Shown here: positions 1-41,987 of the stretch, piece by piece
How the letters are laid out: each line of letters starts with the position of its first letter
Numbering within the stretch: position 1 is the first letter of the stretch
Virus record (IMG/VR): IMGVR_UViG_647533160_000006
Span: 1-41,987 of that record
DNA length: 41,987 bases
From: a virus
Taxonomy: Duplodnaviria; Heunggongvirae; Uroviricota; Caudoviricetes
Strand: one strand, 5' to 3'
Position numbers and translations under genes: made by a program
Notes under the pieces: model-generated
What the model was told of the DNA's origin: nothing
Databases searched by the model: none
What the model saw: the letters and a program-made list of their open reading frames with translations, nothing else

Positions 1-933
1 ATGGACAACGACAAAATTGATCAACACAGCGACGAAATTGAAGTTGAGAGCGAAGAAAAAGAGCGCGGCAAAAAAATAGAAATAGATGAAGATCGACTCC
101 CCTCCCGGGCGATGGCAATTCATGAGCATATCCGCCAGGATGGTGAAAAAGAGCTGGAACGCGACGCAATGGCACTACTGTGGTCAGCCATTGCGGCGGG
201 TCTGTCGATGGGCGCTTCACTACTGGCAAAAGGGATATTTCATGTCGAACTGGAAGGCGTGCCGGGCAGCTTCTTGCTGGAGAATCTCGGTTATACCTTT
301 GGTTTTATTATCGTCATTATGGCCCGCCAGCAATTATTTACCGAAAACACCGTGACTGCGGTACTACCCGTCATGCAAAAACCGACAATGAGCAACGTTG
401 GCTTACTTATGCGGTTATGGGGCGTCGTGCTGCTGGGTAATATTCTCGGGACAGGTATTGCGGCGTGGGCATTTGAATATATGCCAATCTTCAATGAAGA
501 AACTCGCGATGCATTTGTCAAAATCGGCATGGATGTGATGAAGAACACCCCCAGCGAGATGTTTGCCAACGCGATCATTTCCGGCTGGCTGATCGCCACT
601 ATGGTTTGGATGTTTCCTGCAGCGGGTGCGGCAAAGATTGTGGTGATTATATTGATGACCTGGCTTATTGCACTGGGTGACACCACCCACATCGTTGTCG
701 GTTCTGTAGAAATCCTCTATCTGGTGTTTAACGGCACGCTGCACTGGAGCGATTTCATCTGGCCCTTCGCACTACCTACTTTAGCGGGGAACATCTGCGG
801 CGGCACCTTTATCTTCGCGTTAATGAGTCATGCACAGATCCGTAACGACATGAGCAACAAGCGCAAAGCCGAAGCACGCCAAAAAGCAGAACGTGCGGAA
901 AACATTAAGAAAAATGATAAAAATCCGGCATAA
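1..933 (+). CDS. yfdC: FNT-family inner membrane channel YfdC (chromosomal flank)
   Basis: 310-aa ORF from window start with multiple hydrophobic segments; N-terminus MDNDKIDQHSDE matches my recollection of E. coli YfdC; lies immediately upstream of argW as in E. coli. Confidence 0.85.
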   Translation: MDNDKIDQHSDEIEVESEEKERGKKIEIDEDRLPSRAMAIHEHIRQDGEKELERDAMALLWSAIAAGLSMGASLLAKGIFHVELEGVPGSFLLENLGYTFGFIIVIMARQQLFTENTVTAVLPVMQKPTMSNVGLLMRLWGVVLLGNILGTGIAAWAFEYMPIFNEETRDAFVKIGMDVMKNTPSEMFANAIISGWLIATMVWMFPAAGAAKIVVIILMTWLIALGDTTHIVVGSVEILYLVFNGTLHWSDFIWPFALPTLAGNICGGTFIFALMSHAQIRNDMSNKRKAEARQKAERAENIKKNDKNPA

Positions 934-1008
934 ATGGCGAGGGTTTAAGCAATCGAGCGGCAGTGTACTTACCCCGCAGTCCATTAGCGGGTATACTCAT
1001 GCCGCATT

Positions 1009-1083
1009 GTCCTCTTAGTTAAATGGATATAACGAGCCCCTCCTAAGGGCTAATTGCAGGTTCGATTCCTGCAGGGGACACCA
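1009..1083 (+). tRNA. argW: tRNA-Arg (anticodon CCU)
   Basis: 75-nt sequence GTCCTCTTAGTT...GCAGGTTCGATTCCTGCAGGGGACACCA; acceptor stem pairs, anticodon loop CTCCTAA, T-loop GGTTCGATTCC, encoded CCA end. Confidence 0.9.
1069..1083 (+). other. attL core (prophage left junction inside argW 3' end)
   Basis: 15-bp CTGCAGGGGACACCA at the 3' end of argW is repeated exactly at 40284-40298; integrase gene follows ~160 bp downstream. Confidence 0.6.
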
Positions 1084-1244
1084 TTTATCAGTTCGCTCCC
1101 ATCCGTACCAGTCCGCAAAATCCCCTGAATATCAAGCCTTCCGTATATTCAAAGTTCGTCATGGTTCGCGTCAGATCGTTGACAGCCGCACTCCATGACG
1201 GGTAAAAAGTGGATAAAATAATTTTACCCACCGGATTTTTACCC

Positions 1245-2402
1245 ATGCTCACCGTTAAGCAGATTGAAGCAGCAAAGCCGAAAGAAAAACCATACCGCCT
1301 TCTCGATGGTAATGGCCTGTACCTTTATGTCCCTGTATCCGGGAAAAAGGTATGGCAGCTTCGCTACAAGATTGACGGTAAGGAGAAAATCCTGACCGTA
1401 GGAAAATATCCGCTAATGACTTTGCAGGAGGCAAGGGATAAAGCATGGACTGCGAGGAAAGACATCTCGGTTGGCATCGATCCGGTAAAAGCGAAAAAGG
1501 CTTCGTCTAATAACAATTCCTTTAGCGCCATTTACAAGGAATGGTACGAGCACAAGAAGCAAGTCTGGTCAGTAGGGTATGCGACTGAACTTGCCAAAAT
1601 GTTTGATGACGACATTTTACCTATCATCGGCGGCCTTGAAATTCAGGATATTGAGCCGATGCAACTGCTGGAAGTAATCCGCAGATTTGAAGATCGCGGT
1701 GCAATGGAGCGAGCCAACAAAGCACGCAGAAGATGCGGCGAGGTTTTCCGTTACGCTATTGTCACCGGCAGGGCTAAATATAACCCGGCACCTGACCTTG
1801 CTGACGCCATGAAGGGATACCGCAAGAAGAACTTCCCGTTTCTTCCTGCAGACCAGATCCCGGCATTCAACAAAGCACTGGCAACATTTTCAGGAAGTAT
1901 CGTATCGCTCATTGCGACTAAAGTTTTGCGCTACACAGCCCTAAGAACGAAAGAGCTTCGCTCCATGCTATGGAAGAACGTTGATTTTGAAAACAGGATT
2001 ATCACCATCGACGCCAGTGTGATGAAGGGACGCAAAATTCATGTGGTCCCGATGTCAGACCAGGTGGTTGAACTTCTCACTACACTAAGCTCAATCACTA
2101 AACCAGTATCAGAGTTTGTTTTTGCCGGGCGCAACGATAAGAAAAAGCCAATCTGCGAGAACGCTGTGCTACTTGTGATCAAACAAATCGGCTATGAGGG
2201 TCTGGAAAGCGGCCACGGATTCAGGCATGAATTCAGCACGATTATGAACGAGCACGAATGGCCTGCTGACGCTATTGAAGTGCAACTGGCACATGCCAAC
2301 GGCGGATCTGTGCGCGGTATTTACAACCATGCTCAGTATTTCGATAAGCGCAGAGAAATGATGCAGTGGTGGGCGGACTGGATTGATGAAAAGGTGGAGT
2401 GA
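1245..2402 (+). CDS. intS: Tyrosine recombinase / phage integrase (IntS-like)
   Basis: ORF next to argW; translation from MLTVKQIEAAKPKEKPYRLLDGNGLYLYV gives 385 aa, the length I recall for E. coli IntS; the track ORF starts at an upstream GTG (1209) without a convincing RBS. Confidence 0.85.
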   Translation: MLTVKQIEAAKPKEKPYRLLDGNGLYLYVPVSGKKVWQLRYKIDGKEKILTVGKYPLMTLQEARDKAWTARKDISVGIDPVKAKKASSNNNSFSAIYKEWYEHKKQVWSVGYATELAKMFDDDILPIIGGLEIQDIEPMQLLEVIRRFEDRGAMERANKARRRCGEVFRYAIVTGRAKYNPAPDLADAMKGYRKKNFPFLPADQIPAFNKALATFSGSIVSLIATKVLRYTALRTKELRSMLWKNVDFENRIITIDASVMKGRKIHVVPMSDQVVELLTTLSSITKPVSEFVFAGRNDKKKPICENAVLLVIKQIGYEGLESGHGFRHEFSTIMNEHEWPADAIEVQLAHANGGSVRGIYNHAQYFDKRREMMQWWADWIDEKVE

Positions 2403-2512
2403 TCCACCTTAACCACTATCGAAGTGCACAAAGCCTTGCAATTAAGTGCAAAGCTTTGTATATGCACCTTAGCTTATTTATATAAAATAAATTAATATCA
2501 AAGATATCCTTA

Positions 2513-4819
2513 CTAAGGACTTATTGCCCCAAATGCTTTGAATATTGCACCTTCCCCTTCTCCAGAAGATGTGCATACAAAACCAATGTGACCACCTGGC
2601 GAAGGATTTTTGAAAAATAAAACATCTCCTCTAACCCAATATCCAGTTTTTGGCAACTGTGTTACAGAAAATATTCTTTGATACCCTGCTACATTCTGCG
2701 ATTCATACAAATATGAATCCGTCCCTAAAGAAAGGAATTGTTTTGCCCCTACAGAAGATTTGGCATCACTATCAACAAGGCGACCCGCCCTTCCCCCTGA
2801 ATTTATTAATGGATACAACCAAAGTATGGTGTCTTTCTCTTGCCCAACCCCTGATATTGCTGCATTTTTTATAGATGCATTTTCAATTCCAGACACACCT
2901 ATATATGCTCGTTGCGAATCGGTACCGTTACCTATTGTCCTATTTATTAATTCAAAATTTTCTATCTTTACTGGATTTTCAAAATTAAGTATTTTTATAC
3001 CATTTGTTGCGGCAAACGTGATATCTCCGTTAACAGTGACAGTCAGGCCATCTATTACAGCTTCATATATTGAACCTATTGTTCCTCTTCCAGGCTTGAA
3101 CCCGGATGATATGATATTACATTCACTGAATGTTAATCTAATTATTTTAGAACTATCAAAATGGGTGCCATTTGATGCGTTCGTTAAAGAACCGTCTGGC
3201 TTGGTATCATAATGATTACATCTTATCAGTTTTGCAGCTCTTAAGTCGACTGAATGATCAAAGAACTCATTTCTGTGCTCTCCAATCAACCCTCTAAAAG
3301 TGCAATCAATGTATTTTAAATTAGGTGTATTTGATTTGCATGTTATGTTGAAAGAATTTGAAAGATATGAGTTTACCACCTTAATGTCATTAACTGGATT
3401 CGATTGAGTCCTATAGATGCTAAATGAAGAGAATTTTGCTTCATTTGCAGTAACTCCTTCAAGTACTACATTTGAAATTTTGCGTACTTCTGACTCTATG
3501 GCAAAGTTATGTCCAGGTGAACTTGATATACTACCAAGCCCGGAGTTATAGGCGTCGCCACTAATATAAATATTGTCTCCGCCAGCAACAACAAAAGCTG
3601 AACGCCCCATTTTGTTAATAGAGAAATTAGTAACTCGTGAATAACAATCATCTCCATTCAATCCTGCTAAATAAATAGCATCCATTGCTCCGTCATATGC
3701 TGTATAATGTGCATCAAATATCAAAACCTTATGATCAATAAACCAAAATCCATATTCTGGACATTGATATCCAGAATCCCCGAACTCCCCGCCTAATATT
3801 ACACTCTTTCCATTGAAATCAATATTAACTCTTCCTGAGATGGAAATAATTGGACAGCCATTAAACCCAAATAAAATACCTCTATTTGCACGATAGTCAA
3901 AATTTGTTTGAATTGTTTTAATTGGGAGGCCAGTTACCGGATCAAATGACCCAACCCGCAATCCATCTGAGAAAATAAAATTGCTATCATTAAATTCATA
4001 CCGCAGTGGATAATTGAAATTTCTTACTGTACATTTCTGGTTTGGTATATAAGACCCGCCAAATCCTGTCGCACCTGAAAGATACTGGCTTCCAACATAA
4101 AAATCTCCTTTTGGAAAAATTACCCTCACAGGCCCACTTCTTGTTTCAATATATCTCGCAAGCCTTTCAAGAATTTCATCATTTTTTGCACCATCATTAC
4201 TTTCATGTAACTTAAATGGTTCTATTCCTACATATATTGTTTCTTCTTTTATAAAAGAAACAGGCTCCCATAATGAAGGTTCTGGGTAACTCCCAGGAGG
4301 GACAAGAACATTATCTAATCCTTTCCTTGTATAAACTTTACCTTCTTTAAGAAAAAGCCCTGCCTGTCTCCTGTCGTCAATTGTAAATCCTGACTCAAAT
4401 GTTCCTATTAGATTAATACCATAGCTATTAGATAGCTCTTTCCAAATATTAAAAAGATTATGCTCCACCTGTTTCCGTAACTGATCAGGATCATACTTCA
4501 GCACATTCGGAAAATAGAACTGCTGCGCCCCATATGCATCGTACACAGCCATAGAATGACCTTGCACAGTTACGAACTTGGCAATCTGTCCGTTATATAC
4601 CGGATATCCGGCAGCGTTAATGATGATTGGTTGCGAAACGGGAACGTGAGAACCGTCTTCGTTCTCCACATAAACCTGAATCTGGTTTTCAGGATTTACC
4701 GGATCAGTGTCAATTTTACCGATATAAATTTTGCCATTGGCTACGGCTTTAAAAGAACGAGCCATAGTGAAGAGTTGCGAAGGCATAGATACAATCACAT
4801 TGGCTGTAATGTCTGTCAT
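2513..4819 (-). CDS. Tailspike protein (P22 gp9-like N-terminal head-binding domain, divergent receptor-binding region)
   Basis: 768 aa; first ~110 aa ([43 protein letters not shown]...VLKYDPDQ) match the recalled P22 tailspike head-binding domain; the remainder is not recognisably P22, Sf6 or HK620. Confidence 0.85.
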
Positions 4820-4877
4820 TTAATTTGCTCCAGATACAATGAATCGCCGCAGCATGGCTACGGTGAATTTTGGGCAT

Positions 4878-4900
4878 AAAAAAACCCAGCCGAAGCTGGG
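4878..4900 (-). terminator. Rho-independent terminator between ant and tailspike gene
   Basis: Minus-strand read CCCAGC-TTCG-GCTGGG followed by TTTTTTTAT. Confidence 0.7.
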
Positions 4901-4919
4901 TCGTTGCGTTGGTTATCTG

Positions 4920-5798
4920 TCAGTAGTTATGTACTGAAGGAGGTAATTCTTTATTCTTAAGTCTCATCCATGCGGAAAGATTCGTTGGTCCTTCTGGCTC
5001 ATTGATATCAACATCTCGTGTGTGATTGATTAAAACGTCCCTCGCCATTCCGATAACATACGAGAACTCATGACCGTAGTCGTAGCATCTGCCGGAATAG
5101 TTCGATTGAATTTGTTTTAATGCCGGATACAGTTCGCGGAATAATGCCTGTGAGCGGTTGGCATAATCCCATAACCATACAAGGCTGTTTGCTTCTTTTG
5201 CAGAAAGCTCGTTGGTTTTCTTCTCTTGTTTGCCGATAAACTCGCCTTCAAGCACTACCCTGTGGATGTACTCTACGGCCAGCGGGATTTGTTCAATTGA
5301 AAGTTCATCAATGCTGTCAATACCAAAACGCTGATGAACCATATTGTATGCATCGTCATAGCGAAGTCCTTTCTTTCCTACCAGCATGTTTACTGCATCG
5401 CGTAGCGGCGTTCTTTCCTCAACAGTGGTTTTCTTGCCTTTCACATACTCGCCATGTTTGCGAATTGAAGGTAGAACTTCTGCTGTTACCCACTTGCGGA
5501 ATTTGTGCGGGACCGAACCTTTATTGACAGCATCGCGGCAGCGCAGAACCAATGTATACATACCTGATTCGCTAACAATGCTTAGATTCTGCTCACCACC
5601 AAGGGTGTAACTTAAAGTTACTCCCTTTTCATCGTCATCAAGTGCAGTAAGCGCCTTGCGTGAGTTAGTCAGGGTTAAAGCATCACAAACATCTTTTGCT
5701 ACAAACCACGGATCACCGCATTTGTTGATGACGCGGATTTCACTGTCGCCGAATTTGAAGATGGTGAAATCGTTTTGTGCCTTTGCTATACTTTTCAT
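4920..5798 (-). CDS. ant: Phage antirepressor Ant (BRO-N / KilA-type)
   Basis: Motif [29 protein letters not shown] typical of Bro-N antirepressors; lies downstream of arc as in P22 immI; start chosen at internal Met (MKSIAKAQ) leaving a 68-nt arc-ant spacer; ORF is open up to 5864. Confidence 0.75.
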
Positions 5799-5866
5799 GT
5801 CAATATTTCCTAATCCGATTTGTTGATACCGAAGCCCTGACTGTTCCCGCAGTTGGGGCTTCAACT

Positions 5867-6028
5867 TTACGCGCCAATGCGCCCTTCCTTCTTAAAGCTT
5901 TCCATTACTCTCTGATAAATCTCAGAGTTAACAGACCGACCATTCTCTTCCGCCACCTTGCGTACCAAATCCAATACTTCTTTAGGCCACCGCAAATTGA
6001 ACTGCGGCATCTTGCTCATTCCTTTCAT
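5867..6028 (-). CDS. arc: Arc repressor (ribbon-helix-helix)
   Basis: Translation [53 protein letters not shown] (53 aa) is essentially the P22 Arc sequence as I recall it; the track ORF is extended upstream. Confidence 0.9.
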
Positions 6029-6044
6029 ATTCACCTCACAATAT

Positions 6045-6061
6045 AGGTCCACCGTGGACCT
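6045..6061. promoter_or_regulatory. Mnt operator (Omnt)
   Basis: Perfect 17-bp palindrome AGGTCCACCGTGGACCT in the arc-mnt divergent region. Confidence 0.8.
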
Positions 6062-6070
6062 ATTGAGAAT

Positions 6071-6091
6071 ATAGTAGAGTGCTTCTATCAT
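6071..6091. promoter_or_regulatory. Arc operator (Oarc)
   Basis: 21-bp ATAGTAGAGTGCTTCTATCAT, matching the Arc operator as I recall it, adjacent to Omnt. Confidence 0.75.
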
Positions 6092-6118
6092 GTCAATACA
6101 CTAACTTGGAGTGATGGC

Positions 6119-6370
6119 ATGGCTAGAGATGATCCGCACTTTAACTTCCGTATGCCTATGGAAGTAAGGGAGAAATTAAAATTCAGGGCGGAGGCGAATG
6201 GGAGATCAATGAACTCCGAGTTGTTACAAATCGTCCAAGATGCTCTATCAAAACCATCGCCTGTGACTGGATATCGCGACGATGCAGAACGACTCGCTGA
6301 TGAGCAGTCAGAGCTTGTTAAGAAGATGGTGTTTGATACGCTGAAGGATTTGTACAAAAAACCCACCTGA
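6119..6370 (+). CDS. mnt: Mnt repressor
   Basis: 83-aa product MARDDPHFNFRMPMEVREKLKFRAEANGRSMNSELLQIVQDAL... matches recalled P22 Mnt; divergent from arc. Confidence 0.9.
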   Translation: MARDDPHFNFRMPMEVREKLKFRAEANGRSMNSELLQIVQDALSKPSPVTGYRDDAERLADEQSELVKKMVFDTLKDLYKKPT

Positions 6371-6388
6371 AGGTGGGTCCTATTTATT
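6356..6388. terminator. Bidirectional hairpin terminator (mnt 3' end / lipoprotein gene 3' end)
   Basis: ACCCACC-TGAA-GGTGGGT flanked by an A-run on one side and CCTATTTATT on the other; convergent genes end here. Confidence 0.65.
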
Positions 6389-6806
6389 AGTCTTGCTTTG
6401 TTGATGGTATAAGAGATGCGTTTGCCTCTTTTGGCTTCAAGGTATACATCCCACCATTAAAAGGATCTACAGCAAGCCAACCAATTAACCCACCAAACAC
6501 AAGGTTTCCACCAATATACCAACCATTAGCATTGGCTTTGATTGGCAGGGTAACTGGTTCGTACCCATCCTTTTCCATAGTGATCTGGTAGCTCTTTTTG
6601 CCAAAATAACTACCATCTGACTTGGCAAGAGTTACTCCTTGCGGGGTCTTGCCTTGCGCAACAATCACGCCTGATTCGTCTTTTACTTTAAAGCTCGCAC
6701 CGGAAGGATTGCTGTTCACTTGCACGAGCTGTGTTTCGTCACCAACAATAGTTGCGCACCCAGATAACAATATAGCGCCAGCAACAACGCCGATAATCCT
6801 CTTCAT
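6387..6806 (-). CDS. Putative lipoprotein with PEGA-like domain (accessory gene in sieA slot)
   Basis: Signal peptide plus lipobox MKRIIGVVAGAILLSGC; PEGA-like pattern SNPSGA...GKTP...KDGYEP; C-terminal Gly-rich hydrophobic segment; sits between gp16 and mnt. Confidence 0.6.
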   Translation of the reverse strand: MKRIIGVVAGAILLSGCATIVGDETQLVQVNSNPSGASFKVKDESGVIVAQGKTPQGVTLAKSDGSYFGKKSYQITMEKDGYEPVTLPIKANANGWYIGGNLVFGGLIGWLAVDPFNGGMYTLKPKEANASLIPSTKQD

Positions 6807-6924
6807 ATCAATTTCCATATTTGAAAAAACCGGAAACATCCTAATGACAAACCATTCAAATGTGAAGTAGGCAAAAGATGTTTACTTTTTTCATGGTATC
6901 CTGCGAAAAACTAAGGAGGTTGGT

Positions 6925-7254
6925 GTGTTAGAAATAGTCGTACTCGCTCTTGGGATATCCTGTTGCGTACTATATGCAGGGTTAGCTGCCCTCAAGAAAC
7001 AGGTTAAGGAATTAGATCGCTCACATGAAATTGATACAAAAATTGCGCGATTAACAGAAGAGAATAAACACTTAAAAAATTCCATAAGGGCACTAACTGA
7101 TGACAACTACAAACTGTCCCATGCATTGGCTAAGTGGGAAATAGTAAGTTATGAAAGAATGACCGACATGATTTTTTCGTCTTATATGGCTACAAAATCT
7201 CCTGAAACATCAGGAAAAGCAATAATTGCAGCCATTGAAAAGAGAATTAAATAG
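6925..7254 (+). CDS. Small membrane-anchored coiled-coil protein (accessory gene in sieA slot)
   Basis: GTG start 5 nt after AGGAGG; N-terminal TM helix (LEIVVLALGISCCVLYAGLAAL) then heptad-like charged helix; divergent from the lipoprotein gene. Confidence 0.6.
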   Translation: MLEIVVLALGISCCVLYAGLAALKKQVKELDRSHEIDTKIARLTEENKHLKNSIRALTDDNYKLSHALAKWEIVSYERMTDMIFSSYMATKSPETSGKAIIAAIEKRIK

Positions 7255-7273
7255 CCTTCCTTGGCGTGCATTT

Positions 7274-9115
7274 CTACTGCCTGGTAGCTTCGTTAGTTAG
7301 GAGAGGGCGAACGGCGTTAGCAGCCTGATTTAACGCTCGCTCATATGCCGGAGTTCCAGGCTTGACGTTTGCAAGGCGGAGAAGCATGTTTCTTGCTGCT
7401 TTAGACTCATACAAACGCATCATTGCACCAAAGCCAGCCTCAAGCCCCATTGATACGCCAAGAGTTGCAGTTGCGCCAATCGTCCTTATCCTGTTGGCTT
7501 GCGATTGCCCCGTCTGAGTTACTACATTTGCGGTGTCTGACCTTGCTGTTTGCTGTAGAACTTCATGAAGAGCATCAAGCTCTTTCATGTGCTTTCCAGA
7601 AAAAATAGTGTTGTAAATTTCACCGCCTGACTGAGATTTCAGCTTATTAACTTCAGTGATGAACTTGGCTGGAGAGTCACCGGCCTTTTCCGCTATTTTG
7701 CTGACGTAAGCTGCACGCATAGCATCTTTCCCTTTATCATCCAATGCGCTCCAGATTCGTTTCACGTCAGATGGTTTTCTGCTTAATACAACGGTATTTA
7801 TAAGTTCAGGACTGGCTTCACTGCTTGCCTTGTTGAGCTTGTTAGCAATGTTTTTATTAAGCACCTTATTATAAACGTTTGCATAATCGGAATTTGCTTT
7901 AAGGTATTTTGCTGCGTCTGATGCACCGAGGTTTTTAGCAACTGCGTTACGAAGGTCTTTTGACATTGCATTCTCTACCATATTGGTAGCTGCTTTTGCC
8001 TGGTTGGGGAAGACCATAGCATCTCCCTGAACATTAGATCTAAATGCTGTTCTGTGCTGACGCAAGAGATCAAACGTAACATCCAAATCAGTTGCAGGGT
8101 TTGCTAATTCTTCACGTAGGTTACGCAAGGATGTAAGCAGGCTTTGATTGGCAGACGTCCCAAGCCGTTCCTGTCTTGCGATCGCTGTATTCAGAGCATT
8201 CATGGTATTTGTGGTATCAACTGCGGCATTACCCATTTTATTGGTGACGTCATTGATAACAGCGCCAGCGGCATCCTTCCGCCACCTTAACGTGGTGGTC
8301 AGAGATTTCACCACATCATCAGGGTTATACTCACCAAAACGGTCAAAATAATTACTTACCAGCTTACTACGCGTTGCATATTGCTCAGCTCGCTTTGAGC
8401 CTGTCCCGAGCAAAGCTCCCTCGGCATCCTGAGTAAGGCCGCGAGTGAAAGCATTTTTCGGCGGGATAACATCAGATGTCATTGGTGTCACGCCCATCGA
8501 TTCTGATGTGGCAATTTTCTTCGCCACTTCTGGCGCAATATCACCTTTTATAGCCGTTATTCCACGCCCTATTCCCTTTGCTGCTGCGGAAAGAACACCC
8601 TGAGCGGCAAGGTTAACTCCGGCATTTTTAGCTGCATTTTGTGCGAAATCGCCTTTCTGATTTGCGGCCTCTGCCAGTGATCCAATAGCCATGCTTCCTG
8701 CCGTTCCAACTCCTGGAACTAAATACCCACCAATTGTTTCACCTGCTTGTGCGTAGGGGTCTGTCGGTCTGTCTACTGGACGATAGACATCATCCAATAC
8801 TTTTGGCCCACCAAGCCCCTGACTGATTGCATTAATCAGACTTGCGCCACCCTGCAATACGTCAAATGGTATGTTTACCAGACCACGACCAGCCTGTTCT
8901 GTAATTTGCCCTGCACTTTGACCACCAGTGAGCCAACCGCCAGCTTGTTGCATCAATGATGGTTCTTCCCGTGTTGGTGCATTATTGGCATGATTAACTG
9001 TTTGTTGCTGAACAGCCTGACCAGCAAAATACTCATCAATGGCGGTGCCAATATCTTCGGTGCTCGTACCATCAGGAAAGGTAAATGTCTTACCGTTTGC
9101 AGTTACTTTCATCAT
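7274..9115 (-). CDS. Ejection (DNA transfer) protein, P22 gp16-like
   Basis: 613 aa, last gene of the late operon, size and order as P22 gene 16; Ala/Gly-rich. Confidence 0.8.
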
Positions 9116-10527
9116 TCCACCGTAAATTGAATGCCTGATTTTGAGGTATATGATCCAACCTGATTCCGTGGTTCTCCTGAAGGTGTCGAATCTTGTGCTG
9201 GCGCTGCGTCAGTATTCATTGACATATACCGCTTAACGGCACTCCCCAATGATTCACCTTTTTTAACATCCAACCCCAATATCTGACCGCCATTACGCGA
9301 TTGTCCAGGGTTGCCATTCGCGCTCATCCACTCGGCTTTAAACTCATTAAACTGCGCGTTTCGTCGCTCAAGGTTTGCCATTGCATCAAGCCATCTTGCG
9401 ACCGTCTCAGGGTTATCCATGTCAGTTGGCGCACCCTGTCGAACGATCTCAACGTCTTTATCCGTTGCTGGGCCGGGAGGTAGGAATTTAAGAACCTGAC
9501 TGTTAACAAGGGCATTTTGGCGAATGCGCAAATCACGCAATGTTGTATCGCTTCCGGTAAGTTTTGCGAACATGTTCTGTGCGTTACCGAACAAACCTGT
9601 CGTTGGTTTTTCTGCTCTGAACTGTTGAGCAAGCGCACTCATGGAATTGGCTGAGTTTGATGATGCTGTGGCATTGTTTACAGCCGTCTCGATGCCTTTT
9701 TCCATATTTACTGACAGCTTAGGTGCTTCGCTAATCAACTGCTGAGCCTTTTCCTGCGCTTGCTGCATCTTAAACCCGAACTCTTGCTGATCCAGAGCCA
9801 AGCGTTGTGCTGCGATATTGTGCCCAGTCATTGCTGACTGATAGGAAAGGTTTTGCCCTCTCGCCTGAAGTGCTTCACCAGCCTGATTGCTGCGGATTGT
9901 CTCTGCCAGCCTGCCTCGGTCAATTTCACGACCAGCCATCTTATCCTGAACAGCAAACGCCTTTTCTGGTCCAAGCGCACCGAGAGACATAGTAGTCAGC
10001 ATGTGTGATAGCTGCTCTGGATTCTGGATACCTGTCTGAATCATCCAGTCAGCATTCGCACCAACGCGATTTAACCTGTCCTTGTTGTCAGTAATGAATT
10101 TACTGTAGGCTTCCGGTCCCTGAGAAAGAGCGACGTTAGCCCTCATGGCTAAATCGCCCATATCGTTGCGTTGCTGATCATTAAGACCTGAAAACGCCTG
10201 TTGTGCCTGTGCAACAAACGCTGGATTTTCCTGGGCAAACTTAAATAGTCCCGATGGATCACCAGAAGCCCATGCATCAGCATGAACCTTATTGAACGCA
10301 CTAATCGCTTTCTGTTGCTGTTCCTGATTGTAAATATCAGCAACTCCAGCCAGACCACGTAACGCGGTCAGACCAACGTTATTTGCACCTGAGCGAGCCA
10401 ACTCATTGTTTTCGCGGATCAGACCAAGCGTTGCGTTAATGTCGCTTGCCTTTGGCGCATTCTCATTTTGCGTACCGATGCCAGCCAGAAAACCACCAGA
10501 ATTAATACCCTGTTGCCACGTAGCCAT
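9112..10527 (-). CDS. Ejection protein, P22 gp20-like
   Basis: 471 aa (P22 gp20 is 471 aa), position between gp7 and gp16 homologs. Confidence 0.8.
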
Positions 10528-10536
10528 GATTACCCC

Positions 10537-11229
10537 TTAAAACAACGAGCCAAGCAGACCAAGACCGCCGCCGATCGCAGCCCCCCACGGAGTGGATGAA
10601 CCAATTAATTTCGCAAGTCCAGCCCCAGCAATAGCACCAGACGCACCTCCGCCAATAGCAGATTGCATTGCTGATGGTCTGTTGGCATTTGCCGCTGCAA
10701 GAGCCGCACTTTGCTGAGAAATCTGACTCATGTTGTTGGCATATGTCTGCCCGGCGTTTGCCTGACCTTGCAGTGCGCCAAGACCAACATTTGCCAGATT
10801 CTGGTAGTTGTTCATCTGACCAGATAGCCATTGCTGACCAAGCGTTGGTGCGATTGTTGCTAACTGATTACTGGTTGCGGTGGAACCCAATCCACCTGTT
10901 GCTTCCGCTGCAGCCAGACTCTGATAGCGAGCCTGACCTGCAAGGTCTTTATACTGCTGAGAATTGTAATACTGGTTAAGTGCCTGACCTTGCCCCTCCA
11001 GAGACGATAAGTTCTCGAGGCTGCCGACATACTTCTCAGCCAGAGGAGTAAACGGCTTCAGGTTGTTCATGATGGTGTTGAACTGCTGATCTTGCTTGTC
11101 TGCTGCATACTTCTGAGCTTCTGCGGCATACTTTGCGCTTTTATCAGAGCTGCCACCTTTCCCGCCTTTTTCAGGGCAATAAGGTTCCTCGCCGCGCAGT
11201 TTTCTGCCCAGCTTAAATGCATATAACAT
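10537..11229 (-). CDS. Ejection protein, P22 gp7-like
   Basis: 230 aa, N-terminus MLYAFKLGRKLRGEEPYCPEKGGKGG; P22 gene order 14-7-20-16. Confidence 0.8.
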   Translation of the reverse strand: MLYAFKLGRKLRGEEPYCPEKGGKGGSSDKSAKYAAEAQKYAADKQDQQFNTIMNNLKPFTPLAEKYVGSLENLSSLEGQGQALNQYYNSQQYKDLAGQARYQSLAAAEATGGLGSTATSNQLATIAPTLGQQWLSGQMNNYQNLANVGLGALQGQANAGQTYANNMSQISQQSAALAAANANRPSAMQSAIGGGASGAIAGAGLAKLIGSSTPWGAAIGGGLGLLGSLF

Positions 11230-11231
11230 AG

Positions 11232-11690
11232 CTATCTCCCGTGATTCAGGAAGTCGATTAGTTCTTCGCGTGTGGCGCTGTAAAACGTCACGTCATCCAC
11301 GCCTTTGAAGTATTTCTTGATGGTTCCTACACGCTTAAGGCCAATCATTGCGCAGTACATCTGCCCGTGGCGGAATTTGCGTGCGGCGAACGATGTGACG
11401 CACTGAACGGTGGTGTTAGTCAGAATGTATCGCCAGAACGCCAGCCCAATTTCCTTGCTGAAGCCGCGAATCTCTGGCAGGTACATGGCGTGGCAATCGA
11501 ATGTCAGCGGCTGAATCTCCTGATAGTAAACAATGCCGCCGAACTGCCCGTGCACGTTCACCTCAAAGTAACGGCAATCAGGTTTGTAGTCGTATCCATC
11601 ACCGTTGTTGCTCCCGGCAATAATGTCAGGGTGATTTCCGACTGCTTCGATCAGGTCGATGTTTCGCGTTGGTTTGAACTGAATCATCAC
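11232..11690 (-). CDS. P22 gp14-like virion-assembly protein
   Basis: 152-aa ORF between tail needle and gp7 homologs, at the position of P22 gene 14. Confidence 0.65.
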
Positions 11691-12535
11691 TGCTCCGCGA
11701 TTATCTTGATGGTTGTGGCAGTAAACGCCGCACCATTTGACTGGATGGTTAACGTACTGCCATTTGTGGCAAGAAAGCCGTCTTTATCCACGCTGAAGAA
11801 CGTAGCTAACAGGATGTTGTCGGTTGTTGTCGCCGCATTACGACTGCTGACCAGTGTGTCAGGAACAGAGCCGGAAAAGGTTAGCTGCATTGACCTGTTT
11901 GCGGTTCCGCTGGGCCACGTCCCGACGATCGACAGCTTGAAGAACAAGGTTTTGTTCTCGTTGAACACAACCATCTTGTTGTTAACGGTGTCGAAGAATG
12001 GTGCCAACGAGCCGGATGACGGCGTGAGCGTTTTCAGCAGGCTAACAAGGTTAGTCGGAGCTGTCGGGATGGTTACAGATACGCCAGAGTAAACAACCTC
12101 TGACTTCTTGCGAGTAGTGGCATACTCAAGAGCATCGATGCGCGTTTCATGGTCTGAAAGCGTGTTTTGAATGGCGGCAACTTCATCCGTCAGGTAATCA
12201 ATATCGTTTTCTGCTGTCGTTAATCGTGAATCAAGGCCGACTATCGCCGCTTCTGCGTTAGTGATCCTTGTTTCGTGGTCCTGTATCTTCGCTTCAGCCG
12301 ATGCCAGTCGAATTTCGTGATCGACCAGAATCACATCCTGCTCATCGTTCCTGACTTGTGCGTCATAAGCGCCCTGCCCGGCTTCGTTGGCCTTGTTCGC
12401 CACGTTACCAACATCAGTACCCTGTGCGATAACGTACAACAGATATGACTGCGAGAAGATATTGCGTGGAAGGACTGATGTGTCGAGTCGTGTAGCCTGA
12501 ATGATTACCGGCTCATTGAGATTCGAATCAGCCAT
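11687..12535 (-). CDS. Tail needle (P22 gp26-like N-terminus, longer C-terminus)
   Basis: N-terminus [43 protein letters not shown] matches recalled P22 gp26; 282 aa rather than 233, with an unrelated C-terminal ~90 aa, as in Sf6-type knob needles. Confidence 0.8.
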
Positions 12536-13953
12536 TACTCAATCCTTATCTGGCAGCCTGACAGAGTGACAGGTGACTTCGTGATAACGCGCAATTTGAA
12601 GCCGACATTTTTCCTGATGCGCCCGACTCGCTTCCACAAAACACGTTTGTCATAAACGAACGGTTCATTCTGCTCAATCATCTGCTCACGTCCGTAATTG
12701 ATGCCGTCAGTGGTTGCAGACAGAAACAGGCGGTCAGCGTACTGCGCAACACCCGTCGATGATTCCACCTCCAGATCAAAGCATCTGGCGTTATCTGCTT
12801 TGAAGAGTGGAGTAAACAGCAGGTGTTCCTGTTGCTTGTCGTACTGGCTGCTGATGTCGAATTGCAGTTTCCCGGTAACAGATTCCAGCTTATCGCCGCA
12901 CGTTATCTGATTGCCTTCGTAAATGAAGTCGATAGCGCGGTACACATCGTCATACAGGCCTGTTTTCAGTACACACCATTGCGGACCATTGGCGCTTGAA
13001 GATGCGTCGTACACCAGAACATGGCGCGGAAGATGGATAATCAGCAGCTCATGCGCATCAAATCGCAGAGACTCCATCACGCCATCAGCCAGTTCATCAG
13101 CAGTGTAGGAGCGGAGTATTTTCTCAATGCTCGCGCTGGCGATTGGTGATACCTGACCGGAGCCGATGATGTATACAGACGGCGCGCCTGTTGCCGGATT
13201 GCTGATAAACGCATAGGAATCAGCAAACGGAGTTTTGCAGTAAGTCCCGGCGATGCCTTTTTGCACCATCAGCGATGGCTGTGCGACATACAAAGCAGCA
13301 CCAACTGTGGTTGCACCAGTCAGGGAGAAATATTCAATCGTCGATGAACCAAAGCAGACGATGAAGTCTCGCCATGTTCCGATGCCGATAATACCGTCAG
13401 GCTGAGACTCGGCACGATATTGTGCACTGTATCGGTCAGGGTGCGATTCGTCTTCAAGGTCAGTGATAAACCATGAATCAGTTCCGTCTTTTGACCACGC
13501 ATAACGCCCACGTAAGCGCGTAATGTCGCGAACTGAACCTAACTCGTACTGTGTGAATCCGCTGTCTGTAGGCCAGTTTGAGACGGTTTTAACCGTGCCA
13601 TCATAGCGATACTCGACCAGTTGACCATTAACACCTACAGCCTGAGATGTCCGACCATGCGCCATTGATACGCGACCACTTCCGGCGACGTCACCGACTT
13701 CGCTTTCGCCTTTGTAAAGCTTCCCACCACACACGCGATAAACAGCATTCTGCGCCATGTTGTACTCGACTCCGCGCGATACACCGTTTACATCAGAGCG
13801 TTTGGCAATGCCCGGGAATGAGCGAAGATATCCGCTGCTGTTAAGGATTTCTTTGGGTGTAGCCAACATATTCACTGGTAGATAGTCGATATAGTCGGCA
13901 TTTCGGAAGTCTTTGCCGACACCTTTCATGAGCGGAAGTTGCTGAATCGGCAT
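12535..13953 (-). CDS. Tail accessory / head completion protein, P22 gp10-like
   Basis: 472 aa (P22 gp10 is 472 aa), position between gp4 and needle. Confidence 0.8.
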
Positions 13954-14430
13954 TATTCGCTCCCGTTATCGCAAGGTTCCTTTCGGTGGAAGTAATTCCA
14001 ACCGTTCCACTTCGCCAACTGGTTACCGCTACCAACAGGCATACGGTTTGGATAACCGGACTTACATTTAGCGGCTTTTGCTCTGTCCATTGCAGACAGT
14101 TTGACGAGTCGCTCTTTCCCGTATCTGGCAGTGGTTATAAGTTTTGCAGGCGCTTCCAGCGCATAATCCGGTGCAATGCGGCAGGCAAGGTTGAAAATGA
14201 CAGCATTGATAGCGTTATTTGATAAACCGTGCTCATCGCCAGGATCTGGAGCGACATCTGCATCAGCAAAAATGTAGCCAACGTTGATACCAGGTGACAC
14301 ATCACCGCCAAGCCATTCAGCCATCATCATTTCAAGGTCATTGACGCCGTCTTCCATGGACTGCGGTTCGACATCGGTTAACGTGGCATTTGATGCCACA
14401 CCGAGCTTACGTAATGCCGCAAGGACTAAA

Positions 14431-14453
<23 letters not shown>
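13953..14453 (-). CDS. Head completion / tail adaptor protein, P22 gp4-like
   Basis: From internal Met [33 protein letters not shown], matching recalled P22 gp4; the track ORF is extended upstream through the repeat. Confidence 0.8.
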
Positions 14454-14691
<238 letters not shown>

Positions 14692-14708
14692 GCTTGTCTC
14701 CAGATAAA

Positions 14709-14730
14709 AAAGGGAGCCGAAGCTCCCTTT
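14709..14730 (-). terminator. Rho-independent terminator after coat gene
   Basis: Minus-strand read AAAGGGAGC-TTCG-GCTCCCTTT followed by TTTTATCT, immediately after the coat stop. Confidence 0.75.
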
Positions 14731-14735
14731 GGTTA

Positions 14736-16031
14736 TCACGCGGTCTGGTTAGGCAGACCAACACCAATTGCCTCTGGTCGTACAGCACATGCTGAATACC
14801 ACACAGCAATACGGCACTTACCAGACAGAGTGTTGATATCACCCTGCGTTGCGAAGATGCCGTTAACACCAATACCAGGAATGCTGAAGGAAGACGTTTT
14901 CATGCCAGCAAACAGTTCATGGGTTACCGGGATCGGCTGAGATAGCAGGCGGATTGAGTCATCAGCCCAGAACACGTTAGCGGTGGTTGTTGCCACGTTC
15001 AGAACGTTTACCGGAGTGGTATCAGCAAGAGAGGTGTTTACGTTAGCGTAAGCCTTCTCTTCTTTTGTCAGTGACGCGTCATCCAGTGCAATCGGCTTCG
15101 GCGTGATTTCGATGTGAGTACCATCGATCACACGGGTGATTGAGAAAGTAGCATCATCAGTCAGCACGTTCTTCGCCATCTGAGACAGGAATTTCACACC
15201 AGTGAAGCTGATTTTGTCGCCGCGCTTAAACCCGGTGGTGGAGGATACGGTCACCGTTGCAACACGGTTGTCGACGTTCTCTTTGTTACCATCGGTATCA
15301 AGAGTGTATGCCTGCGGCTTAAACTTCTGCGCACCAGAAACAGTTACACCAGTAGCGGTTGACTTGGTAACTGCCGGAAGTTTCGGTGAGCGAAGAATTT
15401 CATCAAAGCCAGCAATCTGACGCTGAATAGTACCGTTGCGATACGCTTCTTCAGGAACGCGACCGAAGATGTCACCATCTACCAGGTTGCGGCCTGCTTT
15501 GCGGTAATCGTCAGGGTTCAGGAAGTAACTGATGCCCATATCGCGGTTTAGCTCACGGGAGAACATCAGGCGCTCTGCATCAGACACAAAATCCCAGCCA
15601 GACAGGCCAGTAGATGGACCAATTGCGCGGGTATCGTGAACAACAAGCGAGCCCATTTCAGTTGCCTGTTTGGCAATTGCTGACTCAATGTTATTCGCCA
15701 GTTTTTTGGCGGATGCCTGGATGCGGCGACGGTAAGAACGCTCATCACGCAGGTCATCTGCACGAAGCTCGAAGAAATCGTTATCCGGATCGCCCATGTT
15801 GCATTTCACGGAGAGTTCCAGAATCCCGGTTGCGTTGCCAGTTAAATCCCAGCCAGTCTGGGTTGGCGCTTCCTGCTCAACAGGCATCCACACGGTGTTG
15901 CTTGAACGCTGCATGGATTCTGCCGGAGGGGTGTATTTTGTCACTTTGGACGCCATTGGCGTCAGGTTCTGGACGGTTTCGATGATTTCATCCAGAGCAT
16001 ACGTGACCAGTTGACCTTCATTTAATGCCAT
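14736..16031 (-). CDS. Major coat protein (P22 gp5-like)
   Basis: 431-aa product [27 protein letters not shown]... collinear with recalled P22 coat protein. Confidence 0.9.
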
Positions 16032-16942
16032 TATCGAATTCCTTTATTCAGTTGCGCCTTGAGCTTGCGGTATGTCTCTACATCCCCTTTGTTTGCTGCC
16101 GCTTCCATCTGCTTTTCAATCGCAGATATATTTGCAGCAACAGCGTGTCCATGAATGGGTTCATCAGGTAGCGGGGCTTCTGAAACAGGTTTGGCTCGAG
16201 GCTTGAGAGTTAAACGTTCTGACAGTCGAGTGAGTTCAATCAGCGCGGATTGCCCGTCCATCGCCAGCAACTGGCGTGTTTTCTCAGGATTAGCACCAAG
16301 GTGATACATGAGAGCAGCGGATTTCTCCGGGAAGAGGCGCATGATGTCGGCACCGACTGCTGGCGGCACCAGTTGCATGAATGCATCCTCTTTCTCCTGA
16401 TAGTCAGGGATATTGAGCTTTTCCGCTGCGTCGTAGTGCTTACGGGCTGCCTCGACGTATTGCGCTGATTGCTGGGTGAACTCCTGAGTTTTGCGACCCT
16501 GCTCGGCGACAGCCTGGCTTCGTGCGTCCATAGCCTTGATCTGCCATTCACTGTTTGCCTGCTGGAAGGCAGCCAGTGCGCGGCTCTGGTCATAGTCGTA
16601 CTTAGCCAGTGCATCTTCGGAAAGATAATCGTTAGGGTCTGGTTGTTTTGGTAACTCAGGGTTCACCCGCAGGTGCTCCGGCAACTCTCCACGCTTAACC
16701 GCTTCCATCTGCTGCTCAAGCTCACGCTGGCGTTTGCGTTCTATGCGGCGACGGGCAAATTCAGCATTAGTTGCCGGGTCTTGTTTTGGTTTCTCATCGT
16801 CTTTCAGGACAATCTCGAAGCCTTCTTCCTGACCTGCGTTGTCGTTGGCATTATCGACAACTAAGCCATCAGCAGATGCCGCTGCATGATTGCCGGGCAG
16901 GGTTAATTCTTCAGAAGCCTGAATGTCGGTGGTTTGTTCCAT
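16031..16942 (-). CDS. Scaffolding protein (P22 gp8-like)
   Basis: 303 aa, highly charged helical composition, between portal and coat. Confidence 0.85.
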
Positions 16943-16955
16943 GATTAACTCTCTC

Positions 16956-19121
16956 TTATTGAGGTGTCTCGGCTACTCCGCCGGAGGGGATTTGAACTTG
17001 ACGCATAAGATTCGCGAAATCCATGCGTTGTGAATGAGTCTGGTCTGCATCTTTAAGAAGCAGCTCAGCGTTAGCACGAGCATCTTTGCTGCGCTGTTGC
17101 TGGAATTGACCTACGAGCTTGAGGTACTCACGCAGTTCTGCCTGCTTGTCGAGATCCATATTGTTGAAGATTTCCGCAATCTTCGCCGCGTTGAGTTGGT
17201 TTTGTGCTTCAACCTTGGCAGCTTCAACCTGAATCTGCGCCTGTTGGTTCTCTGCCTTGATCAATTCAGCCTGACCTTGCAGAAGGATACCCTGCGCCTG
17301 AATTTGCTCTGCTGATGGCTGCTGCGGCTGTTGTTGTGCCTGCTGTACCATCTCCATCTCTTCAGGTGTTTCTGGTTTCTTCAGCCCCATCATCACCAGT
17401 TGCTTGTTAGCGTACTCTCGCATCATCTCGACGCCTTTACCGTCAAGCAGCGTGAAGTATTGCAGCATCAGCATCTGGAACTCTGGAGTACCTTGCGGAA
17501 CCTTAGTGAGCAATTCCTGAATCTCTGCGCGGTTCTGTTCCTTCATGCTCTGGAAGGATGGCCCAACGTCCGTATAGCACTCATAGCGACCGCGAATGTC
17601 GTTGAGTGTGACCACATTACCGGACTGGTAATCTACAACTTGTGCGTAGAGTTGAACGTCTTTCTCGCTTCCATCTTCAAGTGTCAGCGTTACATGACGA
17701 GGAACGTCATAAATATCGTTGACCATTGAGGCATAAATCTCGCCATCACGTCGCATTGCGGTAGCCAGGTTATCCTGAAACACGTATGTCTCAAGGTCTG
17801 CCCGCATGTTCAGTTGATTGACGGTATCGAAAGCGACCTGAGAGTTTGCTGCCTGCGCATCCACACCAAGACTAGCCACCTCTTTCACTGCGTTGGTGGC
17901 AGCCTCAAGCATGTAAGCGTTGGCTTGCGGCACTTCAGGGTTTTCCATGTAGGAGATTGGACCAATCGGCAGGTCGTTACCGTTTTCATCGGTCCTGTTC
18001 TGCAGATAGTACGGATAGTCATCATTTCCACCGTACATGTATTCGTAGCCTTCGATTTGCTCAGGGAAGAAGGTCGGTTTCTTCTTCGGTGAACGAGCAA
18101 CAATATCGGCGTTGAATGACATGATCATGTTACGAAGGCGTTGACCGTCTTTCGTCAGCCTTACCACTCCTTCGTAGCACTCCTTGTCACCAGCGAATGA
18201 CCATTCGCCATACACTGGAACGATTGGAATATGCTCTCCGGCTATCTTCTCGCGGTCTTTCAGTATCTGCGTGCAGGTGATGATCGACTTATACACACGC
18301 CGACGCTTCACCTTGCGCTCTGCTACCTTAATGAATCCACGATTAGCCAGGTCGTCGATGACGTCTTTGATATCCTGCTGGTAATAGCTGACCGGCTCAC
18401 CTGTCAGCGGGTCGCGGTAGATGAAGACTTTCTCTTTCTTCTCTTCTACCTCGTAATACTCAGCGACGTAGACGACATCATTCGATACCCACGGAAACAG
18501 CCATGTATCGTTTGGATTCTGGAAAGATGGCAGCGTGTCAGGATCAATACCGTAATCCTCTGCGAACTCTTTCCAGCCATTGCGTGACAAGGCGTTAATC
18601 ACCGTGCAGTGCTTAGCGTCGCTCTTATCCATCTGCTTGCTGTTTGCGTCCCATATGACGTGTGAGCAGGCTTCATGAATTGGCAGGCGTCGAATTACCT
18701 GATTGTTGCTTGTTGGGTCGTTGTCTTCGTACTGCGTGACCAGACGCCATGCACCAACGCCGGACTCTATCTGCTCACGAACGCCAACGTTAACGGCAAT
18801 CTTTGCCGTGTTATGGCGCATATCAGTACGATACATCCCCATCAACACATCGGCTGCATCAGGATTAGCACCGTCTTTGGGTCTGAAGAGAACGTCGATA
18901 GGGTTCCGGCGCATCTCTGCGACCAGTTTCCTGACCACCGGGCGAACAACATCGAATTGTCCGCGATATTGCAGAGTCGTGTAGTTTGATAGCCAGTCAT
19001 CCCATTGCGACACTCGGCTAAAATACAGGTCATTTGTCGCCTCGGTTCTGGCTTCATCGCTCGCCATCCAGTCTGCGTCAAACTTACACAGAATGGAATT
19101 GAGTCTGTTTTCGTCGGCCAT
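16956..19121 (-). CDS. Portal protein (P22 gp1-like)
   Basis: 721 aa with Gln-rich C-terminal barrel-like tail; follows terminase large subunit. Confidence 0.85.
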
Positions 19122-20621
19122 TTAAGTTCTCCGTGCGATGGGCCTGATTGGGGCTGGTATCTTTTTCTCTTTTGGTTTTTTGATGTCGCGCATCATTTTT
19201 GCGAAGCGGCGCATCATGTATGCATAGCGAACGGCGGATAGCACGTCGTCGTTAAGCTTGACGATTTTCCCGTTTTCATCACGGTGATAGAGGCGGAACT
19301 CCTCAAAGAATGGCTCACAGGTGTTGAATACTTTGAAGCGACCATCGAGCATCATGTCGCGCAATTCAGTGATTCCAGGCTCAACAGCATTACCGCCATC
19401 AGGCCATGTCGCATGCTCCTGCAACATCATAAATCCAGCGTCCGCATACTGCCCTTTGAGCTGCTCACCGCCGCCCTTCTCGTGCTGGTTTCCGTCATGG
19501 GGCCATGCGGTTGGCACTTTATGCGCCCATGGTTTAACGGCTCCCCACGCCTGAACAGCTGTCTTTTCTTTCGCCTTCCACACGCGTGAAAGGTAGATTA
19601 TGTCTGCGTCCTTATCCCACCAAAGCTGAACCTGCGCCTGCGGGTGATCCCATCCGAAATCCATACCGCCAATTACGTAGAAGTGATCAGGACACTCGAA
19701 CGGCTGACACTTAATCGTCTCTTCCGGTATCTGGAAGATTCGACCGCTACCCATCGTAGGAATACCGCGAGCACGCGCCTCTCTCTCATGCTCAGGATAG
19801 GATGCGATGATTTGCTCTTTCTGCTCGTCGGTGTAGTGCTCAGCGTCATAGATGGTCATGTTGACCACTTTCTGCGACTTGCTGGGATTCTTCAGGAACT
19901 TGGTAACAACGTCAGACATCCCCATCAGAGGGGTAAACGTCAGAATTGAGAATTGCCCGTATTTGTTGGTACGGGTAAGCCCTTCGCCATAAATGCTGTA
20001 TGGTGGTTCTTCGTCAAACCACACGCCGTGGATTGTGTCACCCTGCCAGCGAGCGCGGCCTTGCGAGTATGGTTTGAAGTAGCAGATTGAAATGCCATCT
20101 TCAACGCCATCAGCCGTGTGATGCTTAACCAGAAGGTGATCAACAAGGTTCGGAAAGAAAGGAGACTTCTTCCAGCTAATGATGTCCTCTTTCGGTATGG
20201 AGCCGTAGCCAGGCTCATCATTCTCTTCGATACGACCGCACAGGATGCGTTGAGTCGTTTTGGTTACAGTCTCGTTTGTCTCTCCACCAATCCAGAAGAC
20301 AACAGGCTCATAGAAACGCTTACCTTTCCACTCACCGCCATATTTACCATCAGCAGGATAGCCTTTTGTTCCCGGATAACGCCCGGTAAGGTGAAACGCG
20401 ACTTCAGCAGCACCAGTAAATGACTTACCAAGCTGGTTACCAGCCATAAAACAGCGCTCTGGATAGTCATGCCCGGCGTCGATGAACTCACGCTGTTTGC
20501 TGTATGGCGTAAATTCATATAGCAGGTGTGTGTTCCGGTAGTTCTCTTCTTCTTCGAGTAGCTCGAGCAATTCTATTTGCTCTTCGTCGCTCAGGTTATC
20601 AAGAATCGCGTCCAGTTCCAC
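19122..20621 (-). CDS. Terminase large subunit (P22 gp2-like)
   Basis: 499 aa, ATPase motif region GNQLGKS, same length as P22 gp2. Confidence 0.85.
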
Positions 20622-21093
20622 GGTTGAATAGCTCCTTGATACGAGAGCGCCGCTTATCGCGATCTCCCTTATCAGGTGTCACGTCTTCAACTTGCGACTG
20701 CTCTTTGAGGCCCAAATCACGGGCGATGATGTTAGCGTTGAGAAGGTCAGCGGCTGCGCCAGAGAATTTCTGGTCGTAGATGACCTGTTCTGCTCGCGTA
20801 ACGACTTCAGATAAATCTTCTCGCAGGCGATATGTGCGCCATGTTTCAAGCGTCACATCAATAAACAGAGTGAGGCCGGTAATGGTCATCGCTCGCATCT
20901 TGGCGATAGGCTCTTGTATCACTTCACCCTGATACGAGAACGCCTTCATCTCCCATAGCGGGTTAGCTTCAACCCACTCGAAGTATTCACAACAAGCAGC
21001 CCACAGCGCCTCGGGCGATTCGAATTTAGGATTTCGCCCATGACTACTGCGGGCCTCCCAAAATCGGTTGCCCTTTGGTGCTGCCATATTCAT
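20599..21093 (-). CDS. Terminase small subunit (P22 gp3-like)
   Basis: 164 aa directly upstream of and overlapping the large terminase gene. Confidence 0.75.
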
Positions 21094-21291
21094 CTCACTT
21101 AGTTGTTATTTCAGGCTGAGGACTCTTTCGCGCCTTCAATCAGTGACTGCTTCAGCAATTCGAGTGTGCCAATCGCCTCGCATAAACTGATTTCACCATC
21201 GTAATCATGGATGACGCTTTCCAGCCTCTCGTATAGCTCTTGAGTAATTGGGAATTTCTTCTCCTTACCCAAATTGATTACGCGGCTCACA

Positions 21292-21534
21292 TCATGCTCC
21301 GGTAGTGAACAGGTCTAACGCTTCCTTCGATTTACGTACCGCTTCGATTGTGCGGGTCGTGATATCTGAATTAGCGCCACCTGACTGGAAGTGAATTTTG
21401 AATAGCTCAAGCTTCAGCTCGTCAGTGCCAATGAATTGAAATGCTTCTTCTGCGGCTGCGTTCTGGTTCATGACCAGCTTGTAAATCTCTAACTGGAATT
21501 TCTGTTCTTCAGTCATGGGAATAATCTCTGCCAT
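21292..21534 (-). CDS. Hypothetical small protein upstream of terminase
   Basis: 80-aa ORF with ACGGAG RBS; family not recognised. Confidence 0.5.
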   Translation of the reverse strand: MAEIIPMTEEQKFQLEIYKLVMNQNAAAEEAFQFIGTDELKLELFKIHFQSGGANSDITTRTIEAVRKSKEALDLFTTGA

Positions 21535-22039
21535 TGTTGGCTCCGTTTATCCGTTAAAAGGGATATCAGTTAAGTTATCCCGTGTAGGGTATAAGCCATT
21601 GTCGAGACCACTCATTGAATGGTCTCTGCAATAACCGATGTCTTTCCATCAGTCCGCCACCACAAATAATCTTTTTTGCCATAAGGCAGGAGGTTCATCT
21701 TTCAGTGGCTGCCAGTGTTATTTCCCCACTTACTGGCTTGGGTTGTTTCGCGGTATTGCCGCAACTGGTGGTGCACAGATTTAGTTAAATCTGTTCTCAC
21801 CTGAACTATCTTTTACATACCCGGATTGTGGGGATGTAAATCACGGTTTCATTATCAAGCCCACCCGTAGATAGGCTTTGTAATGAACTGGCTCTTATCT
21901 CAACGCAGCCCCTTACCGCGCGCAAGATGCTCAATATCAAGCATCAGCAATGAGATGTTTAATCTGGATTCACTCCAGAAGTGAGCACCACCCTGTCTAC
22001 AGAGCCAGATGTGAAGGATGATGAGTAAAATTATCGCTA

Positions 22040-22507
22040 TCATCGAAGGCATTGCGTCCTGATGTATTCCTGAAGCGTTCTCAGTGCTGTTTGGTCGCGG
22101 ATAATTCCGTCCCGGATACCGAGAACGTTTCGTCCAGCAACTGGAGAGAGTTCGACGGTGGCATCATTGCCCATGCCGGAGGCGCTGGAGGTTTCGGCTG
22201 AGGATGGCACAGGGCATTTTCCTTTGACGAGCACCCTGCCACCATTATCAAGCTTGCGCCGAAGAGCATCATTTTCAGCTTTCGCATCAGCTAACTCCTT
22301 CGTGTATTTAGCATCGAGTGCATCAGCATCGCGCTGGCGCTGCTGCATGTCAGTAATGGTGGCAGTCGCCTGCTTCAGCTCTCTGACTTTTTTATCGCGC
22401 TGCTCCTTGTAGGCGATGGCGTTATCACGGTAATGATTAACAACCCACGACAGGCAGACGATGATGCAGATAACCAGAGCGGAGATAATCGCGGTGACTC
22501 TGCTCAT
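22040..22507 (-). CDS. Rz: Spanin, inner membrane subunit Rz
   Basis: [21 protein letters not shown]... matches recalled lambda Rz; start overlaps the endolysin stop (ATGA). Confidence 0.9.
22081..22287 (-). CDS. Rz1: Spanin, outer membrane lipoprotein subunit Rz1 (embedded in Rz)
   Basis: Embedded +1-frame [24 protein letters not shown] with lipobox and Pro-rich segment PPAPPAW. Confidence 0.75.
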
Positions 22508-22980
22508 ACCTCAATCTCTCTGACCGTTCCGCCTGCTTCTTTGAATTTTGCAATCAGGTTGTCAGCCTTATGCTCGAACTGACCATAACCAGCGCCCGGC
22601 AGTGAAGCCCAGATATTGCTGCAACGGTCGATTGCCTGACGGATGTCACCGCGATCAATCATCGGTAAAGCGCCACGCTCTTTAATCTGTTGCAATGCCA
22701 CAGCATCCTGGCTTTTCGGAGAGAAGTCTTTCAGGCCAAGCTGCTTACGATAGGCATCCCACCAACGGGAAAGAAGCTGGTAGCGTCCGGCGGCTGTTGA
22801 TTTGAGTTTGGGGTTTAGCGTGACAAGTTTACGAGGGTGATCGGAGTAATCAGTGAATAGCTCACCACCTACAATGACGTCATAACCATGATTTCTGGTT
22901 TTCTGACGTCCGTTATCAGTTCCCTCTGACCACGCCAGCATATCGAGGAACGCCTTACGTTGATTATTGATTTCCACCAT
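22504..22980 (-). CDS. R: Endolysin R (lambda-type lytic transglycosylase)
   Basis: 158-aa [39 protein letters not shown]... matches recalled lambda R. Confidence 0.9.
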
Positions 22981-23287
22981 CTTCTACTCCGGCTTTTTTA
23001 GCAGCGAAGCGTTTGATAAGCGAACCAATCGAGTCAGTACCGATGTAGCCGATGAACACGCTCGTTATATAAGCGAGATTGCTACTTAGTCCGGCGAAGT
23101 CGAGAAGGTCACGAATGAACCAGGCGATAATGGCACACATCGTTGCGTCGATTACTGTTTTTGTAAACGCACCGCCATTGTATCTGCCGCGAAGGTACGC
23201 CATTGCAAACGCAAGGATTGCCCCGATGCCTTGTTCCTTTGCCGCGAGAATGGCGGCTAACAGGTCATGTTTTTCTGGCATCTTCAT
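22964..23287 (-). CDS. S: Holin S (class I, lambda S107-like)
   Basis: 107-aa [39 protein letters not shown]... with dual-start motif, matches recalled lambda S. Confidence 0.9.
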
Positions 23288-24115
23288 GTCTTACCCCCAA
23301 TAAGGGGATTTGCTCTATTTAATTAGGAATAAGGTCGATTACTGATAGAACAAATCCAGGCTACTGTGTTTAGTAATCAGATTTGTTCGTGACCGATATG
23401 CACGGGCAAAACGGCATGAGGTTGTTAGCGCAGCCTCTTGCCACCCGCTTTCACGAAGGTCATGTATAGAAGGCCGCAGCGTAACTATCACTGATGAATT
23501 CAGGATAGCCAGTGGCTACGGCTCAGTTTGGGTTGTGCTGTTGCTGGGCGGCGATGACGCCTGTACGCATTTGGTGATCCGGTTCTGCTTCCGGCATTCG
23601 CTTAATTCAGCACAACGGAAAGAGCATTTATGGCTCGCATCGCGGGAAAAAGCCCACGGTAGAGAGTCGAACTCTACAAATACTCTTACCTGTTGTGCGC
23701 TACGTTTCGTGGAGCTAACGGCGACGCTAGTACCGGTCTATGCGTCGCACCCTTGAGGGATTTACTAAGGCAACATGCCCGTTGTTACCCACTCAATTGG
23801 ACCCTCCCCGTCGCCATCTGGGTCTAGTCAGGAATCGAACCTGCCGAGGGTACATTTGAATGGGTGCCCATTATTAATCACACCGGGCCAGTGCGCCGAA
23901 TTTGGTTGCGGGGAGTCGGAAGACCCCGTGATTTTGGTTTCTTAGGCCGCCATCAACATCAAATCATCGTTTGCATTTATCTTTGTGGTCAGTTTCTAAA
24001 AACCCGCAAAGTCGCCAACTCTGACGAAAACTATCGTTGTGCTGCCACAACGATAAGAGCACTCGGTGCATTTAAGCCAAGCCCCATAAGGGAGAATGCT
24101 CTTACCTGTTGTGCA

Positions 24116-24150
24116 AACGCAAAAAGCCCCGAGCTATTAACTCAGGGCTT
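24116..24150 (-). terminator. tR'-like intrinsic terminator of the pR' leader
   Basis: Minus-strand read AGCCCTGAG-TTAATAG-CTCGGGGCT followed by TTTTTGCGTTTG, about 30-60 nt downstream of pR'. Confidence 0.7.
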
Positions 24151-24184
24151 TATTTAACGAGTGCATTTATCCATCGTTGAGTCA

Positions 24185-24213
24185 AATTTACCCAACTTTA
24201 TTCAATAAGTCAA
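24185..24213 (-). promoter_or_regulatory. Late promoter pR' (with Q-utilisation region)
   Basis: Minus-strand read TTGACT-17 bp-TAAATT immediately downstream of Q, near-identical to the lambda pR' sequence as I recall it. Confidence 0.75.
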
Positions 24214-24255
24214 TATCATGTCGTTAATATGTTGCCATCCGTGGCAATCATGCCG

Positions 24256-24879
24256 CTAACGTGTGACCGCATTCAAAATGTTGTCTGCAATTGACTCTTC
24301 CTTGTGGCATTGCACCACCAGAGCGTCATACAGCGGCTTAACAGTGCGTGACCAGGTGGGTTGAGTAAGGTTTGGGATTAGCATCGTTACAGCGCGATAT
24401 GCGGCGCTTGCTGGCATCCTTGAATAGCCGACGCCTTTACATCTTCCGCACTCTTTCTCAACAACTCTCCCCCACTGCTCTGTTTTTGCTATATCAACCG
24501 CACGACCTGTACCGTGGCAATCTCTGCATCTTGCGCCCGGCGTCGCGGCACTACGGCAATAATCCGCATAAGCGAATGTTGCGAGTACTTGCAGTACCTT
24601 TGCCTTAGTATTTCCTTCAAGCTTTGCAACGCCACGGTATTTCCCCGATACCTTGTGTGCAAATTGCATCAGATAGTTGATAGCCTTTTGTTTGTCGTTC
24701 TGGCTGAGTTCATGCTTACCGCAGAATGCAGCCATTCCGAATCCTGCTTGTGATTGCGCCATCCCCATAGCAGCCATCACATCAGTACCGGAAAGAGAGT
24801 CAGAAGCCGTAGCCCGTGGTGAGTCGCTCATCATCGGGCTTTTTGGCGAATGAAATTTAGCTACGCTTTCGAGTCTCAT
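24256..24879 (-). CDS. Q: Late antiterminator Q
   Basis: 207-aa MRLESVAKFHSPKSPMMSDSPRATASDSLSGTDVMAAMGMAQ... matches recalled lambda Q. Confidence 0.9.
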   Translation of the reverse strand: MRLESVAKFHSPKSPMMSDSPRATASDSLSGTDVMAAMGMAQSQAGFGMAAFCGKHELSQNDKQKAINYLMQFAHKVSGKYRGVAKLEGNTKAKVLQVLATFAYADYCRSAATPGARCRDCHGTGRAVDIAKTEQWGRVVEKECGRCKGVGYSRMPASAAYRAVTMLIPNLTQPTWSRTVKPLYDALVVQCHKEESIADNILNAVTR

Positions 24880-25064
24880 GGCCTTCCCCTTTTGCCCTGT
24901 TTGACCATCAGGACGCCGTTAACTATTACGTGACGCTCGCCTTTGCTGTCTCGGTTGTACTTGAGCACTGTTCCTCTTGCGCAGGAAAGCATCCTCGCCA
25001 CTTCGGTCTGATTGCCTCGTGTCTGGATAAGAAGCTCTGGTATCGTTTGAATTGTGGCGTTCAT
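24876..25064 (-). CDS. ninH: NinH-like protein
   Basis: 62 aa with ...GNQTEVARMLSCARGTVLKY... resembling lambda NinH; directly upstream of Q. Confidence 0.7.
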   Translation of the reverse strand: MNATIQTIPELLIQTRGNQTEVARMLSCARGTVLKYNRDSKGERHVIVNGVLMVKQGKRGRP

Positions 25065-25423
25065 GCGTTCTCCAGTTCGGTGATTTTTATTCCAAGCCGT
25101 CCGCCTGGTACTTTCACACCACGAATTACGCGAATGTCATCGAATTGCTCGTCGTCTTCCGCAAATCCGGCGTGGATAAGGGAGTCGAGTAAACCCTTCA
25201 GGATGTTATCTAGGTCGCGGCGGCGGGAGTCTGGAACGTCTGCGATTACTTTGATGCGGAGTCGTGATTTGGTGAAAATATCTAACTTGAGTTGGTGGAT
25301 GATTTGCTGAACGTCTTTTCGGTATTTCTGGCCTTTATCGCTGATGTAGTATTGGCTTCCCCGTCTTCGCCAGTAGGTATTCACCGACGGCGGGTATGGA
25401 AGCACAAACTGATATTCGTTCAT
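25061..25423 (-). CDS. rusA: Holliday junction resolvase RusA
   Basis: 120 aa with motif DVPDSRRRDLDNILKGLLDSLIHAGF, matching the recalled RusA family. Confidence 0.85.
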   Translation of the reverse strand: MNEYQFVLPYPPSVNTYWRRRGSQYYISDKGQKYRKDVQQIIHQLKLDIFTKSRLRIKVIADVPDSRRRDLDNILKGLLDSLIHAGFAEDDEQFDDIRVIRGVKVPGGRLGIKITELENA

Positions 25424-25710
25424 GACTTAATCTTCCCCTCCTTCAGCAGTATCGCCTGCGTCCTGATCACGCCTTCGAGGTGGTAAAGTCTGGCGTCTTT
25501 GTTGTCGAGGTTATGGGTGCGTCGGTCGATTTCATCGTGACACGCGCTACAAGCCCATGCGCCGATCAGGTCGTCAGGCTTCATTCCCGTTCCGCAAATT
25601 CCAGCCATCCGGTAATGTGCCAGAACTGTAGTTTCAGGATTGCCATTGCATATGCCGTAAATACGTACCTGGCATTCTCTGCCGCGAGATTCTTTGCGTA
25701 GGTTAGCCAT
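25420..25710 (-). CDS. YbcO-like nin-region protein (DUF1364, Cys-cluster)
   Basis: 96 aa MANLRKESRGRECQVRIYGICNGNPETTVLAH...CSACHDEIDRRTH; resembles E. coli YbcO from memory. Confidence 0.6.
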   Translation of the reverse strand: MANLRKESRGRECQVRIYGICNGNPETTVLAHYRMAGICGTGMKPDDLIGAWACSACHDEIDRRTHNLDNKDARLYHLEGVIRTQAILLKEGKIKS

Positions 25711-26432
25711 TAAGCAGCCTCCCCTGTTACTTTCAGCATTCCGTTATCGAGCAGCTTTCTGGTCAGCCACTGTTGACCACGCCCGGTGATTTTTGTGGTG
25801 AACGATATCTGTATTCCGTGATTTGTGTTGACCGCTGTTTCTTTCACTGTGAAATAGCCGCGATCCATATATTCCTGCATTGGCACATTGCGCCGGGAAC
25901 CTGAAGCAATAAGGATTTTGTGATCGCGCATCCACGCAAACAGTTTGTTTGGACCAATACCAACAACCTTTGCAAAGTTTCCAATCAAAATTCCGCTGGC
26001 CTCGCCAACGCGATCGGCAAACTCAACTTTAGGTGCGGCAATTGCGAGCTGGTTTTCCAGTTGCATTTTCTGCTCAGCAAGATCAGCAGCAAGGCGCAAC
26101 GCTTCCGGTAGCGTTTTGGGGATATTAACCGCAGCTTCTTCAAGCTCTCGCCAGCGGTCAACAAGGCGAGCGGTAAACTCTGGCGACAACTGGGCAACAA
26201 CGACAATACTGTCTCGCTTACCTTGTTCGCCTTCGAAGACGTAATGCTCGTACTGAACATTGAACCCTAAGTTATTGATTCTTTCGGAAACCTCAATTTG
26301 AGGAAGCCGGATAACACCATTTTTAGCCAGCGTTTCGATGGTACGTTTCACATTGTCATGACGCTTACCCACCAACTCAGCGATTTCAATGCTTGTCATT
26401 TTGATGGCATTGCCATTTATTAACTCATTCAT
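25710..26432 (-). CDS. Rha/Roi-type phage regulatory protein (Ant-like C-terminal domain)
   Basis: 240 aa; N-terminus MNELINGNAIKMTSIEIAELVGKRHDNVKR typical of Rha/ORF6N DNA-binding domains; nin-region position. Confidence 0.6.
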   Translation of the reverse strand: MNELINGNAIKMTSIEIAELVGKRHDNVKRTIETLAKNGVIRLPQIEVSERINNLGFNVQYEHYVFEGEQGKRDSIVVVAQLSPEFTARLVDRWRELEEAAVNIPKTLPEALRLAADLAEQKMQLENQLAIAAPKVEFADRVGEASGILIGNFAKVVGIGPNKLFAWMRDHKILIASGSRRNVPMQEYMDRGYFTVKETAVNTNHGIQISFTTKITGRGQQWLTRKLLDNGMLKVTGEAA

Positions 26433-26601
26433 CGTCTTCTTCCTCGTACATTGAGCTATTCGGATCGCTCATCAGTTCTGCGCAGCAATCGGAGCACACG
26501 TGAACTTCCAGCACATGCAGCTTCTGACCGCAATTAGCGCACGTTAAAGCCCGCTCGACGCTTTCTTTCTGGTATTGAAGGGATTGGGATGGGCTAAGCA
26601 T
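26425..26601 (-). CDS. ninF: NinF-like small Cys-cluster protein
   Basis: 58-aa ORF (below track threshold) [47 protein letters not shown]... resembles lambda NinF; translationally coupled to neighbours. Confidence 0.55.
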   Translation of the reverse strand: MLSPSQSLQYQKESVERALTCANCGQKLHVLEVHVCSDCCAELMSDPNSSMYEEEDDE

Positions 26602-26983
26602 TATTGGCGTCCTGCATCATGAGAAAGACAATCATGGCGGCGCGGAGTGGGTTTTCATCTTGAGTCATATGATACGGGGTACTATCACTGCCAACTTTTC
26701 TATGCGCTGCCTTCCATAATCCATTTTCTGGCGCTGGAATAATGCCAATTCTGTTCTCTACGATAATCGGCTCTGCATCTTCAGGATTATTGCAGTAGTC
26801 GTACCATCGATAATTACCATTTGATTCATTGCCGACAGACCGTCCATCTGCGTTGTGCGGATAACCTAATGGTTTTGCCCCTACTATCGCTTTAAATACT
26901 CGCTTGTTAATTTCAAAATCACTTAACTGTGAATAATCCATTGTCATTTCCTCGCACGATGTCTTAGCCACCGGATATCCCAC
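26594..26983 (-). CDS. nin-region hypothetical protein
   Basis: 129-aa ORF (probable start at [17 protein letters not shown] near 26947) in the tightly packed operon between ninD-like and ninF-like genes. Confidence 0.55.
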
Positions 26984-27120
26984 AGGTGAGCCGTGTAGTT
27001 GAAGGTTTTTACGTCAGATTCTTTTGGGATTGGCTTGCGTTTATTTCTGGAGCGTTTCGTTGGAAGGTATTTGCAGTTTTCGCAGATGATGTCGGTGAAA
27101 CTTCGTCGCTGTCGCCTCAT
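26944..27120 (-). CDS. ninD: NinD-like small protein
   Basis: From [58 protein letters not shown]; resembles lambda NinD from memory; start overlaps ninB stop. Confidence 0.55.
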
Positions 27121-27557
27121 GCCGCCCTGTCTCCCCATCTTGCTTTCCACTCCAGAGCCAGTCGCGCTTCGTCTGACCACTTAACGCCACGTTCTGTACC
27201 GAATGCCTGTATAAGCTCTAATAGCTCCGCAAATTCGCTTACACGCATCCTGCTGGTTGACTGTCCTATTACCACAAAGCCATTCCCGGCAAGGTTAGGA
27301 ACAACGTCCTGCTGCTTTAATGCTGCGGTAAACACACACTTCCAGCTTTCTGCATCCAGCCAGCGACCATGCCATTCAACCTGACGAGAGACGTCACCTA
27401 AGCAGGCCCATAGCTTCCTGTTCTGGTCTAAGCTGCGGTTGCGTTCCTGAATGGTTACTACGATTGGTTTGGTTGGGTCTGGAAGAATTTGCTGTACTGC
27501 GTGAATAGCGTTTTGCTGATGTGCTGGAGATCGAATTTCAAAGGTTAGTTTTTTCAT
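27117..27557 (-). CDS. ninB: NinB (Orf recombination mediator)
   Basis: From [50 protein letters not shown], matching recalled lambda NinB. Confidence 0.85.
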
Positions 27558-27571
27558 GACTTCCCTCTCCC

Positions 27572-27605
27572 CCAAATAAAAAGGCCTGCGATTACCAGCA
27601 GGCCT
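27572..27605 (-). terminator. tR2-like intrinsic terminator between replication genes and nin region
   Basis: Minus-strand read AGGCCTGC-TGGTAATC-GCAGGCCT followed by TTTTTATTTGG, right after the primase-helicase stop. Confidence 0.65.
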
Positions 27606-27634
27606 GTTATTAGCTCAGTGATGTAGATGGTCAT

Positions 27635-29515
27635 TTAATACTCCGTCACGTTTTCCTGTCGCCACGCCTCGTCATATTCCGATTTCGGCATATTGGCGAT
27701 GTAGCTATATGGCGATCCTGATTCAAGTTGCAGGAACTGGTGCGATTGCTCGTCAAGGAACAACGGGACACCACCTTCCCAACCTTCGCCGTTACGTTGT
27801 TTTTCAAGCATCAAAACAGATGCCGGAGACGCCAGTAGCTGTTCGTCCTTCTCTGACATCTTTTCACCACTCTGAACTCTCTGTAACGCTCTCTCGCGAG
27901 CCTTGTTACGCCAGATGATGAAAAGGTTGTCTGTCAGGTCTGTTATCGCTCCAGAGCCTTTTACGTCCATTTTCCCGGTTGGTTTTTCTTCGCTGTCTCC
28001 TTTTCGCGAGTGAGTAACGAGAATGACGTGGGAGTTTGTTTTGTTTTTGAAGTCGCAAATCGAGTCAACAAACGCCTTCTGCCCGTTATAGTCATCGTCG
28101 CCTATGCCACATTTCATCAGGCTGTCGATGATGAATAACTGGATCCCGTATCGGCGGCGAGCGTAGTCGAATATTTCGATCAGCCTGTCGGCTTTCGCCG
28201 TTCCGGTCAGGCCAAACACCCAAAGTCTTTCGTCATAAAATTTAAATGCAGAGTCAATTTCCAGCACTGGCGGAATCTTGCAGCACGTCGCCTGACGGGT
28301 AAGGCGCTTAAGGAGAATACCAGGCTTCAGCTCAAGTGACGCGATGCACGTCTTCACACCCTGACGCATTGCCTCAAGTGCCATATGCCCGACAACCTCC
28401 GTTTTTCCGTGACCGTTCACACCATTGACCAGCGTCAACTCTGCCTCACGGAACTGGAATTTATCTGCCAGAGATTCCCACGGTGGATTAAACAGATACT
28501 GCTGCTTGCCGTAGAAAGCATTGATAGTGTCCTGGTAAAACTCTCGCGCACTGTAGAGTTCTTCAGGATCGAAGTAGGATGCCGTGCCGATGTACTGCCA
28601 GATTTCATCCTCGGTAACACCGTTCATCAGGCATTCGTTGATGTCTTTGTACGGCAGAGTAACAAGACGGCAACGATGTTCACCGAGTCGGCTTGCGATT
28701 TCCCTTGCGGCTTCACGACCAACATCATCAACGTCCATCGAGATGAATATTTCCTCAAACCTGTCGAGATTGTGATACTCAAACTCAATCCACTGCTGCT
28801 TAGCGCCTTTCCCGCCACCAAACGGCACGGATAACGCCGAGATGCCGTATTGCGCATAGCTCATACAATCAATTTCGCCTTCGCAAAGTACAACCGCCCT
28901 CACGCCAGCGTCCAGAGCCTGCCATCCGAACAGACAAGGTTCGCAATCACCTTCTGCCATAATGACTTTCTTCCCGTCCGGGCGCTCAGTGCTGATTCGC
29001 TTGACCTGCAACAACTCACCATCGCGTTTGTACGGAAGCACCAGTGCATCAAGTTCTCGTTCTCCATTCCACACCTTGCCGCTGACAACCTCGTAGCGCT
29101 TTACGACTTCTGGCGATATGCCACGCGATTGCAAGTACTCAAGATGGGATTCTGTTCTGGTAACGTAGCGGGCGATTTTCTTGCGATCAGGTCTGGAGAA
29201 TTTCTTCTCACGTTTGGCATCGAAATGGTGATCGTCATCCTTGATACCGAGAAATGCTTTCGCTTCCTGCATAGCCTGATGCAGGTTAATTCCACGACAT
29301 GCCATCCACAAATCAAGCATGTCACCGCCGTCTCCCTCAGCGAAATCAGCCCATTTTTTCTTGCCGCTAAGGTTGACCTTAAGGCTGTTTCCCTTGTCGC
29401 CGTTGACGTTACCGGCAACCCACTCATGCCCCTCTTTCTTGCCGTTTGGCAACAGGTGCGGAGCCACCCTGTCAACCTGCGCCCAAAGCAGGTCGCTGAG
29501 TTCACTTGGCGTCAT
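27635..29515 (-). CDS. Replicative primase-helicase (Toprim + DnaB/P-loop helicase domains)
   Basis: 626 aa; Toprim-like segment (VVLCEGEIDCMSYAQYGISALSVPFGGG) and Walker A (VNGVNGHGKT); occupies the lambda P position. Confidence 0.75.
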   Translation of the reverse strand: MTPSELSDLLWAQVDRVAPHLLPNGKKEGHEWVAGNVNGDKGNSLKVNLSGKKKWADFAEGDGGDMLDLWMACRGINLHQAMQEAKAFLGIKDDDHHFDAKREKKFSRPDRKKIARYVTRTESHLEYLQSRGISPEVVKRYEVVSGKVWNGERELDALVLPYKRDGELLQVKRISTERPDGKKVIMAEGDCEPCLFGWQALDAGVRAVVLCEGEIDCMSYAQYGISALSVPFGGGKGAKQQWIEFEYHNLDRFEEIFISMDVDDVGREAAREIASRLGEHRCRLVTLPYKDINECLMNGVTEDEIWQYIGTASYFDPEELYSAREFYQDTINAFYGKQQYLFNPPWESLADKFQFREAELTLVNGVNGHGKTEVVGHMALEAMRQGVKTCIASLELKPGILLKRLTRQATCCKIPPVLEIDSAFKFYDERLWVFGLTGTAKADRLIEIFDYARRRYGIQLFIIDSLMKCGIGDDDYNGQKAFVDSICDFKNKTNSHVILVTHSRKGDSEEKPTGKMDVKGSGAITDLTDNLFIIWRNKARERALQRVQSGEKMSEKDEQLLASPASVLMLEKQRNGEGWEGGVPLFLDEQSHQFLQLESGSPYSYIANMPKSEYDEAWRQENVTEY

Positions 29516-29622
29516 GATTCCCTCAGATTGAGATTTTTAAACCAGAAATCGACAAACGAAATACTTAACCAACCGTGGTTATAACCAGCGACCAGTAGCG
29601 ATTTGATTTTTGATTTCATGGT

Positions 29623-30483
29623 TCACCTGTCGAAAAACACGTAGCCAGTTTTCGATACGGTGATTGCGGATGATGGTTTGGATTGTGGTTGAATAGTTTC
29701 TGGCTTCTCGTCGTTCCAGCGTTGACCGTTCAGGTAGCTCGATGGTAACAACCTGTCGAATCCGAACTGCTTACCATTCCTGCATGCGATGTCTTCTGCC
29801 AGCATCGTGGCAAACTCTCTTGCCGTACCCTTGGTAGTTTTACGCCATTCCCTGAACTGTGTTCTGAATGCCGAAGCTGCGTTTTTCTTCCCGGCTTTCC
29901 GCATGCCTGCACACCAGAATATTTCCTCGAATGCCTTGTCGGTTTCTTCGTGACGGTCATGTGATTTTTCACACTCCGTCCGAACACTTTCGGACATAGT
30001 GTTTTTATTATTTCTTTTTTCTTTTGTAATAGTTTCTTTTGTGTGTCCCTGTTTTGGTGACAGCGCTGTCACCGTTTTGGTGACACTTTTTGTCACCAAT
30101 GCAGTGACATTATCACCAGAGTAGTGACACCCTTCTATTTGCCATTCCTCGATGTTCTTGTTAGGCCCGATTTGCTGGCCTTCGCGAAGGATAACCTTCA
30201 TCGCGATAAGCTCATTCTTGGCCTTGTTTACCTTCTGTCTTGGCAGCCTGGTAATTTGAGCTAACTGACTATCAGAGATGCGATCCATCTTTTTACCGTA
30301 GCCGTATGTTTTACGGCATATGGCGTGGGCAACCTTGCTCTGATTTTTAGTTAAATCTGCGCCGATAAGCTCTTCATACAGGGCATTTGCAAGACGGGTA
30401 TAACCATCTTCAACTTCTGCCACACGACGCTCCACAGGCCGTTGTGAAGGCCTTAAATGTGTTACGGTTGCAAGATTACTCAT
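29623..30483 (-). CDS. O: Replication initiator, lambda O-like
   Basis: N-terminal region ...[56 protein letters not shown] resembles lambda O; iterons lie inside the gene. Confidence 0.8.
30050..30135. repeat. Replication origin iterons (about 4 GGTGACA/TGTCACC dyad repeats) with adjacent AT-rich tract
   Basis: GTTTTGGTGACAGCGCTGTCACC, GTTTTGGTGACACTTTTTGTCACC, CAGTGACATTATCACC, AGTAGTGACACC in series inside the O-like gene; AT-rich tract at ~30000-30045. Confidence 0.7.
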
Positions 30484-30622
30484 GACCTTTCTCCTTCTGC
30501 ATCAGCTTCACTTTTTCCAACTCAGCCCGGAATCGACCAGGCTGCTTGAAGCTGGACAGGAAGCGATCACGTAGTATGTGTTTGTGAATTTTGTCCTGGT
30601 AAGGACTGAGTTGTTTTGTCAT
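30476..30622 (-). CDS. Small hypothetical protein (48 aa) between cII and O
   Basis: ATG 5 nt after AGGAG; [48 protein letters not shown]; stop overlaps O start. Confidence 0.4.
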
Positions 30623-30656
30623 AATTACTCCTGTGGATTGATCCAGTCTTTCTACA

Positions 30657-30935
30657 TCAGGCCTCGAAGAATTCGCCGTTCTTCGGGGCTTTTTCTTTTG
30701 TCAGCATTCTGGCTACTTGCTTAGCCAGTTCCGCCAACTCCTCGTCTTCAACACCCCATTCAAGAACAGCCAGAAGCATTCCCATTTTTGGGATGAAGCT
30801 ATCTTTCCATCGCGAAATTTGCGATTCATTAATCCCTAACGCGTCGGCAACCTTTCGCTGACCACGTACAGCAATTCGATTCAGGATGTTGCTTGTAATT
30901 GCATTCGCTTTCTTGCGAGTACTTGTAAGTTCCAT
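30657..30935 (-). CDS. cII: CII-like transcriptional activator
   Basis: From [62 protein letters not shown], resembling lambda CII; AAGGAAA RBS; the track ORF is extended upstream. Confidence 0.8.
30661..30700 (+). terminator. Plus-strand intrinsic terminator antisense to cII 3' end (OOP-like)
   Basis: GCCTCGAAGAA-TTCGCCGT-TCTTCGGGGC followed by TTTTTCTTTTG on the strand opposite cII. Confidence 0.6.
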
Positions 30936-30992
30936 ATGTAAGTATTTCCTTAACAAATAAGAAGTTATGCGCATCAACTTATGCGCGTTGTA

Positions 30993-31037
30993 TTCCCGCA
31001 TTTCGGCGGGAATGATGACCATGACTGTTAAAGAGCG
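30993..31037 (-). promoter_or_regulatory. nutR (boxA + boxB)
   Basis: Minus-strand read CGCTCTTTAACAG (boxA) then hairpin TCCCGC-CGAAAT-GCGGGA (boxB) between cro and cII; boxB is identical to the nutL copy. Confidence 0.75.
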
Positions 31038-31043
31038 GTGTTA

Positions 31044-31238
31044 CTATTTGTTTTTCTTGTTGCTTGGGAAAGGACGAACTTCCTCTCCAATCACACTGCC
31101 ATCAGGCTTTACCGTAACCATGATGTTACGGCCTGCCAGAATGGCCTTGCTGATAGCGCACTGGATTACACCAAAGTCACTGGCTGCTTTAGCCTGTCCA
31201 TGGATTTTGGCGTAATCGGCAAGTGTCATTCGAATCAT
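31044..31238 (-). CDS. cro: Cro-like repressor
   Basis: C-terminal part [40 protein letters not shown] parallels lambda Cro; GGAGA RBS; divergent from cI. Confidence 0.8.
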
Positions 31239-31268
31239 ATGCACTCTCCGTTATTAACCATGAACAAA

Positions 31269-31333
31269 GAATACTACAGGTATTCAAAGCAATCAATACT
31301 CAGGGTATTTTTAGTTTAAGTACCTTAGCTATT
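31269..31333. promoter_or_regulatory. OR operator cluster with pR/pRM
   Basis: GAATAC-N5-GTATTC at 31269-31285, AATAC-N5-GTATT at 31294-31310, weaker AGTAC-N5-CTATT at 31318-31333, ~25 bp apart; TAGAAT -10 six nt before the cI ATG. Confidence 0.7.
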
Positions 31334-31344
31334 AGAATTAAGCT

Positions 31345-32061
31345 ATGGAAAATAAAAAATCACTGACGACAGAACAGCTCGAAGACGCTAAGCGGCTTAA
31401 GGCTTTGTATGAGTCAAAAAAGAAAGAATTGGGAATAACCCAATACTCAATCGCTGATGAACTGGGTATCACCCAAGGAGCGGTAGGGCATTATCTTAAT
31501 GGCAGAAACGCGCTAAACGTTGAGGTTGCATCTGGTTTTGCACGATTGTTGCAAGTCTCAATTGCTGATTTTAGCCAGTCAATTGCTGCCAAGGTTGCAG
31601 AACAGGCAGAAAGCCTTAAGAGCGATGCCAACGTAAGGTATGCAGGGGAATACAGAGCAGGAAAGAGGTATCCGGTGTTAAGCAGTATCCAGGCTGGCTC
31701 GTGGTGTGAAGCATGCGAACCATACACCATTAAAGACATAGATGTTTGGCTTGAGTCTGACGCGCATATTCAAGGTAATGCGTTTTGGCTTAAAGTGGAA
31801 GGTGATTCAATGACGGCACCGGTTGGGTTAAGCATTCCAGAGGGAACATTCGTTCTTTTCGATACCGGAAGGGAGGCGATCAACGGCAGCTTGGTCATAG
31901 CAAAACTTTCTGACTCTAACGAAGCAACATTCAAGAAGCTGATAATCGACGGAGGAAATAAATACCTCAAGGGACTTAACCCTGCATGGCCTCTCGTGCC
32001 AATCAATGGAAACTGCAAGATTATAGGCGTTGCAATTGAGACAAAACTAAGGCTGGTTTGA
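31345..32061 (+). CDS. cI: CI-like prophage repressor (HTH + LexA-type S24 peptidase domain)
   Basis: 238 aa; N-terminus LTTEQLEDAKRLKALYESKKKELGITQYSIADELG parallels lambda CI; C-terminal ...VEGDSMTAP...FKKLI... autocleavage-domain pattern. Confidence 0.85.
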   Translation: MENKKSLTTEQLEDAKRLKALYESKKKELGITQYSIADELGITQGAVGHYLNGRNALNVEVASGFARLLQVSIADFSQSIAAKVAEQAESLKSDANVRYAGEYRAGKRYPVLSSIQAGSWCEACEPYTIKDIDVWLESDAHIQGNAFWLKVEGDSMTAPVGLSIPEGTFVLFDTGREAINGSLVIAKLSDSNEATFKKLIIDGGNKYLKGLNPAWPLVPINGNCKIIGVAIETKLRLV

Positions 32062-32078
32062 TCACGCAAGGGGCGCTT

Positions 32079-32447
32079 ATGGTTGGAACCGCTATAGCAA
32101 GCTTTTTTGGGATGTTGGCAATCTCGACAATTTACGGCTTAGCGCATGCTTTTATTGCGAAATCTCTATCAGAAAAAATAAGCCAGGCTTGGGCGCATAG
32201 GTCAGCTCGTTTCATGATTCTGGTGATCATAGCAATACAAGGGATATCTGCATTTATCCTCTATGGATCAAGCTTATACCTATTGTATCAAGGCGCGACA
32301 TTTACGCCTTACACCAGTGATTACGGAACTCTATACGATGGTAGTGAAGACATCTCTATGGCTTGGATTGTCTTTGGTTTATCTATGGCCGTGTCTGTTG
32401 TAGCAGATATCATTAAGGTAATTCTCGTCTTAACCTTCGCTGACTAA
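32079..32447 (+). CDS. Small multi-TM membrane protein co-transcribed with cI (rex slot)
   Basis: ATG 6 nt after AAGGGG; ~122 aa with four hydrophobic segments; overlaps/abuts cI stop; no similarity to RexA/RexB that I can see. Confidence 0.6.
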   Translation: MVGTAIASFFGMLAISTIYGLAHAFIAKSLSEKISQAWAHRSARFMILVIIAIQGISAFILYGSSLYLLYQGATFTPYTSDYGTLYDGSEDISMAWIVFGLSMAVSVVADIIKVILVLTFAD

Positions 32448-32535
32448 CCTATAATCCCGGCAGCAATAGCTATCGGGATCCACTTCACATATCCCGCATA
32501 AAAAGCACTGAACAAGCAGACACCGAAAAAAATAA

Positions 32536-32621
32536 ATATCCTTTGTATTCATTTGCTTATCATTATTTCATCAAAAATAAATACCTTGGGTATTTACACA
32601 ATAAAATACCTACAGTATTCT
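32536..32621. promoter_or_regulatory. OL operator cluster with pL
   Basis: Same half-site family as OR: AATAT-N5-GTATT (32536-32550), AAATAC-N5-GTATTT (32579-32595), AATAC-N5-GTATT (32604-32620); candidate -35 TTTACA / -10 TATTCT. Confidence 0.65.
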
Positions 32622-32666
32622 TTAGCCATCAGCAGGACGCTGGTAGCCAAACGGAACATATTGGCA

Positions 32667-32708
32667 GGCTCTTTAACATTGATGGGATTGTCCCGCCGAA
32701 ATGCGGGA
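32667..32708 (+). promoter_or_regulatory. nutL (boxA + boxB)
   Basis: GGCTCTTTAACA (boxA) then TCCCGC-CGAAAT-GCGGGA (boxB); RNA sequence identical to the nutR boxB. Confidence 0.75.
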
Positions 32709-33019
32709 ACCAAAGAGTAGTTGGCTTTGGGGTGACGTGAAGTGCAGCTGCACGACGGCAACCGGAAGATAAGCACCCGGCGCGTCACCGCCAAAGTCAA
32801 TTCCATAGGCGAAATGCAGCCGCCAAACACAGCCAATGCTGCACATGCAACAGGAGGATTTATGTGAATGCATAACTTCAAAACCGAGGTTAATTAAATC
32901 TCTCGATCCGAGCATTGACCTATTAGGTGGCGAGATGCTCTTTCTGCCCCTCAGTTCGAGGGGCCAGAAACCACTTTGCAATCACTATCAATTCCAAAGT
33001 TGTTTCATCGGAGGTCAAC

Positions 33020-33325
33020 ATGACAGTAGTCATTACATATCTGGCTGACGATAACGCCAGAAATCGCCGCAGAGCACGCAGACAGGCTCAACGTGAACAG
33101 GCAATGCAAGAGCAGCTACTGGCGCGAAAAATTGCGCTAAAGCTCTCTGGTTGCGTCAGGGCAGATAAAGCAGCATCACTCGGAAGCCTTCGCTGCAAGA
33201 AGGTAGTAGAAGTCGAGCGTAAACAGAACCGTATTTACTACCGCAAGCCACGCAGTGAAATAGGTGTGACTTGTGTTGGTCGCCAGAAGCAACGCGGAAA
33301 ATCAATTCCAGCTTATTGCGATTGA
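33020..33325 (+). CDS. N: N-like antiterminator
   Basis: From ATG 5 nt after GGAGG; N-terminal Arg-rich motif DDNARNRRRARRQAQREQ; ~101 aa; the track ORF is extended upstream. Confidence 0.75.
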   Translation: MTVVITYLADDNARNRRRARRQAQREQAMQEQLLARKIALKLSGCVRADKAASLGSLRCKKVVEVERKQNRIYYRKPRSEIGVTCVGRQKQRGKSIPAYCD

Positions 33326-33333
33326 GGTGAGCC

Positions 33334-33498
33334 ATGCTCAAGAAAGTCAAACGCCGACTTTACAAAGAAGGTAGATATTCATGCCAGTTGCCAAAATGCG
33401 ACACAACAAAATGGAGTGTCGATGATTGGTGTAACTGGATAGATAGATACGGAACTTGGTGGGAACGTATTTATTTTCGCAGCAAACCACTTATTTGA
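33334..33498 (+). CDS. Small Cys/Trp-rich hypothetical protein (54 aa)
   Basis: GAGGTG RBS; MLKKVKRRLYKEGRYSCQLPKCDTTKWSVDDWCNWIDRYGTWWERIYFRSKPLI; below track length threshold. Confidence 0.45.
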   Translation: MLKKVKRRLYKEGRYSCQLPKCDTTKWSVDDWCNWIDRYGTWWERIYFRSKPLI

Positions 33499-33506
33499 GG
33501 TGATAT

Positions 33507-33593
33507 ATGGAAGAAGAATTTGAAGAGTTCGAAGAGCATCCGCAGGATGTGATGGAACAATACCAGGACTATCCGTATGACTACGACTATTGA
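33507..33593 (+). CDS. Acidic aromatic micro-protein (28 aa)
   Basis: GAGGTG RBS 5 nt before ATG; MEEEFEEFEEHPQDVMEQYQDYPYDYDY; stop overlaps the ral start; the RBS-start sequence is duplicated at 33828-33845. Confidence 0.35.
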   Translation: MEEEFEEFEEHPQDVMEQYQDYPYDYDY

Positions 33594-33777
33594 TAAAAAT
33601 CAATGGTGTGGACAATTCAAGCGATGCAATGGATGCAAGCTGCAATCGGAATGCATGGTTAAGCCTGAAGAAATGTTTCCTGTAATGGAAGATGGGAAAT
33701 ATGTCGATAAATGGGCAATACGAACGACGGCAATGATTGCCAGAGAACTTGGTAAACAGAATAACAAGGCTGCCTGA
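33577..33777 (+). CDS. ral: Restriction alleviation protein Ral
   Basis: 66-aa MTTTIDKNQWCGQFKRCNGCKLQSECMVKPEEMFPVMEDGKYVDKW... matches my recollection of lambda Ral. Confidence 0.7.
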   Translation: MTTTIDKNQWCGQFKRCNGCKLQSECMVKPEEMFPVMEDGKYVDKWAIRTTAMIARELGKQNNKAA

Positions 33778-33796
33778 TGGTGGCCTTTATTTTTTG
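33767..33796 (+). terminator. Intrinsic terminator after ral
   Basis: AAGGCTGCC-TGAT-GGTGGCCTT followed by TATTTTTTGG. Confidence 0.6.
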
Positions 33797-33836
33797 GCCG
33801 TAAATAATTTCATGCTTATTACAATCAAGGTGATAT

Positions 33837-34259
33837 ATGGAAGAACAAGCAAACAAGATTCTCGTAGAACTACTGCAAAAAGCCAGTAATGGAATAGACG
33901 CGGCTGTTTCATTTAGCCAGGCACAGATTCCTGATGTTGTTCATCAGTTGCTAATATGGAGTTTTGTCCATAGCGCACTTTTCCAAGTGGCTGGATTGTT
34001 GCTTTTAATTGCAGCAATTAAACTTCCTAGTTTTGCAAGAACGGCAAGAAATAATGGCGAGAGATGGACGTCTTTCGATGGACGTCCAAATGATGGACAT
34101 TTTATATCTTCGGTTTATTACGATATATGCACTGTATTTGTTCCTATATTTGGCTCAATTATGGGTGTTTTAATTATTGCCTTCAATTTCGAATGGTTGA
34201 AGATTTGGCTTGCACCTAAGTTATTCCTAATTGAATATGCGGCATCATTGGTTAAGTAA
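33837..34259 (+). CDS. Membrane protein, candidate superinfection-exclusion factor
   Basis: 140 aa with two strongly hydrophobic helices (ALFQVAGLLLLIAAIKL, VFVPIFGSIMGVLIIAF); flanked by terminators on both sides. Confidence 0.6.
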   Translation: MEEQANKILVELLQKASNGIDAAVSFSQAQIPDVVHQLLIWSFVHSALFQVAGLLLLIAAIKLPSFARTARNNGERWTSFDGRPNDGHFISSVYYDICTVFVPIFGSIMGVLIIAFNFEWLKIWLAPKLFLIEYAASLVK

Positions 34260-34263
34260 TTTC

Positions 34264-34289
34264 AGGCCGCATAGTCGGCCTTTATTTTT
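34264..34289 (+). terminator. Intrinsic terminator after the membrane protein gene
   Basis: AGGCCG-CATAGT-CGGCCT followed by TTATTTTTGG. Confidence 0.7.
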
Positions 34290-34311
34290 GGCATAAACAA
34301 CAGAGGATAAC

Positions 34312-34608
34312 ATGGAATTTAAAGGTACTGAAGGTAAGTGGGAAATAATGATGGATGGCGATGAGATTAAAATCATCCATGCAGACTCTCTTGAAAATGG
34401 CACAGGCTGGCGTTCGTACATTGCAATCTGTGAGGAAGTTCAATGCATTGAAGATGCCAATCTAATAGCGGCAGCGCCTGACCTTCTCGAAGCACTTCAG
34501 TTATTACTTAAGCAAACCAAAAATAGAACAACGACAACATATCCAGAATGGTATGGAGCTGTTAATAAAGGTCTCGCAGCAATAAGAAAAGCTCTTGGGG
34601 ATAAGTAA
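34312..34608 (+). CDS. Hypothetical early protein (98 aa)
   Basis: ORF with GAGGA RBS; family not recognised. Confidence 0.5.
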   Translation: MEFKGTEGKWEIMMDGDEIKIIHADSLENGTGWRSYIAICEEVQCIEDANLIAAAPDLLEALQLLLKQTKNRTTTTYPEWYGAVNKGLAAIRKALGDK

Positions 34609-34796
34609 TGAAAGTAAAAATAACCGCTTCTAATACCAGTTTTGTTAGTGTTGGTGATATTACAGAAGTAATAACAAACCATGATGGAACACAAGTTATG
34701 TGGTCTGCTTTCTGTAAAAGATATGAGCGAGTTAGTTGGTGTGAAAACGTATGGGGCGTCGAATACGAAGAGTTACCTGAAATGCATGACGAATAA
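34608..34796 (+). CDS. Hypothetical early protein (62 aa)
   Basis: ATG overlapping upstream stop (TAATGA); family not recognised. Confidence 0.45.
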   Translation: MKVKITASNTSFVSVGDITEVITNHDGTQVMWSAFCKRYERVSWCENVWGVEYEELPEMHDE

Positions 34797-34891
34797 GCAC
34801 TGTGTATTCATTCCAACGAGTGAATACACGGAGCAATGTCGCTCGTAACTAAACAGGAGCCGACTTGTTCTGATTATTGGAAATCTTCTTT

Positions 34892-34917
34892 GCCCTCCAG
34901 TGTGAGGGCCTTTTTAT
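34892..34917 (+). terminator. Intrinsic terminator upstream of cIII
   Basis: GCCCTC-CAGTGT-GAGGGC followed by CTTTTTATAT; preceded by a 9-bp-stem hairpin at 34802-34829. Confidence 0.65.
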
Positions 34918-34981
34918 ATGCATACCAATAACGCTTCACTCGAGGCGTTTTCGTTATGCAATCAAACAGAAGGAGCATCCT

Positions 34982-35152
34982 ATGCAACAGTTCGCTATTG
35001 CAGGGGCGGCATCGGTTCGCCCTTTCAACCCGATTTTATCGGTACAGCATTCACGAAAAAATATTTTAACCGGAGCAGACTTTAAACAACCAAGAATGAA
35101 AAGCTTGCTCGAAAAGCTTTGGGATATTTTGAAACAACAAGGCCGTCCATGA
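34982..35152 (+). CDS. cIII: CIII-like FtsH inhibitor
   Basis: 56 aa from ATG after AAGGAG: MQQFAIAGAASVRP...MKSLLEKLWDILKQQGRP parallels lambda CIII; the track ORF is extended upstream. Confidence 0.7.
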   Translation: MQQFAIAGAASVRPFNPILSVQHSRKNILTGADFKQPRMKSLLEKLWDILKQQGRP

Positions 35153-35233
35153 GTTTTACAGATAACTGGTCAGACGAAGAATTCATTCGTCAGATGAACA
35201 AAATGCTCAATCAGCACAAAGAACAGGAGAAAG

Positions 35234-35545
35234 ATGATGATTCTGACTCTGAATGATAAGCGTGAAATATCGCAAATAATCGCAAGTTTTACTGATGAAG
35301 ATTACGAGCGAATCAACAGTGAAGTTGATCGCCTCTGCAAACGTTGCGACCCAATAAGCGAAATGCTTCGCTCATATAAACCAGATGAACACACTAAAGA
35401 CGCTATCGACTGGCTGGAAGATGATGACTGTAACTATCAGGAAAAATCCGCTGAATGGTTCTGGGATGCAATAACCGAAAGAGTTAAGGCTGAATATGCC
35501 TTCGCAATATTCAAACGCAGACACATTTATGGAGAAGCAGCATGA
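35234..35545 (+). CDS. Hypothetical early protein (103 aa)
   Basis: ORF after AGGAGA; directly upstream of and overlapping recT; a 35-aa ORF (35149-35256) coupled to the cIII stop overlaps its start. Confidence 0.5.
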   Translation: MMILTLNDKREISQIIASFTDEDYERINSEVDRLCKRCDPISEMLRSYKPDEHTKDAIDWLEDDDCNYQEKSAEWFWDAITERVKAEYAFAIFKRRHIYGEAA

Positions 35546-36444
35546 GCAATATCGTTGAATTCGTTAAACAGCAGGAGCAGTTATTCTGCGGAGCATTGAC
35601 TGAACAGACGGTGACATGGGCTAAGGAAAGCCAGTTTGCAATTCAGTATTTCCAGAAAAACGATTACCTGGCTAAAACAGCACTGGCAAACCCAACCAGC
35701 GCACAGAACGCCATCATCAATGTTGCGGCGATCGGCATCACCTTAAACCCGGCCAGCAAACTTGCTTATCTAGTTCCGCGCGACGGCATGGTTTGCCTTG
35801 ATATCAGCTATATGGGATTACTTCACCTTGCGCAATCGACAGGTTCAATTAAGTGGGGGCAATGCAAACTGGTGTACTCAAACGACACCTATGAATCAAA
35901 TGGCCTTGATTCAGCACCAACCCACAAATACAACGCATTTGGTGAGCGAGGCTCTATTGTTGGAGGTTATTGCACGGTTAAAACAGCAGATGGTGACTAC
36001 CTGACTGAAGAAATGAGTCTGGCGGAAATTAAAGCTGTGGAAGCAACGAGCAAGGCAAAGAATGGACCGTGGAAAACATTCTGGGAAGAGATGGCGCGTA
36101 AAACAATAGTTAAACGCGCCAGCAAATACTGGCCTAAAGCCCAGCGACTGGATAATGCCATTCACCTGCTTAACGAAGATGAAGGTATGCATCAGGAACC
36201 AGTTATGCCGCACAAATCAGAGGAAGATATCCGCGAAGATGAACGGAAACGCCAGCAGGAAATTATGGAAAAAGCACAACTTCTTTGTGATGAAATGGCT
36301 CAGGCAGAAAACATGGATGATTTGAAGCGATATTTTGCAGAAGCATATCGCCTGACATCTGGAATGAAATTACAGCAGAACGTACAAGCCATTTACATAG
36401 AATGCAAAGCGAAACTGGAGGTTGCCAGTGAGCAAACTGTATGA
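35542..36444 (+). CDS. recT: RecT-family single-strand annealing recombinase
   Basis: 300 aa with conserved-looking blocks ...NVAAIGITLNPASKLAYLVPRDG... and ...GPWKTFWEEMARKTIVKRASKYWP. Confidence 0.75.
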   Translation: MSNIVEFVKQQEQLFCGALTEQTVTWAKESQFAIQYFQKNDYLAKTALANPTSAQNAIINVAAIGITLNPASKLAYLVPRDGMVCLDISYMGLLHLAQSTGSIKWGQCKLVYSNDTYESNGLDSAPTHKYNAFGERGSIVGGYCTVKTADGDYLTEEMSLAEIKAVEATSKAKNGPWKTFWEEMARKTIVKRASKYWPKAQRLDNAIHLLNEDEGMHQEPVMPHKSEEDIREDERKRQQEIMEKAQLLCDEMAQAENMDDLKRYFAEAYRLTSGMKLQQNVQAIYIECKAKLEVASEQTV

Positions 36445-36910
36445 AATTGCCAATGAATACGCAAAATTGATGGATTCAGATTTAGAACCAGAGATGATTG
36501 CTGACACAATAGAAGGCATGGAAGGAGAATTTACCGATAAAATAGAGCAACTTCTTTCCGTCATTAAAAATGAATCTGGTTATGCTGAACGCCTCAAGGA
36601 AGAGGCAAAGTCGCTGAATGAGCGAGCCGCAGTAATTCAAAATAAGATTGACAGCATCAAATCATATATAGCGTCATCGCTTGAAATGGTTGGCAAGAAA
36701 AATATTCGAGCAGGTATTCACCAGGTAACAATCCGCAAACCGTCAGAAACTGTAGAAATCATCGACTCAAGCGCCCTTCCTCCTGAATACGTTGAGTTTG
36801 AAACGACAATTAAAGCCGACAAACTGGCAATCAAACACCAACTAAAAGCAGGAATAAATATCCCCGGCGCTCAACTCAAAGTTGGGAAACCTTCACTTCT
36901 TATCAAATAA
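36428..36910 (+). CDS. Recombinase-associated protein (Siphovirus Gp157-like)
   Basis: ~160 aa from GTG 6 nt after GGAGG; acidic helical N-terminus; immediately follows the annealing protein as Gp157-family genes usually do. Confidence 0.45.
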   Translation: MSKLYEIANEYAKLMDSDLEPEMIADTIEGMEGEFTDKIEQLLSVIKNESGYAERLKEEAKSLNERAAVIQNKIDSIKSYIASSLEMVGKKNIRAGIHQVTIRKPSETVEIIDSSALPPEYVEFETTIKADKLAIKHQLKAGINIPGAQLKVGKPSLLIK

Positions 36911-36921
36911 CGGTATCGACT

Positions 36922-37236
36922 ATGAAAAAGACTCCATGGGAGAAATGGGAAGTCGATTTCTTGCGCGAGGTAGCGGCGACAATGCCAGTTGAAGTTATCG
37001 CTGAAAAACTGGAAAGGACTGAAAAAGCAGTAATGGCGAAAGCAACAAGGATTGGCGCTGACATTGTTAGCCGACTTCGTGGAAGACGATGGACAAGAGC
37101 CGAAGTATCACTTTTCGGTAAGTTCTCCGCAGAAGAAATAGCAATTGCAACCTGCCGCTCAATTTATTCAGTGAGAGCTATGCGATACAAGCTAAAAAAA
37201 CTCGATGAAGAGAGAACAGGCATACAAATAAATTAA
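36922..37236 (+). CDS. Hypothetical basic protein with internal duplication
   Basis: 104 aa; two similar W...AEEIA...R segments; possibly nucleic-acid binding. Confidence 0.5.
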
Positions 37237-37252
37237 CAAAGAGGAATTTACC

Positions 37253-37417
37253 ATGAGAGGGCTTGCATACAATCCCGGCATTCTTCCGGCAGAAATGATT
37301 ATTCGCCAACGCGTAAAGCCAATGCCATCGAGAGAGGAATTGCTTAAGAGAAATTCTTTTCCATCAGTAAATCAAAACAAATATCTGAATGCGATGTGGC
37401 GGAGTGGGAAGAAATGA
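37253..37417 (+). CDS. Small hypothetical protein (54 aa)
   Basis: ATG 6 nt after AGAGGAA; stop overlaps the next start (ATGA). Confidence 0.4.
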
Positions 37418-38073
37418 AACAAATGTCACTAATTGAGATGGATGGATTTCTGAAAGGTAAATGCATACCACGAGATTTAAAGGTTAACGAAACAAACGCT
37501 GAATATCTGGTGCGTAAATTTGCTGAAGCGGAGGCCAAGATTTCGGCTCTGTCCGAAGACCACCAGAAAGCGATTGAGTCAATTAAGCAGGCTGATGCAG
37601 CTGTTAAGTTGGCACACGAGAAGTTTTCGGCGCTGGCTGCGGAGAATGCGGGGCTGAAGTCTGGCGTAACTTACTTCGCATATTCACCTGAATATGGATT
37701 CGATTATTTCAAAGACAAACAGAGTGCAATTGATACCGCTCAGGCAGAGATTGATGCTTACCGCGAAGATGTAGAGAACGGGTGGAACGAGGATGTCCAG
37801 CGCATTTCCTGGGGTATTGTGGTGCAACAGGCGCAGGGGTTCGACGCGCAGGGGCTGCACACGTCCGATATCCGGCATACATATCAGACGTGCGATTACA
37901 GACTGGTAGATGCGGTTGAAACCCCAGCCACCGACTCTTTCCTGTCTGAAGTACGGGCGCAGGGGGTGGAGATGTTCTCAGAAAAATTCGGAGGTGGCAC
38001 TCCGCTTTCCAATATGGTCAAAGAGATAGCGGCCGATTTTGCGGCGCAACTCCGCAAAGGAGGAAACCAGTGA
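37414..38073 (+). CDS. Hypothetical early protein with N-terminal coiled coil
   Basis: ~219 aa from ATG; heptad-rich N-terminus; the track ORF begins at an upstream GTG. Confidence 0.55.
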
Positions 38074-38756
38074 TCAAGATTGACTATCAGGCACTGCGTG
38101 AAAAGGCAGAGAAAGCAACTAAAGGAAGCTACATCGTAGGGCATACATCTGTTAACCAGCACGGTAATTTAACAGGAGTTTTTGTTTGTCAAAAATGGAA
38201 AGGAGAACCCGGTGGCGTGATTGCAGAATGTCATGTTAACTGCCTGGTTGAAACAGATGCTCAGGCTTATGCAAACGCTGAATTTATTGCTGCCTTTAAT
38301 CCAAAGATTGCTCTGGCACTACTGGATGAACGGGAAAGAAACCAGCAATACATCAAATCACGCGACCAGGAGAACGAGGATATTGCACTAACGGTTGGGA
38401 AGCTGAGAGTTGAGCTGGAAGCCGCAGAGAAGCGCAACGCAAAATTACAAAGCGAGAATGCATACATCCGCAACCGGTACAAAGAACTGGACCTATTAAT
38501 CGGGAAAAACATTCTTGTCATGCAGGCTGCGATTATCGAATGGCAGGCAACTGGCGACGCTAAAAGCGGACTGGCATGGATTTATAACACACTGTTTGGC
38601 CAAGGCGAATTGCCGGACAAATCTGAGAAAGATGCTCAGGCCTACTTTAAGCGCAAATATGCACCGATTGACGAAAAGCTTATGGAGCTTCACAAGTGGT
38701 TTTGGGAGCAAAGTGAAGCCGAGCGCGCCGCTGGCATTCGCATCAAAGGAGAGTGA
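38070..38756 (+). CDS. Ead/Ea22-like early protein
   Basis: 228 aa; N-terminal [19 protein letters not shown]...FIAAFNPKIALALLDERE and central coiled coil resemble the Ea22-like family as I recall it. Confidence 0.6.
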   Translation: MIKIDYQALREKAEKATKGSYIVGHTSVNQHGNLTGVFVCQKWKGEPGGVIAECHVNCLVETDAQAYANAEFIAAFNPKIALALLDERERNQQYIKSRDQENEDIALTVGKLRVELEAAEKRNAKLQSENAYIRNRYKELDLLIGKNILVMQAAIIEWQATGDAKSGLAWIYNTLFGQGELPDKSEKDAQAYFKRKYAPIDEKLMELHKWFWEQSEAERAAGIRIKGE

Positions 38757-38757
38757 T

Positions 38758-39435
38758 ATGAGCGCTATAACCAAAGAACGTATCAAATTATTCATTAAAA
38801 ATCCGCTTGATAACGGGCTTACCCGTGGCGAACAAATGGAACTGGCACGGATTGCACTGGCATCGCTGGAACGCGAACAGATTCGCCACGAGCATGCCAA
38901 ATGGTCTGACTCCACATTTGGCTGCGTTGGCCCCATTGGTCCGCTGAAACATCTCTCAAAAGAGGCACTGGAAGCCGCAGCCGAACCAGACGATCTTAGC
39001 GAGTGGGCTGATATGCAGTTTCTGTTGTGGGATGCACAGCGCCGTGCTGGCATCAGCGATGCTGAAATTACCGTTGCTATGGAAGATAAATTGAAGATCA
39101 ACATGGAGCGCCAGTGGCCTGAGCCAAAAGATGGTGAGCCTCGCTTGCACATTAAAGAACCCGGCAACTCTCCGGTAACTCCGGATGGTTGGGTCATGGT
39201 GCCGAAGAGACTAACAGCCGAGAACGGCGCTAAGGGTGCGCTATCCGGTGAATTTTCAGAAACTACGTTTATCAGCTGCCCGGAATGCTTTGGCGATGAT
39301 GATTGCGATACCTGTGACGGTAGCGGGCGGATTGAAATTAAAGTACCAGTCACGTGGACGACCATAAAATCCATCTGGGATAAAGGTATTGCGTATTTTG
39401 CAGCAGAACCGCCTCAGGAGGTTAACCGTGGCTAA
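38758..39435 (+). CDS. Hypothetical early protein with C-terminal Cys cluster
   Basis: 225 aa from ATG overlapping the upstream stop; C-terminal CPECFGDDDCDTCDGSGR zinc-ribbon-like motif; the track ORF starts further upstream in-frame. Confidence 0.55.
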   Translation: MSAITKERIKLFIKNPLDNGLTRGEQMELARIALASLEREQIRHEHAKWSDSTFGCVGPIGPLKHLSKEALEAAAEPDDLSEWADMQFLLWDAQRRAGISDAEITVAMEDKLKINMERQWPEPKDGEPRLHIKEPGNSPVTPDGWVMVPKRLTAENGAKGALSGEFSETTFISCPECFGDDDCDTCDGSGRIEIKVPVTWTTIKSIWDKGIAYFAAEPPQEVNRG

Positions 39436-39712
39436 CCTGCAACTTGCCGTTAAAGGTAAATTTTTCGATGCCATGATTCGCGGAGAGAAAACGGAGGAGT
39501 ATCGCCTGTGTAATGACTACTGGAATAAGAGAATCATGTTCCGGGAATATGACCGCCTGATTATCACAAAGGGATATCCGAAGCGCGACGACTCCAGTCG
39601 CAGAATTGATGTCCCGTATGACGGATATGAAATCAAGACAATCACACATCCGCACTTCGGCGATAAACCGGTAAAGGTGTTCGCGATAAAGGTGAATATC
39701 GGCAATGAATAA
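39428..39712 (+). CDS. Hypothetical early protein (94 aa)
   Basis: GTG 7 nt after AGGAG; VANLQLAVKGKFFDAMIRGEKTEEYRL... Confidence 0.5.
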   Translation: MANLQLAVKGKFFDAMIRGEKTEEYRLCNDYWNKRIMFREYDRLIITKGYPKRDDSSRRIDVPYDGYEIKTITHPHFGDKPVKVFAIKVNIGNE

Positions 39713-39745
39713 CAATCCTCGAACTCGCGGGGATTTCTTTTATCT

Positions 39746-39770
39746 GAACTCGCTACGGCGAGTTTTGTTT
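39746..39770 (+). terminator. Intrinsic terminator
   Basis: AACTCGC-TACG-GCGAGTT followed by TTGTTTT. Confidence 0.65.
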
Positions 39771-39784
39771 TATGGAGATGATAA

Positions 39785-39952
39785 ATGCACTTCCGGGTGA
39801 CAGGTGAATGGAATGGAGAACCATTCAACAGAGTTATCGAAGCGGAGAACATCAACGACTGCTATGACCACTGGATGCTGTGGGCGCAGATAGCGCATGC
39901 AGACGTAACCAATATTCGAATTGAAGAACTGAAAGAACACCATGCCGCCTGA
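39785..39952 (+). CDS. Small hypothetical protein (55 aa)
   Basis: ATG 7 nt after GGAG; MHFRVTGEWNGEPFNRVIEAENINDCYDHWMLWAQIAHADVTNIRIEELKEHHAA; sits between two terminators. Confidence 0.45.
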   Translation: MHFRVTGEWNGEPFNRVIEAENINDCYDHWMLWAQIAHADVTNIRIEELKEHHAA

Positions 39953-39967
39953 TGGCGGTTTTTTATT
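39945..39967 (+). terminator. Intrinsic terminator ending the left early operon
   Basis: CCGCC-TGAT-GGCGG followed by TTTTTTATT. Confidence 0.75.
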
Positions 39968-40009
39968 ACCTGATTTGCAGGTTCGATTCCCTATTCGGAG
40001 ATAGTACTC

Positions 40010-40210
40010 ATGCAACACGAACTACAACCTGATTCATTGGTTGATTTGAAATTCATCATGGCTGATACTGGCTTTGGTAAAACCTTCATCTATGACCGGA
40101 TTAAGTCCGGCGACCTGCCTAAAGCCAAAGTTATCCACGGGCGAGCAAGATGGTTATATCGTGACCATTGTGAATTCAAAAATAAGCTCTTAAGCCGCGC
40201 CAATGGGTAA
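40010..40210 (+). CDS. torI: AlpA/TorI-family excisionase (recombination directionality factor)
   Basis: 66-aa MQHELQPDSLVDLKFIMADTGFGKTFIYDRIKSGDLPKAKVIHGRARWLYRDHCEF...; winged-helix excisionase pattern; matches my recollection of TorI; adjacent to attR. Confidence 0.7.
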   Translation: MQHELQPDSLVDLKFIMADTGFGKTFIYDRIKSGDLPKAKVIHGRARWLYRDHCEFKNKLLSRANG

Positions 40211-40283
40211 AATAGCGGGTAAAATATTTCTCACATATAAAAAACACCATTCCAATCAATCCCCTGCCTCGTCAAGTAGATGT

Positions 40284-40298
40284 CTGCAGGGGACACCA
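40284..40298 (+). other. attR core (displaced copy of argW 3' end)
   Basis: CTGCAGGGGACACCA identical to argW positions 1069-1083. Confidence 0.6.
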
Positions 40299-40739
40299 GA
40301 TACCCTTCAAACCAAATCTACCTTCACCCCGTAAAAGATGGGTTTGGCAGCACACTTGCCCTATATCTACTCATTTTTACTGCAACAGGTTGAAATCTCA
40401 GCACTGTCAGAAAGCGCTGATGACTAAACAGCCCTGGGCCGGGCGATGTAACCATCATACAGAATCCTGATAGCGAAATATGGCGTGACTCGATACTTCA
40501 CTCTGCAATGCATTCCTTGATGAATTCGCAGGCCCGTGATACTCGGGACAGGTCACTGAATGACGACAATGTCCTGGAAATCAGCGAACCGCGTATCCGG
40601 AGTACATTTGAGCGACTGTACCAGAACATGAATGAGGCGTTTGGATTAGGTGATTATTAGTTGGGCTAAGCATTTTTGTATTATTATTTTCCGGTTGAGG
40701 GATATGGAGATATCGACAACAACCGGAAAAAGTTTACGT

Positions 40740-41987
40740 CTATATTGCTGAAGGTACAGGCGTTTCCATAACTATTTGCTCGCGTTTTTTACTCAGGAAG
40801 AAAATGCCAAATAGCAACATCAGGCAGACAATACCCGAAATTGCGAAGAAAACTGTCTGGTAGCCTGCGTGGTCAAAGAGTATCCCAGTCGGCGTTGAAA
40901 GCAGCACAATCCCAAGCGAACTGGCAATTTGAAAACCAATCAGAAAGATCGTCGACGACAGGCGCTTATCAAAGTTTGCCACGCTGTATTTGAAGACGGA
41001 TATGACACAAAGTGGAACCTCAATGGCATGTAACAGCTTCACTAATGAAATAATCCAGGGGTTAACGAACAGCGCGCAGGAAAGGATACGCAACGCCATA
41101 ATCACAACACCGATAAGTAATGCATTTTTTGGCCCTACCCGATTCACAAAGAAAGGAATAATCGCCATGCACAGCGCTTCGAGTACCACCTGGAATGAGT
41201 TGAGATAACCATACAGGCGCGTTCCTACATCGTGTGATTCGAATAAACCTGCATAAAAGACAGGAAAGAGTTGTTGATCAAAAATGTTATAGAAAGACCA
41301 CGTCCCCACAATAAATATGACAAAAACCCAGAAGTTTCGATCCTTGAAAACTGCGATAAAATCCTCTTTTTTTACTCCTCCCGCATCCGCCGCTATGCAC
41401 TGGTGATCCTTATCTTTAAAACGCATGTTGATCATCATAAATACAGCGCCAAATAGCGAGACCAACCAGAAGTTGATATGGGGACTGATACTAAAAAATA
41501 TACCGGCAAAGAACGCGCCAATAGCATAGCCAAAAGATCCCCAAGCGCGCGCTGTTCCATATTCGAAATGAAAATTTCGCGCCATTTTTTCAGTGAAGCT
41601 GTCAAGCAAACCGCAGCCCGCCAGATAACCCAGGCCAAAAAAGAGCGCACCCAGAATTAAACCTACAGAAAAATTGCTTTGCAGTAACGGTTCATAAACG
41701 TAAATCATAAACGGTCCGGTCAAGACCAGGATGAAACTCATACACCAGATGAGCGGTTTCTTTAGACCGAGTTTATCCTGAACGATGCCGTAGAACATCA
41801 TAAATAGAATGCTGGTAAACTGGTTGACCGAATAAAGTGTACCTAATTCCGTCCCTGTCAACCCTAGATGTCCTTTCAGCCAAATAGCGTATAACGACCA
41901 CCACAGCGACCAGGAAATAAAAAAGAGAAATGAGTAACTGGATGCCAAACGATAGTACGCATTTCTGAATGGAATATTCAGTGCCAT
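40740..41987 (-). CDS. cscB: Sucrose:H+ symporter CscB (LacY-family MFS)
   Basis: 415-aa 12-TM protein, start codon at the window edge; MALNIPFRNAYYRLASSYSFLFFISWSLWWSLYAIWLKGH matches my recollection of CscB. Confidence 0.8.
   Translation of the reverse strand: MALNIPFRNAYYRLASSYSFLFFISWSLWWSLYAIWLKGHLGLTGTELGTLYSVNQFTSILFMMFYGIVQDKLGLKKPLIWCMSFILVLTGPFMIYVYEPLLQSNFSVGLILGALFFGLGYLAGCGLLDSFTEKMARNFHFEYGTARAWGSFGYAIGAFFAGIFFSISPHINFWLVSLFGAVFMMINMRFKDKDHQCIAADAGGVKKEDFIAVFKDRNFWVFVIFIVGTWSFYNIFDQQLFPVFYAGLFESHDVGTRLYGYLNSFQVVLEALCMAIIPFFVNRVGPKNALLIGVVIMALRILSCALFVNPWIISLVKLLHAIEVPLCVISVFKYSVANFDKRLSSTIFLIGFQIASSLGIVLLSTPTGILFDHAGYQTVFFAISGIVCLMLLFGIFFLSKKREQIVMETPVPSAI

Follow-up and report, generated by a model that had tools for sequence, protein, structure and literature searches.

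A locus for a predicted short, P22-type OOP-like antisense RNA opposite the 3' end of cII in an Escherichia coli lambdoid prophage

This analysis revealed that the DNA opposite the 3' end of cII in an E. coli prophage is, very probably, the pO-oop-tO unit of a P22/HK620-like lambdoid prophage, whose antisense RNA of about 63-66 nt would lower cII. OOP has been known for about fifty years, and the OOP-like locus described here is this already known RNA in its short, P22-type form. An RNA of about 66 nt is predicted on the plus strand at positions 30633-30698 of the window, that is, of the whole 41,987-nt stretch of DNA that was analysed, on the basis of homology to the lambda OOP start site (+1), to BTP1 and to P22. 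An earlier sequence-only reading had proposed an OOP-like antisense RNA at 30630-30700, an interval that matches the predicted RNA almost exactly. This proposal is now supported by a block of sequence common to the window and lambda, by a 65/66 identity with the RNA of BTP1, by the 5' half and hairpin architecture that it has in common with the P22 RNA and by a promoter that could be located. The assignment to OOP is supported by sequence homology, beyond position alone. The anatomy of the locus, its homology to known loci and the conservation of its hairpin through compensatory changes are established in the window.

The window is a P22-like (Lederbergvirus)/HK620-like E. coli lambdoid prophage in reverse orientation. 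Its early-right genes all lie on the minus strand, in the order cro (31044-31244), cII (30657-30935), a DUF2740 ORF (30476-30622), an O-like initiator gene (29623-30483) and a primase/helicase gene (27635-29515), while cI lies on the plus strand at 31345-32061. The 92-aa product of cII starts at the ATG at 30935 and its stop codon occupies 30657-30659. Residues 1-91 give a full-length match to Pfam Phage_CII (E = 1e-42), which confirms that the gene on the opposite strand is cII, as had been assumed. The ORF as called mechanically is longer (30657-31022, minus strand; 121 aa from a start at 31022), and the full-length Pfam match begins at the ATG at 30935. This start agrees with the annotation of HK620, the corresponding region of which is 97% identical. 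The small, hkaW-like DUF2740 gene (Pfam DUF2740, E = 9e-29) is preceded by a Shine-Dalgarno sequence, AGGAGT, at 30632-30627. Over the cro-cII-DUF2740 segment (30476-31100), HK620, HK630 and phi296 match the window at 97-99% identity in their immunity/early-right regions, and phage CP-1639 is 100% identical over 159 nt around the OOP-like locus.

Several other features of the prophage were observed. In the replication module, the O-like initiator is accompanied by a 626-aa fusion of a Toprim primase and a DnaB-like helicase, which takes the place of a P-type loader as in lambda. Four iteron-like repeats (TGTCACC-N6-GTGACA, spaced by 20-24 bp) lie at 30044-30129 within the O-like gene and presumably constitute the replication origin; they also score as terminator-like in hairpin scans. 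The sar antisense RNA of the P22 immI region is present at 5800-5866 on the plus strand (Rfam RF00262, 71.6 bits, E = 4e-13). A tRNA-Arg(CCT) gene (1009-1083, plus strand) is directly followed by an integrase-sized ORF of 397 aa in the integrase position (1209-2402, plus strand), which suggests that the prophage resides at a tRNA-Arg attachment site. A clean terminator-like hairpin at 27559-27582 on the minus strand, AGGCCTGCTGGTAATCGCAGGCCT with TTTTTATT after it, occupies a tR2-like position just 3' of the primase/helicase gene. Another terminator-like hairpin, at about 15026-15068 on the plus strand (-17.0 kcal/mol), is antisense within a late gene and may be due to chance, its energy lying inside the range obtained from shuffled windows.

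With regard to the terminator, a plus-strand intrinsic terminator was indeed found at the place proposed, comprising a hairpin at 30659-30691 and a T tract at 30690-30699. In this tO-like terminator (30659-30699), positions 30659-30672 pair with 30678-30691 around a TCGCC loop. The stem contains 14 pairs, of which six are G-C and three are G.U; the hairpin itself had been recognized correctly, while the stem length of 10 bp given for it was an understatement. The T tract reads TTTTTCTTTT, its first two T doubling as the last two stem positions, and the next base is G30700. The 3' end of the RNA is predicted at about 30696-30699. Given that the stop codon of cII occupies 30657-30659, the terminator covers this codon and the last 13 codons of the gene, consistent with the placement over the last codons of cII in the earlier reading. 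The qualification of this terminator as strong was also borne out, as it is the best combination of hairpin and T tract on either strand of the window (-19.5 kcal/mol).

The closest counterpart of known transcription is found in BTP1, a Lederbergvirus of Salmonella, in which OOP was annotated from a dRNA-seq/RNA-seq transcriptome (PMC7067206); the supplementary text of that paper makes no mention of OOP. The BTP1 locus has the same position, an RNA body that is identical at 65 of 66 positions, an identical terminator hairpin and T tract and the same -10 hexamer, and its upstream sequence aligns with the DUF2740-type module of the window. The two loci differ in a single RNA base, at +3 (G to T), and in two bases of the promoter and discriminator. 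In addition, the BTP1 record has no ORF annotated in the aligned DUF2740-type module, and the host is Salmonella for BTP1 and E. coli for the prophage studied here.

In P22, an oop RNA was first identified by Backhaus and Petri in 1984, as cited in PMC13397905. Small-RNA sequencing published in 2026 yielded P22C-oop, an RNA of 63 nt with the sequence GAUUGAUCCAG...GGCUUUUCUUU (PMC13397905), at 653 RPM in vesicles and 1513 RPM in cells of infected samples and at 0 in uninfected samples (PMC13397905, Table 2). P22 oop shares with the window a short architecture of about 63-67 nt, an identical 5' stretch of 33 nt, the antisense position relative to the 3' end of c1, the cII homologue, and a promoter-side/upstream module that is near-identical, with a few substitutions. 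It differs in the inner half of the terminator stem, which is rewritten by compensatory changes in five pairs, an additional pair and an A x C mismatch, as well as in one extra hairpin base and in a T tract that is one T shorter. The CII/C1 tail also differs, being PQDCGNSFEA / ...KEKPQDCGNSFEA in P22 and different in the window. The lambda-based prediction and the P22 read place the start 3 nt apart, the read beginning further downstream, and the 5' end of the RNA in the window is therefore given as 30633, or as 30636 if the P22 read marks a true start. An RNA of this kind has been observed in relatives, and for the present prophage it is predicted from its sequence.

The comparison with lambda is based on a 33-bp block at 30615-30647, which aligns, against the reverse complement of lambda 38570-38750, with the -10 element of pO and the 5' end of OOP. 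In lambda, the common sequence, TTTGTCATAATnACTCCTGTnGATnGATCCAGT, contains the -10 hexamer of pO (CATAAT) as well as the initial 15 nt of OOP. The conserved OOP 5' sequence GUnGAUnGAUCCAGU is present in the window, as GTGGATTGATCCAGT at 30633-30647. For the complete lambda RNA we used what we take to be its 77-nt sequence, which is consistent with the computed fold. The lambda unit, with its OOP RNA of 77 nt, pO and tO, goes back to Krinke and Wulff 1987 and 1990, as cited in PMC5869508 and PMC2327240. In both loci, a TG precedes the pO -10 hexamer CATAAT, which overlies the start codon of the following gene, the RNA has the same 5' sequence and an intrinsic terminator lies within the last codons of cII; the cII stop codon, at positions 23-25 of the RNA in lambda, also counts among the likenesses. 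In contrast, the RNA of the window is 11 nt shorter (about 66 versus 77 nt) and lacks the 5' stem-loop of 11-14 pairs of lambda OOP, about 12 nt being missing in the alignment. The overlap with cII amounts to 39 coding nt rather than 52, and the next gene is the DUF2740 ORF rather than O.

The predicted RNA (30633-30698) spans 24 nt of the spacer between cII and the DUF2740 gene and 42 nt of cII, including the stop codon. Where lambda has its large 5' stem-loop, the fold gives a small stem at 30633-30655, in which GUGGA (30633-37) may pair with UCUAC (30651-55); this five-pair stem is a weak prediction. The allele classes have no common register for the 5' stem-loop: the downstream segment that pairs with the invariant 5' block is a different one in the lambda-type, 434-like and short forms. 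A covariance model built from 19 long-form sequences of the lambda/434 type only gave its top hit in the whole window at 30633-30696 on the plus strand, aligned from end to end, with a score of only 17.1 bits and a rough E of about 0.1. Rfam 15 contains no OOP family, and neither the window nor lambda oop gave a relevant match to it, at the gathering threshold or with E up to 10; low-scoring matches such as ctRNA_p42d (19 bits) were judged to be due to chance. Because Rfam lacks the family and the E value of the covariance model is marginal, membership in OOP rests mainly on the direct identity with the BTP1 and P22 loci. A small-protein reading of the locus was considered and rejected, as the plus-strand ORF at 30578-30724 starts upstream of the predicted start site and reads through the terminator.

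The promoter had not been confidently located in the sequence-only reading. Its core can now be placed at 30617-30625 by homology with lambda pO, whereas a consensus promoter scan found no promoter at this site. This pO-like core is a putative extended -10 element, TG-T-CATAAT, with the TG at 30617-18 and the hexamer at 30620-30625; in the alignment, TTTGTCATAAT is identical in the window and in lambda. Read on the opposite strand, the CAT of the hexamer is the ATG that starts the DUF2740 gene, and in lambda the CAT of CATAAT corresponds in this way to the start codon of O. The lambda pO- mutation is located in the -10 region, with 2 bp between it and the first codon of O (PMC3985674), a position that fits CATAAT as the -10 element of lambda pO. 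The -35 element TTGAGT of lambda (17-bp spacer) is not in place in the window, a 9-bp gap in the alignment displacing the lambda hexamer. The only candidate is the weak TGGTAA at 30597-30602 (17-bp spacer, three of six matches), where P22 has TGGTCA. The displacement of the lambda-type -35 and the poor match of TGGTAA explain why both the consensus scan and the earlier reading missed the promoter. As a lambda-type -35 is missing from P22 and BTP1 as well, its lack marks the short P22-type subgroup and does not exclude the locus from OOP. The predicted promoter of the P22-type short form would depend on its TGn-extended -10.

A scan of IMG/VR with a pattern for the conserved block yielded at least 120 stretches which, with the window and reference phages, make at least 121 loci with at least 28 distinct RNA bodies. 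They fall into a long form of 79-82 nt (as extracted, with tail), comprising the lambda type and a second, presumably 434-like class, and a short form of 66-67 nt, comprising the window/HK620/Sf6/BTP1 type and the P22 type. Among the matches listed, TG-n-CATAAT is kept in 17/17 upstream variants and 121/121 loci, n being T, G or C; in these loci, n alters codon 2 of the overlapping gene (Thr, Pro or Ala) and the TG, including a wobble position, is constant. All 14 distinct hairpin variants among the matches listed have a stem of 9-14 pairs with a T tract directly after it. In the 19 long-form sequences, 99.1% of the cells of the 12-pair terminator helix are paired, and two pairs change on both sides (18 cells); when the 3' partners were slid by 1-3 columns as a control, pairing fell to 37-62%. 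This column counting was applied to the long forms only. MAFFT alignments of long with short forms and of window-type with P22-type hairpins were out of register, and the pairs of the window and P22 stems were therefore counted by their rank from the stem base. Five changes proved to be two-sided, one was one-sided and one was a mismatch, and the encoded CII tails differ.

If the locus works as the lambda unit does, RNA polymerase would start at the extended -10 element TGtCATAAT (30617-30625), which overlaps the start codon of the gene after cII, and transcribe leftward on the phage map, on the plus strand of the window, from about G30633. Transcription would end at the intrinsic terminator within the 3' end of cII (30659-30699), with a product of about 63-66 nt. 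This RNA would pair fully with the pR message over 24 nt of spacer, the stop codon and the last 13 codons of cII, RNase III would cut the duplex and the cII part of the message would be degraded, as in lambda; less CII would tilt the decision towards lytic growth. Lambda OOP extends from pO to tO and overlaps cII by 52 bases; its expression suppresses the activities of CII, and it acts by way of RNase III, which cleaves the cII-O message (PMC5869508, PMC2327240, PMC12197685). RNase III-dependent down-regulation of cII is known for lambda only, from Krinke and Wulff, as cited in PMC5869508 and PMC2327240. By analogy, an RNase III-dependent lowering of cII may be expected in this prophage. The size of the effect is uncertain, because the part that lambda OOP plays in removing CII after SOS induction is minor at best (PMC2327240).

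It is possible, if doubtful, that pO matters more than the RNA. Convergent transcription from pO would then dampen pR transcription into the replication genes and the origin and tune replication, the RNA being largely a by-product, a reading that is compatible with antisense action. The activity of pO does lower pR-driven transcription in lambda, and replication is poor in a pO- mutant (PMC3985674). In the window, pO is directed against the pR transcript immediately before the DUF2740 gene, the O-like gene and the ori iterons (30044-30129). Nevertheless, interference by pO leaves unexplained why a strong terminator is kept inside cII by compensatory change in every allele class, and lambda OOP supplied alone suppresses CII phenotypes (PMC5869508). 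The hairpin might also act as a barrier that protects the immunity region from stray plus-strand transcription out of the replication/nin region, with no dedicated promoter and no discrete RNA. The empty consensus scan and the poor -35 would agree with this, but the TG and -10 stand at a fixed distance in 121 of the 121 loci among the matches listed, and discrete RNAs of 63 nt in P22 (PMC13397905) and 77 nt in lambda start at, or at most 3 nt from, the start predicted from the block, so that a barrier without an RNA is very unlikely.

Two further readings concern the hairpin itself. That the structure belongs to the cII mRNA, as a processing site, a stability element or a constraint from the C-terminal tail of CII, seems extremely improbable. 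The complementary strand does fold, and the C-terminal 16 residues of lambda CII are a degradation signal (PMC5869508). Against this, the hairpin in the window is more stable on the OOP strand (-19.5 kcal/mol) than on the cII-mRNA strand (-12.6 kcal/mol), where its three G.U pairs turn into A.C mismatches; the G.U pairs and the T tract after the stem exist on the plus strand only, and pairing is kept while the protein tails diverge. The OOP strand folds more stably in 8 of 11 variants, the P22-type stems being about equal on both strands. The probability that a hairpin and a T run arose by chance in a coding region is practically nil. Terminator-like matches are common, eight having been observed in 3.5 kb versus 3.3 expected, yet the 68-nt stretch from 30633 folds at -27.2 kcal/mol with z = -5.6, none of 200 dinucleotide shuffles being as stable, and the hairpin of 30659-30699, at -19.5 kcal/mol, surpasses the best one in each of five shuffled windows (-14.4 to -17.1 kcal/mol). 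A chance origin is refuted by the conservation with covariation across phages. The pO-oop-tO reading remains the preferred one.

The 33-bp block at 30615-30647 is also a mosaic joint, as seen from the comparison of loci and the annotation of Sf6. Among the 121 loci in the matches listed, it links at least five replication-side modules to at least four classes of cII tail and hairpin, in many combinations. The Sf6 record carries the entry 'bsq5; boundary sequence' (27827-27859) on the same block between cII and the next gene; this denotes a recombination joint rather than a promoter or an RNA start, and both descriptions fit the same DNA. As the Shine-Dalgarno sequence and ATG of the following gene also lie in this block, which serves as a recombination joint too, conservation of the block is not specific evidence for a promoter. 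The position of pO and the OOP start on a mosaic boundary means that any cII allele can be joined to any replication module with the regulator retained.

A LexA-box-like palindrome, TCCTGTGGATTGATCCAGTC, lies over the start site at 30629-30648, with a CTG-N10-CAG core at 30631-30646. It scores 10.6 on a rough PWM built from SOS boxes, below all training sites (at least 13), and chance alone would give the window about two sites of this quality. The corresponding site in lambda oop-pO, which we take to be TCCTGTTGATAGATCCAGTA, scores 15.6 on the same rough PWM, against 10.6 in the window. A LexA-binding sequence within lambda oop-pO was described by Lewis et al. 1994, as cited in PMC5869508. 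Together with 28549-28568, which also scores 10.6, 30629-30648 is one of the two best LexA-like sites of the window, both below known SOS boxes. The sequence TGTGGAT at the OOP start (30632-30638) resembles the core of a DnaA box, and DnaA protects two sites downstream of pO in lambda (PMC3985674). The -10 element and start site, the LexA-like palindrome, the bsq5 joint and, for the following gene, both the Shine-Dalgarno sequence and the start codon all fall within one 33-bp block, and the predicted duplex of RNA and mRNA would reach to within 1 nt of the DUF2740 Shine-Dalgarno sequence (that of O in lambda). It is nonetheless unlikely that the short, P22-type OOP is more than a simple copy of lambda OOP, in that it is under SOS control through the palindrome and gates the translation or stability of the replication-gene message in addition to cII.

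The matches in the phage collection came from Escherichia, Salmonella, Shigella and Stx-converting phages. With a 121-nt query, at least a partial match was found in 1,039 of 5,426 complete E. coli genomes and a match with at least 80% coverage in 159. Eight complete E. coli genomes were listed with an identical copy, and their annotation at this place is confined to the CII and DUF2740 genes. A scan of genome contigs with an 18-mer of the short form gave 15 matches versus about 17 expected by chance, and only two of them were true homologues. These two, JAEZIN010000021.1 (from a 'Bacillota bacterium' MAG) and JAJXBQ010000254.1 (from a 'Segatella copri' MAG), are short contigs carrying an exact enterobacterial-phage pO-oop, and are probably mis-binned phage contigs.

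The OOP-like locus brings nothing new to phage biology, as the P22 counterpart has been known since 1984 and the allele of the window was annotated in BTP1 in 2020. What it does illustrate is that the OOP RNA goes unannotated, a gap that a curated covariance model covering both the long and the short forms would fix.

What the first reader, a model, noticed from the sequence alone, without database searches (positions are those of the whole stretch)
32058..32480. Single multi-TM membrane protein in the rex position, co-transcribed with the cI repressor
Directly after the CI-like repressor, with start overlapping or abutting its stop, is a ~122-aa protein with four hydrophobic helices, followed by a hairpin and then the OL/pL region. 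In lambda this slot holds rexAB. A lone small membrane protein expressed from the repressor operon is a classic layout for an abortive-infection or exclusion factor, and I do not recognise this sequence as RexB or any named protein.
Basis: partly seen in the sequence, partly recalled or inferred. Interest (0 to 1): 0.7.

Follow-up and report, generated by a model that had tools for sequence, protein, structure and literature searches.

The report
Orphan membrane protein HkaS beside repressor
Right after the prophage repressor gene sits a real, conserved gene for a small three-helix inner-membrane protein (HK620 "HkaS", annotated since 2001 with no known function); it occupies the slot where other lambda-like phages keep anti-phage genes, so it is a reasonable but untested candidate for a new exclusion factor.

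Summary
A 122-codon gene (ATG 32079 to stop 32447, + strand) lies 17 nt after the cI stop, behind its own Shine-Dalgarno. A hairpin follows, then the OL operators, pL, nutL and N. It has three transmembrane helices, not four. It also has a name: it is hkaS of phage HK620, annotated "unknown", and belongs to phrog_6534, "unknown function".

The gene is under purifying selection (dN/dS 0.12-0.22) and is intact in all 80 IMG/VR relatives kept. It sits directly after this cI lineage in every locus read. Complete E. coli genomes give identical counts for the two genes (146 of 5426).

The family is a narrow enterobacterial orphan: 12 clusters among 5.8 billion, and 2 representatives among 1.84 billion. 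I found no sequence or fold relationship to RexB, 434 Hex, holins, PADLOC models, Pfam, NCBIfam or PDB. No RexA partner is present.

The predicted topology is N-terminus out, C-terminus in. The cytoplasmic loop and the C-terminal KxILVLTFAD are the most conserved parts.

My best reading is a lysogen-expressed accessory protein of the immunity operon that excludes other phages at the inner membrane. The function is inferred, not shown. Interest is moderate: a known unknown in a known hotspot, and easy to test.

The parts
31270..31309 (.). OR operators (AATACTACAGGTATT at 31270-84, AATACTCAGGGTATT at 31295-309) between cro and cI; region of pRM and pR
   Evidence: Pattern search. The HK620 record annotates OR1-3 and pR at the equivalent place.
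31345..32061 (+). cI repressor, 238 aa (HTH_3 + Peptidase_S24), HK620 immunity type
   Evidence: It is 99.6-100% identical to the cI of HK620, HK140, HK630 and mEpX2.
32068..32073 (+). Shine-Dalgarno AAGGGG of hkaS, 5 nt before the ATG, inside the 17-nt cI-hkaS spacer
   Evidence: Sequence. The AAGGA/AAGGG box and spacing are conserved in all nine divergent loci.
32079..32447 (+). hkaS: 122-aa protein with three TM helices, predicted for the inner membrane (N-out/C-in); family phrog_6534
32454..32479 (+). 3' hairpin of the cI-hkaS transcript (stem AUCCCGG/UCGGGAU with an inner 3-bp stem); no U-tract
   Evidence: Hairpins of different sequence occupy the same place in four diverged lineages (z -2.8 to -4.6).
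32535..32549 (.). Operator-like palindrome AATATCCTTTGTATT (1 mismatch to the operator consensus); the HK620 record calls this stretch tIMM
   Evidence: Invariant block in the alignment.
32580..32621 (+). OL2 (32580-94), OL1 (32605-19) and pL (-35 TTTACA at 32593, -10 TATTCT ending at 32621)
32668..32708 (+). nutL (boxA-like GCTCTTTAA, boxB hairpin CCCGC-CGAAAT-GCGGG)
   Evidence: Sequence. HK620 and HK140 annotations.
33020..33325 (+). N-like antiterminator, first gene of the pL operon
   Evidence: phrog_271, E 2e-34. Pfam N_peptide hit is weak.

Best explanation
The gene is hkaS, the second and last cistron of the cI immunity operon of an HK620-immunity lambdoid prophage.

Inferred expression: in the lysogen it is transcribed with cI from pRM, and from pRE during establishment. 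It is translated from its own Shine-Dalgarno.

Inferred location: it inserts into the inner membrane as a compact bundle of three long helices. The N-terminus and an acidic beta-hairpin loop face the periplasm. A basic loop (KISQAWAHRxARF) and the invariant C-terminal KxILVLTFAD lie on the cytoplasmic side. An invariant Asp110/Lys113 pair and Gln54 lie within the hydrophobic helices.

Inferred function: it is an accessory (lysogenic-conversion) protein, not part of the repressor switch. The most likely role is to protect the lysogen from heteroimmune or unrelated phages. Almost the whole protein is membrane-embedded, there is no partner gene, and there is no soluble sensing domain. I therefore favour action inside the membrane at the genome-entry step. 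In that model it would interfere with the phage's ejection or tape-measure proteins, or with a host inner-membrane protein they use. P22 SieA, HK97 gp15 and T4 Imm work this way. I rank a triggered cell-killing mechanism second.

Shown here: gene reality, operon position, linkage to cI, predicted topology and fold, orphan status.
Inferred only: expression in the lysogen, membrane location, and any exclusion activity.
For: Real, selected gene:
- dN/dS is 0.12-0.22.
- It is 122 codons in every lineage.
- 0 of 80 alleles are disrupted.

Operon membership:
- The spacer after cI is 17-21 nt with a conserved SD in 9 divergent loci.
- No promoter-like or + strand terminator-like site lies between cI and the hairpin.
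- A structurally conserved hairpin ends the unit before OL.

Fixed part of the immunity module:
- All 80 IMG/VR loci share one homology block from about 30600 (cII) to about 32700-32800 (past nutL), and none breaks between cI and hkaS.
- The only 16 phage records in which tblastn finds hkaS are all among the 16 records whose cI is at least 99% identical.
- 146 genomes and 147 places in complete E. coli genomes for each gene.

Accessory rather than core:
- The nearest other cI lineages (62-71% identity) carry unrelated cargo or none in the slot.
- P22-type and other lambdoid switches work without such a gene (established knowledge).
- hkaS evolves 5-6 times faster than the cI C-terminal domain at equal dS.
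- Its ratio of amino-acid-polymorphic to synonymous-polymorphic codons is 16:16, against 5:29 for cI.

Membrane protein:
- Three hydrophobic blocks.
- AlphaFold2 pLDDT 92.3 with three 28-33-residue helices.
- The positive-inside pattern holds in all members: 3-5 K/R in loop 28-44, and 0-1 K/R with 2-4 D/E in loop 71-92.

Precedent for the slot: rexAB, bstA and hex are all co-transcribed with the repressor and all exclude phages (PMC8585504, PMC7067206, PMC3564112).
Against: - There is no experimental or transcriptomic evidence for expression or for any phenotype.
- The best-conserved surfaces are cytoplasmic (loop identity 0.71; C-terminal decapeptide 9 of 10 invariant). The periplasmic loop is less conserved (0.52). 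This fits a cytoplasmic partner at least as well as a periplasm-facing entry block.
- Strict co-inheritance with one cI lineage down to saturated synonymous sites could instead reflect a functional tie to the repressor, as with 434 Hex.
- The substitutions seen are mostly conservative hydrophobic swaps, as expected from relaxed constraint rather than an arms race.
Confidence: 0.35

Rival explanations
1. Sensor-less abortive-infection effector. HkaS oligomerises in the inner membrane as a latent ion or proton leak. The buried Asp110/Lys113 and Gln54 would line or gate it. An infection cue opens it, collapsing membrane potential and aborting the infection. This is what RexB does, but here without a RexA-type activator.
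For: - It occupies the same slot as rexAB and bstA, both abortive-infection systems (PMC8585504).
- Invariant charged and polar residues sit inside the hydrophobic helices.
- The conserved cytoplasmic loop and C-terminus could receive a cytoplasmic signal.
- Lone membrane-associated abortive proteins exist, such as SieB and PifA (established knowledge).
Against: - There is no homology to RexB and no RexA or SieB in the window.
- The loops are only 17 and 22 residues, which leaves little surface for specific sensing.
- The module recombines with many different replication and virion modules. A trigger that responds to general lytic growth would therefore hit the prophage's own induction, and no self-immunity element is evident.
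- No oligomer model could be computed.
Confidence: 0.2
2. Modulator of the lysis-lysogeny switch rather than a defence gene. HkaS would stabilise the lysogen or tune establishment or induction from the membrane. It could do so by affecting RecA-dependent cI cleavage, as 434 Hex does, or by acting on membrane or cytoplasmic proteases (FtsH/HflKC on cII and cIII; ClpXP, as reported for RexB).
For: - Linkage to one cI lineage and its operators is strict, with co-divergence to saturated dS.
- The HK620-type cI is about 52% identical to 434 cI. The partner of 434 cI in this same slot, Hex, reduces spontaneous induction (PMC3564112).
- The conserved face is cytoplasmic.
- The gene would also be expressed from pRE during establishment (inference).
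Against: - HkaS is unrelated to Hex (hhalign probability 0.08%).
- Related repressors at 62-71% identity function with different cargo or none.
- Tight linkage is also expected from a 17-nt spacing alone.
- hkaS evolves much faster than cI.
Confidence: 0.15
3. Lysogenic-conversion factor aimed at host physiology rather than at phages. Examples would be envelope-stress, acid, bile or antimicrobial-peptide tolerance, or interference with a host transporter.
For: - It would be constitutively expressed in the lysogen (inferred).
- It is carried by 2.7% of complete E. coli genomes from many hosts.
- A phage whose repressor is about 52% identical carries a PagP gene next to the repressor (phage Huey).
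Against: - There is no similarity to any transporter or resistance family. The only Pfam hit, Cation_ATPase_C, scores 19 bits against a gathering cutoff of 27.3.
- The family is confined to lambdoid immunity regions.
Confidence: 0.1
4. Non-functional or spurious ORF that merely hitch-hikes with cI.
For: - No function is known.
- It is an orphan family.
- Constraint is relatively relaxed.
Against: - dN/dS is 0.12-0.22.
- The length is exactly conserved across lineages with saturated dS.
- The SD and ATG are conserved.
- 0 of 80 alleles are disrupted.
- The fold prediction is confident.
Confidence: 0.03

Closest known systems
HK620 hkaS / PHROG phrog_6534 (also HK140_049, HK630 'HkaS protein', mEpX2, HF4s and Stx2c phage homologues)
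   Same: It is the same gene. Protein identity is 97.5-99% (one record, HF4s, 92.5%), with a full-length profile match (E 2.9e-79). The position between cI and OL is identical.
   Different: Nothing differs. All of these records are annotated 'unknown' or 'hypothetical'.
Lambda RexB (with RexA), the abortive-infection system in the same slot
   Same: It is a small polytopic inner-membrane protein encoded after cI, before OL, in the repressor operon.
   Different: There is no sequence relationship (hhalign probability 0.7%). HkaS has 3 TM helices against 4, and 122 aa against 144. There is no RexA partner in the operon or anywhere in the window.
Phage 434 Hex (heterologous exclusion and repressor protection)
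   Same: It is a single extra cistron directly after a related (about 52% identical) cI, on the pRM transcript. It is of similar size, 134 aa (PMC3564112).
   Different: It is unrelated in sequence. In Hex I saw only a signal-peptide-like hydrophobic N-terminus, on reading its translation, and not a three-helix membrane protein.
BstA of Salmonella prophage BTP1
   Same: It is encoded downstream of cI and co-transcribed with it, and it is a lysogen-expressed defence gene (PMC8585504, PMC7067206).
   Different: BstA acts at sites of phage DNA replication and has a DNA-based self-immunity element, aba, so it is not described as a small membrane protein. HkaS gave no PADLOC hit.
Single-protein inner-membrane superinfection-exclusion factors (P22 SieA, HK97 gp15, T4 Imm)
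   Same: These are small inner-membrane proteins that are sufficient on their own. This is the functional model I favour.
   Different: There is no detectable homology: only phrog_6534 matched among 38,880 PHROGs. Those genes lie elsewhere in their genomes, not in the repressor operon. Activity of HkaS is untested.
Class I holins (lambda S type)
   Same: They also have three TM helices with N-out/C-in topology and about 105-120 aa.
   Different: There is no homology to the window's own holin, phrog_126 (hhalign probability 0.2%). HkaS has no charged cytoplasmic tail and does not lie in the lysis cassette.

Membership tests
HkaS family (phrog_6534) | Full-length profile match | tested here: met
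   E 2.9e-79, residues 1-122 aligned to profile positions 1-122. Protein identity to HK620 hkaS is 97.5%.
HkaS family (phrog_6534) | Position directly after an HK620-type cI and before OL/pL | tested here: met
Lambda RexB | Sequence or profile homology to RexB | tested here: not met
   hhalign probability 0.7%. There was no PHROG or Pfam RexB hit. tblastn of RexB against the window gave E >= 0.56.
Lambda RexB | Four transmembrane helices | tested here: not met
   Three hydrophobic blocks and three long helices.
Lambda RexB | Adjacent RexA sensor gene | tested here: not met
   The cI-hkaS spacer is 17 nt. No further conserved ORF lies before OL. tblastn of RexA against the window gave a best E of 4.3.
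Lambda RexB | Encoded in the cI operon between cI and OL | tested here: met
Lambda RexB | Membrane depolarisation and exclusion of T4 rII on activation | not testable with these tools
   This needs infection and membrane-potential assays.
434 Hex | Sequence homology | tested here: not met
   hhalign probability 0.08%.
Known anti-phage defence systems (PADLOC-DB v2) | Match to any defence-protein model | tested here: not met
   0 families at E <= 10.
Inner-membrane superinfection-exclusion proteins (SieA, gp15, Imm type) | Small polytopic inner-membrane protein made in the lysogen | tested here: inconclusive
   Topology and operon position are predicted. Expression and localisation were not measured.
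Inner-membrane superinfection-exclusion proteins (SieA, gp15, Imm type) | Blocks genome entry of superinfecting phage | not testable with these tools
   This needs plating-efficiency, adsorption and DNA-entry assays.
Class I holin | Homology to holin families, a charged C-terminal tail, and location in the lysis cassette | tested here: not met
   hhalign probability against the window's holin is 0.2%. The C-terminus is ...ILVLTFAD. The lysis genes lie at about 22040-23287.

The most novel reading that the evidence does not exclude
HkaS would be a self-sufficient, single-gene membrane defence of a new family. It would be a minimal RexB-like effector that senses infection and depolarises the cell without any RexA-type partner. 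Alternatively, it would be an entry blocker hard-wired into one immunity module, so that every phage acquiring HK620 immunity also acquires the same exclusion spectrum.
Probability: 0.15. Interest if true: 0.65.

Novelty: new member of a known kind. Interest (0 to 1): 0.4.

Why it matters
The cI-N interval of lambdoid prophages is transcribed at high level in every lysogen. It has already yielded rexAB, hex and bstA.

HkaS is a third kind of cargo there, unrelated to the others. It is present in about 2.7% of complete E. coli genomes, in Stx2c-converting phages, and in the laboratory phages HK620, HK140, HK630 and mEpX2. No function has been assigned in 25 years.

If it excludes phages, it would add a very small one-gene membrane system to the defence catalogue. 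It would also affect host-range results for phages plated on strains that carry this immunity module. If it instead tunes induction, it would bear on the stability of Stx prophages.

Either outcome can be tested with one clone and one deletion in an existing genetic system.

Tried and rejected
Family and homology searches:
- Pfam, NCBIfam and PADLOC scans gave nothing above threshold. The only Pfam hit was Cation_ATPase_C at 19 bits, below its 27.3-bit gathering cutoff, which I attribute to hydrophobic composition.
- An exhaustive profile HMM search of 1.84 billion representatives found only the family itself plus a 44-aa fragment.
- The PDB sequence search gave 0 hits at E <= 10.

Fold searches:
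- BFVD had no match better than E = 0.29.
- PDB Foldseek had no match better than E = 0.68; its weak hits to ExbB and DgkA are not significant.
- The afdb50 library was unavailable.

Direct comparisons:
- Profile comparisons with lambda RexB, 434 Hex and the window's holin were all negative.
- tblastn of lambda RexA, RexB and SieB against the window was negative.

Collection scan:
- The GTDB species-representative genome scan found no relative. This probably reflects that collection holding one genome per species and the sporadic occurrence of prophages.

Other features in the region:
- Rfam found no known RNA in 31900-33100.
- The prophage sRNA svsR, reported at the 3' end of a cI gene (PMC12803456), rests on weak similarity in another prophage. 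I did not pursue it.
- I rejected the 40-aa antisense ORF at 32430-32552 as a gene, because that stretch is not conserved in diverged loci.
- I rejected the TTG at 32058 as the start.

Structure-based idea:
- I tested whether the invariant residues cluster on one helical face. They do not, at any significance (permutation p = 0.11-0.58), so I make no claim of a conserved pore-lining face.

Literature:
- Searches for hkaS, its accessions and its PHROG number found no functional study.
- The HK620 genome paper (J Mol Biol 2001) is not in the held library.

Full report
**1. What is there**

The window is a P22-like prophage.
- It has a tRNA at 1009-1080 and an integrase at 1209-2402.
- It carries a tailspike, an Ant antirepressor with its sar antisense RNA, and a lysis cassette at about 22040-23287.

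Its immC region reads, on the + strand:
- cI at 31345-32061 (HTH_3 + Peptidase_S24);
- the ORF in question;
- an intergenic region;
- an N-like antiterminator at 33020-33325 (phrog_271).

Cro (31044-31244) and a cII-like gene (30657-31022) lie on the other strand.

Operators of the form AATAC-N5-GTATT occur at 31270, 31295, 32580 and 32605, with a one-mismatch copy at 32535. That is 6 matches in the window, at up to one mismatch, against 1.1 expected. A pL-like promoter (TTTACA-17-TATTCT) spans 32593-32621.

So the ORF does sit between cI and OL/pL, where lambda has rexAB (lambda layout).

**2. The ORF itself**

The mechanical ORF starts at TTG 32058, which overlaps the cI stop (TGA 32059-61), and ends at 32447.

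The real start is almost certainly the ATG at 32079, which gives 122 aa.
- AAGGGG lies 5 nt upstream of it.
- All diverged relatives keep an ATG with an AAGGA/AAGGG box 17-21 nt after the cI stop.
- In the Salmonella lineage an in-frame TAA directly precedes the ATG.

The gene is real.
- Five lineages at 52-83% protein identity all have exactly 122 codons.
- dN/dS is 0.12-0.22 wherever dS is not saturated.
- Among 80 near-identical IMG/VR loci there are 33 nucleotide alleles and 19 protein variants, and none carries a premature stop.

A hairpin follows the stop at 32454-32479 (-13.7 kcal/mol, z -3.05). Hairpins of quite different sequence occupy the same place in three other lineages (z -2.8 to -4.6). 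That argues for a conserved 3'-end structure of the immunity transcript. None is followed by a U-run, and the terminator scan does not call them.

**3. Identity**

The region from 31300 to about 33200 is 98.4-99% identical to the immunity regions of several phages: HK620, HK140, HK630, mEpX2, HF4s, two EHEC phages and two Stx2c phages.
- In HK620 the gene is hkaS, product 'unknown'.
- In HK140 it is a hypothetical protein.
- It matches PHROG phrog_6534 ('unknown function') end to end, E 2.9e-79.

It has a name but no function. Literature searches found no functional study.

**4. How isolated the family is**

| Search | Result |
|---|---|
| Word-seeded search of 5.8 billion proteins | 12 clusters; the few with a source name are E. 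coli, Hafnia and Salmonella |
| Exhaustive profile HMM search of 1.84 billion 50%-identity representatives | the family representative plus a 44-aa fragment |
| Pfam, NCBIfam, PADLOC | nothing significant |
| PDB sequences | nothing significant |
| hhalign vs lambda RexB | probability 0.7% |
| hhalign vs 434 Hex | probability 0.08% |
| hhalign vs the window's holin | probability 0.2% |

The window contains no RexA, RexB or lambda-type SieB.

**5. Structure and topology**

Hydropathy shows three hydrophobic blocks.

AlphaFold2 on the 7-sequence alignment gives pLDDT 92.3 and pTM 0.79. The model contains:
- helices 2-29, 41-73 and 89-121;
- a short helix 31-38;
- a beta-hairpin in the 71-92 loop (strands at 78-79 and 85-86).

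That makes three TM helices, not four.

In every family member the 28-44 loop carries 3-5 Lys/Arg. The 71-92 loop carries 0-1 Lys/Arg and 2-4 Asp/Glu. By the positive-inside rule this gives an N-out/C-in topology.

Conservation is highest in two places, both cytoplasmic:
- the cytoplasmic loop (mean pairwise identity 0.71);
- the last ten residues, KxILVLTFAD (9 of 10 invariant).

It is lower in the periplasmic loop (0.52).

S16, Y19, Q54, D110 and K113 are invariant polar or charged residues inside the hydrophobic helices. The invariant positions do not cluster significantly on one helical face (p 0.11-0.58).

Fold searches gave only generic helical bundles.

**6. Linkage to cI**

In nine diverged loci from E. 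coli, Salmonella, Hafnia-like and unassigned sources, the homologue always follows a 210-254-aa HTH+S24 repressor. N, or an N36-type gene, follows after the operator region.

In all 80 IMG/VR loci the homology block around hkaS runs from about 30600 (cII) to about 32700-32800 (past nutL). It never breaks between cI and hkaS.

The only 16 phage records in which tblastn finds hkaS are all among the 16 records with a cI at least 99% identical.

Complete E. coli genomes give identical counts for the two genes. Each is in 146 of 5426 genomes and at 147 places, all chromosomal.

Synonymous sites are equally saturated in cI and hkaS between lineages. dN of hkaS, however, is 5-6 times that of the cI C-terminal domain (0.094 against 0.016 at dS about 0.8). 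Within E. coli, hkaS is also the more polymorphic gene. The operators are nearly invariant across these lineages.

The next-nearest cI proteins are at 62-71% identity: Serratia OS31, Erwinia 49, Cronobacter ENT39118 and E. coli Fostie. They carry unrelated cargo with no hydrophobic stretch, or nothing, in the slot.

So hkaS is old cargo of one immunity lineage, not a general part of CI-type switches. The module is found with different virion types, including Lederbergvirus HK620 and Hendrixvirinae HK140.

**7. Interpretation**

Shown:
- a real, selected gene;
- a predicted 3-TM membrane protein;
- a position in the repressor operon with no room for its own promoter;
- an orphan family.

Inferred: expression from pRM in the lysogen, and any function.

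Published work treats the cI-N interval as a hotspot for lysogen-expressed accessory and defence genes.
- rexAB and bstA are described this way, and cI-bstA is one transcript in BTP1 (PMC8585504, PMC7067206).
- 434 Hex, in the same slot, both excludes P22 and protects the repressor from RecA-stimulated cleavage (PMC3564112).

On that basis, an exclusion role at the inner membrane is the best single guess. I put it at about 0.35 as an entry block and about 0.2 as a sensor-less abortive effector.

I favour the entry block for three reasons:
- the protein is almost entirely membrane-embedded;
- it has no partner gene;
- an entry block needs no self-immunity in a module that recombines freely with other phage modules.

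The cytoplasm-facing conservation and the strict tie to one cI keep two other readings alive. One is a trigger-receiving abortive effector. The other is a Hex-like regulator of the switch (about 0.15).

**8. Verdict**

- The gene is a known unknown (hkaS) in a known hotspot. If it is a defence gene, it would be a new family of a known kind.
- Interest is moderate.

Noticed in passing
window 33837-34259 (+): A 140-aa ORF with two hydrophobic segments lies just after ral (33577-33777) in the pL operon. It belongs to phrog_3054, 'unknown function'. The window has no lambda-type SieB, RexA or RexB, so this is a second uncharacterised membrane protein in the early-left region.
   Followed up: partly
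window about 32720-32930: About 205 bp lie between nutL and N that HK620 lacks but HK140 has; HK140 annotates a 41-aa ORF there. The stretch contains a minus-strand terminator-like hairpin at 32795..32776. Most IMG/VR relatives lose homology to the window at 32700-32800, so this is a mosaic junction.
   Followed up: partly
window 32535-32549: The palindrome AATATCCTTTGTATT is one mismatch from the operator consensus and is invariant across diverged lineages. It lies where the HK620 record annotates the terminator tIMM. It may be an extra operator rather than a terminator.
   Followed up: partly
window 32430-32552 (-): A 40-aa Cys-rich ORF lies antisense to the hkaS 3' end and the hairpin. The underlying sequence is not conserved in the Salmonella or L007 lineages, so it is probably not a gene.
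   Followed up: yes
window 5800-5866 (+) and 4920-5864 (-): A sar antisense RNA (Rfam RF00262, 71.6 bits) overlaps the start of an Ant antirepressor gene. The prophage therefore also has a P22-type immI region.
   Followed up: no
window 1009-1080 (+), 1209-2402 (+): A tRNA gene lies directly beside the integrase. This is probably the prophage attachment site, so the first 1 kb or so of the window would be host DNA.
   Followed up: no
L014 2530-3132 (Erwinia phage 49); L016 2664-2957 (phage Fostie); L097 2109-2513 (phage 434 hex): Related cI lineages carry quite different cargo directly after the repressor: a 200-aa protein, a 97-aa protein (neither with a hydrophobic stretch), and Hex. This illustrates how variable the slot is.
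   Followed up: partly

Follow-up and report, generated by a model that had tools for sequence, protein, structure and literature searches.

The pL leader and its long stem

The window, i.e., the whole stretch of 41,987 nucleotides that was analysed (viral record IMGVR_UViG_647533160_000006), belongs to a P22-like phage of E. coli, and its pL-to-N leader extends over about 392 nt. In lambdoid phages, N is the first regulator to be made, its level bearing on the choice between lysis and lysogeny and, in Stx phages, on the expression of toxin, and the N leader of lambda is a textbook case of translation control by the transcription complex and RNase III. The following features were located between pL and N (coordinates of the window).

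32593-32621, plus strand: pL, hexamers TTTACA and TATTCT separated by a 17-nt spacer (promoter scan)
32667-32708, plus strand: nutL, with boxA GGCTCTTTAACA (32667-32678) and boxB (32691-32708; stem-loop UCCCGC-CGAAAU-GCGGGA)
32710-32730, plus strand: small hairpin CCAAAG-N9-CUUUGG, an alternative to the base of Stem I
32723-32798, plus strand: Stem I, long stem of the lambda N-leader type and presumed RNase III substrate, in which GGCUUUGGGGUGACGUG pairs with CGCGUCACC-G-CCAAAGUC
33010-33014, plus strand: ribosome-binding site of N, GGAGG
33020-33325, plus strand: gene N, 101 aa (list of open reading frames), with the arginine-rich motif NARNRRRARRQAQ

The position of pL is that of the annotated pL of phage HK620 (98% identical), and the conserved sequence ATCAGCAGGACGC, which lambda and phage 21 also have, places the probable transcript start near 32628 (ATCAGCAGG...). 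The nutL coordinates coincide with those of nutL annotated in HK620; boxA GCTCTTTAAC and an identical boxB (CCCGCCGAAATGCGGG) were found at 32667-32708 and, on the other strand, between cro and cII, where nutR holds an identical copy of the nutL boxB (TCCCGCCGAAATGCGGGA). The N product is homologous to N as annotated in HK620 and HK140 and gave a weak match to Pfam N_peptide (E = 0.0011, under the curated cutoff). The interval 32709-33019, with nutL upstream and N downstream, is the N leader, as had been proposed from the letters alone (hereafter, the sequence-only reading), and the motifs listed in that reading were all recovered on the plus strand, displaced by 1 nt at most. The leader had also been described as highly structured, and this was borne out against dinucleotide shuffles, the folding z-scores being -5.1 (416-nt leader) and -4.2 (32709-33019) and 0 of 100 shuffles being as stable.

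The arms GGTGACG (32731-32737) and CGTCACC (32783-32789) flank the palindrome GTGCAGCTGCAC (32742-32753) as described previously, and in the predicted fold the palindrome forms the small apical hairpin of Stem I. Such a stem was predicted in nine leader types (those of the window, HK620, lambda, imm21 and five more, including P22-type and H-19B-type leaders), all with the same 8-bp base and one-nt bulge and with compensatory changes in the next 8-9 bp. Judged by the alignment to lambda and phage 21 and by these covarying folds, the leader contains a lambda-type long stem, and Stem I is a homologue of the long stem of the lambda N leader, a known kind of element. The lambda stem is an RNase III substrate, and by analogy Stem I would be cleaved by RNase III in this phage. 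A weak terminator-like match on the minus strand inside Stem I was at chance level.

The separate hairpin CCAAAG (32710-32715)...CTTTGG (32725-32730) was upheld as to its sequences, which are present, but not as to its folding, for it is outcompeted by the base of Stem I and absent from the minimum-energy fold; in the predicted folds CUUUGG pairs with a downstream CCAAAG. An equivalent exists in lambda (CAAAG...CUUUG), and an apparent one was read from the alignment in phage 21 (CCAGAAC...GUUUUGG). The minimum-energy fold also joins the nutL spacer to the 3' end of the cassette described below; this long-range pairing was rejected, the complementary segment being missing from the CUS-3 allele.

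The optional 204-nt cassette

In HK620 and phage 21 the order is nutL, stem, Shine-Dalgarno (SD) sequence and N, with no insert. In the window, the ribosome-binding site of N is not placed directly 3' of the stem, and 204 nt (32802-33005) intervene before GGAGG at 33010. The following features were assigned to this segment.

32802-33005, plus strand: optional leader module of 204 nt (indel mapping against HK620, phage 21 and lambda)
32815-32843, plus strand: hairpin H_A, stem UGCAGC/GCUGCA, loop length and sequence varying by allele (RNAalifold, pair counts and alignment)
32852-32867, plus strand: start-stop mini-ORF, with SD AGGAGG (32852-32857), 4-nt spacer AUUU, AUG (32862-32864) and UGA (32865-32867)
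32868-32897, plus strand: 9-codon ORF MHNFKTEVN, its AUG directly after the UGA and in the same frame
32887-32899, plus strand: GAGRUUAAUUAAAU, a conserved single-stranded block rich in A and U in which two reading frames meet a UAA stop
32910-32940, plus strand: hairpin H_C, outer helix GAGCA/UGCUC and an inner 5-bp helix (compensatory changes)
32946-32964, plus strand: hairpin H_D, GCCCCUC-AGUUC-GAGGGGC, whose GC-rich stem of 7 bp is not followed by a U-tract and was not called as a terminator in the scan
32967-33006, plus strand: hairpin H_E, GAAAC..CUUUG/CAAAG..GUUUC, ending directly 5' of the N SD

The cassette is present in the window, HK140, CUS-3 and many prophages and absent from HK620, phage 21 and lambda. 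It was found in 159 of 5426 complete E. coli genomes, and the insert-free junction in 311; roughly a third of the prophages with this leader type carry a cassette, and its effect cannot be essential because about two thirds do without. The same cassette lies behind three nut/N classes (HK620/21-like nutL and N, P22-type boxB with gene-24-like N, and H-19B-type N), at a constant position behind all three. One copy precedes an unrelated 66-aa ORF. The cassette core (about 125 nt: SD, AUG-stop, A/U stop block, H_C and H_D) recurs in one conjugative-plasmid lineage (NZ_AP018396.1, around 67,990-68,180), with hok/flmC about 230 nt downstream and a methyltransferase gene adjoining. Only chance matches were obtained when 185,579 species-representative genomes were scanned for cassette homologues, and a metagenome scan returned known alleles only; a number of extra loci (L024, L062, L067, L074-L077 and L155-L162) were discarded as unrelated to the cassette. 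The family is thus narrow, consisting of enterobacterial prophages and one plasmid lineage. No description of this cassette was found in literature searches.

The cassette might be neutral mosaic filler, either a recombination scar or the remnant of an old gene, hitch-hiking with the immunity region, its start-stop and hairpins being accidental and kept only through recent shared descent. Lambdoid early regions are highly mosaic, a recombinant cassette allele (ZJ3920) was observed, the genomes with the insert-free junction mark the cassette as dispensable, and the family is young as well as narrow. Against this, the alleles consist of short identical blocks alternating with segments at about 35-55% identity, a pattern unlike the product of recent recombination; furthermore, the site behind the three nut/N types is always the same, and the core persists in the backbone of an unrelated plasmid, where the stop codon has changed but is still a stop. 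Together with the identity run and the compensatory changes given below, these observations make neutral filler an unlikely explanation. A simple deletion or insertion via the flanking TCAAT or CCAAAGT repeats was also considered and rejected, as neither gives the HK620 junction. From the comparison of its alleles, the insert is real and conserved, and is evolutionarily maintained.

The leader is therefore more elaborate than those of lambda, phage 21 and HK620, as the sequence-only reading had it, in that a conserved 204-nt module with a start-stop lies between the stem and the ribosome-binding site of N. The idea of one integrated control structure was not retained; the leader is composed of a known stem and an optional, portable cassette.

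The start-stop mini-ORF and the cassette hairpins

The SD AGGAGG followed 4 nt later by ATGTGA was confirmed in the sequence as an immediate start-stop. It is invariant in all 80 tabulated phage/prophage-type loci and was found in every true copy recovered with anchors that excluded it. In the plasmid homologue the mini-ORF is AUG-UAA, the difference from TGA being one single transition. Alleles whose identity over the whole insert is no more than about 65-72% share the 18-mer AGGAGGATTTATGTGAAT without a difference, and by column shuffling an identity run of 18 columns has P = 0.003-0.02, which is improbable for filler. As an isolated motif the start-stop does not exceed chance: AGGAGG with ATG and an adjoining stop occurred in about 7% of 42-kb sequences simulated with a Markov-1 chain fitted to the window, in accord with neutral filler. 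The start-stop thus carries weight because it is conserved, not because it is rare.

The predicted opening energy of the start-stop is 5-6 kcal/mol, similar to that of the ribosome-binding site of N, and no pairing partner sequestering it was consistent across alleles in the predicted folds. An SD/anti-SD switch between AGGAG and CUCUU of the arm described below as boxA-like was rejected, since it is strong only in the CUS-3 allele and the partners in the other alleles all differ. An alternative GUG start within AUGUG was also rejected, as the plasmid has AUGUA and the start is not conserved. The ATG-TGA additionally ends a 41-codon GTG ORF (32742-32867), which is annotated in HK140; its frame is not conserved and has no Pfam match, and it was dismissed.

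The same SD could drive the 9-codon ORF as a leader peptide, translation or stalling of which would remodel H_C in the style of classical attenuation. A second AUG opening an ORF of exactly 9 codons is found in four or five lineages including the plasmid (the length is kept in the window-type, L012, L058 and plasmid lineages, the other peptides being MHNFKTQIN, MPTFNFEIN and MHKFKSESK), the changes include a synonymous TTC to TTT and conservative T-to-S replacements, and the stop codon (32895-32897) lies 13 nt before H_C. The CUS-3 allele, however, which accounts for 30 of the 80 phage/prophage-type loci and is probably more frequent in E. coli genomes than any other class, keeps the start-stop without the second AUG, having AUA in its place and an in-frame stop after 5 codons, and the only constant positions of the peptide are F and E. 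A leader peptide is accordingly held to be improbable. In the A/U-rich block, TTAATTAAAT is invariant in 32 unique phage sequences, and the plasmid counterpart TCTAAATAAAC keeps the two UAA triplets, 4 nt apart.

A coding function on the antisense strand was a separate rival, PGAP having called a protein of 129-138 aa in NU14 and SH21. Neither the window nor six other allele types keep this frame open, it has no Pfam match, and it was set aside. No reading frame is open across the cassette alleles on either strand, 2-nt indels and stops breaking the frames in most alleles, and a Pfam search of the cassette frames gave no matches; the cassette is non-coding.

The fold of the cassette was examined over the alleles. 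Across 1120 cells, 99.2% were paired, versus 39-46% when the partners were slid; five pairs are changed on both sides, and 0 of 500 shuffles reached the observed covariation score. In the outer helix of H_C, a G-C pair is replaced by A-U in L058 and the plasmid, and in the inner helix the window and CUS-3 alleles differ at both partners of two pairs and at a single partner of a third. The stem of H_D is CCCCGUC/GGCGGGG in the CUS-3 allele. A C-G pair of H_E is replaced by U-A in the P22-type allele, and 98.8% of the H_E cells are paired. Covariation therefore supports three of the four hairpins (H_C, H_D and H_E), and the compensatory changes that keep these paired argue against neutral filler, although the covariation rests on about five or six lineages, with few independent events, because the family is narrow. 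No covariation was seen in H_A because its stem never varies; H_A and the mini-helix, being invariant, are therefore uninformative on structure. The GCCCCTC-AGTTC-GAGGGGC hairpin noted previously is the H_D of the window. No clear rut-like tract (C-rich and G-poor) was seen 3' of the mini-ORF; the C/G maximum in 60-nt windows was 2.2 (32938-32997), a stretch predicted to be paired in H_D and H_E.

The sequence-only reading had regarded GCTCTTTCT (32937-32945) as a boxA-like element preceding the GC hairpin, and such a pair could act as a second nut site, in which GCUCUUUCU and the hairpin would recruit N or another antiterminator together with Nus factors again just before N. GCUCUU matches the boxA core and, as in nut sites, is followed directly by a stem-loop, and AUGCUCUU is kept in nearly all alleles; boxA elements in 5' UTRs can repress translation via Nus factors (PMC5725501). 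Unlike in nut sites, GCUCUU lies in the paired 3' arm of H_C: GCUC pairs with the upstream GAGCA (32910-32914), and L058 and the plasmid, which have GUUCUU instead, match GUUC with GAACA, the pairing being kept by the double change. The loop of H_D is unconstrained, with seven versions (AGUUC, AAUUC, AUGUC, UUAU, UAUAU, UAAUU and GACAG), none of which resembles the CGAAAU of the nutL and nutR boxB, and the same element occurs with three N specificities and in a plasmid region with no N annotated nearby. Thus, the sequences stand as described, the nut-like pairing of the two was abandoned, and a second nut site is highly improbable.

The cassette might also act in another form, either as a trans-acting small RNA processed from the pL transcript or as a DNA-level element (a protein site or a single-strand promoter like those known from the leading regions of plasmids). 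The plasmid copy has no adjacent downstream gene on the same strand, and a discrete RNA could be freed from conserved hairpins that adjoin an RNase III stem. In the promoter and terminator scan of the leader on both strands, however, pL was the only promoter called, and no promoter-like or terminator-like site lay inside the cassette; an Rfam covariance-model scan of 30000-34500 with E up to 10 gave no match inside 32640-33019; the hairpins are short (5-10 bp); and in pL leaders the cassette was found at one fixed position only. The G-U pairs are strand-specific and fit a plus-strand RNA, as do the z-scores (-3.6 and -3.2, versus -2.1 for the minus strand). Such forms are therefore very unlikely.

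Proposed function and comparison with known systems

The observations are best accounted for, with an estimated probability of about 0.55, by an N leader of two units, a lambda-type stem and a cassette on which a start-stop-bound ribosome would set the level of N. Unit 1 would be the long imperfect stem directly after nutL, common to lambda-type N leaders. In lambda, once RNase III has cut the stem, N is translated free of the repression that the N/Nus complex exerts at nutL. Unit 2 would be the cassette, which is predicted to fold on the pL transcript into H_A, H_C, H_D and H_E, leaving single-stranded between H_A and H_C the SD, AUG and stop, in most lineages the 9-codon ORF, and the A/U block with its stops. 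The cassette is most likely an RNA module of the leader that acts in cis and would tune N by loading a ribosome on the start-stop, a mechanism which we infer. It most likely acts via the host machinery, because it is independent of the N/nut specificity and its core occurs also on plasmids. A ribosome recruited to the start-stop on the nascent leader would alter the fate of the RNA of about 215 nt upstream of N; this could come about through the way the hairpins further downstream fold, by keeping RNase E away once RNase III has cut, or by shielding the RNA from Rho. The amount of N made would then be set by the ribosome on the cassette. If the cassette were inert, the region would amount to a known N leader with mosaic filler.

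A wider and more tentative proposal, at present doubtful, is that the core constitutes an undescribed class of mobile, host-factor-dependent cis-regulatory RNA. Were this so, a ribosome-sensing "start-stop riboregulator" would travel among temperate phages and conjugative plasmids, from one early leader to another, and would set the first genes expressed after DNA entry, independently of the phage antiterminator. A reading purely as a 5'-UTR regulator may be incomplete, since in the plasmid no plus-strand gene is annotated between the element and hok/flmC. An optional, conserved cassette with a start-stop has been slotted into a textbook leader, and HK140 and HK620, with flanks about 98% identical, form a natural pair with and without a start-stop in a 5' leader.

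Among the closest known systems is the lambda N leader, for which nutL, an RNase III-sensitive stem and N autoregulation have reportedly been described (Wilson et al. 1997, 2002; Kameyama et al. 1991, cited through PMC5725501). The present leader resembles it in the order of pL, nutL, long imperfect stem (base GGCUUUGGGG.../...CC-N-CCAAAG) and N, and in the first 13 transcript nucleotides, which match; the stem base and bulge are homologous in sequence and the extension covaries. Translation of N is repressed from nutL by N and the Nus factors, over a highly structured leader of about 200 nt (Baniulyte et al. 2017, PMC5725501), and RNase III modulates this repression according to the title of Wilson et al. 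2002 as cited there. In lambda, phage 21 and HK620, the N SD lies about 10-20 nt past the stem, whereas here 204 structured nucleotides with a mini-ORF lie between them, so that the leader measures about 392 nt versus about 222 (lambda) and about 188 (HK620).

In E. coli, ribosomes bind to start-stop sites, which modulate expression (Meydan et al. 2019, bioRxiv 10.1101/520783), and candidates have also been reported in Campylobacter (PMC11955535). Like the present element, these consist of an AUG with a stop codon directly after it, preceded by an SD-like sequence; as a start-stop gives no product, any role must be regulatory. They differ in being intragenic and out of frame, and their effect is modest (about 16% for yecJ), whereas this start-stop lies in a 5' leader, within a conserved structured RNA and a mobile cassette, with a second AUG directly after it.

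The short regulatory ORFs tnaC, speFL, mgtL and corL are similar in that a short translated ORF lies in a long structured leader and what becomes of the RNA downstream depends on whether ribosomes occupy that ORF, but the start-stop here allows no ligand-sensing peptide. Translation of uORFs also controls Rho access in leaders (review, PMC12360218); in the present case, N-modified polymerase would resist Rho anyway.

The bar minigenes of lambda (Hernandez-Sanchez et al. 1998, listed in PMC2490762) are likewise tiny SD-led ORFs expressed from pL of a lambdoid phage, with effects via the translation machinery and not via a product. They lie far downstream, near att and ssb, and reportedly consist of two sense codons (AUG AUA stop) and cause peptidyl-tRNA drop-off in Pth-deficient hosts. 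The start-stop here sits in the N leader and comprises one codon, so that no peptide bond is formed, and the CUS-3 allele lacks the 9-codon ORF next to it. In plants, the AUG-stop minimum uORF of NIP5;1 (Tanaka et al. 2016, cited in Meydan et al. 2019) is said to cause ribosome stalling and mRNA decay. It is likewise a conserved AUG-stop in a 5' leader; it differs in depending on eukaryotic scanning and on boron, and has no sequence relationship to the element of this phage.

The early region and its composite N leader

The window was found to be a P22-like (IME10/HK620-like) E. coli phage genome, in which the plus strand around the leader runs in the sense of lambda's leftward operon and cII and cro lie on the minus strand. 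The following features were located:

31345-32061, plus strand, cI
32058-32447, plus strand, 129-aa hydrophobic ORF
32593-32621, plus strand, pL hexamers from a promoter scan
32667-32708, plus strand, nutL, with boxA GCTCTTTAAC and boxB CCCGCCGAAATGCGGG
33020-33325, plus strand, N

The nutL assignment is secure; its position is that of the annotated nutL of HK620 (98% identical here), and both boxes recur in nutR, between cro and cII. The 129-aa ORF, equivalent in position to HK620 hkaS and lambda rex, gave no Pfam match above the cutoff; its start precedes the cI stop by 4 nt, which makes co-transcription with the repressor gene in the lysogen probable, and it might serve in exclusion or defence.

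Alignment of the leaders of the window, HK620, HK140, CUS-3, imm21 and lambda showed that all of them begin with the transcript start ATCAGCAGGACGC and go on to a nut site and a stem, the arms of which open with GGCUUUGGGG and close with CCAAAG. The N Shine-Dalgarno (SD) follows this stem almost directly in HK620, phage 21 and lambda, whereas 204 additional nt (32802-33005, the cassette) are placed between GTCAAT and CATCGGAGG in the window, HK140 and CUS-3. The sequence-only reading, which had described a highly structured leader more elaborate than that of lambda, was borne out on both points: the fold z-scores were -5.1 (416 nt) and -4.2 (32709-33019) against shuffled sequence, and the 204 nt are extra relative to lambda, phage 21 and HK620. 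The motifs it named were all found within 1 nt of where it had placed them; CCAAAG/CTTTGG, GGTGACG/CGTCACC and the 12-bp palindrome belong to the common stem, and the start-stop and the boxA-like hairpin to the insert. Its observations were confirmed, and its interpretation is partly supported.

When the whole leader is folded to minimum energy, the nutL boxA-boxB spacer CAUUGAUGGGAUUG (32676-32689) pairs with CAAUCACUAUCAAU (32979-32992) at the cassette's 3' end, which would place nutL beside the N ribosome-binding site. The CUS-3 allele has an A-run in place of the complementary segment, so this pairing was rejected as a general feature.

The lambda-type stem

The same helix, Stem I (32723-32798 in the window), was predicted by ViennaRNA in the window, HK620, lambda, imm21 and five other leader types. 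Its base consists of 8 bp (GGCUUUGG/CCAAAGYC) with a single bulged nucleotide in the 3' arm, and is continued by an extension of 8-9 bp that differs in sequence by type with complementarity kept (UGACGUG/CGCGUCA, UGUGUG/CACACA, AUGCGGUG/CACCGCAU and AUUGGAUG/CAUCCAAU). On alignment and predicted folding, Stem I is the lambda N-leader stem, and since it is homologous to that stem, this half of the finding is an element of a known kind. The lambda stem is a substrate of RNase III, whose cut relieves the repression of N translation by N/Nus at nutL; both the cleavage and the relief have reportedly been described in lambda. Repression of N translation across the highly structured leader has been summarized by Baniulyte et al. 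(PMC5725501).

The sequence-only reading had also listed a CCAAAG...CTTTGG hairpin. The motifs are present, and counterparts of this pairing can be seen in lambda and phage 21; the small hairpin itself (CCAAAG-N9-CUUUGG) competes with the Stem I base and is absent from the minimum-energy fold. In L055, L012 and related loci, Stem I is far more extended (about 150-163 nt, dG -57 to -69 kcal/mol), with base and bulge unchanged, and the apical part is, as modelled, a mosaic, variable module. A terminator-like match on the minus strand (32776-32795), within the 3' arm of Stem I, is most likely due to chance, because the regional count equals the shuffle expectation.

The cassette: distribution, coding status and hairpins

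Among sequenced phages, the cassette was found only in HK140 and CUS-3 (the latter at 72% identity). Of 5426 complete E. coli genomes, 159 carried it, with copies that fall into identity classes of about 99-100%, 97-98%, 92%, 75% and 71-73%; the HK620-type junction without insert occurred in 311 genomes. IMG/VR was scanned with three anchors (the start-stop 18-mer, the H_C/H_D region and the H_A stem), which retrieved essentially identical sets of 62-64 loci; extra matches were unrelated. No Rfam family matched it, and no description of it was found in the searchable literature. A 16-mer (ATGCTCTTTCTGCCCC) of the H_C/H_D junction is shared, probably by chance, with a P4-like region of L074 (IMGVR_UViG_3300045996_003190, ~7400-7460) that holds a gene for an AlpA-like protein and contains TTGACA...GATTATGCTCTTTCTGCCCCTGAGAAACAGGGGGC.

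Comparison of the 32 distinct sequences obtained from these loci, of about five allele types, showed short perfectly conserved blocks alternating with low-identity stretches and 2-nt indels, a pattern at odds with protein coding or recent recombination. On neither strand of the cassette was a reading frame open in all alleles. The 41-codon ORF annotated in HK140 (HK140_048, 41-aa CDS, window 32742-32867) is not kept in frame, has no Pfam match and looks spurious. Antisense RefSeq/PGAP hypothetical proteins of 129 aa (WP_011478232.1, locus L005, 1322-1711, minus strand) and 138 aa (WP_249398376.1, locus L004, 1322-1738, minus strand), at about window 32594-32981 (minus strand), span nutL, Stem I and the cassette; their frame is interrupted in the window as well as in six further allele types, they have no Pfam match, and the call is probably spurious.

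Four hairpins were supported by RNAalifold and explicit pair counting:

32815-32843, plus strand, H_A, invariant 6-bp stem with variable loop
32910-32940, plus strand, H_C, outer helix GAGCA/UGCUC and an inner helix
32946-32964, plus strand, H_D, GCCCCUC/GAGGGGC (CCCCGUC/GGCGGGG in the CUS-3 allele)
32967-33006, plus strand, H_E, one C-G to U-A double change, ending directly at the N SD

In one lineage, the outer helix of H_C has exchanged a G-C for an A-U pair by a double change; between alleles, its inner helix differs at two pairs in both partners and at one pair in a single partner. Overall, 99.2% of cells were paired (39-46% with partners slid), five pairs were altered on both sides, and no shuffle reached the observed covariation score. 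This evidence is real, with few lineages behind it. G-U pairs and cassette z-scores (-3.6 and -3.2 on the plus strand against -2.1 on the minus strand) favour the plus strand, which indicates that the predicted folded molecule is the pL transcript.

A reading of the boxA-like GCUCUUUCU and the GC-rich hairpin as a nut site was rejected. The GCUC of GCUCUUUCU forms the 3' arm of H_C (GUUC versions have the partner GAACA), and the H_D loop is free to vary, with seven forms (AGUUC, AAUUC, AUGUC, UUAU, UAUAU, UAAUU and GACAG), none resembling the nutL/nutR boxB of the window phage. Moreover, the cassette lies behind three specificity classes, namely HK620/21-like nutL and N (as in the window), P22-type boxB GCGCUGACAAAGCGC with gene-24-like N, and H-19B-type N, an arrangement that would not be expected of a site read by N; in one case it precedes an unrelated 66-aa ORF. 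That locus, L038 (IMGVR_UViG_2558309087_000002), has the ORF (MSSRISNEQKDRLCRLLSEFG...) between cassette and N, so that the first gene differs. In L058 (IMGVR_UViG_3300034682_000410), about 170-300 nt past the start-stop, the cassette gives way to an SD of HK620 type with the opening codons of the corresponding N (ATGACA), and then to a junction, a second SD and H-19B-type N (MTRRTAFTGSSAGRRRERR...); the remnant start opens a 28-codon uORF overlapping the real N start.

The start-stop and its proposed role

AGGAGG followed after 3-9 nt by ATG and a stop occurred in 7% of sequences of window length simulated with a first-order Markov chain fitted to the window. The start-stop is thus not improbable alone, and its significance must come from comparison with relatives. 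As proposed by the sequence-only reading, it stands behind a Shine-Dalgarno, and AGGAGGATTTATGTGAAT is identical in all 80 tabulated phage/prophage-type loci (81 with the plasmid locus), even in alleles only 65% identical over the cassette; P for the 18-column identity run was 0.02 (whole cassette) or 0.003 (variable centre). Anchors excluding the 18-mer retrieved no true cassette without it. Opening SD-AUG-UGA is predicted to require 5-6 kcal/mol, similar to the N ribosome-binding site, and its predicted partners differ in every allele, consistent with conservation on grounds other than a fixed helix.

A second AUG and a 9-codon ORF lie directly 3' of the UGA, and a leader peptide is a live rival as the functional unit: the length is kept in four or five lineages (MHNFKTEVN, MHNFKTQIN, MPTFNFEIN, MHKFKSESK), but the CUS-3 allele (30 of the 80 phage/prophage-type loci) has AUA for the second AUG and a stop after five codons. 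Across the aligned loci, the universal feature is therefore the start-stop. Downstream of it, the conserved UUAAUUAAAU block (UAAAUAAA in the plasmid) places UAA stops in two frames.

A plasmid search found the cassette core, at ~73% identity to HK140, in eleven near-identical conjugative MOBH/MPF_F plasmids of Klebsiella, Citrobacter, E. coli and Serratia (plasmid locus L163, 1495-1625, equal to NZ_AP018396.1 ~68,033-68,163, and ten sister plasmids). The core extends from the SD through ATG-TAA and the 9-codon ORF to H_C (GAACA/UGUUC version) and H_D (stem kept, new loop). It is flanked by a 166-aa hypothetical gene and, ~230 nt downstream, the hok/flmC locus, with no annotated plus-strand gene between core and hok/flmC; a SAM methyltransferase lies downstream. 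The stop codon is preserved, although the change amounts to a single transition.

As the cassette is indifferent to N/nut specificity and present on plasmids, we infer that it should work through host machinery. In the simplest reading, the start-stop would recruit a ribosome to the nascent leader. Cleavage of Stem I by RNase III would leave ~215 nt of RNA as the 5' end of the N message, and ribosome occupancy would alter the fate of this RNA ahead of N, possibly by changing how H_C to H_E fold, by protecting it against RNase E or by shielding it from Rho; no convincing rut-like tract was found 3' of the start-stop. Speculatively, the cassette may alter lambda-style autoregulation. The bar minigenes in the lambda pL operon are a precedent for reading the start-stop in this way. 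In E. coli, start-stops act as initiation sites and modulate expression (Meydan et al., bioRxiv 10.1101/520783), and uORF translation governs Rho access and leader folding (reviewed in PMC12360218).

Alignments and predicted folds establish a lambda-type stem, a portable non-coding cassette, conserved hairpins and an apparently accessible, conserved SD-AUG-stop; at that level the architecture and conservation of the leader are solid, and the region is best described as an N leader to which a conserved module has been added. HK140, which has the cassette, and HK620, which lacks it, form a natural pair in which cassette function is directly testable. Known start-stops lie mainly inside E. coli genes, whereas that of the cassette is a natural 5'-leader example. 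In sequence and structure, Stem I is of the lambda N-leader type; the ribosome-binding site, however, adjoins the stem in lambda and does not in the window.

What the first reader, a model, noticed from the sequence alone, without database searches (positions are those of the whole stretch)
33334..34300. Moron-like cluster downstream of N: Cys/Trp-rich 54-aa protein, 28-aa acidic peptide, Ral, and a terminator-flanked membrane protein
Between N and cIII there is a 54-aa Cys/Trp-rich ORF, a 28-aa strongly acidic aromatic peptide (MEEEFEEFEEHPQDVMEQYQDYPYDYDY) overlapping the ral start, Ral itself, and a 140-aa two-TM protein bracketed by intrinsic terminators. The 18-nt RBS-start block AGGTGATATATGGAAGAA occurs twice (33498-33515 and 33828-33845), suggesting cassette shuffling. 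Ral is anti-restriction, so its neighbours are plausible anti-defence (acidic DNA-mimic-like peptide) or exclusion factors.
Basis: partly seen in the sequence, partly recalled or inferred. Interest (0 to 1): 0.6.

Follow-up and report, generated by a model that had tools for sequence, protein, structure and literature searches.

The report
Swappable early-gene cassettes beside phage Ral
This is an ordinary accessory stretch of a lambda/P22-like phage's early-left operon, built from known small genes that are swapped as cassettes at short shared end sequences; its one interesting part is that lambda's ignored 28-residue acidic "orf28" looks like a real, independently conserved micro-protein gene.

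Summary
Almost all of it is already catalogued:
- The 28-aa peptide is lambda orf28 (lambdap47), identical in amino acids.
- The 54-aa ORF is a DUF5484 / T4 55.4 / Sf6 gp36 homologue. A 19-bp deletion has given it a C-terminal extension.
- Ral is canonical.
- The 140-aa protein is the Sf6 gp34 family (phrog_3054). It is not SieB and not P22 gp17.

The 18-nt repeat is real. There is also a second repeat, GGCCTTTATTTTT, at both terminators. Together they bound two cassettes: orf28+ral+T1 and tm140+T2. Related phages carry one cassette, the other, or both, joined exactly at these blocks. That supports the "cassette shuffling" idea.

"Moron" is only partly supported. The segment has terminators and low GC, but no promoter was found, and in many relatives tm140 follows N directly.

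New here: orf28 is under purifying selection (pN/pS about 0.1-0.3). It co-diverges with Ral. It also occurs without ral, including overlapping the stop of a Lar-family gene in one clade. Function remains untested for orf28, DUF5484 and tm140.

The parts
33020..33325 (+). Antiterminator N (101 aa from the ATG at 33020). Its stop TGA lies inside the SD of the next gene.
   Evidence: phrog_271 E=2e-34; weak Pfam N_peptide match; 89-94% identical to N of related loci.
33334..33498 (+). 54-aa basic Cys/Trp-rich protein of the DUF5484 / T4 55.4 / Sf6 gp36 family, with a C-terminal extension.
   Evidence: PF17583 46.5 bits against a cut-off of 27; phrog_1871 E=1.7e-22. A 19-bp deletion relative to Sf6 removes the gp36 stop codon, so the ORF reads on to the TGA inside the orf28 SD. 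tblastn matches in 916 phage records, most of them at under 60% identity in T4-like phages including the T4 55.4 ORF.
33498..33515 (+). Copy 1 of junction block D1 (SD AGGTGA, spacer TAT, then ATGGAAGAA): start of cassette A.
   Evidence: Exact repeat with 0 expected by chance. It is preceded by at least five different left flanks in relatives.
33507..33593 (+). orf28, a 28-aa acidic/aromatic micro-protein gene identical in amino acids to lambda orf28 (lambdap47). It overlaps the ral start by 17 nt.
   Evidence: phrog_16060 E=7e-19. Annotated in lambda J02459 at 34271-34357. Intact in all 83 ral-containing loci examined plus the window. Diverged variants keep the reading frame through in-frame indels. 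pN/pS 0.1-0.3.
33577..33777 (+). ral, the restriction-alleviation protein (66 aa, 4 Cys).
   Evidence: PF11058 162.5 bits over the full length. 100% identical to lambda Ral.
33766..33796 (+). Terminator T1 (9-bp stem, T-run), overlapping the ral stop. It contains D2 copy 1 (33782-33794).
   Evidence: -13.9 kcal/mol. Conserved after ral in lambda and CUS-3. D2 repeat.
33828..33845 (+). Copy 2 of junction block D1: start of cassette B.
   Evidence: In relatives this block is joined directly to the 3' end of N, of the DUF5484 gene, or of the lambda-type sieB-side flank.
33837..34259 (+). tm140, a 140-aa two-TM protein of the Sf6 gp34 / CUS-3 0047 family. The N-terminal ~45 aa and C-terminal ~22 aa are highly conserved; the TM hairpin and loop between them are hypervariable.
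   Evidence: phrog_3054 E=2e-52. 99% identical to Sf6 gp34. Family alignment. Hydropathy. AF2 gives an all-helical model with pLDDT 73.
34264..34291 (+). Terminator T2, which travels with tm140. It contains D2 copy 2 (34277-34289).
   Evidence: Present after tm140 in nearly all related loci. The most distant homologues carry a different terminator in the same position.
34312..34796 (+). Two further accessory ORFs: p98 (34312-34608, phrog_1273) and p62 (34608-34796, phrog_10407). They are inserted after the ...CAACAGA junction that follows T2.
34892..34949 (+). Tandem tL2-like terminators upstream of cIII.
   Evidence: Fold z = -6.3. Sf6 annotates the homologous site as tL2A.
34982..35152 (+). 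cIII-like FtsH inhibitor; marks the end of the variable segment.
   Evidence: phrog_550 E=1e-22.

Best explanation
The region is the N-proximal accessory segment of the early-left (pL) operon of a P22-like/lambdoid temperate phage. It consists of small gene cassettes stacked head to tail:
- a T4 55.4-like DUF5484 gene;
- cassette A = orf28 + ral + terminator T1;
- cassette B = Sf6 gp34-like membrane protein + terminator T2;
- then p98 and p62, tL2-like terminators and cIII.

Three consecutive cassettes start with the same ribosome-binding arrangement (AGGTGA, 3 nt, ATG). The upstream gene's TGA stop sits inside the SD for the DUF5484 gene and orf28, but not for tm140.

Cassettes A and B share an identical 18-nt 5' end and an identical 13-nt 3' end, which is the terminator arm plus T-run. 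Recombination at these short identities adds, removes or swaps cassettes, so relatives carry A only, B only, or A+B.

Inferred expression: transcription from pL, read through T1, T2 and tL2 once N has modified RNA polymerase. These are early lytic genes, not prophage-expressed morons.

orf28 is a genuine, translated acidic micro-protein gene. In this window its translation probably also feeds ribosomes to the overlapping ral start.

Shown here: the anatomy, the family memberships, the junction swapping and the purifying selection on orf28. Inferred: the recombination mechanism, pL/N dependence, translation, and all biochemical functions except Ral's published one.
For: Family assignments.

Near-identical arrangement in Sf6 and CUS-3, annotated as N, (gp36), ral, gp34. 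Lambda has orf28-ral followed by the same terminator but no tm140.

Repeats: D1 and D2 are exact.

Junction swapping:
- Identical left flanks, for example ...AAATGAAATTAGGCAGCAAACCACTTATTTG or ...CCGCAATCCACTATTTA, are followed by D1+orf28 in some loci and by D1+tm140 in others.
- The spacing from the end of N to the start codon is 18 nt in both cases.
- Of 76 informative tm140-anchored loci, 28 are ral->tm140, 18 are N->tm140 and 30 have something else upstream.
- Of 78 informative ral-anchored loci, 37 have ea10 next, 7 tm140, 6 p98 and 28 something else.
- T2 travels with tm140.
- L085 equals the window minus the DUF5484 gene and cassette A.

The AGGTGA-N(2-5)-ATG motif occurs only 6 times on the + strand of the window, and 3 of those are the consecutive starts at 33325, 33498 and 33828.

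No promoter-like site lies upstream of tm140.

orf28:
- intact in all 83 ral-containing loci examined plus the window, and in diverged forms of 23-30 aa with in-frame indels;
- synonymous sites saturated while pN is 0.10-0.21. This includes the two cases found independently of the peptide pattern: Kluyvera L190 (pN/pS 0.19) and BTP1 L167 (0.15);
- occurs without ral in L334, L335, L345 and the Lar clade.
Against: - No expression data were available. The lambda ribosome-profiling paper is not in the held library.
- The promoter scan is a simple consensus test. A weak promoter candidate (TTGGCC, 17 nt, TATTAC) lies upstream of tm140, seen by direct reading of the sequence, so prophage expression cannot be excluded.
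- The low GC of the whole segment and the terminator on each side of tm140 do fit a moron-like origin.
- Most diverged orf28 variants were found with a DNA pattern that required part of the peptide. This biases pN/pS downward for those variants.
- The shared 5' block could partly reflect selection for an efficient SD and MEE start rather than only recombination.
Confidence: 0.75

Rival explanations
1. One reading: a moron-like anti-defence/exclusion island. tm140 would be a prophage-expressed exclusion protein (SieB-like in role). The small ORFs would be anti-defence factors acting alongside Ral.
For: - Terminators on both sides of tm140.
- Segment GC of 0.365-0.425 against 0.47 for the window.
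- tm140 is absent from lambda at this exact point, so it behaves as an insertion.
- Ral is a bona fide type I anti-restriction gene.
- The hypervariable TM/loop region between conserved ends of tm140 is the pattern expected of a protein in an arms race.
Against: - No promoter-like site upstream of tm140.
- In many relatives tm140 abuts N with a shared stop/SD junction, so it is expressed from pL.
- Homologues exist in virulent N4-like, phi92-like and Vibrio phages.
- No similarity to SieB or P22 gp17.
- No PADLOC, Pfam or NCBIfam hit.
Confidence: 0.2
2. orf28 works in the same pathway as the restriction-alleviation proteins. In this reading it is a small acidic partner or regulator. It would bind a basic, nucleic-acid-binding surface of either the Zn-finger proteins Ral/Lar themselves or the HsdM/HsdS core of type IA restriction enzymes. 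It would be co-translated with them through overlapping reading frames.
For: - orf28 precedes and overlaps ral in every enterobacterial lambdoid ral locus examined, and it co-diverges with Ral down to roughly half-identical Ral proteins (by eye, not computed).
- In nine related uncultured-phage contigs there is no ral. There the peptide gene overlaps the stop codon of a Lar-family gene (PF14354, 31.6 bits against a cut-off of 28.6).
- Net charge is -12 with 7 aromatic residues.
- Ral is reported to act through the HsdM N-terminal domain, but no detailed mechanism for Ral was found in the held literature (PMC12707154).
Against: - Ral expressed alone gives the counter-defence phenotype in a published screen (PMC12373910).
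- The Ral of siphovirus E2010 (64% identical) has no orf28 upstream.
- orf28 also occurs with neither ral nor lar nearby (L334, L335, L345).
- Distant Lar homologues (29-39% identity) have no acidic micro-ORF, so the Lar link is a single evolutionary event.
- Anti-restriction genes and orf28 may both simply be selected for the earliest-expressed, N-proximal position.
Confidence: 0.25
3. orf28 is only a leader or coupling ORF. Its translation opens the mRNA and delivers ribosomes to the ral start, and the peptide itself has no function.
For: - 17-nt overlap with ral.
- The predicted fold pairs the orf28 start region with the ral start region (z = -2.7).
- Ral's own SD (AGGA) lies inside orf28 codons 20-21, by direct reading of the sequence.
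Against: - The peptide sequence is conserved while synonymous sites are saturated.
- The ORF persists without ral downstream, and next to internally deleted ral alleles.
- The common CCT allele of Pro23 breaks the predicted pairing.
Confidence: 0.12
4. The 18-nt repeat is convergence on an efficient SD + ATG + GAA-GAA start, not a recombination joint.
For: - The block is entirely SD, spacer and the first three codons.
- Distant tm140 homologues also begin with M-E/N/D-E.
- The DUF5484 gene uses the same SD with a different spacer.
Against: - Identity extends through the non-constrained spacer TAT.
- Identical upstream flanks are joined to either gene exactly at the block.
- A second exact repeat bounds the 3' ends of the same two units.
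- More distant tm140 genes use a different SD, AGAGGGTAAGGCG.
Confidence: 0.08

Closest known systems
Shigella phage Sf6 genes 37-34 (N, gp36, ral, gp34) and the CUS-3 N-ral-ECRS218_0047 region
   Same: Same gene order and about 96% DNA identity over the shared parts. gp34 is 99% identical to tm140, and gp36 is the DUF5484 homologue. Terminators and 'boundary sequences' are annotated nearby.
   Different: - In the window a 19-bp deletion extends the DUF5484 ORF from 45 to 54 aa.
- Sf6 and CUS-3 do not annotate orf28 although it is present.
- Downstream of gp34 they carry different genes: Sf6 has gp33 (969 nt) and CUS-3 has two other ORFs, where the window has p98 and p62.
Phage lambda orf28-ral (lambdap47, lambdap46) in the pL operon
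   Same: orf28 and Ral are 100% identical in amino acids. The 17-nt overlap, the D1 block in front of orf28 and the terminator over the ral stop are all the same.
   Different: Lambda has the sieB region, not DUF5484, between N and orf28. After the ral terminator it goes straight into the tL2/ea10 region with no tm140 cassette.
Boundary sequences / module linkers of lambdoid phage mosaicism (the Botstein modular theory and the 'bsq' boundary-sequence features in Casjens-group phage annotations; attribution from my own knowledge, with the bsq features seen)
   Same: Short conserved sequences at gene boundaries where otherwise unrelated modules are joined in different combinations.
   Different: Here both ends of two adjacent units carry the same pair of short repeats within one genome (SD/start block and terminator arm). 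The unit behaves like a stackable cassette. Whether recombination is Red/RecT-mediated at 13-18 nt identities was not tested.
Morons (a promoter-gene-terminator unit inserted between conserved phage genes; Juhala et al. 2000, from my own knowledge)
   Same: tm140 is an insertion relative to lambda, has lower GC and carries its own intrinsic terminator.
   Different: No recognisable own promoter. It is often fused to the N stop/SD junction and is also found in virulent phages.
Small or acidic anti-restriction proteins (Ocr, ArdA DNA mimics; T4 Stp peptide) (from my own knowledge; Ocr and ArdA are named as type I inhibitors in PMC12373910)
   Same: orf28 is extremely acidic, is encoded in an early operon and sits next to type I anti-restriction genes.
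   Different: At 28 aa it cannot form the folded dimeric B-DNA mimic of Ocr or ArdA. It has no sequence similarity to any catalogued anti-defence family. No activity is known.

Membership tests
Ral (Pfam PF11058) | Full-length match to the family profile above the curated cut-off | tested here: met
   162.5 bits against a cut-off of 25, residues 1-66 of 66. 100% identical to lambda Ral.
Ral (Pfam PF11058) | Alleviates type IA restriction and enhances modification | not testable with these tools
   Known for lambda Ral (PMC12707154; PMC10695390). Inferred here from sequence identity.
Lambda orf28 family (phrog_16060) | Full-length profile match, and a position upstream of and overlapping ral | tested here: met
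   E=7e-19, residues 1-28 of 28. Peptide identical to the lambda J02459 CDS at 34271-34357. 17-nt overlap with ral.
Lambda orf28 family (phrog_16060) | Translated into a peptide | not testable with these tools
   Indirect evidence only: an SD plus ATG, pN/pS of 0.1-0.3, in-frame indels, and persistence without ral.
DUF5484 (PF17583) / T4 55.4 / Sf6 gp36 | Profile match above the gathering score | tested here: met
   46.5 bits against 27, residues 5-42. phrog_1871 E=1.7e-22. tblastn match to the T4 55.4 ORF. The C-terminal 9-11 residues lie outside the family and arose by a 19-bp deletion.
Sf6 gp34 family (phrog_3054) | Full-length profile match; conserved N- and C-terminal segments flanking a TM hairpin | tested here: met
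   E=2.3e-52, residues 1-140. 99% identical to Sf6 gp34. Alignment of 31 members.
SieB superinfection exclusion protein | Sequence similarity to P22/lambda SieB | tested here: not met
   BLASTP against P22 SieB gives E=28. There is no Pfam match to a SieB family, only a weak sub-threshold DUF1031 match.
SieB superinfection exclusion protein | Location between N and ral with its own promoter; on the opposite strand in the P22 annotation | tested here: not met
   tm140 lies downstream of ral on the pL strand. P22 sieB lies between gene 24 and ral on the other strand, with the promoter PsieB.
Moron | Own promoter upstream | tested here: inconclusive
   No site in the consensus scan. By eye there is only a weak TTGGCC-17-TATTAC candidate. 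In relatives the gene abuts N.
Moron | Intrinsic terminator downstream, and an insertion between genes that are adjacent in relatives | tested here: met
   T2 travels with the gene. Lambda joins the ral terminator directly to the sequence that follows T2 in most loci. GC is 0.381 against 0.47 for the window.
Moron | Expressed from the repressed prophage | not testable with these tools
   No transcript data.
DNA-mimic anti-restriction proteins (Ocr/ArdA type) | Folded protein displaying a B-DNA-like array of carboxylates and binding the type I enzyme | not testable with these tools
   Only the acidic composition is met (12 of 28 residues). At 28 aa it is far shorter than known mimics. No homology. 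The tools cannot model complexes.
Lambdoid module boundary / linker sequence | The same short sequence joins different neighbouring modules in different genomes | tested here: met
   D1 has at least 5 left flanks and at least 3 right-hand genes: orf28, tm140 and a third gene starting MEF in L135. D2 and the ...CAACAGA junction have at least 4 right-hand continuations.

The most novel reading that the evidence does not exclude
Lambda's never-studied orf28 may define a family of 23-30-residue acidic/aromatic micro-proteins, with the consensus core EHPxD(D/V)MxxYQDYP(Y/F)(D/E)(Y/F)D(Y/F). In this reading they are free-standing early effectors of lambdoid phages, functionally tied to type I restriction alleviation. 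They are co-translated with Ral through an upstream overlap, or, in one clade, with a Lar-family protein through a downstream overlap. They would modulate these Zn-finger proteins or their HsdM/HsdS target by binding a basic surface.
Probability: 0.22. Interest if true: 0.65.

Novelty: new member of a known kind. Interest (0 to 1): 0.33.

Why it matters
As a genome feature this is routine. It is another combination of catalogued accessory genes in the most mosaic part of lambdoid genomes. Parts of it occur in 1490 of 5426 complete E. coli genomes.

Two points have some value.

First, it is an unusually clean example of cassettes bounded by the same short 5' (SD/start) and 3' (terminator) sequences. 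Natural A-only, B-only and A+B variants exist. That makes the old 'module linker' idea of phage mosaicism directly testable by crosses.

Second, orf28 has sat in the lambda annotation for decades, is skipped by PGAP, and has no functional literature in the library searched. Here it shows the signatures of a real micro-protein gene, with a possible link to two unrelated restriction-alleviation families. Testing it is cheap, and it could bear on how Ral works, for which no detailed mechanism was found in the held literature.

Tried and rejected
- SieB and P22 gp17 identity for tm140: rejected (BLASTP E=28 and E=34).
- Known defence or anti-defence families: no PADLOC or NCBIfam hits for any ORF.
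- Structure route for tm140: the AF2 model is only moderately confident (pLDDT 73). Foldseek against the PDB gave nothing below E=2, so no inference was drawn.
- RNA element instead of a peptide: no Rfam match at E<=0.1 in 32300-35600. The predicted orf28-start/ral-start pairing is weak (z = -2.7) and is broken by a common allele.
tblastn found nothing, presumably because the low-complexity filter masked the query. Degenerate DNA patterns were used instead.
- Species-wide genome scan for diverged Ral: most of the 24 hits are lambda DNA (Ral 100% identical, mostly on short or low-coverage contigs) in assemblies of unrelated bacteria, so contamination. Only Kluyvera was informative.
- Extending the Lar-peptide link: Lar homologues at 29-39% identity have no acidic micro-ORF. 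The Lar+peptide DNA has no match in GenBank phages.
- Translation evidence from the lambda ribosome-profiling paper: not held in the library. Other lambda papers do not mention orf28.
- The Silas-lab accessory-gene screen supplements do not contain these sequences.
Full report
**1. What is there**

The window carries the immunity and early-left region of a P22-like/lambdoid phage on the + strand. The order is a cI-type repressor, a small membrane protein, N, the finding, then cIII, kil and a RecT-like recombinase. Megablast places it closest to CUS-3, Sf6, N7 and HK140, at about 96% identity in patches. No record covers 80% or more of 32900-35000, which is typical mosaicism.

All the stated ORFs exist at the stated coordinates. 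The 18-nt block AGGTGATATATGGAAGAA is exact at 33498 and 33828, with 0 matches expected by chance. Terminator-like hairpins with T-runs lie at 33766-33787 and 34264-34281.

**2. Identity of the ORFs**

- Ral is canonical: PF11058, 162 bits, 100% identical to lambda Ral.
- The 28-aa peptide is identical to lambda orf28. That CDS is in the J02459 annotation at 34271-34357, is called lambdap47 in RefSeq, and is non-essential by CRISPRi.
- The 54-aa ORF passes Pfam's threshold for DUF5484 and matches phrog_1871. It is the homologue of Sf6 gp36 and of T4 55.4. tblastn finds it in 916 phage records, mostly T4-like phages. Its extra length comes from a 19-bp deletion that removes the gp36 stop codon. 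The frame then runs on to the TGA embedded in the orf28 Shine-Dalgarno sequence.
- The 140-aa protein is Sf6 gp34 / CUS-3 0047 (phrog_3054; 99% identical to gp34).
  - It has no Pfam, NCBIfam or PADLOC match.
  - It is unrelated to P22 SieB or gp17.
  - All of the listed database relatives that carry a name are called hypothetical; 480 relatives were found in total.
  - Homologues at 25-40% identity occur in virulent N4-like, phi92-like and Vibrio phages.
  - The family alignment shows an almost invariant N-terminal ~45 residues and C-terminal ~22 residues. Between them is a hypervariable two-TM hairpin and loop.
  - AF2 gives a helical model of moderate confidence, with no significant fold matches.

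**3. The repeat and the cassette structure**

The repeat finder shows a second exact repeat, GGCCTTTATTTTT, at 33782 and 34277. It is the 3' arm plus T-run of both terminators. The region is therefore two tandem units with the same ends:
- A = D1-orf28-ral-T1(D2)
- B = D1-tm140-T2(D2)

Comparative data show that these ends are used as joints.
- I fetched 80 IMG/VR loci through Ral. orf28 is always present, but it is preceded by at least five unrelated left flanks that converge about 25 nt before D1.
- I fetched 80 loci through tm140. The same left flanks are joined through D1 directly to tm140. The distance from the end of N to the start codon is the same 18 nt as for orf28.
- Counts: among tm140 loci, 28 are ral->tm140, 18 are N->tm140 and 30 have something else upstream. 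Among ral loci, 37 are ral->ea10, 7 ral->tm140, 6 ral->p98 and 28 other.
- T2 accompanies tm140 in almost all loci. It is followed by the junction ...CAACAGA and then at least four alternative continuations. One of these is the sequence that in lambda follows the ral terminator directly.
- L085 is effectively the window minus the DUF5484 gene and cassette A. Phage HF4s shows the same N->tm140 joint in a cultured phage.
- Three consecutive genes in the window use AGGTGA-N3-ATG. That motif (with a 2-5 nt spacer) occurs only six times on this strand of the window.

It is the known phenomenon of lambdoid boundary sequences; 'bsq' features are annotated in Sf6 and CUS-3. That recombination at 13-18 nt identities is the mechanism remains an inference.

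**4. Moron or operon gene?**

- For a moron-like origin: tm140 is an insertion relative to lambda, carries its own terminator, and the segment has low GC (0.365-0.425 against 0.47).
- Against: no promoter-like site lies between T1 and tm140. The scan found 6 sites in 3.2 kb against 7.7 expected, and none of them is there. In many relatives the gene shares a stop/SD junction with N. Homologues occur in virulent phages.
- The most economical reading is an early gene read from pL after N antitermination. T1, T2 and the strong tandem tL2-like terminators (z = -6.3) would then be N-suppressible stops, as in lambda.
- Expression itself was not testable.

**5. orf28**

This is the part with some novelty.
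- Within close relatives the common polymorphisms are synonymous: Pro11 CCG/CCT/CCC, Pro23 CCG/CCT, Tyr22, Gln18 and Asp21. Amino-acid changes are rare singletons.
- P22 keeps the peptide 100% identical although its Ral is only 73-74% identical. BTP1 has four changes in the peptide, two of them acid-for-acid (E9D, D21E). A Kluyvera prophage found through Ral alone has a 23-aa version, VEDEFDEHPDDDMSRYQDYPYDH, still overlapping ral.
- Degenerate DNA patterns recovered further variants, for example MEDEIEEFDEHPQDDMSQYQDYPYEYDY, MNMEEDIEEFDEHPDDDMRQYQDYPYEYDY and MEEDEFEEHPDDDMRKYQDYPYDF. These are paired with correspondingly diverged Ral proteins.
- Across these, synonymous sites are saturated while pN is 0.10-0.21 (pN/pS 0.1-0.3). 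The pattern search biases this figure, but the two cases found independently of the pattern give 0.15 and 0.19.
- The ORF also occurs without ral. It stands alone in L334, L335 and L345.
- In nine closely related uncultured-phage contigs it starts 14 nt before the stop of a Lar-family gene (PF14354 above threshold), in the same N-proximal position.
- Several loci keep orf28 next to a ral allele with an internal deletion of about 100 bp.

Together this argues that orf28 is a self-standing micro-protein gene and not only a ral leader.

A functional link to restriction alleviation is attractive, because two unrelated alleviation families are both translationally overlapped with it. The link is weak, for these reasons:
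- The Lar association is one clade; distant Lar genes lack the peptide.
- One diverged Ral lacks it.
- Ral alone is active in a published accessory-gene screen (PMC12373910).
- Early-expression pressure could place all of these genes next to N independently.

A 2025 review attributes Ral's effect to the HsdM N-terminal domain and does not mention orf28 (PMC12707154). I found no paper on orf28 function.

**6. Comparison and verdict**

The segment is a new combination of known gene families in a known kind of mosaic region.
- It is essentially the Sf6/CUS-3 arrangement, with a variant DUF5484 tail and a different continuation after tm140.
- Parts of it occur in 1490 of 5426 complete E. coli genomes. 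An arrangement covering 80% or more of 33326-34300 occurs in 56.
- PGAP annotates N, Ral and the 140-aa protein but not orf28; the genome examined carries no DUF5484 gene.

Interest is modest. It rests on the clean cassette anatomy and on orf28 as a cheap, testable micro-protein candidate.

Noticed in passing
L169-L189 (genome-contig hits): Most Ral hits in the one-genome-per-species collection encode Ral 100% identical to lambda's, mostly on short or low-coverage contigs. They sit in assemblies of unrelated bacteria such as Nocardioides, Paenibacillus, Bradyrhizobium, Shewanella and Pseudomonas. This is almost certainly lambda control-DNA contamination of public assemblies.
   Followed up: no
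window 32058-32447 (+): A 129-aa multi-TM protein (phrog_6534, E=4e-79) starts at the stop codon of the cI-type repressor. That is the position held by rexA/rexB in lambda, so it is a candidate prophage-expressed exclusion gene. It has no Pfam or PADLOC match.
   Followed up: partly
L121, L123, L125, L127, L130, L132, L152, L155, L192, L202, L250, L302: A recurrent ral allele has an internal deletion of about 100 bp, so the reading frame ends as MTTTIDKNQWCGQYERRQ. orf28 upstream is still intact, and the allele usually sits next to the 149-aa tm140 variant.
   Followed up: partly
window 33837-34259 and alignment A1: The tm140 family has near-invariant N- and C-terminal segments. The two TM helices and the loop between them are hypervariable in sequence and length, so total protein length ranges from 120 to 161 aa. 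It is unclear whether this reflects diversifying selection or simply relaxed constraint on a membrane anchor.
   Followed up: partly
window 34312-34608 (p98); L313, L317, L345: p98 (phrog_1273) shares a motif, FKGTxGxW...AAAP(E/D)LLEAL, with ORFs that follow the Lar+peptide pair or a lone orf28 in distant lambdoid contigs. It appears to be another widely shuffled cassette of unknown function.
   Followed up: no
window 33334-33593: A strongly basic small protein (DUF5484: 13 K/R against 6 D/E) is encoded immediately upstream of the extremely acidic orf28 (0 K/R, 12 D/E). The two do not co-occur consistently in relatives, so this is probably coincidence.
   Followed up: partly
window 33504-33511 and 33571-33580: The predicted mRNA fold pairs the orf28 start (AUAUGG) with the ral start (CCGUAU), z = -2.7. 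The pairing is perfect in P22 but broken by the common CCT allele.
   Followed up: partly
window 34885-34960: Two tandem hairpin terminators lie just upstream of cIII, with a very strong predicted fold (z = -6.3). They are homologous to the site annotated tL2A in Sf6. No Rfam family matched anywhere in 32300-35600, including the lambda cIII thermosensor.
   Followed up: partly
L135 about 2188-2500: A third gene, starting with the codons for M-E-F (ATGGAATTTCA), uses the same GAGGTGAGATATGGAA junction in place of orf28-ral. It lies between the 54-aa DUF5484 variant and tm140.
   Followed up: no

Follow-up and report, generated by a model that had tools for sequence, protein, structure and literature searches.

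An ordinary patchwork of small early genes between recT and a TorI-type excisionase gene in a P22-like prophage

Comparison with known phage regions

In lambda and the Shiga-toxin phages, the exo-xis region (orf60a, orf63, orf61, ea22, ea8.5, orf55) extends from the recombination genes to xis, where the PL operon ends. Described here is a region with the same placement, at positions 36,428 to 39,952 of the window, by which we mean the whole stretch of 41,987 nucleotides that was analysed. It has an Ea22 family protein in common with these phages and, with lambda, an orf55 whose DNA and flanking hairpins are almost identical. However, homologues of orf60a, orf61, orf63, orf73 and ea8.5 are missing, the recombination module is RecT/Gp157 rather than Exo/Bet/Gam, the excisionase is of the TorI type with the integrase at the opposite prophage end, and there are extra DUF2737, DUF550 and ASCH genes.

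The 'ea' regions of P22-like phages (Lederbergvirus, such as Kapi1, HK620, Sf6 and CUS-3) come from the same type of phage and share the integration module (argW and a TorI-type xis), and parts of the region match features named EaA, EaD, EaE and hkaH. Kapi1, of the genus Lederbergvirus, is the nearest phage and has an identical gene order (RecT, Gp157, the 104-aa protein, DUF2737, Ead/Ea22, ..., orf55, xis), but it accounts for only 53% of the 3.9 kb; the middle cassette (a 219-aa protein, an Ea22 of the 933W type, a DUF550 fusion and an ASCH protein) is a different mosaic. A sequence-only reading had placed the run where lambdoid phages usually keep host-takeover and anti-defence genes. [quoted passage not shown]

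Two further systems are relevant to single genes. In the semi-essential early region of Mu, gp9 (E8), a tandem helix-turn-helix (HTH) protein of PHROG 323, adjoins gam, just as the 104-aa protein adjoins Gp157 here, and a relationship between the two small proteins can be detected (BLASTP E 5e-5; hhalign 67%). The order of the pair is reversed, however, Mu has no RecT, and Gp157 is not demonstrably a Gam homologue. The MazZ/DUF550 dATP-dGTP pyrophosphohydrolases of Z-genome phages, which form a monophyletic group of their own (PMC12884076), share a Pfam domain with the region's 225-aa protein; in contrast, the PurZ, DatZ and DpoZ context is absent from the window, and the fusion partner of the domain is a Cys-cluster module rather than DUF5664.

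Prophage setting and gene content

The window is made up of a 39-kb P22-like (Kapi1-like) E. coli prophage integrated at the tRNA-Arg gene argW (1009-1083). The attL core lies at 1069-1083, at the 3' end of argW, and is repeated exactly over 15 nt on the plus strand at 40284-40298, the attR core and prophage end. Other landmarks include an integrase gene (1209-2402), an S24/HTH repressor gene (31345-32061) and an N-like ORF with a weak, below-cut-off match to Pfam N_peptide (E 0.0023). Upstream the region is anchored by recT (35542-36444, plus strand; PF03837 RecT, E 2.6e-33). The operon's last gene is a TorI/AlpA-type excisionase gene (40010-40210, plus strand; phrog_66 'excisionase', E 2.7e-8), a homologue of which is named torI in RefSeq. 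We consider it probable that 36428-39952, between recT and the excisionase gene, is the promoter-distal, non-essential part of a leftward early (PL-type) operon. Extrapolating from lambda and P22 biology, we infer transcription from PL with antitermination, which would also carry polymerase through the hairpins near the operon's end.

The boundaries and strand given in the sequence-only reading were right: closely packed plus-strand genes begin 17 nt inside the recT stop. The six ORFs that it named are all present, including those of a Gp157-like, an Ea22-like and a 94-aa protein, but the number of genes is eight. A 54-aa DUF2737 gene had been overlooked, and the single coiled-coil protein turns out to be two neighbouring genes, of which the second is the Ea22-like one. 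We take all eight ORFs to be real genes and not chance occurrences, because each matches a PHROG family (E 4e-20 to 2e-93), each gene starts within the end of the one before it or 1-16 nt beyond its stop, and orf55 has a dN/dS ratio of about 0.20. By such matches every gene falls in a phage family already catalogued, and seven of the eight proteins belong to named families: Sipho_Gp157, DUF2737, Ead/Ea22, DUF550, ASCH, lambda Orf55 and the Mu gp9-like PHROG 323. Two genes are near-copies of phage lambda or Shiga-toxin-phage genes. The statement that no function could be assigned is overstated, since several of the proteins can be given a function at family level, although most have no experimentally defined function; nor are the ORFs uniformly characterised proteins with housekeeping phage roles. 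The region is an ordinary patchwork of small non-essential early genes and contains nothing new.

The combination of genes is unique among the genomes searched: some part of the region is found in 4045 of 5426 complete E. coli genomes, and none covers at least 80% of the 3.9 kb. Pseudogenes and IS elements occur in relatives of the region in other genomes, and both observations would suit decaying prophage DNA whose ORFs no longer function. This is highly improbable, since all eight ORFs are intact, translationally coupled and of lengths typical of their families, they share at least 82-99% identity with their counterparts in phages that form plaques (Kapi1, lambda and 933W, for example), and orf55 is under purifying selection.

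A conserved core beside recT

Conservation was assessed in 80 viral contigs carrying a Gp157 at least 96% identical to that of the region. Of these contigs, 79 have recT, 77 the HTH protein and 71 DUF2737, which makes up a conserved core, or first layer, in the order RecT, Gp157, gp9-related tandem HTH protein and DUF2737. The Sipho_Gp157 family protein (36428-36910, plus strand; 160 aa) has a GTG start overlapping the recT stop and matches PF05565 with E 1.1e-37 (130 bits, where the cut-off is 28.6). Its family comprises 7599 cluster representatives in the library, and its AF2 model (pLDDT 96) consists of a long helix (residues 21-88) and a small C-terminal part. It also matches phrog_253, 'Mu Gam-like end protection' (E 2.4e-54). 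The Mu Gam family PF07352 is weakly matched by 28 of 119 Gp157 family members (best E 5e-6), and hhalign finds the two collinear over 102 columns (E 0.0023). Sipho_gp157 and Mu Gam are reported to occupy an equivalent position beside annealing-protein genes (PMC8093625). Gp157 is thus most likely an accessory partner of the RecT annealing protein and could plausibly bind or protect DNA ends, as Mu Gam does. That it may be a Gam-like DNA-end protector is the sole suggestion of an anti-defence type that the region offers.

The next gene (36922-37236, plus strand) encodes a basic (pI 9.86) tandem HTH protein of 104 aa that resembles Mu gp9 (phrog_11492, E 4.4e-23; phrog_323, E 4e-20). It had been described as basic and internally duplicated. 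In pairwise self-alignment the duplication fails (score 21, not significant, as shuffled sequences average 21.6), but it is real at the level of motif and predicted fold, since relatives carry a third copy of the repeat unit as well as PF08281 and the AF2 model shows two three-helix bundles (pLDDT 82.6). A Foldseek search with this model gave no significant structural neighbour (best E 0.14). In other prophages, gp9-like genes lie beside a DUF3799-exonuclease module or a lambda-Gam/YqaJ module, and the protein is probably a small DNA-binding factor that accompanies such modules. The region's one lead of mild interest is that the gp9-like protein is always found at the 3' edge of these modules in phages. 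The core ends with the 54-aa DUF2737 protein (37253-37417, plus strand; PF10930, E 2.6e-31; phrog_1117, E 4e-38), which has a good ribosome-binding site, AAAGAGGAA.

A hypervariable middle cassette

The second layer is a hypervariable, domain-shuffled cassette of three proteins, namely a 219-aa coiled-coil protein, an Ea22 of the 933W type and a MazZ-like fusion, none of which is found at full length in any of the 80 Gp157-selected contigs. The modular 219-aa protein (37414-38073, plus strand), whose gene has an ATGA overlap with the DUF2737 gene, belongs to no Pfam family. It matches phrog_614 (E 5e-55) and seven further PHROGs, each of the seven over part of its length only. Matches to phages by tblastn are likewise mostly partial and fall on features named EaE, EaD and hkaH, and partial matches are present in 47 of the 80 related loci.

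The Ea22 protein of the Shiga-toxin-phage type (38070-38756, plus strand; 228 aa) follows with a GTGA overlap and matches PF13935 Ead_Ea22 over residues 3-130 (E 3.4e-35). It is 82% identical to 933W Ea22 (NP_049469), from which it differs by a deletion of 28 aa of coiled coil, and its own coiled coil is 67% identical to that of lambda Ea22 over 61 aa. Pro-lysogenic phenotypes have been published for Ea22 (PMC7093339), and relatives of this 933W-type protein bias the decision between lysis and lysogeny towards the latter. The one strong PADLOC match, to a short model named DpdH, falls on the C-terminal domain of Ea22 and probably reflects an artefact of the library.

The third protein (38758-39435, plus strand; 225 aa) joins a DUF550 (MazZ/MazG-like dNTP pyrophosphohydrolase) domain at residues 42-137 (PF04447, E 8.2e-42) to the C-terminal Cys cluster already seen in the sequence-only reading, C-x2-C-x6-C-x2-C. 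The cluster is part of a module that also contains P..LTAENGAK..L.GEF and V.W..IK.I and is kept in Serratia, Pseudomonas and Salmonella phages, where it follows other N-termini. Catalytic competence was judged by one motif alignment, in which a weak PDB match to MazZ (7ODY) aligns the acidic ExxE...ExxD motif. The activity would be that of a dNTP pyrophosphohydrolase; for another phage, dGTP/dATP pyrophosphohydrolase activity of a DUF550 domain has been published (PMC12884076). Together with the probable zinc-binding module, the domain would adjust the nucleotide pool.

Such a cassette, hypervariable between conserved anchors, located in an early operon and made of small, domain-shuffled proteins, raises the question of whether its genes, lying after the recombination core and before the excisionase, serve in counter-defence or host takeover by inhibiting bacterial immune systems early in infection. 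In P22, the neighbouring abc genes are linked to RecBCD, and one of them sets off abortive infection (bioRxiv 10.1101/2023.04.06.535777); nucleotide pools or signals are also conceivable targets of a nucleotide pyrophosphohydrolase. We nevertheless find this unlikely. None of the region's proteins has a match among characterised anti-defence proteins, what PADLOC matched were defence rather than counter-defence models, apparently as library artefacts, and Ea22, ASCH and MazG go unmentioned in the accessory-gene screen paper that was searched. The phenotype of Ea22, the best-studied member, is moreover developmental and not anti-defence.

A terminal cassette in common with lambda

The third layer is a terminal cassette also found in lambda. 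It consists of an ASCH protein, a tandem pair of putative intrinsic terminators, orf55 and, just ahead of the excisionase gene, one more putative terminator. The ASCH-type protein (39428-39712, plus strand; 94 aa; phrog_625, E 6.7e-51) has a GTG start overlapping the preceding stop. It gave no Pfam match at scoring level itself, and Pfam ASCH is weakly matched by 12 of 23 relatives (best E 0.013). The assignment comes from its GxKxxExR motif, in which G19, K21, E24 and R26 are invariant (23 sequences), and from the NCBI name 'ASCH domain-containing protein' (523 relatives); an RNA-binding or RNA-modifying fold is probable.

Internal terminators had been reported for the run. Those boxing the 55-aa ORF can be confirmed as terminator-like hairpins, two upstream in tandem and one over its stop; elsewhere the run has no plus-strand terminator-like sites. 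Each hairpin is followed by a U-rich tract. Hairpin 1 (39714-39735; 39714-39743 with its U tract; 8-bp stem, -9.7 kcal/mol, z -3.5) differs from lambda by only 2 bases. Hairpin 2 (39746-39765; 39746-39773 with its U tract; 8-bp stem, -11.9 kcal/mol, z -4.0) is common to lambda and E. coli VTB97448v. Hairpin 3 (39944-39959; 39944-39967 with a U6 tract; 6-bp GC stem, -11.4 kcal/mol, z -3.2) overlaps the orf55 stop, is identical in lambda, Kapi1 and VTB97448v, and corresponds to a rho-independent terminator annotated for phage HK140. Between hairpins 2 and 3, on the same plus strand, lies the gene for the homologue of lambda Orf55 (lambdap35), at 39785-39952 and 55 aa long, which by tblastn is 96.4% identical to lambda 29122-29286 as well as to 85 other phage records. 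The identity of the orf55/terminator cassette with that of lambda is shown by these alignments. Variable sites in orf55 are most numerous at codon position 3 (15, compared with 9 at position 1 and 1 at position 2), which indicates purifying selection, and a structural model of Orf55 has been published (PMC8614690).

A gene bracketed by terminators resembles the layout of a moron, which would have its own transcription, insulated on both sides, and be expressed in the resting prophage to the lysogen's benefit. The cassette is also transferred whole among phages whose excisionase modules differ (lambda xis or the TorI type). For orf55 we regard this as quite improbable, as no sigma-70-like promoter site was found near the gene, the spacer from the hairpin 2 U tract to the ATG is 12 nt including the ribosome-binding site, so that a promoter could fit there only by extending into the terminators, and Kapi1 keeps the ORF but not the upstream hairpins. 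Given this lack of room and of a match for a promoter, orf55 and the excisionase would be made only if RNA polymerase coming from PL is antiterminated and so passes the hairpins. Read-through of this kind would tie both products to induction or infection.

Prophage Setting

The segment at 36428-39952 (+ strand), which lies between recT and the gene for a TorI-type excisionase, amounts to the usual mosaic of accessory genes that closes a P22-like early-left operon. The window contains a complete prophage, starting at the tRNA-Arg(CCT) gene argW (1009-1083) and continuing with a tyrosine integrase gene (1209-2402). The att core, formed by the last 15 nt of argW (1069-1083), is repeated exactly at 40284-40298, which gives a prophage length of ~39.2 kb; beyond its end is a minus-strand gene for a sucrose-type MFS permease, whose RefSeq homologue is named 'oligosaccharide MFS transporter'. 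The closest phage is Kapi1, a P22-like Lederbergvirus in which the early-left gene order, the excisionase and the attachment site are all the same. Upstream of the region, and on the same strand, are an S24/HTH repressor gene (31345-32061), a weakly N-like ORF (32927-33325) and recT (35542-36444). The prophage layout, the gene order shared with Kapi1 and these upstream genes together identify 36428-39952 as the promoter-distal part of the leftward early operon, the counterpart of the lambda exo-xis region and of the P22 ea region. Every part of it is already known as a family, and two parts are near-identical to lambda and 933W genes that have a small literature of their own. As a discovery, therefore, the region is already known and minor, being a textbook mosaic accessory segment of lambdoid/P22-like phages. 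Its practical worth is in annotation, where the gene count can be corrected and the 55-aa ORF can be named lambda orf55.

Gene Content

ORF listing, sequence reading and family scans were combined to define the gene set, which consists of eight + strand genes. In order, these encode a Sipho_Gp157 protein (36428-36910, 160 aa), a basic tandem helix-turn-helix (HTH) protein (36922-37236, 104 aa, pI 9.86), a DUF2737 protein (37253-37417, 54 aa), a modular coiled-coil protein (37414-38073, 219 aa), an Ead/Ea22 protein (38070-38756, 228 aa), a fusion of DUF550 with a Cys cluster (38758-39435, 225 aa), an ASCH-type protein (39428-39712, 94 aa) and a homologue of lambda orf55 (39785-39952, 55 aa). 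The genes are spaced by overlaps of 4-17 nt or gaps of 1-16 nt, as in a translationally coupled operon. A sequence-only reading had placed the run correctly but counted six genes, having missed the DUF2737 gene and either merged the coiled-coil and Ea22 genes or dropped one of them. Its description of a 55-aa ORF between terminators holds, with two tandem hairpins before orf55 and one over its stop codon; the terminators it had proposed elsewhere inside the run do not, since + strand terminator-like structures are confined to the distal end. An NCBIfam scan of nine proteins gave nothing meaningful, and an Rfam scan found no RNA family within the region. Antisense to the Ea22 and DUF550 genes is a 292-aa ORF (38496-39374, - strand) with a high content of Ser, Pro and Arg, which most likely just reflects biased codon usage in the two genes it faces.

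Gp157 and the Conserved Core

Among 80 IMG/VR contigs selected for a Gp157 that is at least 96% identical, and thus close relatives only, recT is found in 79, the tandem-HTH gene in 77 and the DUF2737 gene in 71. The DUF2737 protein itself matches PF10930 over positions 1-52 of 53 (107.7 bits, cut-off 25). The 160-aa protein is a firm member of PF05565 (Sipho_Gp157), whose 7599 cluster representatives make it a very large family, and matches it at 130 bits (cut-off 28.6) over residues 3-160 of 160. Its gene overlaps the recT stop codon, and recT adjoins the Gp157 gene in 79 of the 80 related loci. In a survey of Firmicute phages, sipho_gp157 and Mu Gam share a slot beside annealing-protein genes (PMC8093625), and PHROGs labels the family 'Mu Gam-like end protection'. 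A Pfam scan of the window protein gave no match to PF07352 (Mu Gam), while weak PF07352 matches occur in 28 of 119 diverse Gp157 members (best E 5e-6). Aligned with hhalign, Gp157 and Mu Gam give a weak match (probability 12.5%, E 0.0023) that is collinear over 102 columns, and BLASTP of the window protein against Mu Gam returns E 0.6. A Gam/Ku-like fold, with its long helix and dimeric beta-barrel, could not be made out in the protein. Taken together, the PHROG label, the weak PF07352 matches, the weak collinear alignment and the shared slot leave it about evenly balanced whether Gp157 would work like Gam as an end protector. We have not filed Gp157 in the Gam family.

A Mu gp9-like Protein at the Edge of Recombination Modules

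The 104-aa protein belongs to no Pfam family, but it can be placed through other resources: it matches phrog_323 at E 4e-20 and Mu gp9 by both BLASTP (5e-5) and hhalign (67%). The NCBI name of Mu gp9 is 'transcriptional regulator, D5-like'. In the AF2 model, the protein forms two three-helix bundles, with helices at 8-17, 23-30 and 34-44 and at 59-66, 70-77 and 81-99, and the best Foldseek matches, which are non-significant, are bipartite HTH DNA binders. In relatives of 153 aa, the unit W-x2-E-x2-L...EIA...RS..SV occurs a third time, and Pfam gives a match to sigma-70 region 4 (PF08281). The internal duplication proposed earlier is thus borne out by motifs and fold, although pairwise local alignment of the repeats does not rise above shuffled sequences.

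The genomic neighborhoods of this family are varied. In phage Mu (contig L006 1483-2326, equivalent to Mu 5482-6325), gp9 is immediately 5' of gam. In an Enterobacter prophage (contig L091, 1611-3449), a relative comes after a DUF3799-exonuclease module, and in a Salmonella prophage (contig L095, 1582-3459), another comes after a lambda-type Gam and YqaJ exonuclease; DUF2737 is next after the relatives in most cases. From these neighborhoods, which beyond the close relatives and Mu amount to two contig look-ups, the gp9-like protein, which is small and of a DNA-binding type, marks the 3' edge of varied recombination modules. This placement is the sole mildly new observation made here. Four modules that differ in mechanism have a member of the family at their 3' edge (RecT with Gp157, Mu Gam, DUF3799 exonuclease, and lambda Gam with YqaJ). 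The family could conceivably be an unrecognized, widely conserved accessory of recombination/end-protection modules, perhaps forming with Gp157 a two-part RecBCD countermeasure, a reading that we consider rather unlikely. If it were true, the protein might regulate these modules or direct them to DNA ends or to the repair/nuclease machinery of the host. Only one lead here is worth a database-wide synteny count, namely the conserved placement of the gp9-like protein next to recombination modules.

The Variable Cassette

The conserved, recombination-linked core can now be separated from a hypervariable cassette made up of the coiled-coil, Ea22 and DUF550 genes. None of the 80 related contigs carries a full-length version of any of the three, and partial versions are found in 47, 52 and 15 of them, respectively. 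Likewise, 80% coverage of the 3.9 kb is reached in no complete E. coli genome, and some piece of it is present in 4045 of 5426. Since full-length versions are missing and pieces are widespread, this pattern is the signature of module shuffling. The coiled-coil protein is itself a patchwork: it has no Pfam match, it is matched by eight PHROGs that each span one segment, and its phage matches lie on features named EaD, EaE and hkaH.

The Ea22 protein matches Ead_Ea22 (PF13935) over residues 3-130 (122 bits, cut-off 27), and both the central coiled coil and the three-part domain layout described for Ea22 (PMC8614690, PMC10834534) are present. Its coiled coil is 67% identical to that of lambda Ea22 over 61 aa, and the protein is 82% identical to 933W Ea22 over its full length, except that 28 residues of the coiled coil are deleted. 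The C-terminal domain of lambda-type Ea22 has been solved by NMR (PMC10834534). In a search for this domain in the present protein, no PDB chain matched and no similarity to it was found past the coiled coil; the C terminus is of the 933W type. In lambda and phi24B, ea22 has been shown by gene deletion to favor lysogeny (PMC7093339).

The third member of the cassette joins two modules. Its N-terminal part covers profile positions 1-96 of 97 of PF04447 (DUF550, the MazG-like dATP-dGTP pyrophosphohydrolase family; E 8e-42, 141.8 bits, cut-off 23), and E68-A-L-E71 and E81-W-A-D84 align, in a single alignment, with the EIGE...EVAD residues of MazZ (7ODY), which form an acidic metal-binding ExxE...ExxD motif. 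The same domain from phage SH-Ab 15497 converts dGTP and dATP to monophosphates and PPi, as cited in PMC12884076. The C-terminal 86 residues are a separate module, recognizable by P..LTAENGAK..L.GEF, C-x2-C-x6-C-x2-C and V.W..IK.I, that is found behind other N termini in Sb31 of Salmonella ST64B and in Klebsiella, Serratia and Pseudomonas phages. Three Cys of the cluster are invariant, and the fourth is present in three of four sequences.

Next to the cassette is the gene for the 94-aa protein, whose cluster of 523 relatives goes by the name 'ASCH domain-containing' at NCBI. The protein itself has no match to Pfam ASCH (PF04266) even at E 10, and a PDB profile search gave nothing significant; weak ASCH matches are obtained for 12 of 23 close relatives (best E 0.013). 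All 23 sequences compared share G19, K21, E24 and R26, which fit GxKxxExR, the signature originally described for the ASCH superfamily.

Possible Defense and Anti-Defense Roles

An anti-defense role for the region is a possibility to which only two features point, namely the hypervariability of the three cassette genes and the potential likeness of Gp157 to Gam. The families of the region go unmentioned in a paper describing a phage accessory-gene screen, and PADLOC called no defense system. Two PADLOC models did match: PDLC02890 'DpdH' (127 positions) to residues 117-215 of Ea22 (38418-38753; E 1.4e-34), and 'mad1' to the TorI-type excisionase (40010-40210; E 7.6e-14). The DpdH match comes without dpd gene context, and the matched domain is the ordinary 933W Ea22 C terminus; searching the literature for DpdH turned up nothing related. 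Both matches fall on ordinary prophage genes without matching context, and the best reading is that prophage DNA was used to seed the models, with the DpdH model on the Ea22 C terminus probably being a mis-seeded library artefact. Models built in this way could give false defense-system calls in prophages. The division into core and cassette can also guide follow-up: the three genes at 37414-39435 are the fast-evolving candidates for toxicity or anti-defense screens, and the pair of Gp157 and the gp9-like protein is more likely part of the recombination function.

orf55 and Its Terminator-Like Hairpins

The 55-aa ORF is lambda orf55. A tblastn search aligns all 55 of its 55 aa to lambda 29122-29286 at 96.4% identity and finds matches in 86 phage records, and the protein matches phrog_676 (lambda Orf55) at E 3e-39. 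The lambda counterpart is lambdap35, annotated as a hypothetical gene between ea8.5 and xis, and the position is also that of lambda Orf55, just 5' of the excisionase gene in alignable DNA. Across 18 distinct copies, a dN/dS of ~0.20 and 15, 9 and 1 variable sites at codon positions 3, 1 and 2 indicate a protein-coding gene under purifying selection. A published model gives Orf55 a three-strand, one-helix fold like those of T7 Gp2, the RNA polymerase epsilon subunit and phi29 p56, and the same paper speculates that Orf55 binds RNA polymerase (PMC8614690).

Three + strand hairpins, each followed by a U-rich tract and all much more stable than shuffled sequence, surround the gene. Two precede it, at 39714-39735 (-9.7 kcal/mol, z -3.5) and 39746-39765 (-11.9 kcal/mol, z -4.0), and the third, at 39944-39959 (-11.4 kcal/mol, z -3.2), overlaps its stop codon; in the HK140 GenBank record, this downstream hairpin is annotated as a rho-independent terminator. 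In DNA alignments, the stretch from the upstream pair through the ribosome-binding site and ORF to the downstream hairpin matches lambda nearly base for base. Similarity ends a few bases past the downstream U tract; from there, lambda runs on into its own xis, and the present phage into a TorI-type module. Kapi1 keeps orf55 and the downstream hairpin and lacks the upstream hairpins, and in the prophage of E. coli VTB97448v, the first hairpin differs. The terminator-orf55-terminator cassette passes intact between phages with different excision modules. A promoter scan found no promoter-like site near orf55 (total sites were below those in shuffled sequence), and the orf55 ATG comes only 12 nt after the second U tract. 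From these two features, we infer that orf55 and the downstream excisionase gene would be expressed only through antiterminated read-through.

The hairpins were also considered as lambda tL3, using as reference the segment printed in the GenBank files of CRIM vectors (supplement of PMC6883643). This identity was ruled out, since the CRIM-vector segment differs and is absent from the window; the hairpins represent a lambda segment other than tL3. In the CRIM-derived vectors of that supplement, the 300-bp segment labelled 'tL3 terminator' includes the hairpin GGCTGGGTATTTCCCGGCC and, behind it, the first codons of an ORF (MHKASSVELR); it bears no relation to the hairpins on either side of lambda orf55.

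A Possible Attachment-Site Remnant and a Probable immI Region

A 15-nt segment of the argW T-arm, TGCAGGTTCGATTCC (1055-1069), is copied exactly at 39976-39990, after the orf55 terminator and before the torI ribosome-binding site, which is the point where lambda similarity stops. The 15 nt that adjoin this segment in argW form the att core and are found 294 nt beyond the copy, at 40284-40298, so torI seems to have been inserted into the 30-nt 3' end of argW. The T-arm copy may be what is left of an earlier attachment site through which the excision module was exchanged. In Kapi1, T-arm copy, torI and att core are arranged in the same way. The integrase (1209-2402) and excisionase (40010-40210) genes are at opposite ends of the prophage, unlike in lambda, where they are adjacent; this is the IntS/TorI layout of the KplE1/CPS-53 type (PMC2951348). 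Near the other end of the prophage, a sar RNA (RF00262, Rfam, 71.6 bits, E 4e-13) at 5800-5866 (+) is antisense to the start of a 314-aa ORF at 4920-5864 (-), and the two look like a P22-type immI (antirepressor ant / sar) region.

Follow-up and report, generated by a model that had tools for sequence, protein, structure and literature searches.

The stretch of 41,987 nucleotides analysed here (the window) holds a single P22-like prophage with the known KplE1/HK620/Sf6 recombination module, in the order argW-attL-intS ... torI-attR. Towards its right end two short copies of argW sequence stand on either side of torI, the excisionase gene. These are probably best explained by one integration into argW by the known module, together with a conserved T-arm-like box that would act in cis in the leader of torI. 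The features on which this reading depends are collected in Table 1.

Table 1. Features of the argW recombination module and related sequences in the window
Feature	Position	Strand	Basis
argW, integration target	1009..1083	+	ARAGORN; M114 empty-site homologue annotated tRNA-Arg
Template of the 16-mer: argW variable-loop end, T-stem 5' strand, T-loop and first CC of T-stem 3' strand	1054..1069	+	
attL core, identity block CTGCAGGGGACACCA	1069..1083	+	Repeat search, four-way alignment; PMC2951348
P' arm with five putative TorI pentamers, overlapping intS promoter region	1091..1179	+	Sequence
intS, P4-type tyrosine integrase	1245..2402	+	Pfam Arm-DNA-bind_3, Phage_int_M, Phage_integrase
"Third copy" CGGCAGGTTCGATTCC, 2 mismatches, T-arm-like stretch in non-coding late leader	23831..23846	-	
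Intrinsic terminator closing the early-left genes	39944..39965	+	
T-arm-like box in torI leader, conserved core CAGGTTCGATTCC at 39978-39990	39975..39990	+	
torI Shine-Dalgarno GGAG (inferred)	39997..40000	+	Sequence; kept in all lineages
torI, recombination directionality factor (excisionase)	40010..40210	+	PDB 1z4h match; torI annotation in E. coli genomes
attR P arm, from left primer site of the published 135-bp attR (CTCTTAAGCCGCGCCAATGG) to core	40188..40298	+	PMC3509656 section 3.6; sequence
attR core, displaced 3' fragment of original argW	40284..40298	+	Repeat search, four-way alignment

ARAGORN identifies one tRNA gene in the window, tRNA-Arg(CCU), which is argW. At attL it is directly followed by intS, the product of which is 99.5% identical to the integrase of CUS-3 and 98-99% identical to those of HK633, Kapi1, HF4s and IME10. 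By layout and homologies the region between intS and torI has a P22-like gene arrangement (tailspike, late genes, early genes). The KplE1 core has been published as the 16-mer CTGCAGGGGACACCAT, and the same core is found in HK620, Sf6 and Kapi1 (PMC2951348). In the window it is duplicated at both prophage ends over 15 of the 16 bases; the 16th differs, attL having T and attR having G, because the variant of the host flank begins with G. The positions of the TorI pentamers in the P' arm were transferred from MG1655 coordinates and from the pentamers mutated in PMC2951348, giving GTTCG at 1091, GTCCG at 1111, GTTCG at 1155 and 1165, and GATCG at 1175. These five correspond to the KplE1-type TorI pentamers, in two blocks over the intS promoter, and their layout is also kept in diverged attP sites.

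Exact copies of TTGCAGGTTCGATTCC occur twice, in the argW T-arm and upstream of torI, as do exact copies of CTGCAGGGGACACCA (0.04 expected), at the 3' end of argW and downstream of torI. Within argW the two blocks adjoin, C1069 being common to both, and the right-hand copies stand either side of the 66-codon torI ORF; the initial annotation was exact in reporting that copies of adjoining argW segments bracket this gene. When up to two mismatches are allowed TTGCAGGTTCGATTCC has three sites against 0.04 expected, a number reached in none of 100 shuffles. A chance origin of the argW-like blocks was ruled out by these shuffles.

In prophage-free strains argW is joined straight to the DNA that follows position 40298 of the window. 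The empty site of strain M114, the attP of HK620, and the attL and attR of the window align as B-O-B', P-O-P', B-O-P' and P-O-B', attL joining the left host flank to the P' arm of the phage, and attR its P arm to the right host flank. The comparison with a prophage-free argW locus (M114), which the initial annotation had proposed as a check, gives the 15-bp CTGCAGGGGACACCA as the identity block, common to attB, attP, attL and attR. The four sites are consistent with a single simple integration over this 15-bp identity block, and the copy of CTGCAGGGGACACCA downstream of torI is the ordinary attR core of that integration. Host DNA begins at 40299 with the dsdC-side flank, in the variant found in strain M114. 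That the junctions lie within the core is supported indirectly, by the comparison of the four sites, by published in vitro excision and by the deletion of attB for Kapi1. The Kapi1 att was mapped to the core, and precise deletion of attB lowers lysogeny (PMC8787464).

Further observations were made on the right junction and its flank. Positions 40300-40740 match the M114 variant of the hypervariable argW-dsdC region and are unlike the K-12 flank; the M114 flank carries a DUF4942 fragment and then an oligosaccharide MFS transporter gene, equivalent to 40740-41987 of the window (minus strand). An imperfect inverted repeat surrounds the core, GATGT(A/C)TGC - AGGGGACA - CCATTTATC (reverse complement of the last element, GATAAATGG). 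It was read by eye at 40271-40305 and in the attP sites of loci L002, L120, L157 and L241, and would locate the IntS core-type sites, together with an overlap region of 7-8 bp, in the acceptor-stem sequence of the tRNA. The attP of phiEt88 has only TGCAGGGGACA in common with argW, a narrower possible crossover region. At three loci (L011, L126, L129) and at some E. coli-type loci attR keeps only TGCAGGGGACA(C), followed by unrelated flank, as in ...GGGGACATATCCC and ...GGGGACACTTTAAAG, and the CCA end of the displaced tRNA fragment is absent. These shortened junctions suggest that integration took place at secondary sites or that the right junction later suffered deletions.

The end of torI is separated from the attR core by 74 bp. 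Two GGGTAAAAT repeats in the P arm (40205-40213 and 40217-40225), kept as GCGGGTAAAA in all loci, are putative IntS arm-type sites. Excisive recombination in vitro has been carried out with a 135-bp attR for which the left primer was CTCTTAAGCCGCGCCAATGG (PMC3509656). This primer corresponds to 40188-40207, ca. 200 bp downstream of the box, and since the 135-bp attR begins there the box is dispensable for excision in vitro. In KplE1, HK620, Sf6 and Kapi1 the attP lies between the RDF and int genes, which consequently come to opposite ends of the prophage (PMC2951348, PMC3509656, PMC8787464). The genomes of HK620, Sf6, Emek, phiEt88 and Midgardsormr38 have the same arrangement, and from its attL and attR we infer that the phage form of this prophage had attP between torI and int. 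The "unusually organised attP" that had been offered as one explanation of the repeats does exist, as this already published arrangement (PMC2951348, PMC8787464).

TorI matches PDB 1z4h over its full length (E=6.6e-43). The terminator upstream of it belongs to a mosaic module common to HK022 (tL4), Stx phages and others, with homology that stops at ~39964-39972; HK140 is among the many lambdoid phages that have the upstream module of the window up to this point only. In HK022 and one Stx1a phage, when read further, a ribosome-binding site comes directly after the terminator. In the window the box is found at this place, with its GTTCG beginning 29 nt ahead of the torI ATG. No sigma-70 promoter was predicted in 39700-40450, only terminators, and an Rfam search of 39850-40400 with E up to 10 gave no tRNA, only noise (STnc130, E=0.68). 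Menouni and co-workers reportedly found, in 2013, that the expression of torI is limited by Rho-dependent termination.

The box is not peculiar to the integrated state. HK620 and Sf6 have the terminator, TTGCAGGTTCGATTCC, hkaC/gene 18 (= torI), the attP core and int in one stretch, and box, torI, core and int are also contiguous in Salmonella phage Emek and in Erwinia phages phiEt88 and Midgardsormr38, the integrases of which are 61%, 74% and 81.5% identical, respectively, to that of the window. Because the box and torI are carried together in phage genomes they are phage-borne and not remnants of an older resident element, which disposes of the proposal that torI and the true attR belong to such an element. 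The box stands about 300 bp from the core, within the phage genomes and away from the host junction. It is neither an att half nor a displaced tRNA fragment, and it has no part in strand exchange.

To follow the box across the family, torI homologues were gathered from one-genome-per-species contigs (24 loci) and from IMG/VR. Of 80 E. coli-type IMG/VR loci, 75 carry the 16-mer without a mismatch, and there it follows at least three different upstream modules or terminators, all of them joining between ...TTTTTATTGCCTGAT and TTGCAGG. Clustering of the torI coding sequences at 93% identity gave 33 lineages across the Enterobacterales, 16 of which have the box (Escherichia, Enterobacter, Citrobacter-type, Serratia, some Pantoea, Edwardsiella, P. 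stewartii and others). Conservation in these 16 lineages is 90% or more for AGGTTCGATT and ca. 80-90% for the C, A and CC that flank it; the third codon positions of torI are 48-71% identical to those of the window, and the leader on either side of the box varies freely. GTTCG stands 28-29 nt from the ATG in 13 of these 16, and 29 nt from it in Emek and phiEt88 as well, with different intervening bases. Tandem copies of the box occur in at least three independent lineages: L131, L132, L134 and Midgardsormr38 carry CAGGTTCGATTCCCGTCAGGTTCGATTCCC, and in L153 and L010 the box repeats with a 13-nt period. The remaining 17 lineages lack it, including Dryocola (L014), Tatumella, several Pantoea groups and Arsenophonus. 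Since nearly all of the box-less lineages retain an argW-type core, TGCAGGGGAC(A/G)CCA, downstream of torI, the box is not required for targeting. Among the 80 E. coli-type copies there are 0.004 variants per site in the box versus 0.016 in the rest of the leader, a polymorphism too low for a test of selection. The comparison of the sequences supports selection on the box in about half of the lineages, and it is a conserved element rather than a decaying scar. Two metagenome-assembled genomes labelled as Actinomycetes (L011) and Parachlamydiaceae (L028) hold enterobacterial-type torI modules on short contigs, with TorI identities of 85-92%, the box and an argW-type core; these are probably binning contamination.

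A nested or sequential integration, in which the T-arm copy would be the right end of the current phage and torI with the core at 40284 the leftovers of an older one, had been put forward in the initial annotation. That the two blocks adjoin in argW speaks for it, and the GenBank record of CUS-3 (CP000711.1) is drawn in just this way, with the argW T-arm 16-mer annotated as "attL core" and "attR core" at positions 1-16 and 40192-40207. This record stops at the box, before torI and the true attR. Strain S88, a CUS-3-type lysogen, matches the final 492 bp of the CUS-3 record without a difference, and there torI and then dsdC come after the box. The boundaries of the CUS-3 record therefore appear to have been set on the wrong repeat; CUS-3 is counted among the phages with a conserved IntS/TorI module (PMC2951348). 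Nested integration is at odds with the contiguous box-torI-core-int of the virion-derived genomes named above, with the order of box, torI and dsdC in S88, with the mapping of the Kapi1 att, and with the requirement of IntS for TorI as RDF in excision (PMC2951348, PMC3509656). Given in addition that attB, attP, attL and attR fit one integration, we regard it as extremely improbable.

Because a T-arm match of 13-16 nt is held in common across genera, the box must derive from tRNA-gene DNA by descent or imitate it. One possible origin is an ancient split, in which torI and a P-arm segment were inserted into a continuous argW block of ~31 bp (T-arm to CCA) in an ancestral attP, the box being the stranded left half, later co-opted. 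Such an event would concern origin only and is compatible with our preferred explanation. The blocks abut to the base in E. coli-type modules, and the box-less L014 reads ...ATTGCCTG joined to GAGG..ATG, as though a cassette of ~25 nt were present or absent. However, in Serratia L012 and Pantoea L015 the box runs on into CCTG as GATTCCTG and overlaps the start of the core, while most attP cores have their own TTCGAT on the left (ATTCGATGTATGCAGG; GTTCGATTCCTGCAGG in argW), so that the blocks overlap. The box and the core region thus read as two overlapping tRNA-like stretches, with exact abutment specific to the E. coli-type sequence, and the suggestion that torI was inserted between two halves of one tRNA segment is not supported, in that the blocks are not complementary in other lineages. 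The inserted segment must also have brought the IntS arm sites and an IHF site, and an unsplit intermediate was not found among the loci examined. On balance a split of this kind is unlikely. A form linking the box to an ancestral tRNA-derived att segment was likewise not found.

As to function, because of the evidence for selection, the fixed spacing to the torI start and the position between terminator and ribosome-binding site, our best guess is that the box would be a cis element controlling the production of TorI; what reads it can be named with low confidence. Against such a role stand the 17 of 33 lineages that do without the box, the negligible fold of the leader, the lack of a predicted promoter and the mildness of the polymorphism contrast in the E. 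coli-type copies. One candidate reader is TorI itself, with the box (GGTTCG...) as an RDF site for autoregulation of torI. The published sites are GTTCG, GATCG and GTCCG (PMC2951348), and site I4 reads GGTTCG; a second pentamer, GTTCG, GTCCG or NATCG, stands 12-13 nt downstream in many lineages, and some have tandem arrays. Nevertheless, in ~25 P'-arm sites inspected by eye GTTCG is followed by C or T, whereas in the box it is always followed by A, and the conserved stretch is 13 nt rather than 5. Moreover phiEt88, with a divergent RDF and apparent GTNACC repeats in its P' arm, still has AGGTTCGATTCCC 29 nt before the RDF start, and a promoter that could be repressed is not evident. These points weaken the operator reading, which in our estimation is very unlikely. 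Binding by the core-binding/catalytic domains of IntS would make the box a mimic of the target site, which by bridging to the arm sites downstream of torI might, for example, silence torI in lysogens. The box does persist while the arm-type sites (GGGTAAAA, which becomes GGGCATAA in phiEt88) and the RDF sites change and the argW target stays constant, and the inverted repeat GATGTATGC / CCATTTATC around AGGGGACA, seen by eye, suggests that the T-loop GAT forms part of the left core-type site. But the box is without the TGC beside the overlap region, its best-conserved part, CAGGTTCG, falls outside a normal 9-bp core-type site, and half of the lineages lack it; binding by IntS is, in our estimation, distinctly unlikely.

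The annotations of HK620 and Sf6 offer a different reading, a pI promoter activated by cII/C1. The HK620 record has a "promoter, phage integration" and a cII site, TTGCctgatTTGC, that overlaps the start of the box, and the Sf6 record places pI at the same spot. The repeat is TTGC-N5-TTGC in HK620 as against the canonical N6, and its first half is TTAC in the window and TTCC, TTTC or TTAC in diverged lineages; no -10/-35 match was found here, and a promoter at this place would co-express the RDF with Int during lysogenisation. This role is highly improbable. An effect at the level of RNA, either as a T-arm mimic or through a hairpin that sequesters the Shine-Dalgarno sequence, would suit the fixed spacing to that sequence and to the ATG. 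Pairing of AUU(U)CC with GGAG(A)U is possible and is frequently drawn in single-sequence folds, while L012 and L018 could form full T-arm-like hairpins. These folds differ between lineages, however, the 3' strand of the stem is not conserved and only 2-3 base pairs can form in E. coli-type copies; the RNAalifold consensus is -1.89 kcal/mol with an unfavourable covariation term of +0.41, and we hold an RNA structure to be decidedly improbable. A parallel was sought in CP4-57, which has a P4-type int, an AlpA-type RDF and ssrA as its target: no mimic of the ssrA T-arm was found upstream of alpA, the search yielding only the T-arm of ssrA itself and a site with 3 mismatches inside intA. Nor was any related module found that targets a different tRNA: all the Int homologues for which the att region was read (61-99% identity) have an argW-type core and the next homologues are at most 38% identical.

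Under the explanation we prefer, one integration with the box as a leader element, the order on the phage circle would be terminator, T-arm-like box, torI, P arm, core of 15-16 bp, P' arm with the intS promoter, and intS. Crossover by IntS within the core would bring intS beside a regenerated argW (attL), the 3' end of the gene there being phage DNA, and torI beside the displaced 3' fragment of argW (attR). The box would be a phage-internal cis element of the torI leader, with CAGGTTCGATTCC 28-29 nt ahead of the start in most lineages. It may have descended from tRNA-derived DNA, the argW T-arm, of an ancestral attachment region, and would have been retained by selection as an aid to the control of TorI production. 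Such control might act on a read-through transcript or on the DNA between the terminator and the ribosome-binding site.

The third T-arm copy described in the late region is indeed present, on the minus strand with 2 mismatches; a link to argW or to the att system is not evident. Sites like CGGCAGGTTCGATTCC are expected by chance at ~0.02-0.04 and the match is not strong alone; it is not conserved in homologues of the surrounding tRNA/tmRNA-like element, and GGTTCGATTCC is a generic T-arm motif. Kapi1 has two tRNA genes at the equivalent position in its late leader (PMC8787464). The element itself is non-coding, ~360 nt long (23677-24035, minus strand), and lies between a Q-like gene (24256-24879) and the holin gene (22964-23287). 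Stretches with 75-91% similarity to it, unannotated or labelled "hypothetical", occur in many unrelated phages, among them Salmonella Skatevirus, Cronobacter CS01/ESP2949-1, Klebsiella MK54, Sashavirus and the tRNA region of P1/RCS47. The element in the window carries a frame for a tmRNA-like tag, GCA AAC GAT GAT TTG ATG TTG ATG GCG GCC TAA (ANDDLMLMAA*), which varies conservatively to ANDDVVLMAA* in Skatevirus, and a hairpin shows two compensatory pairs (CGGGG/CCCCG versus CAAGG/CCTTG). The Rfam tmRNA matches are below gathering (alpha_tmRNA, E=6e-4; tmRNA_permuted, E=0.02), and a permuted tmRNA bearing this tag is called by ARAGORN only when the threshold is set to 70%, which yields many false calls. 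The element may be a phage-borne permuted tmRNA-like gene.

Much of what is described here belongs to a module that is well characterized. KplE1 (CPS-53), HK620, Sf6, CUS-3 and Kapi1 have the same target at the 3' end of argW and the same core, CTGCAGGGGACACCA(T), with integrases 98-99.5% identical and TorI essentially identical to those of the window; they also agree in the placing of attP between the RDF gene and int, in the five TorI pentamers that overlie the intS promoter, and in the box upstream of torI. The prophage of the window differs from KplE1 of K-12 in being a full-length P22-like prophage of ~39 kb as opposed to a 10-kb remnant, and its identity block is 15 bp as against the published 16 bp. 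The attR core and the position of attP between int and xis are already known, and the copy downstream of torI is exactly the displaced 3' tRNA fragment familiar from att duplications in tRNA genes. The copy upstream of torI differs from such duplications, since it lies some 300 bp within the phage and occurs in phage genomes that are not integrated. It resembles the "boundary sequences" of lambdoid mosaics (bsq2 in the Sf6 record), in that it lies at the left edge of the int-xis module, the place at which several unrelated early-left modules adjoin. Boundary sequences are defined by position only, whereas the box has a 13-nt tRNA-like core and a fixed spacing to the start codon across genera. 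The control of int and xis in lambda (pI, sib retroregulation) is an analogy only, that of a cis element near att which tunes the balance of Int and RDF; unlike in lambda, a cII site, a promoter or an RNase III-type hairpin is not demonstrable at the box.

As far as we know, the T-arm-like box has not been described before; it is a minor conserved element within a module that is itself known. Its E. coli form is the 16-mer, while the tRNA-like box of 13 nt is common to many Enterobacterales phages and placed at a fixed distance from the excisionase start. The argW-like 16-mer upstream of torI resembles an att half, and the error apparent in the CUS-3 record is open to any delimiting of argW prophages by direct repeats. 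Excision in this phage group is held to be switched by expression of the RDF (PMC2951348), and a conserved element in the leader of torI is therefore a testable candidate for part of excision control. The box might go further and be a mimic of the target T-arm, kept so that the core-binding domains of the integrase or some other reader gate TorI production and hence excision. We consider this unlikely; if true, it would add to this well-studied recombination module a level of control that has not been described before.
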